Assembly (NCBI RefSeq): GCF_003334405.1
Contig: NZ_QOWM01000068.1
Reading direction: 5' to 3' (one strand)
Length of the DNA: 365 bases
From: Escherichia coli
Lineage (GTDB): Bacteria > Pseudomonadota > Gammaproteobacteria > Enterobacterales > Enterobacteriaceae
In this document: one piece after another, positions 1 through 365 of the stretch
Numbering within the stretch: position 1 is the first letter of the stretch
How the letters are laid out: each line of letters begins with the position of its first letter
Program-made: the position numbers and the translations under genes
The notes under the pieces: generated by a model
Databases searched by the model: none
Told to the model about the DNA's origin: nothing
What the model saw: the letters and a program-made list of their open reading frames with translations, nothing else

Positions 1-365
1 GCGCTGTTGGTCGCCAGGTAAAGATGCGGGCTTAACCGGATATCCGGCGGCAGCGCCCCCCACAGCCGCGCCAGCGTATGGCCGTCCGGCTGTGCTGCCT
101 TACCACCGCGCACCAGCCACATTGACTCACTGCGGCTGTACACCGCCTCCCCCGGCAGCAGCGGCTCAAAGTGAATGCTCCGCCCGCCGTTGTCGTTGAG
201 TATCAGTCCGTCATCACGTAGCTGTAAGCGGATATCAGAAGGCGCTTTCCAGCCGGGGCCGAAAACGCCCACCGGTGCAGGCGTCTTCGTCCGGTAGCTG
301 CTGTAGGTGCGGGAGAGAATGAACGGCAGCGGGCCGGGCAGCGCAAGGTCCGTCTCGCCGGGCAG
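1..365 (-). CDS. rhs: Internal fragment of an Rhs-family core protein (YD-repeat polymorphic toxin), N-terminal conserved region; partial at both ends
   Basis: Seen in sequence: the reverse-complement frame starting at + position 365 is open for 121 codons with no stop, and the trailing partial codon GC fits the Ala that I recall following ...LATNS in Rhs proteins. All other frames contain stops (for example minus frame 2 hits TGA after about 50 codons, minus frame 3 hits TGA after about 43 codons, + frame 3 stops at 33-35). Recall, not a search: the translation matches the conserved N-terminal region of E. coli Rhs core proteins (RhsA/B/C type), beginning roughly 55-60 residues into the protein, after the PAAR-like motif. 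High G+C (about 66%) also fits the known GC-rich Rhs core. Paralog is not assignable, so the symbol is given at family level only. Confidence 0.85.
   Translation of the reverse strand, partial: MPGETDLALPGPLPFILSRTYSSYRTKTPAPVGVFGPGWKAPSDIRLQLRDDGLILNDNGGRSIHFEPLLPGEAVYSRSESMWLVRGGKAAQPDGHTLARLWGALPPDIRLSPHLYLATNS

Follow-up and report, generated by a model that had tools for sequence, protein, structure and literature searches.

A 365-nucleotide segment of the Escherichia coli rhsD/rhsE-subfamily Rhs core occurs identically at two chromosomal loci and ahead of unrelated toxin tips

Introduction

The Rhs genes were among the first repeated-gene families to be described in Escherichia coli. 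They are classically divided into an rhsABCF and an rhsDE subfamily (PMC2935791), and the pattern of identities that we find in K-12 agrees with this division. The rhs architecture seen in K-12 is of an already known type (PMC2935791, PMC3150448), including the contrast between a G+C-rich core and an A+T-rich tip (PMC2935791). For other Rhs-CT proteins of E. coli there are reports of type VI secretion system (T6SS)-dependent secretion, and of toxicity that is neutralised by immunity (PMC6730261).

A structural reference is provided by Tse5, a T6SS Rhs pore-forming effector of Pseudomonas aeruginosa. In its 2.45-Å structure, residues 1-47 constitute a small PAAR-like fragment that is cleaved off between K47 and P48, while residues 48-124 form the N-terminal plug, which is equated with the DUF6531 domain; the plug caps the YD-repeat barrel, and the N-terminal fragment is anchored via Q114, R116, R117, I118, G119, F120 and P121 (PMC10684867). 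The plug fold is common to the long-N-terminus T6SS Rhs effectors (PMC10684867).

Here we compare with these systems a stretch of E. coli DNA of 365 nucleotides, which as a whole is referred to as the window. It is almost certainly an internal piece of a chromosomal rhsD/rhsE-subfamily Rhs polymorphic-toxin gene, lying on the minus strand and encoding residues 58-178. As a feature it is already known, and the window itself carries no novel content. What varies between the genes that share it lies outside.

Results

What does the window encode? Its 365 nucleotides and the 121 residues of its translation are identical throughout to rhsD of K-12 MG1655 (365/365 and 121/121). Within this genome, it is found in rhsD only; the region of the 5'-truncated rhsE pseudogene is without it. 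The window and its K-12 counterpart can be described as follows, L001 denoting the K-12 context.

Window 3 to 365, minus strand: internal piece of an Rhs gene of the rhsD/E subfamily, in K-12 rhsD (1426 codons) codons 58-178 (identity, RHS_core match, substitution pattern)
Window 1 to 2, minus strand: first two bases of codon 179 (reading frame)
Window 156 to 365, minus strand: most of the predicted N-terminal plug (DUF6531), RhsD residues 58-127 (Pfam match, Tse5 alignment)
Window 3 to 155, minus strand: RhsD residues 128-178, between the plug and the recognisable YD repeats (alignment to Tse5 125-164, RHS_core match)
L001 6256-10536, minus strand: rhsD of K-12 MG1655 (b0497, WP_000014739.1, 1426 aa)
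L001 10001-10365, minus strand: counterpart of the window in K-12 (100% identity)
L001 6259-6762, minus strand: tip of K-12 RhsD, 168 aa, DUF4329 (profile match)

An earlier note, made from the sequence alone, had read the window as about 121 residues near the N-terminus of an Rhs core on the minus strand, lying wholly within the conserved part, and this reading holds. The NCBIfam profile NF041261 (RHS_core) matches the whole translation, residues 1-121, at profile positions 58-178 of 1261 with E=2.1e-75; its whole-protein cut-off of 2000 bits is out of reach for a fragment of 121 residues and is exceeded by the complete K-12 RhsD (2787.7 bits). Pfam DUF6531 (PF20148) matches window residues 4-66 (E=8e-15), and the Rhs shell of Tse5 (chain 8cp6_B) aligns to the translation over 111 residues (E=3.3e-12). 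Nothing that contradicts the identification as Rhs was found.

The reading frame by itself is a less telling argument. Minus-strand frame 0 is open through all 121 codons, from position 365 down to 3, and the other five frames contain 2-6 stops each; yet at the window's G+C content of 65.8% an open frame is weak evidence, because 1241 of 5000 composition-matched shuffles (25%) also retain at least one. For this reason, the argument for coding is built on homology and on how the substitutions are distributed. Relative to rhsC, 47 of the window's 85 nucleotide differences fall on third codon positions of minus-strand frame 0, and 30 of the 58 changed codons are synonymous in this frame, compared with only 8 of 63-64 in two shifted control frames. 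Coding constraint is specific to minus-strand frame 0. A frame that is open by chance in GC-rich non-coding DNA, or a small ORF or RNA on the plus strand, could appeal to the frequency of open frames in the shuffles, to plus-strand ORFs of 35 and 40 residues and to a sub-threshold match to the Rfam family isrB. Such an explanation is barely conceivable, however, and is effectively refuted by the profile matches, with E-values of the order of 1e-75 and 1e-15, and by the frame-specific synonymous pattern. The isrB match, the sole one in a permissive E-value scan of both strands, stays at chance level (17.2 bits, gathering score 35, E=0.85), and the plus-strand and other-frame ORFs, of 35-47 residues, are without homology support and run antisense to, or out of frame with, the constrained frame.

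With respect to subfamily, the window shares just ~78% nucleotide identity with rhsA, rhsB and rhsC, and hence clearly belongs to the D/E subfamily; RhsA, RhsB and RhsC have the same architecture, with the corresponding segment in the same position, and 93 of the 121 residues are identical in RhsC. RhsD shows no difference inside the window, with the same frame and the same residue range. Since the same 365 nucleotides also occur in genes other than rhsD at an rhsE-type locus, as described below, this identity does not prove rhsD to be the source gene. What we show is the window's identity, its frame and the domains assigned to it, along with how the genes with this exact sequence are built. 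In terms of nomenclature, the window is 'core' in Hill's usage, and part of the clade-specific N-terminal domain in the four-domain scheme of Jackson et al. 2009 (PMC2935791).

How does the encoded segment relate to the structure of Tse5? DUF6531 covers residues 46-123 of RhsD (E=6e-18), which places the start of the plug domain some 10-12 codons beyond position 365. Chain 8cp6_B comprises 1121 residues that correspond to Tse5 48-1168, and residues 1-111 of the window align to Tse5 58-164, the plug part to chain index 11-77, that is Tse5 58-124. L58 of RhsD, the first residue of the window, lies opposite L58 of Tse5, and residue 127 opposite A124; reading the alignment by eye, R116, I118 and F120 of Tse5 coincide with R119, I121 and F123 of RhsD. 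[quoted passage not shown] YD repeats are absent from the window; in RhsD, Pfam RHS_repeat matches become significant (E<=0.001) from residue 365, and weaker ones start at residues 209 and 320.

Tse5 and RhsD have further features in common. Both have an N-terminus of ~47-57 residues that is followed directly by the DUF6531 plug, their residue numbering is in register, with P48 present in both, and both carry a DPxG...DPxG motif ahead of the tip. A homologous cleavage site in RhsD, if used, would lie 10 codons beyond position 365, outside the window. The two proteins differ in their low overall identity and their unrelated toxin tips, and N-terminal cleavage, VgrG binding and secretion have been demonstrated for Tse5, not for RhsD. 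Of the PAAR-like N-terminus followed by a shell that the earlier note had expected, the YD-repeat shell is borne out in RhsD, while the PAAR assignment is marginal: residues 2-29, a single repeat of ~28 residues, resemble the last PAAR repeat only (Pfam PAAR_motif E=0.28; PDB chains 9rce_c E=0.03 and 4jiv_D E=0.045). The plug region is also weakly alike in P. protegens RhsA (7q97), Photorhabdus Rhs1 and the Salmonella and Advenella Rhs cores (8qja-d), with E-values of 0.036-0.5. Ahead of the plug, these proteins carry 25-45 kDa of N-terminal sequence that includes transmembrane or clade domains, compared with the ~47 residues of the E. coli protein.

In all six contexts examined that have an rhsD/E-type window, the start codon is an ATG 171 bp beyond position 365, within the 150-200 bp that had been anticipated. 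At the other end, the tip and the immunity gene had been placed about 3.5-4 kb beyond position 1, following a boundary motif PxxxxDPxGL, and in K-12 both the motif and the distances are as foreseen. The motif takes the form PLQQIDPMGL at residues 1249-1258 of RhsD, ending 3.24 kb beyond position 1; the stop codon of rhsD follows at 3.74 kb and ybbC at 3.78-4.15 kb. G+C content falls from 63.3% in the core to 36.5% in the tip and 30.6% in ybbC. K-12 RhsD also matches the YD_repeat_2x and Rhs_assc_core profiles and at least 10 Pfam RHS_repeat units, and the genes with an identical window have at least 8 Pfam RHS_repeat matches at E<1e-3, with TIGR01643 matching in 7 stretches. YbbC is a protein of the Imm-NTF2-2 immunity family (E=7e-26). 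Thereafter comes an orphan tip, with a DPxGL motif and an Rhs_assc_core match of its own. A search of RhsD, its tip, YbbC and the orphan tip with the PADLOC defence models gave no matches.

Two side observations concern this region. The DUF4329 tip of K-12 RhsD contains 'YHTHGADSHGDYVDEFFSSSD', a pattern which we take to resemble the HxH...SxxD motif of JAB/MPN metallopeptidases. Past the orphan tip, at L001 4667-5157 on the minus strand, lie ORFs of 86 and 57 residues that match positions 1-85 and 108-163, respectively, of the NCBIfam profile NF011298 (163 residues); they look like a single gene that was broken in two and that may be the immunity gene of the orphan tip.

Upstream of rhsD, the neighbouring gene is ybbP, separated by an AT-rich spacer of 431 bp in which a promoter scan gave no enrichment over shuffled sequences. 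At the K-12 rhsD locus no vgrG is adjacent, and no T6SS gene was seen within 10 kb.

How widespread is the window? By megablast it is matched in 3761 of 5426 complete E. coli genomes, at 10473 places with a median of 3 per genome, and 1975 E. coli records have a best place that is at least 99% identical. Almost all places are chromosomal (10466 of 10473), leaving 7 on plasmids, and collections of plasmids and phages yield a handful of matches that are negligible or artefactual. It is accordingly very improbable that the window derives from a mobile element, as plasmid or phage cargo, and not from a chromosomal rhs locus. In favour of such an origin one could cite the 7 plasmid places and two records from the collections. 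One, of 19 kb, bears the label of a Klebsiella oxytoca plasmid, the other, of 1.6 kb, that of a phage. Against it stand the chromosomal majority, the conserved housekeeping genes that flank both loci at which we have seen the window, and the length of several 'plasmid' records, 1 to 4.8 Mb, which we take to be mislabelled chromosomes. The rhsD match in the K. oxytoca record (NZ_CP069916.1, 3493-3857), 100% identical to the window, gives the impression of a misassembly or of contaminating E. coli chromosome rather than of a true plasmid gene. The phage-labelled record (OR844800.1, 1611 bp, Escherichia phage ECO111 5-P) matches at 606-967 with 77.7% identity, the level of rhsA/B/C; it probably represents a piece of a host rhs gene that was submitted as phage sequence.

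The two chromosomal loci that carry the identical 365 nucleotides are ybbP-rhsD, without vgrG, and an rhsE-type locus with the order yncH-vgrG-rhs. In the strains UK_Dog_Liverpool, E2855 and 504838, the rhs gene that includes the identical window is situated at the yncH...pptA locus, where K-12 has its rhsE remnant; the copy that O157:H7 has at the rhsE-type locus is 95.9% identical. The vgrG gene ends 67 bp upstream of the rhs gene, and its product matches TIGR03361 with E=3e-189. The suggestion to look for vgrG or hcp beyond position 365 was thus rewarded for vgrG at the rhsE-type locus, and neither for vgrG at rhsD nor for hcp: within 9 kb of the vgrG-rhs island we saw no hcp or other T6SS genes, and the 820-bp gap upstream of vgrG holds just short unsupported ORFs, none of them hcp-like.

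In an ungapped comparison of the two loci, homology starts at the ATG, upstream of which identity is at the random level of ~0.23. Within the core (L001 6256-10536 against 5316-9536 of L002 and L003, two vgrG-linked contexts of the rhsE-type locus with intact genes) it is 100% in the first 300 nucleotides and declines steadily to 91-94% near the 3' end, before collapsing at the tip boundary. Together with the 95.9% identity of the O157:H7 copy, this gradient suggests that the loci have exchanged sequence at the 5' end, or that new tips were imported jointly with 3' core sequence.

The three intact genes with an identical window, from K-12, L002 and L003, all have DPxGL motifs at residues 1232 and 1254 and end in three unrelated tips of 168, 148 and 144 residues. 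The variable content thus lies off-window, as expected: the identical 365 nucleotides precede at least three unrelated tips. The two that are not from K-12 are:

L002 5319-5762, minus strand: alternative Rhs tip, 148 aa, following an identical window
L003 5331-5762, minus strand: alternative Rhs tip, 144 aa, following an identical window

The profile search of tips and downstream ORFs, which the earlier note had proposed, led to named families in K-12, where the tip is DUF4329 and YbbC is Imm-NTF2-2; for the L002 and L003 tips and their downstream ORFs it returned nothing significant in Pfam or NCBIfam.

Besides the intact genes there are decayed copies with an identical window. In strain 504838, at the vgrG-linked locus (L004 5446-9536), the rhs gene is frameshifted and has an internal deletion; it falls out of register with K-12 rhsD around CDS nucleotide 1800-2100, is ~120 nt shorter than its intact counterparts, and is followed by an ORF annotated as 'RHS element protein dsORF-e4'. 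In strain 11899A_LBHALD (L005 8822-9536), the window belongs to a 606-nt pseudogene with no tip after it. This copy diverges from rhsD at CDS nucleotide ~590-591, ~54 bp beyond position 1, and directly adjoins a diguanylate cyclase pseudogene that lacks its N-terminal part. Beside the latter are alkA/yegD, which in K-12 are far from rhsD; the arrangement looks like the outcome of a large rearrangement of the chromosome, one breakpoint of which fell within the 5' region of rhs.

These two cases are what could be held in support of the window itself deriving from a truncated or frameshifted remnant, with no functional pair of tip and immunity gene downstream. We consider this improbable, as the window has no defect and such remnants look like a small minority: among the best 30 records at 100% identity, the annotation is that of an intact rhsD or RHS element core protein in 29, the remaining one being the frameshifted pseudogene of L004. 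Nevertheless, because L005 is truncated and L004 frameshifted, off-window cargo and an intact toxin gene are likely, not guaranteed.

Discussion

What can be said about the role of the segment encoded here? By analogy with its relatives, the plug would close one end of a cocoon of YD repeats around the C-terminal toxin, and would hold the short N-terminal fragment to the shell. In keeping with the established model of polymorphic toxins, the DPxGL aspartyl-protease motif, located ~3.2 kb farther along, would precede the tip and set it free. The product of a cognate immunity gene, located after the tip, would guard the producer, and delivery could proceed via the type VI secretion spike where vgrG is present. 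Of this scheme the architecture is what we observe directly, whereas cleavage and secretion, like the structural role of the plug, are extrapolated from relatives. For RhsD itself, secretion is not established here, since its locus is without an adjacent vgrG.

Given that the identical window occurs at two loci, with at least three unrelated tips and in remnants, neither locus nor cargo nor intactness can be read from it. A read or short contig that covers the window alone therefore reveals neither its locus nor the type of toxin nor the context of secretion. Tip, immunity gene and linkage to vgrG are to be sought in the flanking sequence, as the earlier note had said; the sole path to novelty leads through the off-window tip. 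In the source genome, the window could stand at the head of an rhs gene that is linked to vgrG and ends, off-window, in a toxin domain of no described family, a possibility that we raise tentatively and consider less probable than its opposite. If it were true, an uncharacterised pair of toxin and immunity would reside at the locus rather than in the window. Among the tips that we have seen behind an identical window, that of L003 is glycine-rich with GxxxG-like runs, and from its composition it might be a membrane-active toxin.

Follow-up and report, generated by a model that had tools for sequence, protein, structure and literature searches.

High G+C content of a 365-nt segment of Escherichia coli rhsD as the compositional signature of Rhs cores

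A 365-nt stretch of Escherichia coli DNA (assembly GCF_003334405.1, contig NZ_QOWM01000068.1), analysed here over its whole length and called the window below, raises the question of why a piece of an enterobacterial gene should be so much richer in G+C than its host, and of how much this excess tells about the history of the gene. The original prediction recognized an Rhs core in the window, and took the composition both as an independent cue to this identity and as a sign of horizontal acquisition. Rhs proteins are polymorphic toxins, in which a YD-repeat cocoon is formed around a C-terminal toxin. The combination of a GC-rich core and an AT-rich tip in their genes has been known since the early 1990s, and it is used routinely for delimiting cores, tips and orphan fragments. 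The high G+C of the window is this long-described compositional signature of Rhs cores, and as such it is already known and ordinary.

Identity and composition of the window

The window is 100% identical (365/365 nt, megablast) to rhsD of E. coli K-12 MG1655 and of many other E. coli, including NZ_CP032667.1, the identical copies being annotated as rhsD or as 'RHS element core protein'. A total of 1975 records match the window at 99% identity or more, and when 5,426 complete E. coli genomes were searched by megablast, 3,761 gave a match, with a median of 3 places per genome and a maximum of 8. Only one of the six reading frames is open; it lies on the minus strand, starts from base 365 and gives a product of 121 aa starting with LPGETDLALPGPLPFILSRTYSSYRTKTPAPVGVFGPGWK. 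At the K-12 locus (L001), the window corresponds to positions 15001-15365 and rhsD to positions 11256-15536 on the minus strand (1426 codons). The NCBIfam profile NF041261 (RHS_core) matches the window peptide continuously over profile positions 58-178 (254 bits, E = 2e-75) and the full RhsD protein over aa 1-1258 (profile 1-1261) with 2787.7 bits, for a curated cut-off of 2000. The Pfam family PF20148 (DUF6531) matches residues 4-66 of the window protein at E = 8e-15 and RhsD aa 46-123 at E = 1e-18. The Rhs identification is thus borne out, both by the full identity to rhsD and by the RHS_core score (2788 bits).

The window is an internal piece of the rhsD core, whose product would, by homology, comprise most of the DUF6531 plug at the N-terminus together with the first shell strands (Table 1). 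The placement of the residues following the plug in the barrel is suggested by the domain boundaries of the Tse5 toxin (PMC10684867). The YD repeats all lie outside the window, whose extent is limited to the plug and the beginning of the barrel. In the whole of RhsD, YD repeats are recognized by TIGR01643 (YD_repeat_2x, E = 2e-47, 6 stretches), with 20 YD dipeptides, and Pfam RHS_repeat matches are located at aa 209-396. The core ends with PLQQIDPMGL (aa 1249-1258), of the PxxxxDPxGL form; TIGR03696 (Rhs_assc_core) covers aa 1181-1258 and is followed by Pfam RHS (PF03527) and the DUF4329 tip. At the other end of the protein, a PAAR_motif at aa 2-29 gave sub-threshold matches only (E = 0.14 and 1.4).

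Table 1. Features assigned to the 365-nt window
Feature	Window positions	Strand	Basis
rhsD codons 58-178 (Rhs element core protein, 1426 aa)	3..365	-	sole stop-free frame, 100% identity, NF041261
First two bases of rhsD codon 179	1-2	-	frame from base 365
Most of DUF6531, RhsD aa 58-123, putative 'N-terminal plug' homologue	168..365	-	PF20148 and Tse5 alignment
RhsD aa 124-178, predicted first part of the beta-barrel (YD-repeat shell), following the plug	3..167	-	Tse5 domain boundaries

The window contains 64 A, 122 C, 118 G and 61 T, so that the G+C of about 66% (240/365) given in the original prediction is exact on recount (65.75%). The 100-nt sliding GC stays between 58% and 70% throughout, and GC1/GC2/GC3 are 0.67/0.53/0.77. 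The 23 kb around the Rhs element in K-12, element excluded, have 52.7% GC, with single flanking genes ranging from 45% to 59%. As a host sample, 143.5 kb of non-Rhs K-12 DNA were taken from seven chromosomal regions, namely the flanks of the five rhs loci and two arbitrary 50-kb segments. This sample has 51.9% GC, and its 365-nt windows have a mean of 52.0% (sd 4.7) and a maximum of 65.5%. None of its 139,537 overlapping windows reaches 65.75% (z about 3.0; binomial P = 6e-8 at p = 0.519). The composition therefore stands well above the enterobacterial background, as had been claimed, and a genome at about 65% G+C throughout, which had been named as the case against this claim, is not what the flanks and the K-12 sample show.

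The core/tip step and the limits of the RhsD element

The high GC is a property of the whole 3.8-kb core, beyond the window alone. The core (aa 1-1258) has 63.3% GC, with GC1/GC2/GC3 of 0.66/0.49/0.75 (GC3 75.4%), and the tip (168 codons) has 36.7% GC with a GC3 of 17.9%. As expected from the original prediction, the drop at the core/tip junction is sharp and comes directly after PLQQIDPMGL; in the 300-nt sliding profile, GC goes from about 65% to 35% across rhsD codons 1100-1300. The rhsA, rhsB and rhsC genes and the rhsE pseudogene of K-12 follow the same pattern, with cores at 61.3-63.0% GC and tips at 36.8-41.6%. In a Serratia Rhs example, the values are 67.7% for the core and 46.4% for the tip (Jackson et al. 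2009, PMC2935791). The GC-rich core, the AT-rich core-extension and the existence of three subfamilies are attributed to Wang, Zhao & Hill (1998) where that work is cited in PMC2935791.

The small ORFs downstream of rhsD are AT-rich too (28-36% GC). On the upstream side, rhsD is separated from the ybbP stop by a 430-nt spacer (L001 15537-15966) with 26-36% GC in 200-nt bins, so that the GC-rich core is bracketed by AT-rich DNA on both sides. Downstream of ybbC, an orphan Rhs fragment (L001 10138-10824) presents a 59% GC spike at 10600-10799, corresponding to a residual core end, and then an AT-rich tip; this fits the 'dissociated tip' arrangement of Jackson et al. (PMC2935791).

The ybbC gene itself (122 aa, 30.6% GC) is located 40 nt downstream of rhsD and is annotated as a YbbC/YhhH family protein. 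By analogy with other Rhs systems, the DUF4329 domain would be the toxin of RhsD, freed by an aspartyl protease at the DPxGL core end, and since the small gene downstream of an Rhs toxin would give immunity, ybbC is a putative immunity gene for RhsD. A search of the NCBIfam profiles with the YbbC protein gave zero matches, and a literature search on the function of rhsD and ybbC returned a genome announcement only. As to determinants of mobility, the annotation of the K-12 locus shows only a truncated HTH pseudogene, ylbG, and neither an integrase nor a tRNA or direct repeat is seen in it; the genes annotated within 15 kb of rhsD likewise include neither vgrG nor a T6SS gene.

The occupation of the site was followed with a chimeric query, in which the 3' end of mnmH was joined to the 3' end of ybbP, searched against E. 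coli genomes. In 1857 of the 5421 genomes, mnmH and ybbP are neighbors separated by about 0.7 kb, without an Rhs element between them. In E. coli O145 RM9872, the alignment with K-12 breaks off precisely at L001 8667 and is taken up again at 15961, a 711-bp unrelated spacer replacing 7.3 kb. The boundaries of the element are sharp (L001 8667/8668 and 15960/15961) and coincide with the mnmH and ybbP stop codons. The 7.3-kb RhsD element is a presence/absence polymorphism at a fixed chromosomal site, and both this polymorphism and the atypical composition and codon usage of the element are traits of genomic islands.

The spacer of RM9872 (L002 1901-2611) has 44.7% GC and carries an annotated dinQ-like type I toxin gene and a palindromic REP-like sequence, which indicates two alternative contents of the mnmH/ybbP site and not a simple empty site. 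A different situation was seen in the K-12-like E. coli HH97, where a clean deletion of L001 8673-15315 has kept the first 221 nt of rhsD; this remnant (L003 1956-2177) is annotated as a 'DUF6531 domain-containing protein' pseudogene and retains window bases 316-365.

A recent transfer that brought rhsD in between ybbP and mnmH as a discrete island, with a pseudomonad or another GC-rich organism as the donor, would be in agreement with this polymorphism, with the sharp boundaries at the two stop codons and with the atypical codon usage of rhsD, and the nearest solved structure is indeed that of Tse5 from Pseudomonas aeruginosa (E = 7e-122 over most of the core). We nevertheless hold such a transfer to be highly improbable, since the closest relatives of rhsD are enterobacterial (rhsA/B/C with 78% nt identity in the window and 78% aa identity over the core, Pseudocitrobacter faecalis with 87% aa identity and E. 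albertii with 77%), whereas the Tse5 alignment over the window is far weaker (50 bits, 111 aligned residues). The presence of the element in 3761 of the 5426 E. coli genomes argues in the same direction, and so does the origin proposed for the locus. In the scheme of Jackson et al. (2009, PMC2935791), the rhsD locus is position 3 (the ybbA-ybbB site), inferred to be an intragenomic duplication of position 6, the rhsE locus; this duplication is dated after the split from one pathogenic-strain group, B2-like, and the Rhs family as a whole is described as ancient, mostly vertically inherited in Enterobacteriaceae and older than E. coli. With a duplication from the rhsE locus and a family of such age, horizontal acquisition fits the deep history of the clade and not the origin of the rhsD copy. 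The sign of horizontal acquisition seen earlier in the composition therefore stands in part: the polymorphism, the atypical codon usage and the GC-to-AT-biased decay described below are in its favor, but the acquisition would be ancient and would concern the clade, not the rhsD locus.

Amino acids, codons and history in the G+C excess

The coding sequence of the window has 65.6% GC, versus 54.0% for the flanking coding sequences (6,668 codons). When the window peptide is recoded with the synonymous usage of the flanks, its GC is 59.1%, and amino-acid composition accounts for 5.1 of the 11.6 excess points (about 44%) and synonymous choice for 6.5 points (about 56%). Gly, Ala, Pro and Arg together make up 37% of the window peptide versus 28% in the flanks, and Phe, Tyr, Met, Ile, Asn and Lys 16% versus 22%; GC2 is 0.53 in the window, 0.49 in the core and 0.41 in the flanking genes. 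Such values could suggest that the protein alone dictates the composition: a plug and YD-repeat shell rich in Gly, Pro, Arg and Ala would need GC-rich codons, with no history required, and the recoded window remains 5 points over the flanking coding sequences. However, less than half of the excess is explained in this way, and the GC3 of the window is 0.77, versus 0.60 expected under host synonymous usage.

The composition of Rhs genes in other hosts bears on the same point. A peptide-pattern search of genome contigs (QGDMTQY, QYDAWGK) gave 27 loci, few of them enterobacterial, the host GC of the loci outside E. coli being estimated from flanks of at most 13 kb. At the 15 loci with usable flanks, the matched Rhs regions range from 27 to 64% GC and from -9 to +12 points relative to these flanks. 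The distant Rhs/YD-repeat genes (Bacillus, Clostridia, Bacilli, Tenericutes, Bacteroidetes, Chitinophaga and Chloroflexota) have 27-59% GC, and their distance from the flanks ranges from -9 to +9 points with an inconsistent sign; in low-GC hosts they have 27-42% GC and are not consistently above the flanks, which indicates that high GC is not demanded by the protein or its fold. A composition dictated by the protein with no part for history is for these reasons quite improbable; the synonymous excess refutes protein composition as the sole cause, and it is kept as a partial cause in the explanation that we prefer. It also qualifies the reading of the composition as a sign of horizontal acquisition, about 44% of the excess coming from the amino acids, not from a nucleotide bias.

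The close relatives of RhsD hold about 63% GC whatever the host flank. The Rhs region of E. albertii has 63.8% GC versus 51.8% for its flank (+12 points), and that of P. faecalis has 62.8% versus 56.3%. A second E. albertii match (L014 10001-15016, NBRC 107761) spans 5.0 kb for the 3.8-kb query; even its best frame contains 25 stops, and its GC is only 53.9%. This core is probably interrupted by an insertion or degraded, and its GC difference was left out. An enterobacterial clade-I Rhs core was also observed on the short contigs L011 (1-2724, Oscillospiraceae MAG), L012 (663-3460, Lentisphaerae MAG) and L015 (3-542, Streptomyces griseoloalbus assembly), with 77-97% aa identity to RhsD and 61-64% GC. 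These three, which are among the closest matches of the search, were set aside, contamination or mis-binning being more probable than true hosts, and do not enter the host-range evidence.

The synonymous part of the excess can be followed codon by codon. Relative to the flanking genes, the core is enriched in CGG (36% of Arg codons versus 13%), AGG (9% versus 1% for Arg), GGG (29% versus 18% for Gly), ACG (52% versus 32% for Thr) and GTG (61% versus 42% for Val), and it is depleted in CGT, GGT and ACC. Among the enriched codons, several are seldom used in E. coli (CGG and AGG, for instance), and the depleted ones are its preferred codons. The enrichment in rare codons points to a bias at the nucleotide level and not to a selection for efficient translation; translational selection was accordingly rejected as the cause of the high GC3, CGG, AGG and GGG being enriched and CGT, GGT and ACC depleted. 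The third-position excess of the core consists mostly of G, not C, on the coding strand (CGG, AGG, GGG, ACG, GTG, CTG). This preference for G over C is visible as a negative plus-strand GC skew over window positions 26-200.

The age of this bias can be approached through the divergence of the cores. Between rhsD and rhsA/C, about 40% of third positions and 35% of the codons for identical amino acids differ, and GC3 is 72-76% in both; the raw GC/AT third-position differences are near-balanced (141 versus 111-113). Such a conservation of GC3 over a long divergence implies either that the divergence preceded the entry into Escherichia or that some force has slowed the decay. A divergence of the subfamilies before their acquisition by E. 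coli was argued in Wang et al. (1998), as that work is cited in PMC2935791. In the second case, high GC and GC3 would be actively held in place by GC-biased gene conversion or by selection, acting on Rhs cores that are multi-copy and often recombining ('rearrangement hot spots'). In favor of such a maintenance, GC3 is 72-77% in rhsD, rhsA/C, E. albertii and P. faecalis despite a third-position divergence of 25-41%, the cores are repeated within E. coli genomes (the median of 3 and maximum of 8 places mentioned above), and the excess of E. albertii is as large as that of E. coli, meaning that it has survived since before the split of the species.

Synonymous third-position changes were therefore polarised among four clade-I cores, taken as the pairs rhsD/P. 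faecalis and rhsC/E. albertii, each being the outgroup to the other. We counted 79 GC-to-AT versus 35 AT-to-GC changes (2.3:1), a small set of 18-39 changes between GC and AT per lineage in which parsimony, applied to GC-rich sequences with an outgroup about 40% divergent, inflates the GC-to-AT class. A 1:1 equilibrium is rejected (P = 5e-5), and the counts fit the ratio of 2.0:1 expected for a GC3 of about 0.745 decaying toward the flank GC3 of 0.59 (P = 0.62). This bias, which is only suggestive, speaks more for a gene that was GC-rich ancestrally and is ameliorating slowly than for an active maintenance of its composition. Because the observed ratio agrees with unopposed decay, and because G-ending codons are favored, the rare CGG and AGG among them, which goes against translational selection, we give maintenance in place only a small chance of being correct. 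If it were true, Rhs elements would lend themselves to a natural test of bacterial biased gene conversion within a single genome.

Taken together, these data make it probable that the high GC of the rhsD core is an inherited, family-wide composition of clade I, to which a protein-driven part is added, the core having been acquired anciently and being ancestrally GC-rich, in line with the classical view (Hill laboratory; Jackson et al. 2009); the GC-rich ancestral background and its timing are what we infer from the comparisons above. The 65.8% of the window reflects the value that enterobacterial clade-I cores share across the family (about 61-64%, in a host of about 52%). Just under half of the excess is forced by a protein rich in Gly, Pro and Arg and poor in Ile, Lys, Phe and Met, and the rest is synonymous, carried by G/C-ending, mostly G-ending codons, including ones rare in E. 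coli. The synonymous part is most likely inherited: the lineage of the core may have evolved in, or come long ago from, a GC-richer background, the core may then have spread within Escherichia by duplication or transposition, and its composition would be decaying slowly toward that of the host. The AT-rich toxin tip and the downstream immunity gene would be of separate origin, exchanged through recombination at the point where the conserved core ends, an exchange that would account for the abrupt GC step. A compositional cue read by eye from 365 nt thus flagged an Rhs core correctly, with little import beyond annotation. What the present analysis adds is quantitative: the excess is about half amino-acid and about half synonymous, and the GC-to-AT bias has the size expected for a slow amelioration toward the host.

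Comparison with known Rhs systems

The window is without any difference from RhsD of K-12 (b0497; WP_000014739.1), a member of the RhsD-E subfamily as defined by the Hill laboratory, clade I / locus 3 of Jackson et al. (2009). The setting of K-12 rhsD is common to the gene of the window, with ybbP and mnmH (ybbB) on either side, and ybbC and the orphan core/tip fragment downstream. RhsA, RhsB and RhsC of K-12 (RhsA-B-C-F subfamily) are like RhsD in their architecture, in the PxxxxDPxGL end of the core and in their amino-acid identity over the core (78%); their cores are likewise GC-rich (61.3-61.7%, GC3 71-72%) and their tips AT-rich (37-42%). In the window segment, however, they share only 78% nt identity with rhsD and have 62% GC versus 65.8%, and they differ from rhsD in their chromosomal loci and toxin tips.

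Among solved structures, the top match to RhsD is Tse5 (PA2684, PDB 8cp6), a T6SS-delivered Rhs pore-forming toxin. Residues 11-117 of chain 8cp6_B align with window aa 1-111 (phmmer, E = 3e-12). The genome of its host P. aeruginosa has about 66% GC, and the composition of Tse5 would be unremarkable there. In Tse5, a short PAAR-like N-terminus is followed by a DUF6531 plug and a YD-repeat cocoon, and the encapsulated toxin is released by a C-terminal plug that is an aspartyl protease; the N-terminal plug (residues 48-124) is the part corresponding to DUF6531, and it both closes the cocoon and holds the short PAAR-like fragment in place (PMC10684867). In length, the PAAR-like N-terminus of Tse5 is comparable to the stretch of RhsD in which the PAAR_motif matches are sub-threshold. 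The two proteins are distant and their toxin domains differ, that of RhsD being DUF4329.

Follow-up and report, generated by a model that had tools for sequence, protein, structure and literature searches.

The 365-nt stretch of E. coli DNA analysed here (called the window, at its full length) is an ordinary internal piece of a known chromosomal rhs gene of the rhsD/rhsE subfamily. It is usually present in a single copy per genome, and its allele can occupy either of two chromosomal loci; we hold this reading with high confidence. Frame 1 of the minus strand is open from end to end, and each of the three plus-strand frames contains stops. The gene piece (window positions 1-365, minus strand) comprises codons 58-178 and two bases of codon 179, with neither a start nor a stop codon in the rhs frame. 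It is identical over all 365 nt to nucleotides 172-536 of K-12 rhsD, and the match in K-12 MG1655 lies at positions 8001-8365 of the retrieved record (L001), within the rhsD CDS at 4256-8536 on the minus strand. The translated residues 1-121 were aligned to positions 58-178 of the 1261-position NCBIfam model NF041261 (RHS_core) with an E-value of 2.1e-75 and a score of 254 bits, where the curated cut-off of 2,000 bits is a whole-protein threshold out of reach for 121 amino acids. The GC content of the window is 65.8% and its GC3 is 76.9%, which is G+C-rich compared with the E. coli genome, as expected of an Rhs core; the Rhs core has been described as G+C-rich (PMC2935791). The preliminary description of this DNA had taken it for an Rhs core fragment, and this is borne out by the open frame, the NF041261 match, a match to the Pfam domain DUF6531 and the complete identity with K-12 rhsD. 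The gene and its family are known, and nothing within the window is unusual.

The window was compared with all five rhs loci of K-12 by identity and by an exact-word scan. For rhsD, the identity was 100% and the longest exact word 365 nt. For rhsC, the corresponding values were 78.2% and 44 nt (window 298-341), which is the longest exact stretch in common with an A/B/C-type paralog, and for both rhsA and rhsB they were 78.0% and 23 nt (from window position 319). In the rhsE pseudogene the window region is absent, and the longest exact word was 12 nt. Megablast reported two places in K-12 records because of the exact block shared with rhsC at 298-341. Exactly one copy of the window is present in K-12, since the 5′-truncated rhsE pseudogene lacks this region, and the mapping there is unique. 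The alignment to every rhs locus of a closed genome, which had been suggested earlier, thus returned rhsA, rhsB and rhsC as homologs over the whole window, with rhsD as the only near-identical locus.

The rhsABCF, rhsDE and rhsGH groups are defined rhs subfamilies (PMC2935791), and rhsD and rhsE fall into one clade, with rhsE downstream of a vgrG gene (PMC7216683); the rhsD/rhsE subfamily corresponds to Clade I of Jackson et al. 2009 (PMC2935791). The window belongs to the RhsD/E rather than to the RhsABCF subfamily, as its identity is about 96-100% with the rhsD-locus and rhsE-locus genes of six strains, compared with 78% for K-12 rhsA, rhsB and rhsC. The latter three resemble the gene of the window in family and in architecture, and they are homologous to the window along its full length, in the same register. 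However, it is rhsA, rhsB and rhsC (RhsABCF subfamily) that make up the classic recombination-hotspot set of near-identical copies (97-99.5%), and rhsD is not among them. Over the 3.6-kb core in K-12, the identity is 99.5% between rhsA and rhsB and about 97.1% between either of them and rhsC, whereas that of rhsD to these three genes is 76.4-76.5%.

The copy number was determined in a sample of 5,426 complete E. coli genomes from RefSeq, in which K-12 derivatives and clinical lineages are over-sampled. Any megablast match to the window was found in 3,761 of the 5,426 genomes, many at 100% identity. The remaining 1,665 genomes gave no megablast match, which is consistent with a pathogenic lineage without the Clade I rhs expansion of Jackson et al. 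(PMC2935791). To count copies of the D/E type at any identity, we used window positions 1-297 as a query, which has no 28-nt word in common with A/B/C-type genes. Such copies were found at 5,579 places in 3,530 genomes (median 2, maximum 4 per genome), and about half of the genomes having any rhsD/E-type match contain a second one. Near-identical copies were selected indirectly by an E-value limit of 1e-184, corresponding to at most 3 mismatches in 365 nt, and the weakest row listed had 99.2% identity. Copies at this level (at least 99.2%) were found at 2,065 places in 1,974 of the 5,426 genomes; the median was 1 per genome, and no genome had more than 3.

Is the fragment nevertheless one of several near-identical copies in its source genome, with the accompanying read pile-up and a collapsed or mis-joined assembly? 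The preliminary description had expected several near-identical copies per genome, and for this fragment the expectation was contradicted by the single K-12 copy, by K-12 paralogs at 78% and by the median of one copy in the 1,974 carriers. The 91 surplus places among these carriers, with up to three per genome, mean that at most 91 genomes (4.6% of 1,974) hold more than one near-identical copy. Strain AMSCJX03 is such a case: it has the window at 100% identity at both the rhsD and the rhsE locus, and its two genes are identical over the first 890 nt. The identity of the second copy was retrieved for two further genomes, and in both of them the sister copies differ, with 96-97% identity to the window. 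In MRSN352231, the rhsD-locus copy is 100% identical and the rhsE-locus copy 95.9% (15 mismatches); in E2863 it is the rhsE-locus copy that has 100% identity, and the rhsD-locus copy has 13 mismatches. Since 13-15 mismatches in 365 nt are enough for unique read placement, such copies would be told apart. Two other points speak for a multi-copy origin, namely that rhsA, rhsB and rhsC are truly 97-99.5% identical, and that three small "plasmid" records (described below), which consist of rhs pieces or of DNA from the rhsD locus, resemble unplaced contigs. On balance, we regard a multi-copy origin of this fragment as very improbable. A near-identical intragenomic repeat (at least two copies at ≥99% identity) is confined to a minority of genomes, for example AMSCJX03. 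In K-12 and most carriers, the closed assemblies have one copy in a unique context, which refutes the multi-copy claim for them; it holds for the minority represented by AMSCJX03. As for the near-identical multi-kb copies that the claim was based on, they do exist among K-12 rhsA, rhsB and rhsC (97.1-99.5%) and between rhsD and rhsE elsewhere in the core, but in most genomes the window itself is not part of them. A single-copy piece of an rhsD/rhsE-type gene therefore remains the preferred reading, and the fragment is uniquely mappable in K-12 as well as in the majority of E. coli genomes. In AMSCJX03, IS1B copies were seen to flank both the rhsD gene (L016, 20454-21151 and 25711-26408) and the vgrG-rhs pair (L013, 1977-2674 and 9432-10129), and the rhsE-locus gene of this strain is cut off at an IS1.

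The window allele was found at two chromosomal locations; unexpectedly, many of the complete matches stand at the rhsE rather than the rhsD locus. K-12 rhsD (b0497), which is flanked by ybbP and ybbC and is position 3 in the scheme of Jackson et al. 2009, shows no difference from the window. The vgrG-linked rhs gene at the rhsE locus (position 6), which is intact in many non-K-12 strains, carries the identical 365-mer in some of them. This gene differs from rhsD in having a T6SS vgrG upstream, as well as in its C-terminal tip and immunity genes. At the rhsE locus of O157 2571, SC516 and MRSN352231, a 95.9% allele is present instead of the window allele, and in K-12 this locus holds the truncated pseudogene. 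The ybbP-rhsD context was inspected directly in K-12, MRSN352231 and AMSCJX03, and the yncH-vgrG-rhs-ydcD (rhsE) context with the identical 365-mer in E2863, WCHEC020032 and AMSCJX03.

The distribution of the allele between the two locations was measured with 427-nt junction queries, in which window positions 190-365 were joined to the first 171 nt of the gene and to 80 nt of flank; an E-value limit restricted the matches to roughly 4 mismatches at most. Among copies of one locus the flanks agree to at least 99%, and the flanks of rhsD are unrelated to those of rhsE. A window-type allele with the ybbP-rhsD flank was present in 1,239 genomes, and one with the vgrG flank of the rhsE locus in 816 genomes (817 places). 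The two queries together gave 2,056 places, which is close to the 2,065 near-identical places counted with the window. These counts imply that about 80 genomes have the window allele at both loci. Among carriers, about 60% have it at the rhsD locus and about 40% at the rhsE locus, which is a split of this collection and not a population frequency. A locus-specific marker has the same flanking genes across strains, and the window is not such a marker. As the same allele stands at either of two loci, one has to know the strain or the flanks to tell from which locus an isolated 365-nt fragment comes. The earlier statement that no specific locus can be assigned to the fragment therefore holds across strains (1,239 genomes with the rhsD flank versus 816 with the rhsE flank), but the reason given for it, several near-identical copies, does not.

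At intact rhsE loci, about 67 nt separate the end of the T6SS vgrG from the start of the rhs gene downstream of it; the vgrG gene was located at 8603-10711 in L006, 8603-10687 in L007, 8604-10712 in L008, 4408-6516 in L011, 6603-8711 in L013 and 6604-8712 in L015. K-12 has retained neither this vgrG nor the 5′ half of rhsE. The rhsD locus has no vgrG. The same allele is thus met either beside a T6SS vgrG (rhsE locus) or standing alone (rhsD locus), and which of the two applies is not inferable from the fragment. Automatic annotation does not help in this respect. PGAP gave the name "rhsD" to the rhsE-locus genes of SC516 (L007, 4313-8536), E2863 (L008, 4764-8536) and AMSCJX03 (L013, 2751-6536). 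The gene name tracks protein similarity and not chromosomal position, so it is no evidence of the locus, and the annotation "rhsD" says nothing of which locus a copy occupies.

Ten copies from rhsD and rhsE loci were compared over the window. Of the 26 variable positions, 25 lie within 48-288 and the last is position 364; it is by these positions that the window allele is distinguished from other alleles of the rhsD/E type. The window allele differs at 15 positions from the common rhsE-locus allele (MRSN352231, SC516 and O157) and at 13 positions from the rhsD-locus allele of E2863, and the SNP patterns inside the window are mosaic among the ten copies. Similar patterns were seen over the whole core. 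The two paralogs of E2863 are 99.7-100% identical over alignment columns 1201-2700, where each is 93-98% identical to K-12 rhsD. Over columns 1-600, the rhsE-locus gene of E2863 is 98.7-100% identical to K-12 rhsD, and its rhsD-locus gene about 96%. The rhsE-locus gene of SC516 has an exact run of 2,679 nt in common with K-12 rhsD. Stretches exceeding 1.3 kb in which orthologs differ by 2-7% can be fully identical between the paralogs of one genome. Mosaic blocks were visible over columns 1-3600 (L008, L012, L009, L011, L013 and L016), with paralogs locally closer to each other than orthologs.

According to Jackson et al. 2009, position 3 (rhsD) was derived by duplication of position 6 (rhsE), and in 20 strains the cores cluster by position, with inter-locus recombination "infrequent (if any)" (PMC2935791). 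The mosaic identity described above would point to a different picture from this 2009 view. One may envisage that, after rhsD had arisen from rhsE by duplication, both cores kept swapping segments via homologous recombination or gene conversion. Judging from the alignments, the mosaics may have arisen by gene conversion or by ectopic homologous recombination, perhaps following horizontal transfer. We consider it fairly probable that rhsD and rhsE segments move between these loci, which are about 1 Mb apart, often enough that alleles of the 5′ core do not track position. The scale of allele sharing between the two loci is the only mildly new point of this analysis, and the rest is already known. 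The findings leave known Rhs biology unchanged, and their importance is mainly practical.

The preliminary description had also warned of a risk of rearrangement, and for the family this warning is justified: recombination between rhsD and rhsE producing a circle of ~957 kb has been documented by experiment in an E. coli × Salmonella hybrid (PMC9551528), and the original hotspot behaviour of rhs genes is summarised in PMC2935791. The rhsD and rhsE genes have the same orientation. Pairs of rhsD and rhsE within a genome have exact runs of 1,093-1,429 nt in parts of the core other than the window. Such direct repeats ~1 Mb apart, with exact runs of more than 1 kb, are a real substrate for large duplications or circles. 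In K-12, the crossover must fall outside the window, because K-12 rhsE lacks the window region. The window is among the more discriminating parts of the rhs gene.

We next considered whether the fragment comes from a mobile element, a plasmid or a phage, rather than from a chromosomal rhs locus. Nine PLSDB records match the window, one of them, a Klebsiella oxytoca "plasmid", at 100%, and of the 10,473 megablast places in the E. coli collection, 7 belong to plasmid records. The other 10,466 places are chromosomal, however, and a search of the phage collection with the window gave no match. The Klebsiella record consists of 19 kb of linear DNA from the E. coli chromosome, contains no plasmid genes and is typed as non-mobilizable, and the remaining PLSDB matches are Mb-sized records or 7-kb rhs fragments. 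We therefore consider an origin from a mobile element next to impossible, and the chromosomal rhs gene is retained. The records themselves deserve a short description. NZ_CP069916.1 (L017), deposited as "Klebsiella oxytoca FDAARGOS_1334 plasmid unnamed5", is linear (1-19343) and contains the window at 15487-15851. Its gene content is that of the E. coli chromosome, ybbA-ybbP-rhsD-ybbC...mnmH-allS-allA-allR-gcl-hyi-glxR, and the record probably represents a contaminant or a contig that was left unplaced. CP048292.1 (L018, 7,010 bp) and NZ_OY757120.1 (L019, 7,307 bp) contain only rhs fragments and transposase remnants; the former has 95.4% identity to the window, with indels, and the latter is of the A/B/C type (79.6%). 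These two E. coli "plasmids" have the appearance of rhs repeat contigs that were left unplaced or were circularised falsely. Another member of the plasmid collection, NZ_OL790696.1, is chromosome-sized (4.8 Mb). Judged by their gene content, the three small records would fit the claim that rhs repeats trouble assemblies.

Another functional element on or instead of the rhs frame (for instance a small RNA, antisense gene or structured repeat) is just as implausible: the plus-strand ORFs (35 and 40 aa) and out-of-frame minus-strand ORFs (45 and 47 aa) are unsupported and of the kind that a 66% GC sequence would give, the weak Rfam match to isrB (17.2 bits, E = 0.85) from a permissive search has half of the 35-bit gathering threshold and is at chance level, and the two short imperfect direct repeats are two-copy, with 79% matches, and correspond to a peptide motif in the rhs frame. 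A repeat search found no inverted repeats within the window. The imperfect direct repeat of 19 nt lies at window positions 33-51 and 225-243, 192 nt apart, where the rhs frame encodes PPDIRLS (residues 163-169) and PSDIRLQ (residues 99-105), respectively.

The domains encoded by the rhsD piece were assigned with Pfam and by alignment to Tse5 of Pseudomonas aeruginosa (8cp6), which is the closest solved structure. Window positions 168-365 (minus strand) encode RhsD residues 58-123, which make up most of DUF6531, the N-terminal plug in solved Rhs toxins. Pfam DUF6531 (PF20148) matched residues 4-66 of the fragment with an E-value of 8e-15, and residues 46-123 of full RhsD with an E-value of 5.8e-18. 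According to the Tse5 alignment, window positions 3-167 (minus strand) encode residues 124-178, comprising the end of the plug and the entry to the beta-barrel shell, ahead of the point where YD repeats become recognisable. In full K-12 RhsD, Pfam RHS_repeat matches start weakly at residues 209-243 and continue from 320 to 756, and the RHS core-end domain PF03527 is at 1155-1190, outside the window. The C-terminal tip of rhs genes is divergent past about nucleotide 3600.

The window peptide was aligned to residues 11-117 of chain B in 8cp6, equal to Tse5 residues 58-164, with an E-value of 3e-12, and the shell chain of this structure begins at the equivalent of RhsD residue 48. Tse5 is a T6SS Rhs effector with a different C-terminal toxin, and its alignment to RhsD is distant and cross-genus, but its DUF6531 plug and first shell strands align with the window peptide. 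At ~30% identity to Tse5, the predicted function of the window is to encode most of the RhsD plug and the first strands of the Rhs cage. By homology, the RhsD cage would enclose the C-terminal toxin and would be carried on the VgrG spike via a short PAAR-like N-terminus. K-12 is not known to have a T6SS. The N-terminal plug of Tse5 consists of residues 48-124, which have been equated with DUF6531; it closes one end of the Rhs cage, and N-terminal cleavage takes place at K47/P48 (PMC10684867). RhsD has N47-P48 at the position aligned to K47-P48 of Tse5, so that N47/P48 may be the counterpart of this cleavage site.

Follow-up and report, generated by a model that had tools for sequence, protein, structure and literature searches.

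A P-x-D-I-R-L near-repeat and its 12-bp palindrome in the Escherichia coli rhsD gene do not exceed chance expectation

Two nearly identical hexapeptides, PSDIRL and PPDIRL, are encoded 64 codons apart in a 365-nucleotide stretch of E. coli DNA (hereafter the window), the second of them across a perfect 12-bp palindrome. Our analysis indicates that this "DIRL repeat" is not a real biological feature. Neither the peptide echo, nor the DNA repeat, nor the palindrome goes beyond chance, and the window is ordinary coding sequence of a known gene, rhsD, whose domains are already known. The pair is very probably a coincidence, in which two unrelated local elements have come to read nearly alike in the rhsD lineage. 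Below we set out the evidence for this reading, together with internal duplication, structural convergence, templated mutation and a DNA-level function as rival explanations.

Identity and context of the window

The window matches rhsD of E. coli K-12 MG1655, and of hundreds of other strains, at every one of its 365 bases (100% identity), and the rhs gene annotation carried by these reference genomes was confirmed for the window. The minus strand is a single 121-codon open frame that starts at window base 365. In the K-12 record (L001) the rhsD CDS runs from 5830 to 10110 and the window from 6001 to 6365, and the protein is the rhs element core protein RhsD (WP_000014739.1; 1426 aa annotated). 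Open reading frames of 35-47 aa in other frames are mechanical. The encoded segment takes in most of the N-terminal plug (DUF6531) of the Rhs toxin shell, together with the ~55 residues that come next. The preliminary description of this DNA was right to place it ahead of the repeats, in the N-terminal region of an Rhs reading frame coded on the minus strand. The features discussed here are collected in Table 1.

Table 1. Features of the 365-nt window (window coordinates, 1-based)
Feature	Position	Strand	Details
Internal rhsD coding sequence	1-365	-	RhsD codons 58-178 plus 2 bases of codon 179; 100% identity to rhsD, translation
First post-plug stretch, RhsD 124-178	3-167	-	Two short helices and first β-shell strands (predicted); outside DUF6531, before the first recognisable RHS/YD repeats
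Motif 2, PPDIRL (RhsD 163-168)	33-50	-	CCG CCG GAT ATC CGG TTA; GATATC at 39-44
Perfect 12-bp palindrome CCGGATATCCGG	36-47		Spells Pro-Asp-Ile-Arg codons
Part of DUF6531, N-terminal "plug/cork" closing the Rhs shell	168-365	-	RhsD 58-123 of domain 46-123; Pfam PF20148
Motif 1, PSDIRL (RhsD 99-104)	225-242	-	CCT TCT GAT ATC CGC TTA; GATATC at 231-236

Related copies are common. Of 5426 complete E. coli genomes, 3761 contain them, and the median is 3 per genome. A vgrG gene is the immediate upstream neighbour in strains CT02, 2014C-3307 and Combat11I9 and at the loci of P0001 and P0023. Unlike these rhsD-type genes of other strains, K-12 rhsD has ybbP as its upstream neighbour and no adjacent vgrG (L004, L005 and L006, 1-64; L007, 1-469; L009, 1-1425; L001, 2985-5399). 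In several strains the rhsD-type genes are disrupted by frameshifts or truncation, and the databases contain many entries that are just partial "DUF6531 domain-containing" fragments or that fuse VgrG with Rhs into chimeras (P0004, P0017). On the 3' side of K-12 rhsD (L001 10150-11700) are ybbC (YbbC/YhhH family), a pseudogene and small hypothetical ORFs; the pseudogene is an N-terminally truncated "RHS repeat-associated core domain", that is, an orphan toxin tip, and the layout is the usual Rhs C-terminal-displacement arrangement. Within the rhsD CDS the core has 64% GC and the tip only 37%.

The two hexapeptides and what chance would produce

Window bases 33-50 (TAACCGGATATCCGGCGG) and 225-242 (TAAGCGGATATCAGAAGG) give PPDIRL and PSDIRL respectively as reverse complements. 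The two motifs have 5 of 6 residues and 14 of 18 bases in common, extending to 15 of 19 bases in the repeat search at a spacing of 192. GATATC occurs in the window at only two places, starting at 39 and 231, which are in phase and 192 nt (64 codons) apart, and CCGGATATCCGG is the only palindrome of at least 12 bp in rhsD. Translation and base comparison bear out the preliminary description on every one of these observations: the positions of both hexapeptides, the 14 shared bases, the two GATATC sites with their spacing and phase, and the perfect palindrome. Asp, Ile and Leu are spelled by the same codons in both copies (GAT, ATC, TTA), and the Pro, Ser/Pro and Arg codons differ. TTA is rare in this gene, at 3 of the 41 Leu codons among the first 400 codons of rhsD, and yet it is used in both copies. 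The spacing from the preceding Trp to the Asp differs by one residue between the motifs.

Randomisation indicates how readily such features arise. When the residues of the 121-aa window were shuffled, a hexapeptide pair matching at 5 or more of 6 positions appeared in 4.7% of shuffles and an exact repeat of at least 4 residues in 15%. At the DNA level, codon-permuted ORFs contained an 18-mer pair matching at 14 or more of 18 bases in 31% of cases, a 12-mer pair matching at 11 or more of 12 in 23%, and a 19-mer pair matching at 15 or more of 19 in 12%; overall, a DNA repeat as good as the DIRL pair was found in 10-31% of permuted ORFs or sequences. For the fixed 12-mer TAASCGGATATC the expectation is 0, but that choice is post hoc and the figure uninformative, the proper test being any k-mer pair in permuted ORFs. 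Base shuffling produced a perfect palindrome of at least 12 bp in 14% of trials, and synonymous re-coding that kept the same protein and followed rhsD codon usage did so in 13%.

Two of these observations speak against coincidence. Before any correction for post-hoc selection, the 5/6 peptide match reaches a nominal 5% level, and the D, I and L codons, including the scarce TTA, are shared by both copies. We considered the shared codons (GAT, TTA) as evidence of DNA copying and rejected them as such, given that the Pro, Ser/Pro and Arg codons differ and that the overall DNA match is within chance. The alternative already offered in the preliminary description, namely chance in a Pro/Leu/Arg-rich, GC-rich reading frame, is supported by the peptide, DNA and palindrome randomisations alike.

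Conservation of the motifs

To collect homologues, HMMER was run exhaustively against 1.84 billion cluster representatives, with 456 hits, and 90%-identity clusters were searched as well; the region was then aligned. Motif 1 belongs to a family pattern G-x-G-W-x-x-P-x-[D/E]-Φ-x-[L/V/I] in which Trp96 is invariant, the acidic residue is present in 30 of 32 sequences and the final L, V or I in 31, with Arg in only 13. The family pattern around motif 2 is distinct from this, namely [W/F]-x-x-[L/I/V]-P-x-x-Φ-R, with the preceding W or F in 30 of 32 sequences and the Arg in 23. The residues that make up the DIRL resemblance are scarce there, with D in 6, I in 2 and L in 9 of the 32 (D or E in 14). 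Pro occupies hexapeptide position 1 in 24-25 of the 32 sequences for both motifs, position 4 is hydrophobic in both, and within Enterobacteriaceae both retain x-Φ-R-L.

PPDIRL itself was found only in copies 83-100% identical to RhsD, 22 of the 24 being at 92-100%. Elsewhere motif 2 reads PEELRL in RhsA/B/C-type copies, PEDVRL, PEDLRL, PEAVRL, PEDIRT or PESVRT in other enterobacterial types, and also PLSLRE. DIR[L/T] is scattered among a few other enterobacterial copies, and PEDIRL, PEDIRT and PVDIRL variants are present in other lineages. Compared in register, the two hexapeptides agree at 5 of 6 positions only in rhsD-type proteins, at 3-4 in other enterobacterial proteins and at 0-2 in most homologues below 55% identity. 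The segment around RhsD ~145-165 is among the more diverged between rhsD and rhsA/B/C. The preliminary description had proposed asking whether both DIRL motifs are conserved; motif 2 proves to be poorly conserved across orthologues and is essentially a property of the rhsD lineage. A relic of an ancient duplication should not lose its similarity in the broader family, so this result counts directly against the duplication that the description had put forward.

Domain placement and predicted structure

Pfam DUF6531 (PF20148) matches RhsD 46-123 (E = 1.8e-18). The Pfam RHS_repeat model matches weakly at 209-243 and then from 320 onward, with no match over either DIRL segment. A phmmer comparison with solved structures gave the Tse5 shell chain 8cp6_B (E = 2e-45) and 7q97_A (E = 1.7e-23). 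RhsD 48-175 aligns to residues 48-171 of the Tse5 chain, beginning at its first residue, Pro48, and the DUF6531 region of RhsD aligns to Tse5 residues 48-145. In Tse5 the plug comprises residues 48-124, corresponds to DUF6531 and closes the barrel, with the YD-hairpin barrel coming next (PMC10684867); P. protegens RhsA has the same cork-like plug at residues 268-386, sealing the N-terminal opening of the cocoon (PMC8765631). Motif 1 lies inside the plug and motif 2 ~40 residues beyond it, at the start of the shell.

RhsD 45-240 was modelled with AlphaFold2 from the 32-sequence alignment, giving a mean pLDDT of 87.9 and values of 90-97 at both motifs. Foldseek with this model returned 8cp6_B at the top (E = 4.7e-12, TM 0.72, 30% identity), followed by ten other solved Rhs chains. 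Beyond the plug the model places strands at RhsD 131-134 and 139-143, helices at 156-160 and 164-167, and a strand at 173-176 (pLDDT 95-97). In motif 1, P99-S-D101 is predicted to form a short helical turn and R103-R107 the first hairpin strand, paired with G110-N114. In motif 2, P164-R167 is modelled as a one-turn helix after the helix at 156-160, L168-L172 as coil, and the strand at 173-176 follows. A helical turn at P-x-D thus begins both motifs in the model (model residues 55-57 and 120-123), with I-R-L then modelled as strand in motif 1 versus helix and coil in motif 2. Judged from the DSSP strings of the predicted model and the domain boundaries of homologues, the motifs would occupy non-equivalent structural elements, and the model together with homology to Tse5 suggests distinct roles for them. 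The preliminary description had suggested looking for two structurally equivalent elements at these positions; the prediction instead offers a plug turn and strand on one side and a post-plug helix and coil on the other.

These structural data bear most directly on local convergence. On that account each motif would form a Pro-x-Asp capping turn and then a hydrophobic-Arg-hydrophobic stretch that packs against the shell, and selection would keep the two similar without common ancestry. Such an account would explain the modelled turn at the start of both motifs, the conserved aromatic position ahead of each (the invariant Trp of motif 1 and the W/F of motif 2), the frequent Pro at position 1, the hydrophobic position 4 and the shared enterobacterial x-Φ-R-L. 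A Trp 3-4 residues upstream of each motif, taken with the predicted Pro-x-Asp turn at each start, is also a point against plain coincidence. However, the likeness in the model ends with the turn, as the same three residues then go into a β-strand in one motif and into helix and coil in the other. Motif 1 alone conserves the acidic residue (30/32 against 14/32) and motif 2 alone the Arg (23/32 against 13/32), the Trp-to-Asp spacing is off by one residue, and the family profiles do not align at the motifs. On balance we think convergence unlikely.

Flanking similarity and the duplication reading

An ancient internal tandem duplication of ~64 codons in the pre-repeat N-terminal region would account for two motifs that are in phase, 64 codons apart and alike in both residues and bases, and it would suit a protein family that consists of repeated β-hairpins. 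The segments flanking the motifs, which the preliminary description had suggested aligning as a tandem duplication, have no detectable similarity. HHalign of the family profiles for RhsD 58-143 and 144-240 gave a probability of 0.7% and E = 0.084, a value comparable with those of reversed-sequence controls (E = 0.25-0.29). Its best local match lay away from the DIRL motifs and paired LNDNGGRSIHF (113-123) with MADRFGRTLTY (212-222), through a generic D-x-x-G-R hairpin turn. Smith-Waterman comparison within the single sequence likewise chose segments other than DIRL, its best pair being LPGETDLALPGPLP and VPGAEDVLPAPLP (P = 0.065). The offset-64 diagonal is not a preferred one: it ranked 12 of 161, and all shuffles (100%) attained its score. 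Duplication must also contend with a motif similarity that drops with evolutionary distance, with a second DIRL essentially restricted to the rhsD lineage, and with the location of one motif in the plug domain and the other in the shell, where the predicted secondary structure differs. The vestige of ancient duplication envisaged in the preliminary description is therefore unsupported by conservation, flanks or structural units, and we regard it as extremely unlikely.

Two side observations came from these comparisons. Derivation of the plug from YD repeats was considered and rejected: the plug and shell profiles matched at E ~0.09 and a probability below 1%, only the D-x-x-G-R turn aligned, and the match is non-significant. 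Such a turn is what matches between the last plug hairpin, LNDNGGRSIHF (window 159-191, minus strand), and the first YD-like hairpin, MADRFGRTLTY (L001 6463-6495), and a D-x-x-G-R turn was picked again when the plug was compared with shell residues 205-700 (E = 0.094, non-significant). At the sequence level there is thus a non-significant hint that the final plug hairpin may resemble a degenerate YD repeat, by way of a D-x-x-G-R-x-x-x-F/Y turn. The second observation is a weak internal echo of LPGETDLALPGPLP (window 324-365, minus strand; RhsD 58-71) in VPGAEDV-LPAPLP (L001 6400-6438; RhsD 191-203), with a score of 37 (the P = 0.065 pair above). It is probably compositional chance, because both segments are Pro-rich and the second is gap-rich and poorly conserved outside Enterobacteriaceae.

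Codons, palindrome and DNA-level readings

We compared rhsD with E. coli copies at 97.5%, 95.9%, 94.5%, 83% and 78% identity and with three more distant loci. At motif 1, GAT ATC CGC TTA is kept in rhsB/C-type and PEDVRL-type copies, and farther out the coding becomes GAT ATT CAT CTG and GAC GTC AGC CTG. Motif 2 is spelled CCG GAA GAA CTC CGC TTA in the rhsC type, CCG GAA GAG CTT CGC CTG in the rhsB type and CCG GAA GAT GTT CGC CTG in the PEDVRL type, with CCT GAA TCC GTT CGC ACC and CCA CTG AGC CTG CGT GAA in farther copies. Among the copies compared, only those of the rhsD lineage have the palindrome and the second GATATC, and CCGGATATCCGG was not found in the rhsB/C-type, PEDVRL-type, P0010 and P0023 DNAs. 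The palindrome exists because CCG/CGG and GAT/ATC are reverse-complement codon pairs (Pro/Arg and Asp/Ile). With rhsD codon usage, the probability of spelling P-D-I-R as CCG GAT ATC CGG is ~5%.

The codon changes that set rhsD apart are clustered at window 33-50 (RhsD 163-168), with homologous positions in L002, L003, L007, L008 and L009. This cluster could reflect stepwise drift or one multi-base event. A templated origin within the rhsD lineage might take the form of a micro-conversion from motif 1, 192 bp off, or of a quasi-palindrome correction that perfected CCGGATATCCGG. Relative to all sampled enterobacterial copies the changes fall in adjacent codons, GAA to CCG (three bases), GTT or CTC to ATC, and CGC to CGG, and their product is a perfect palindrome having GATATCCG in common with motif 1, points that favour a templated event. 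But the codons on either side do not match motif 1 (CCG against TCT, CGG against CGC), so a conversion tract would be limited to 8 nt or less, far below known tracts. No plausible imperfect-palindrome precursor was seen in the sampled relatives, the PEDIRL, PEDIRT and PVDIRL variants of other lineages suggest ordinary stepwise substitution, and the surrounding segment (~145-165) is itself among the more diverged parts of rhsD relative to rhsA/B/C. We judge templated mutation very unlikely. If it were true, it would represent natural template-switch mutagenesis inside a "rearrangement hot spot" gene.

On a further reading the DNA itself would be functional, with the palindrome and the paired EcoRV-type sites serving in protein binding or recombination or forming a cruciform. 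The palindrome is perfect over 12 bp and the only two GATATC sites of the window stand 192 bp apart, which is the kind of pattern that invites such a reading, but we give it virtually no credence. A palindrome of this length is expected in ~13% of equivalent sequences, and it is missing from paralogues and orthologues that have the same protein architecture. The local fold around it is no more stable than shuffles (z = 0.25), a loopless 12-bp palindrome cannot form a stable hairpin, and the site is deep within a 4.3-kb CDS. Rfam searching gave no noteworthy match. An RNA element on either strand was considered as well and rejected, the Rfam search having returned only a sub-threshold, chance-level match to isrB (window 262-355, minus strand; 17.2 bits against a gathering score of 35, E = 0.85).

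Discussion

Coincidence between two unrelated elements offers a simple path to what is seen in rhsD. Motif 1 (99-104) is a moderately conserved plug element, P-x-[D/E]-Φ-x-Φ, predicted to make a turn and then to open a β-hairpin with its first strand. Motif 2 (163-168) represents a separate conserved pattern, W-x-x-Φ-P-x-x-Φ-R, with a short helix predicted where the shell begins. PE[D/E/A][V/L]RL is the form of motif 2 in most enterobacterial Rhs proteins, and substitutions in the rhsD lineage probably turned this into PPDIRL, raising the match with motif 1 to 5/6. We infer that PE..RL is the ancestral form and PPDIRL the derived one. The palindrome and the second GATATC are automatic by-products of coding with CCG GAT ATC CGG.

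The outcome is that the repeat reveals no hidden modularity in the Rhs N-terminal plug, and that the palindrome does not act as a signal for regulation or recombination. A practical lesson for sequence scans also follows. Short perfect palindromes in GC-rich ORFs should be checked against the reading frame before any DNA-level meaning is assigned to them, because CCG GAT ATC CGG, encoding Pro-Asp-Ile-Arg, is automatically palindromic.

Comparison with known Rhs proteins

Pseudomonas aeruginosa Tse5 (PDB 8cp6) is the closest structurally characterised relative, with the same domain order and fold as RhsD at the TM score and identity given above. Neither DIRL is present in Tse5, which has PGESMHL and PAELQT in place of PSDIRL and PPDIRL; in register, these two Tse5 segments have only the leading Pro and one Leu in common. 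The Tse5 plug hairpin G-R-x-I-x-F, in contrast, is nearly invariant in the family and conserved in RhsD, and in Tse5 it anchors the cleaved N-terminal fragment. As a separate observation, RhsD N47-P48 (RhsD 1-47, L001 5830-5970 region) aligns with K47-P48 of Tse5, its N-terminal autocleavage site, and with H304-P305 of RhsA.

Next to Tse5 come other T6SS Rhs effectors. By sequence and fold, P. protegens RhsA (7q97), Photorhabdus Rhs1/Tre23 (7pq5) and Salmonella bongori Rhs (8qjb-d) have a plug-plus-cocoon organisation like that of RhsD. These three carry long N-terminal extensions (prePAAR, TMD and PAAR), which K-12 RhsD is without. The RhsD N-terminus gives only a weak PAAR_motif match (E = 0.11). 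Rhs proteins do possess a genuine internal repeat, the YD/RHS repeat (Pfam PF05593). Neither DIRL segment matches it, and the RhsD plug hairpin D-N-G-G-R-S-I-H-F bears a weak likeness to its D-x-x-G-R-x-x-x-Y turn.

What the first reader, a model, noticed from the sequence alone, without database searches (positions are those of the whole stretch)
1..365. No canonical YD dipeptide in the encoded 121 residues: window precedes the repeat shell
The translation contains four Tyr residues (TYSSYR, VYSRS, LYLAT) and none is followed by Asp, so the YxYDxxGR-type repeats that define the Rhs shell have not started. The segment is instead rich in Pro, Gly, Leu and Arg. The stretch LRDDGLILNDNGGRSIHF loosely resembles a degenerate repeat hairpin (D-x-x-G ... 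G-R), which may mark the transition into the shell.
Basis: partly seen in the sequence, partly recalled or inferred. Interest (0 to 1): 0.2.

Follow-up and report, generated by a model that had tools for sequence, protein, structure and literature searches.

The report
Rhs toxin cage N-terminal plug

Summary
The minus-strand frame gives 121 residues with four Tyr and no YD, and no YD/RHS-repeat model hits the window, even at E ≤ 10 with Pfam or E ≤ 1000 with a profile built from RhsD's own repeats. The lack of YD is not significant in itself: 78% of shuffles also lack it.

The window is 100% identical to E. coli K-12 rhsD and encodes residues 58-178 of 1426. It is not a featureless pre-shell segment. 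Residues 46-123 match Pfam DUF6531 (E = 6e-18), which the Tse5 cryo-EM paper identifies as the N-terminal plug of the Rhs cocoon. RhsD P48 aligns with Tse5 P48, the first residue of the Tse5 shell fragment after the K47|P48 cleavage.

It is the last hairpin of the plug and is homologous to the Tse5 residues that hold the N-terminal peptide. Its likeness to a YD repeat is weak (hhalign P = 0.018).

The first repeat-like sequence starts at residue ~208, and the first YD is at residue 330. Verdict: already known, low interest.

The parts
3..365 (-). Coding sequence for RhsD residues 58-178 (121 codons). Window nt 1-2 belong to codon 179.
   Evidence: It is the only open frame across the window. 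It is 100% identical to rhsD of E. coli K-12 MG1655 and many other strains, and the peptide sits at residues 58-178 of the 1426-aa protein. NCBIfam RHS_core NF041261 aligns window aa 1-121 to model positions 58-178 (254 bits).
156..365 (-). N-terminal plug ('cork') domain of the Rhs cocoon, RhsD residues 58-127. The domain starts at P48, ten residues upstream of the window.
   Evidence: Pfam DUF6531 PF20148 matches window aa 4-66 (E = 8e-15) and RhsD 46-123 (E = 5.8e-18). The Tse5 plug is residues 48-124 and is equated with DUF6531 (PMC10684867). Tse5 A124 aligns with RhsD L127 and the RhsA cork end S386 aligns with RhsD P125. The AF2 fragment superposes on solved Rhs plugs.
168..209 (-). Conserved DxxGR β-hairpin that ends the plug (RhsD G110-F123: GLILN-DNGGR-SIHF).
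   Evidence: AF2 gives strands 110-114 and 120-123 with the turn at 115-119. In 35 homologs D115 is kept in 32, G118 in 32, R119 in 34, I121 in 27 and F123 in 34. The stretch aligns to Tse5 D112-F120, and Tse5 R116, I118 and F120, which contact Tse5-NT, are identical in RhsD. hhalign to a YD-repeat profile gives P = 0.018.
3..155 (-). First elements after the plug, RhsD 128-178: β-hairpin 131-143 (conserved S134-x-S136-E137..W140-L-x-R143-G-G), two short helices (156-160, 164-167) and strand 173-176. This is the rim of the cocoon's N-terminal aperture. No YD-repeat signature.

Best explanation
The window is an internal piece of the rhsD gene of E. coli, read on the minus strand. It encodes residues 58-178 of the Rhs core protein.

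Residues 58-~126 are most of the N-terminal plug domain (Pfam DUF6531, called 'cork' in RhsA and 'N-terminal plug' in Tse5). This is a small β-rich domain that caps the N-terminal opening of the YD-repeat cocoon in which the C-terminal toxin is held. The plug begins at P48, within a conserved G-x-P-V-N-P-x-L-G-A-K-V-L motif. That motif aligns with the mapped N-terminal autocleavage sites of Tse5 (K47|P48) and RhsA (H304|P305).

The plug ends in a conserved DxxGR β-hairpin (RhsD 110-123). By homology with Tse5, this hairpin holds the short PAAR-like N-terminal peptide inside the cocoon. Residues 128-178 form the next hairpin and a short helical loop at the rim of the aperture, ahead of the first recognisable repeats (from ~208; canonical YD from 330).

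Shown here: gene identity, domain assignment, lack of YD-repeat signal, conservation, and structural similarity of the predicted fold to solved Rhs plugs.

Inferred by homology and not shown here: that RhsD is actually cleaved at N47|P48, that the plug seals the cage, and that R119, I121 and F123 contact the N-terminal peptide.
For: Identity: megablast gives 100% identity to rhsD in K-12 and many other strains, with matches in 3761 of 5426 E. coli genomes. NCBIfam RHS_core scores 2787.7 bits against a cutoff of 2000.

Domain: DUF6531 matches with E = 8e-15 on the window and 5.8e-18 on the full protein at residues 46-123.

Sequence homology to solved structures:
- The window matches Tse5 8cp6_B with E = 3e-12.
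- RhsD 48-169 aligns to chain residues 1-118 with 41% identity.

Literature:
- Tse5: DUF6531 is the N-terminal plug at residues 48-124, cleavage is at K47|P48, and plug residues Q114, R116-P121 bind Tse5-NT (PMC10684867).
- RhsA: the cork is residues 305-386 and cleavage is at P305 (PMC8765631).
- Rhs1: the N-terminal plug is residues 272-420 and carries a PVYVASGE motif (PMC8636562).

Structure:
- The AF2 model of 1-1200 has pLDDT 86 and pTM 0.79 and matches Tse5 with Foldseek E = 1e-82 and TM 0.84.
- The AF2 model of 48-180 has pLDDT 88.
- With Foldseek the fragment's top 11 hits are all T6SS Rhs.

Conservation in 35 homologs that are mostly under 50% identical: P48, V49, G54, D63, R76, Y78, S80, G93, W96 and R143 are invariant.

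No repeat signal.
Against: - The placement rests on superposition scores and on homology to Tse5 and RhsA.
- The plug/barrel boundary depends on the authors. Tse5 and RhsA end the plug at positions equivalent to RhsD 125-127, whereas the Rhs1 paper extends the 'plug' (seal plus Ig-like domain) to a position that would include the whole window.
- Three of the seven Tse5 plug residues reported to bind Tse5-NT differ in RhsD (Q114→G117, R117→S120, G119→H122).
- From my own knowledge, E. coli K-12 has no T6SS, so whether RhsD is ever mounted, cleaved or delivered in that strain is unknown.
Confidence: 0.9

Rival explanations
1. One reading: the window is a Pro/Gly-rich N-terminal segment or linker that lies before the Rhs shell, with the hairpin marking the entry into the repeat spiral.
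For: There is no YD dipeptide and no RHS_repeat or self-profile hit in the window. Pro is enriched relative to the repeat region. Jackson et al. 2009 treated the first 365-695 aa of Rhs proteins as a separate 'clade-specific N-terminal domain' (PMC2935791).
Against: The region is a conserved, confidently folded domain with a Pfam family of its own. It aligns from residue 1 of the solved Tse5-Shell chain, so it is part of the shell polypeptide and forms its cap. The next repeat-like sequence begins about 85 residues after the hairpin, so the hairpin is not a junction.
Confidence: 0.05
2. The window already belongs to the repeat spiral. The hairpin 110-123 and the following hairpin 131-143 would be highly degenerate YD repeats, so the plug would be built from diverged repeat units rather than being a distinct domain.
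For: hhalign aligns only window aa 57-77 (NDNGGRSIHFEPLLPGEAVYS) to the YD profile in register (N-D for Y-D, G-R for G-R, Y-S for Y-E), with P = 0.018. The DxxGR turn is the element that forms each YD hairpin in Tse5. At the 'Y' position the homologs have F in 12 and H in 6 of 35, giving FDxxGRxITF in many relatives. AF2 predicts a β-hairpin there.
Against: The hhalign probability is only 2.6%. Pfam and TIGRFAM repeat models and a self-built HMM find nothing there. The authors of three solved structures assign this hairpin to the plug and not the barrel. The rest of the plug (55-107) shows no repeat likeness.
Confidence: 0.2
3. The older view: the N-terminal region of E. coli Rhs is a surface ligand- or carbohydrate-binding module rather than part of a toxin cage.
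For: Only the historical association of YD repeats with carbohydrate binding, as quoted in PMC2935791.
Against: The whole-protein model superposes on encapsulating Rhs cocoons. No lectin or adhesin fold appears among the fragment's structural hits above the noise.
Confidence: 0.02

Closest known systems
Pseudomonas aeruginosa Tse5 (PA2684), N-terminal plug, PDB 8CP6 chain B residues 48-124 and following
   Different: The P1 residue of the putative cleavage site is Asn in RhsD and Lys in Tse5. Three of the NT-contacting residues differ. RhsD has a short insertion at 82-85 (RTKTPAPVG vs N-P-RIG). The toxin domains are unrelated: RhsD carries DUF4329, whereas Tse5-CT is a pore former. Cleavage and secretion have not been demonstrated for RhsD.
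Pseudomonas protegens RhsA 'cork' of the N-terminal plug domain (residues 305-386), PDB 7Q97
   Different: RhsA has a long N-terminal region of 304 residues (prePAAR, TMD, PAAR, seal peptide, anchor helix), where RhsD has only ~47 residues and no predicted anchor helix. Identity is about 30%.
Photorhabdus laumondii Rhs1 N-terminal plug (seal plus Ig-like domain, residues 272-420), PDB 7PQ5
   Different: Sequence similarity is much weaker (E = 0.036). Rhs1 has Asp at P1 (D288, required for cleavage) where RhsD has Asn. The authors draw the plug boundary later, which would put the whole window inside the 'plug'.
Canonical YD / RHS repeat (Pfam PF05593, TIGR01643)
   Same: It is a β-hairpin with a DxxGR turn followed by a hydrophobic-x-aromatic pattern. 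There is a weak in-register hhalign match.
   Different: There is no Tyr-Asp and no significant HMM score. In the solved homologs this hairpin is located in the cap, not in the spiral wall.

Membership tests
RHS element core protein (NCBIfam NF041261, E. coli RhsA-D type) | Full-length match above the curated cutoff | tested here: met
   The score is 2787.7 bits against a cutoff of 2000, over residues 1-1258. The window alone aligns to model positions 58-178.
RHS element core protein (NCBIfam NF041261, E. coli RhsA-D type) | Multiple YD repeats and a C-terminal Rhs-associated core ending in paired DPxGL motifs | tested here: met
   TIGR01643 matches in 9 stretches and TIGR03696 matches at 1181-1258. 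There are 8 Pfam RHS_repeat hits with E < 0.001. DPMGL occurs at 1232 and 1254. All of these lie outside the window.
DUF6531 / Rhs N-terminal plug domain (Pfam PF20148) | Significant match to the Pfam model | tested here: met
   E = 8.2e-15 on the window (aa 4-66, model positions 15-74 of 74). E = 5.8e-18 on the full protein (residues 46-123, model positions 1-74). The window lacks the first ~12 residues of the domain.
DUF6531 / Rhs N-terminal plug domain (Pfam PF20148) | Fold superposes on the plug of solved Rhs cocoons | tested here: met
DUF6531 / Rhs N-terminal plug domain (Pfam PF20148) | Immediately follows the N-terminal autocleavage motif (x|P-V-x-x-x-x-G) | tested here: met
   RhsD N47|P48-VNPLLGAK aligns with Tse5 K47|P48 and RhsA H304|P305. 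P48, V49 and G54 are invariant in 35 homologs, while P1 varies (N 15, S 12, H 3 and others). The motif lies 10 residues upstream of the window.
DUF6531 / Rhs N-terminal plug domain (Pfam PF20148) | Actual autoproteolysis, sealing of the cocoon and retention of the N-terminal peptide | not testable with these tools
   This needs protein biochemistry or model coordinates. It is inferred from Tse5 and RhsA.
YD / RHS repeat (Pfam PF05593, TIGR01643), applied to the window | Significant repeat-HMM match within residues 58-178 | tested here: not met
   There is no Pfam hit at E ≤ 10 in the window. There is no hit with the self-built repeat HMM with filters off at E ≤ 1000. hhalign gives a probability of 2.6%.
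YD / RHS repeat (Pfam PF05593, TIGR01643), applied to the window | Y-D dipeptide followed by xxGR forming a hairpin turn | tested here: inconclusive
   The DxxGR turn is present, conserved and predicted as a hairpin. The preceding residue is Asn in RhsD, and F or H in 18 of 35 homologs. In Tse5 the Tyr is reported to be commonly replaced by other residues including Trp and Phe.
Tc-toxin TcB/YenB constriction domain (reported homolog of the RhsA plug) | Structural similarity of the fragment to TcB/YenB/SpvB N-terminal domains | tested here: inconclusive

The most novel reading that the evidence does not exclude
The residues responsible for N-terminal autocleavage of Rhs proteins are still unknown (both PMC8765631 and PMC10684867 say so). 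The window carries most of the family-invariant residues that follow the cleavage site: D63, R76, Y78, S80, G93, W96 and R143. One of them, for example the invariant D63 in the E-x-D motif 15 residues after P48, could take part in that cleavage. A second, smaller possibility is that the plug's terminal hairpin is a relic YD repeat, meaning the cap evolved from the wall.
Probability: 0.12. Interest if true: 0.4.

Novelty: already known. Interest (0 to 1): 0.1.

Why it matters
It matters little beyond correct annotation. The result corrects the label from "pre-shell segment" to "N-terminal plug of the Rhs cage". It also shows that the E. coli K-12 RhsD N-terminus is built like Pseudomonas Tse5, with a short PAAR-like peptide, a conserved cleavage-site motif and a DUF6531 plug. 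This makes Tse5 the best structural template for the E. coli RhsA-D family. Apart from the list of invariant plug residues, which could guide mutagenesis on the unresolved N-terminal cleavage mechanism, nothing here opens a new question.

Tried and rejected
- Other DNA-level features in the window: Rfam at E ≤ 1 gave only a sub-threshold isrB match (17 bits against a gathering score of 35). There are no direct or inverted repeats. The other five frames hold only short ORFs of 35-47 aa inside the rhsD frame. All were rejected as chance.
- Repeat detection: Pfam, TIGRFAM and a self-built HMM of RhsD's own repeats all failed to find a YD repeat in the window. hhalign gave only a marginal match at the hairpin.
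- An Asn-cyclisation mechanism for cleavage at N47|P48, as at the N|PTH sites of FlhB/YscU (own knowledge): rejected as a general mechanism, because the P1 residue is N in only 15 of 35 homologs (S 12, H 3, and G, A, Q, D, T once each) and is K in Tse5, H in RhsA and D in Rhs1.
- A TseI-type Glu/Glu mechanism at +7/+8: RhsD has A55-K56 there, as RhsA does, so it does not apply.

Full report
**1. What the sequence is**

The window has one frame open from end to end: minus-strand frame 1, 121 codons. Megablast finds it at 100% identity in rhsD of E. coli K-12 MG1655 and many other strains. Matches occur in 3761 of 5426 complete E. coli genomes, with a median of 3 copies per genome. In the K-12 locus the gene runs from 6830 to 11110 and the window maps to 7001-7365, which is residues 58-178 of the 1426-residue RhsD. 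NCBIfam's RHS_core equivalog scores the whole protein at 2787.7 bits (cutoff 2000) and aligns the window to model positions 58-178. The window is 66% G+C. This fits the G+C-rich rhs core (60-67%), which contrasts with the A+T-rich C-terminal tip (33-38%).

**2. Checking the observation**

- There are four Tyr (aa 21, 24, 76, 116), and none is followed by Asp.
- LRDDGLILNDNGGRSIHF is at aa 49-66 and contains one DxxGR match.

The absence of YD is not statistically notable as a dipeptide count. 78% of shuffles of the same residues lack YD. At the YD density of RhsD's own repeat region, a 121-residue stretch has none with probability 0.074.

On composition, Pro and Leu are enriched relative to the repeat region. 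Gly is not significantly enriched and Arg is lower.

The stronger evidence comes from profile searches:
- Pfam RHS_repeat gives nothing inside residues 58-178, even at E ≤ 10.
- A profile built from RhsD's own eleven repeats, run with filters off at E ≤ 1000, also gives nothing.

Along the protein, the first faint repeat-like signal is at 208-243 (Pfam E = 1.6; hhalign probability 85%). A borderline Pfam hit is at 320-357, the first hit below 0.001 is at 365-396, and the first YD dipeptide is at residue 330.

**3. What the window encodes**

The window is not a linker. Pfam DUF6531 matches window aa 4-66 (E = 8e-15) and RhsD 46-123 (E = 5.8e-18).

Against sequences of solved structures, the window matches the Tse5 shell chain 8cp6_B at E = 3e-12. 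With the longer query, RhsD P48 aligns exactly with residue 1 of that chain. The chain is 1121 residues long, which equals Tse5 residues 48-1168. The Tse5 cryo-EM paper reports four relevant points (PMC10684867):
- Tse5 is cleaved between K47 and P48.
- Residues 48-124 form the N-terminal plug that closes the barrel.
- This plug is DUF6531.

Transferring these positions through the alignment (41% identity over 117 residues) gives:
- The Tse5 plug end A124 corresponds to RhsD L127, which is window aa 70.
- R116, I118 and F120 correspond to identical R119, I121 and F123.
- Q114, R117 and G119 correspond to G117, S120 and H122, which differ.
- The aperture residues S131, S133 and E134 correspond to identical S134, S136 and E137.

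An independent boundary comes from P. protegens RhsA, whose cork is residues 305-386 with cleavage at H304|P305 (PMC8765631). Its end falls at RhsD P125. In Photorhabdus Rhs1 the authors draw a larger plug, residues 272-420, made of a seal plus an Ig-like domain (PMC8636562). The profile match to Rhs1 covers residues 297-390, so by that definition the whole window would be plug.

**4. Structural test**

I collected homologs with an exhaustive HMMER search, which found 57,767 proteins at E ≤ 0.001. About 50 of the best 150 carry the window region, mostly at positions ~40-180, which is the same layout as RhsD.

With a 46-sequence alignment, AlphaFold2 models RhsD 1-1200 at mean pLDDT 86.2 and pTM 0.79. 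The 10-residue block means over residues 51-180, which cover the window, are 76-92. In the window the model has:
- strands at 55-65, 73-79, 103-107, 110-114, 120-123, 131-134 and 139-143
- two short helices at 156-160 and 164-167
- a strand at 173-176

The whole model matches Tse5 (Foldseek E = 1e-82, TM 0.84 normalised to the target). After it come all the other T6SS Rhs cocoons, then teneurins and Tc-toxin BC components.

I then folded residues 48-180 alone from a 27-sequence alignment. The model has pLDDT 88.3 and the same secondary structure. This fragment hits only T6SS Rhs structures at the top of both searches:
- Foldseek: ranks 1-11, with Tse5 at TM 0.72 normalised to the query.

[quoted passage not shown] Tse5 was itself a row of that alignment, so its hit is partly circular. 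The others are independent.

The location of the domain in the aperture is therefore inferred from these superpositions and from the literature, not measured.

**5.

AlphaFold places D115-N-G-G-R119 as the turn between strands 110-114 and 120-123. Across 35 homologs, D115 is kept in 32, G118 in 32, R119 in 34, I121 in 27 and F123 in 34. The family consensus is L-[F/N/H]-D-x-x-G-R-x-I-x-F. In Tse5 the DxxGR motif is what forms the turn of every YD hairpin.

hhalign finds exactly one place in the window that aligns to a YD-repeat profile, and it is this one, in register. The match is weak (P = 0.018, probability 2.6%).

The hairpin does not mark the entry into the repeats, however. It closes the plug, and by homology it is the element that grips the N-terminal peptide. 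Whether it is a relic repeat remains open (rival 2, about 0.2).

**6. Mechanism**

The best-supported reading (0.9) is as follows. The window encodes most of the cap of the RhsD toxin cage and the first structural elements at the rim of its N-terminal opening. The cap sits directly after a conserved P-V-N-P-x-L-G-A-K-V-L motif, in which P48, V49 and G54 are invariant. That motif aligns with the mapped N-terminal cleavage sites of Tse5 and RhsA.

Cleavage of RhsD itself is an inference. The catalytic mechanism of this N-terminal cleavage is unknown in the literature. Two known or plausible mechanisms do not fit RhsD:
- The TseI-type Glu-Glu at +7/+8 is replaced by A55-K56.
- The P1 residue varies too much across homologs for an Asn-specific chemistry.

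**7. Comparison with what is known, and novelty**

This is a member of a described domain family (DUF6531, the Rhs N-terminal plug) in one of the longest-known rhs genes. The closest solved relative is Tse5, which shares the unusual short N-terminus of ~47 residues with only a vestigial PAAR-like piece (Pfam PAAR_motif E = 0.28 at residues 3-20; pLDDT below 50 for residues 1-33). Nothing in the window departs from that template.

Verdict: already known, interest 0.1. The most novel reading still open is that one of the invariant window residues (D63, R76, Y78, S80, W96, R143) takes part in the unexplained N-terminal autocleavage. I put this at about 0.12. The Tse5 paper describes barrel-wall residues, not plug residues, as anchoring the N-terminal peptide next to the cleavage site.

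Noticed in passing
L001 6830-6970 (RhsD residues 1-47, upstream of the window): The RhsD N-terminus is only ~47 residues long and has a vestigial PAAR-like piece (Pfam PAAR_motif E = 0.28, residues 3-20 against model positions 52-69 of 70; AF2 pLDDT below 50 for residues 1-33). This is the same layout as the 5-kDa Tse5-NT. E. coli K-12 has no T6SS (own knowledge), so how or whether RhsD is exported there is unclear.
   Followed up: partly
L001 6968-6997 (RhsD G46-N47-P48-VNPLLGAK, 10 residues before the window): This is a conserved putative N-terminal autocleavage motif. P48, V49 and G54 are invariant in 35 homologs, while the P1 residue varies (N 15, S 12, H 3 and others). It aligns with the Tse5 K47|P48 and RhsA H304|P305 sites.
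   Followed up: partly
window nt 177-179 (D63), 138-140 (R76), 132-134 (Y78), 126-128 (S80), 87-89 (G93), 78-80 (W96) counted in L001 as codons 63-96; Several residues inside the window are invariant across 35 homologs that are mostly under 50% identical: D63, R76, Y78, S80, G93, W96 and R143. Their roles are not described in the papers I read. (The nt triplets in the 'where' field were not computed or checked in any call; the residue numbers are the reliable reference.)
   Followed up: no
L001 ~10700-11060 (RhsD residues ~1292-1411): The C-terminal tip of RhsD is a DUF4329 domain (Pfam E = 1.6e-37), downstream of paired DPMGL motifs at 1232 and 1254. G+C falls from ~61% to 33-38% at the core/tip junction.
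   Followed up: partly
L001 11542-12228: This is annotated as an orphan 'RHS repeat-associated core domain' pseudogene lacking its N-terminus. It lies just after ybbC, the gene immediately downstream of rhsD, and looks like a displaced C-terminal toxin cassette of the kind described by Jackson et al. 2009.
   Followed up: no
L001 ~7583-7705 (RhsD residues 252-292): In the AF2 model, helix 252-265 is followed by a low-confidence, Ser-rich stretch (SSLSSSDSSRPLSASAF; pLDDT 58-65, below 50 at 271-275). It interrupts the pre-YD part of the barrel. From, Tse5 seems to lack most of it.
   Followed up: no
L001 ~10050-10260 (RhsD residues 1074-1143): The AF2 model predicts a block of five α-helices inside the otherwise all-β cocoon, just before the C-terminal plug.
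   Followed up: no
window 262-355, minus strand: There is a sub-threshold Rfam match to the isrB sRNA (17.2 bits against a gathering score of 35, E = 0.85) inside the coding frame. I take it to be chance.
   Followed up: yes

Follow-up and report, generated by a model that had tools for sequence, protein, structure and literature searches.

The 365-nucleotide stretch of Escherichia coli DNA analysed here, hereafter referred to as the window, lies wholly inside a gene of the E. coli RhsD/E subfamily of rhs genes and corresponds, on the opposite strand, to gene nucleotides 172-536. All 365 bases are identical (100%) to rhsD of strain K-12 (WP_000014739.1), where they occupy positions 9001-9365 of locus sequence L001 within a coding sequence running from 8830 to 13110, and the encoded peptide matches positions 58-178 of the 1261 positions of the NCBIfam RHS_core profile (E = 2.1e-75, 254 bits). 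An earlier note on this DNA, made from its letters, had assigned it to rhs, and both the identity to annotated rhs genes and the RHS_core match confirm that assignment. The gene is a known one: it was in E. coli K-12 that Rhs elements were defined, thousands of genomes carry an rhsD annotation, and nothing in the window is novel. The features placed in the window are the following, the second and third being predicted by homology:

1..365, minus strand: rhs core open reading frame, codons 58-178 plus the first 2 bases of codon 179 (identity to K-12 rhsD; RHS_core profile)
168..365, minus strand: most of the DUF6531 N-terminal plug, RhsD residues 58-123 (Pfam PF20148; Tse5 alignment)
3..167, minus strand: start of the shell (barrel) after the plug, RhsD residues 124-178 (RHS_core profile; Tse5 alignment)

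A megablast search with the window returned 3,764 matching records, 3,580 of which cover at least 80% of the query, and the best place reached at least 99% identity in 1,975 of them. When 60 evenly spaced rows of the megablast ranking were inspected, 28 had a window that was 100% identical; the number of complete E. coli genomes with the exact 365-mer is thus well above one thousand. In K-12 genomes megablast placed the window twice, once in rhsD and once at a site that is not rhsE; this second place is presumably one of rhsA, rhsB and rhsC, at ~80% identity, and rhsB of other strains matches the window at about 82%. A search of the window against Rfam gave isrB alone, whose 17.2 bits (E = 0.85) fall short of the gathering score of 35; this was treated as a chance match.

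Frame 1 of the minus strand is open for 121 codons, from window base 365 to base 3, and the remaining five frames of the window contain 2 to 6 stops each. The earlier note had reported an intact 121-codon frame without stating its strand; the frame is there, and the strand is the minus strand. The same note had taken the lack of stops to favour a functional gene, which is an overstatement, since some 20% of shuffled sequences are open too and since the identical window also occurs in dead genes (see below). At least one of the six frames was fully open in 923 of 5000 dinucleotide-preserving shuffles of the window (18%) and in 1194 of 5000 mononucleotide shuffles (24%). With 18-24% of shuffles open at 66% G+C (65.8% in the window itself), missing stops are therefore weak evidence of coding. 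Such numbers are what one would cite in favour of a frame that had arisen by chance in G+C-rich non-coding DNA, but that explanation can be dismissed, because the window is exactly identical to an annotated and profile-verified protein gene and because its G+C content by codon position (0.67/0.53/0.77 in minus strand frame 1) agrees with coding. Long antisense open reading frames without stops, of up to 353 aa, also cross the G+C-rich rhs core, for example at L001 11389-12450 on the minus strand. These are expected from composition and are not evidence of genes, and the same composition effect weakens the open frame of the window as evidence. A stop-free window of 365 bases at 66% G+C is thus weak evidence for an intact gene.

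Pfam DUF6531 (PF20148) matches RhsD residues 46-123 (E = 4.6e-18), of which the window covers 58-123, and the RHS_core profile match is unbroken through position 178. The best solved relative of RhsD is Tse5 of P. aeruginosa, a pore-forming Rhs toxin of the T6SS (PDB 8cp6; E = 7.3e-122 for the whole protein). Within it, RhsD residues 48-169 align to residues 1-118 of the Tse5 shell chain 8cp6_B (E = 1.8e-17), the first residue of that chain being the one opposite RhsD P48 in the alignment. Tse5 is cleaved between K47 and P48; its DUF6531 domain, residues 48-124, is an N-terminal plug that closes the YD-repeat barrel and holds a short PAAR-like N-terminal fragment (~47 residues) inside the shell, and its C-terminal plug bears the aspartyl protease that frees the toxin (PMC10684867). 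By homology, the peptide encoded by the window would comprise the greater part of the N-terminal plug, followed by the beginning of the shell. RhsD residues 124-178, the remainder of the window, precede any recognisable YD repeat: Pfam RHS_repeat matches begin weakly at RhsD residue 209 and reach E <= 0.001 only with the match that starts at residue 365. N-terminal cleavage of RhsD may take place at N47-P48, where Tse5 has K47-P48. As for the residues that such cleavage would release, the N-terminal sequence of RhsD reads 'KPAARQGD' and Pfam PAAR_motif matches residues 3-20 weakly (E = 0.22); the assignment of residues 1-47 as PAAR is a weak one.

K-12 provides the full-length reference. In MG1655 the gene order is ybbP, rhsD (L001 8830-13110), ybbC and then an orphan rhs fragment. 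The earlier note had proposed that the full open reading frame be examined for its length, about 1,400 codons being expected for an intact Rhs, and for an in-frame start preceded by a ribosome-binding site. In K-12 that examination yields an intact gene, with an open reading frame of 1,426 codons, an in-frame ATG start and a Shine-Dalgarno-like AAGGG 8 nt upstream of the ATG; the expected length was also a good one, as intact genes were found at 1,426, 1,406 or 1,402 codons. Against the NCBIfam RHS_core equivalog (NF041261), K-12 RhsD scores 2787.7 bits over profile positions 1-1261 and passes the cutoff of 2000. The YD repeats are situated outside the window: TIGR01643 YD_repeat_2x matches in 6 stretches (E = 1.8e-47), and a Pfam search covering RhsD residues 1-1000 gave 8 RHS_repeat matches at E <= 0.001, all of them outside the window. 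Towards the C-terminus, Rhs_assc_core TIGR03696 matches residues 1181-1258, and the PxxxxDPxGL junction is present as PLQQIDPMGL at aa 1249-1258. The G+C content is 63.3% in the rhsD core, 36.5% in the toxin tip and 30.6% in ybbC, which is located 40 nt downstream of rhsD. At the other end of the gene, the 430-bp ybbP-rhsD intergenic region (L001 8400-8829) has 28% G+C versus 63% in the core. This sharp boundary at the start of rhsD is consistent with a foreign origin of Rhs elements, which has long been proposed.

Two chromosomal loci carry the identical 365-mer: ybbP-rhsD-ybbC and yncH-vgrG-rhs-ISAs1, the latter corresponding to the rhsE position. When K-12 rhsD (L001 8830-13110) is compared with vgrG-linked genes (L002 6830-11051 and L003 6830-10920), identity declines along the gene, from 100% over the first 300 nt to 95-99% in the middle and 91-94% in the 3' core, and the tips are unrelated. 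Because identity between the two rhs loci is mosaic, the window is not assignable to one of them. In K-12 itself, the rhsE pseudogene (L020 5891-7939) retains only the 3' 1,566 bp of the core, equivalent to rhsD nt 2209-3774 at 95.8% identity, and has no match to the window; no vgrG lies between yncH and rhsE in K-12, and other strains have a vgrG and a full-length rhs there. All 19 loci with sequence (19/19) have the same 57-codon N-terminus, an in-frame ATG and a Shine-Dalgarno-like motif ahead of the window, and in every locus examined the gene upstream is either ybbP or vgrG and in no case a further rhs core. We consider it very likely that the window comes from a main rhs gene of the full-length type (rhsD, which follows ybbP, or the paralogue in the rhsE position, which follows yncH-vgrG), and that it encodes most of the plug and the first shell strands of a protein whose role as a T6SS toxin is proposed by homology.

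Two other origins for the window have to be weighed against a main rhs gene. The earlier note had kept in reserve an orphan core fragment, that is, a displaced piece made up of a dissociated C-terminal tip and a core stub. Orphan rhs fragments are described as common in E. coli (PMC2935791; PMC3150448), and one exists near K-12 rhsD, 400 bp downstream of it (L001 13518-14228). This orphan, however, matches only RHS_core positions 1169-1261, corresponding to rhsD nt 3526-3737, and the stretch held by the K-12 rhsE relic likewise lacks the window, whereas the window sits at core positions 58-178 with an ATG 57 codons upstream and, as described above, with a start codon and a ybbP or vgrG neighbour in every case. 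An orphan of the rhs-CT/rhsI type is rejected on these grounds, orphans and relics retaining the 3' end of the core and the window being its 5' end, and in no locus examined did the window lie downstream of a full-length rhs gene. The orphan alternative is contradicted by these findings and is, in our judgement, next to negligible. Megablast searches with the 5' window as probe and with a second probe of 365 bp, taken at the 3' core end, found 10,473 places in 3,761 genomes and 10,766 places in 3,598 genomes, respectively, counts that are uninformative on any excess of orphans because diverged subfamilies are picked up unevenly and because the 3' probe exceeds the core stub of an orphan. The converse case, a 5' relic in which a deletion has spared only the front end of rhsD, does occur in strain HH97, where a 222-bp remnant of the rhsD 5' end (L023 4830-5051), annotated 'DUF6531 domain-containing protein, missing C-terminus', is fused to DNA beside mnmH. 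Counted in coding orientation, that remnant stops at base 53 of the window, however, and the window is rhs for all of its 365 bases; the large majority of matching records that cover at least 80% of the query also argues against a relic, and none longer than that of HH97 was found in the sample. A 5' relic is for these reasons very improbable as the source of the window. HH97 has lost the remainder of the Rhs element together with ybbC and the orphans, and ~30 nt downstream of the relic junction there is a stretch of 16 C.

A main rhs gene may be intact or decayed outside the window. The note had cautioned that truncation could not be judged from within the window, and the caution was well placed, identical windows being found in intact and in pseudogene rhs alike. 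Our sample, which is small and not strictly random, consisted of 18 genes with a 100% identical window, 16 from the evenly spaced list together with those of H5 and H13. Eleven of the 18 are intact, at the lengths given above, and 7 are annotated pseudogenes. Four lesions, accounting for 6 of the 7 pseudogenes, could be placed, and all are downstream of the window:

nt 1006: C1006T, changing Q336 to a stop (Q336*), in strains AR_0162, ECO11 and ESY003
rhs nt 1904-2021: 118-bp deletion, in strain 504838
rhs nt 2341: insertion of one G (+1), in strain 0H25
near nt 3738: frame break with loss of the C-terminus, in strain E2863

The seventh pseudogene, that of strain SW071619, is annotated as frameshifted, and its first 1,236 nt are identical to K-12 rhsD. 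Since intact and disrupted genes at the two loci share the identical window, only the whole open reading frame can show whether a gene is a pseudogene. The possibility that the gene occupies the same position in the source strain and is a pseudogene there, the window being a part that has stayed undamaged in a dead or dying toxin gene whose lesion lies outside it, draws on the 7 of 18 genes so annotated and on the Q336* allele, which is found exactly in 127 genomes. Against it stand the 11 intact genes and the many K-12-derived genomes in the collection that carry an intact rhsD annotation; moreover, some 'frameshifted' annotations may be assembly errors, the indels in G runs of strain G5 being a case for comparison. 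We regard a pseudogene in the source strain as unlikely, if a possibility of some substance. For an intact source gene, the estimate over the sampled genomes is about 70-75%, unverified K-12 derivatives being counted as intact.

Further irregularities were noted in three of the strains. In strain G5, rhsD has three deletions, of 2, 1 and 1 bases, within the part that corresponds to the window (L022 701-1061); two of the three fall in G runs, and the gene is annotated as frameshifted, with 4,000 bp versus 4,281; these deletions look like long-read assembly error more than real decay. In 0H25, the vgrG gene (L002 4654-6762) upstream of the frameshifted rhs has an internal stop too, so that decay appears to extend over the vgrG-rhs module as a whole in this strain. 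In E2863, nearby ansP is annotated as frameshifted as well, which may instead point to the quality of the assembly.

The Q336* lesion is found at both loci, in rhsD and in the vgrG-linked rhs. Its sites are:

L015 1535: Q336* in rhsD of AR_0162
L018: Q336* in rhsD of ECO11
L004: Q336* in the vgrG-linked rhs of ESY003
L024 18473-22753 and L025 2285-6508: the two ESY003 genes, both with Q336*

A 61-bp probe centred on Q336* matched exactly in 127 of 3,437 genomes, mostly at two places per genome. The two ESY003 genes, rhsD and the vgrG-linked copy, share every base from the ATG through nt 2135, then differ by 47 mismatches in about 500 nt, show a single mismatch in the next stretch up to about nt 3400, and beyond that point diverge into different tips; their upstream regions are unrelated. 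In the vgrG-linked copy, codon 721 is a further stop. The mosaic pattern of identity between the two genes suggests inter-locus gene conversion, being what such conversion would produce, and Rhs elements have historically been defined as recombination substrates (hence 'rearrangement hot spot'). We lean towards the view that the ~2.1-kb tract around the window has been kept identical between the loci by inter-locus gene conversion, through which Q336* too would have reached both paralogues, in a lineage comprising at least 127 sequenced genomes. The stop shared by both paralogues would then be a small example of probable gene conversion between rhs loci and, if this is true, recombination at the 'rearrangement hot spot' would spread decay as well as diversity.

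The role proposed for the full-length product follows from the solved homologues Tse5, RhsA and Rhs1 and from the literature. The shell would enclose the C-terminal toxin, and the plug would close its N-terminal opening and anchor the PAAR-like piece, which in turn would mount the protein on the VgrG spike. The type VI secretion system would fire the assembled protein into neighbouring bacteria, the toxin would be freed by aspartyl autoproteolysis at the PxxxxDPxGL junction, and the small downstream gene, ybbC in the case of RhsD, would be expected to protect the producer. In reviews and in experiments on relatives, PAAR-Rhs proteins of E. coli are described as T6SS-delivered antibacterial toxins that need vgrG (PMC6730261; PMC3150448). 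At the rhsE-position locus, vgrG ends 67 bp upstream of rhs, and this vgrG-linked locus fits the PAAR-Rhs/T6SS picture. In the ybbP-rhsD loci examined, that of K-12 included, vgrG is not adjacent to rhsD, and K-12 is not known to have a T6SS. Delivery of K-12 RhsD is for these two reasons doubtful despite its intact open reading frame.

The gene from which the window comes can finally be set beside its known relatives. Compared with K-12 RhsD, it shows no difference within the window; its toxin tip and its intactness may differ. The rhsE-position 'RHS element core protein' (WP_000014719.1, 1,406 aa) shares with rhsD a 100% identical window and the same 57-codon N-terminus, but unlike K-12 rhsD it is encoded at another locus with another upstream region, has vgrG directly upstream and carries a different toxin tip. 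Orphan rhs-CT/rhsI modules belong to the same gene family and are found at the same loci as the window gene; unlike it, they comprise only the last ~90 core residues and a new tip. More distantly, Tse5 and RhsD share the DUF6531 plug at the start of the shell, and the short PAAR-like N-terminal piece of Tse5 may have a counterpart in the weak PAAR match of RhsD, whereas similarity in the window region is moderate, K47-P48 in Tse5 stands against N47-P48 in RhsD, and the toxin tips of the two proteins are unrelated.
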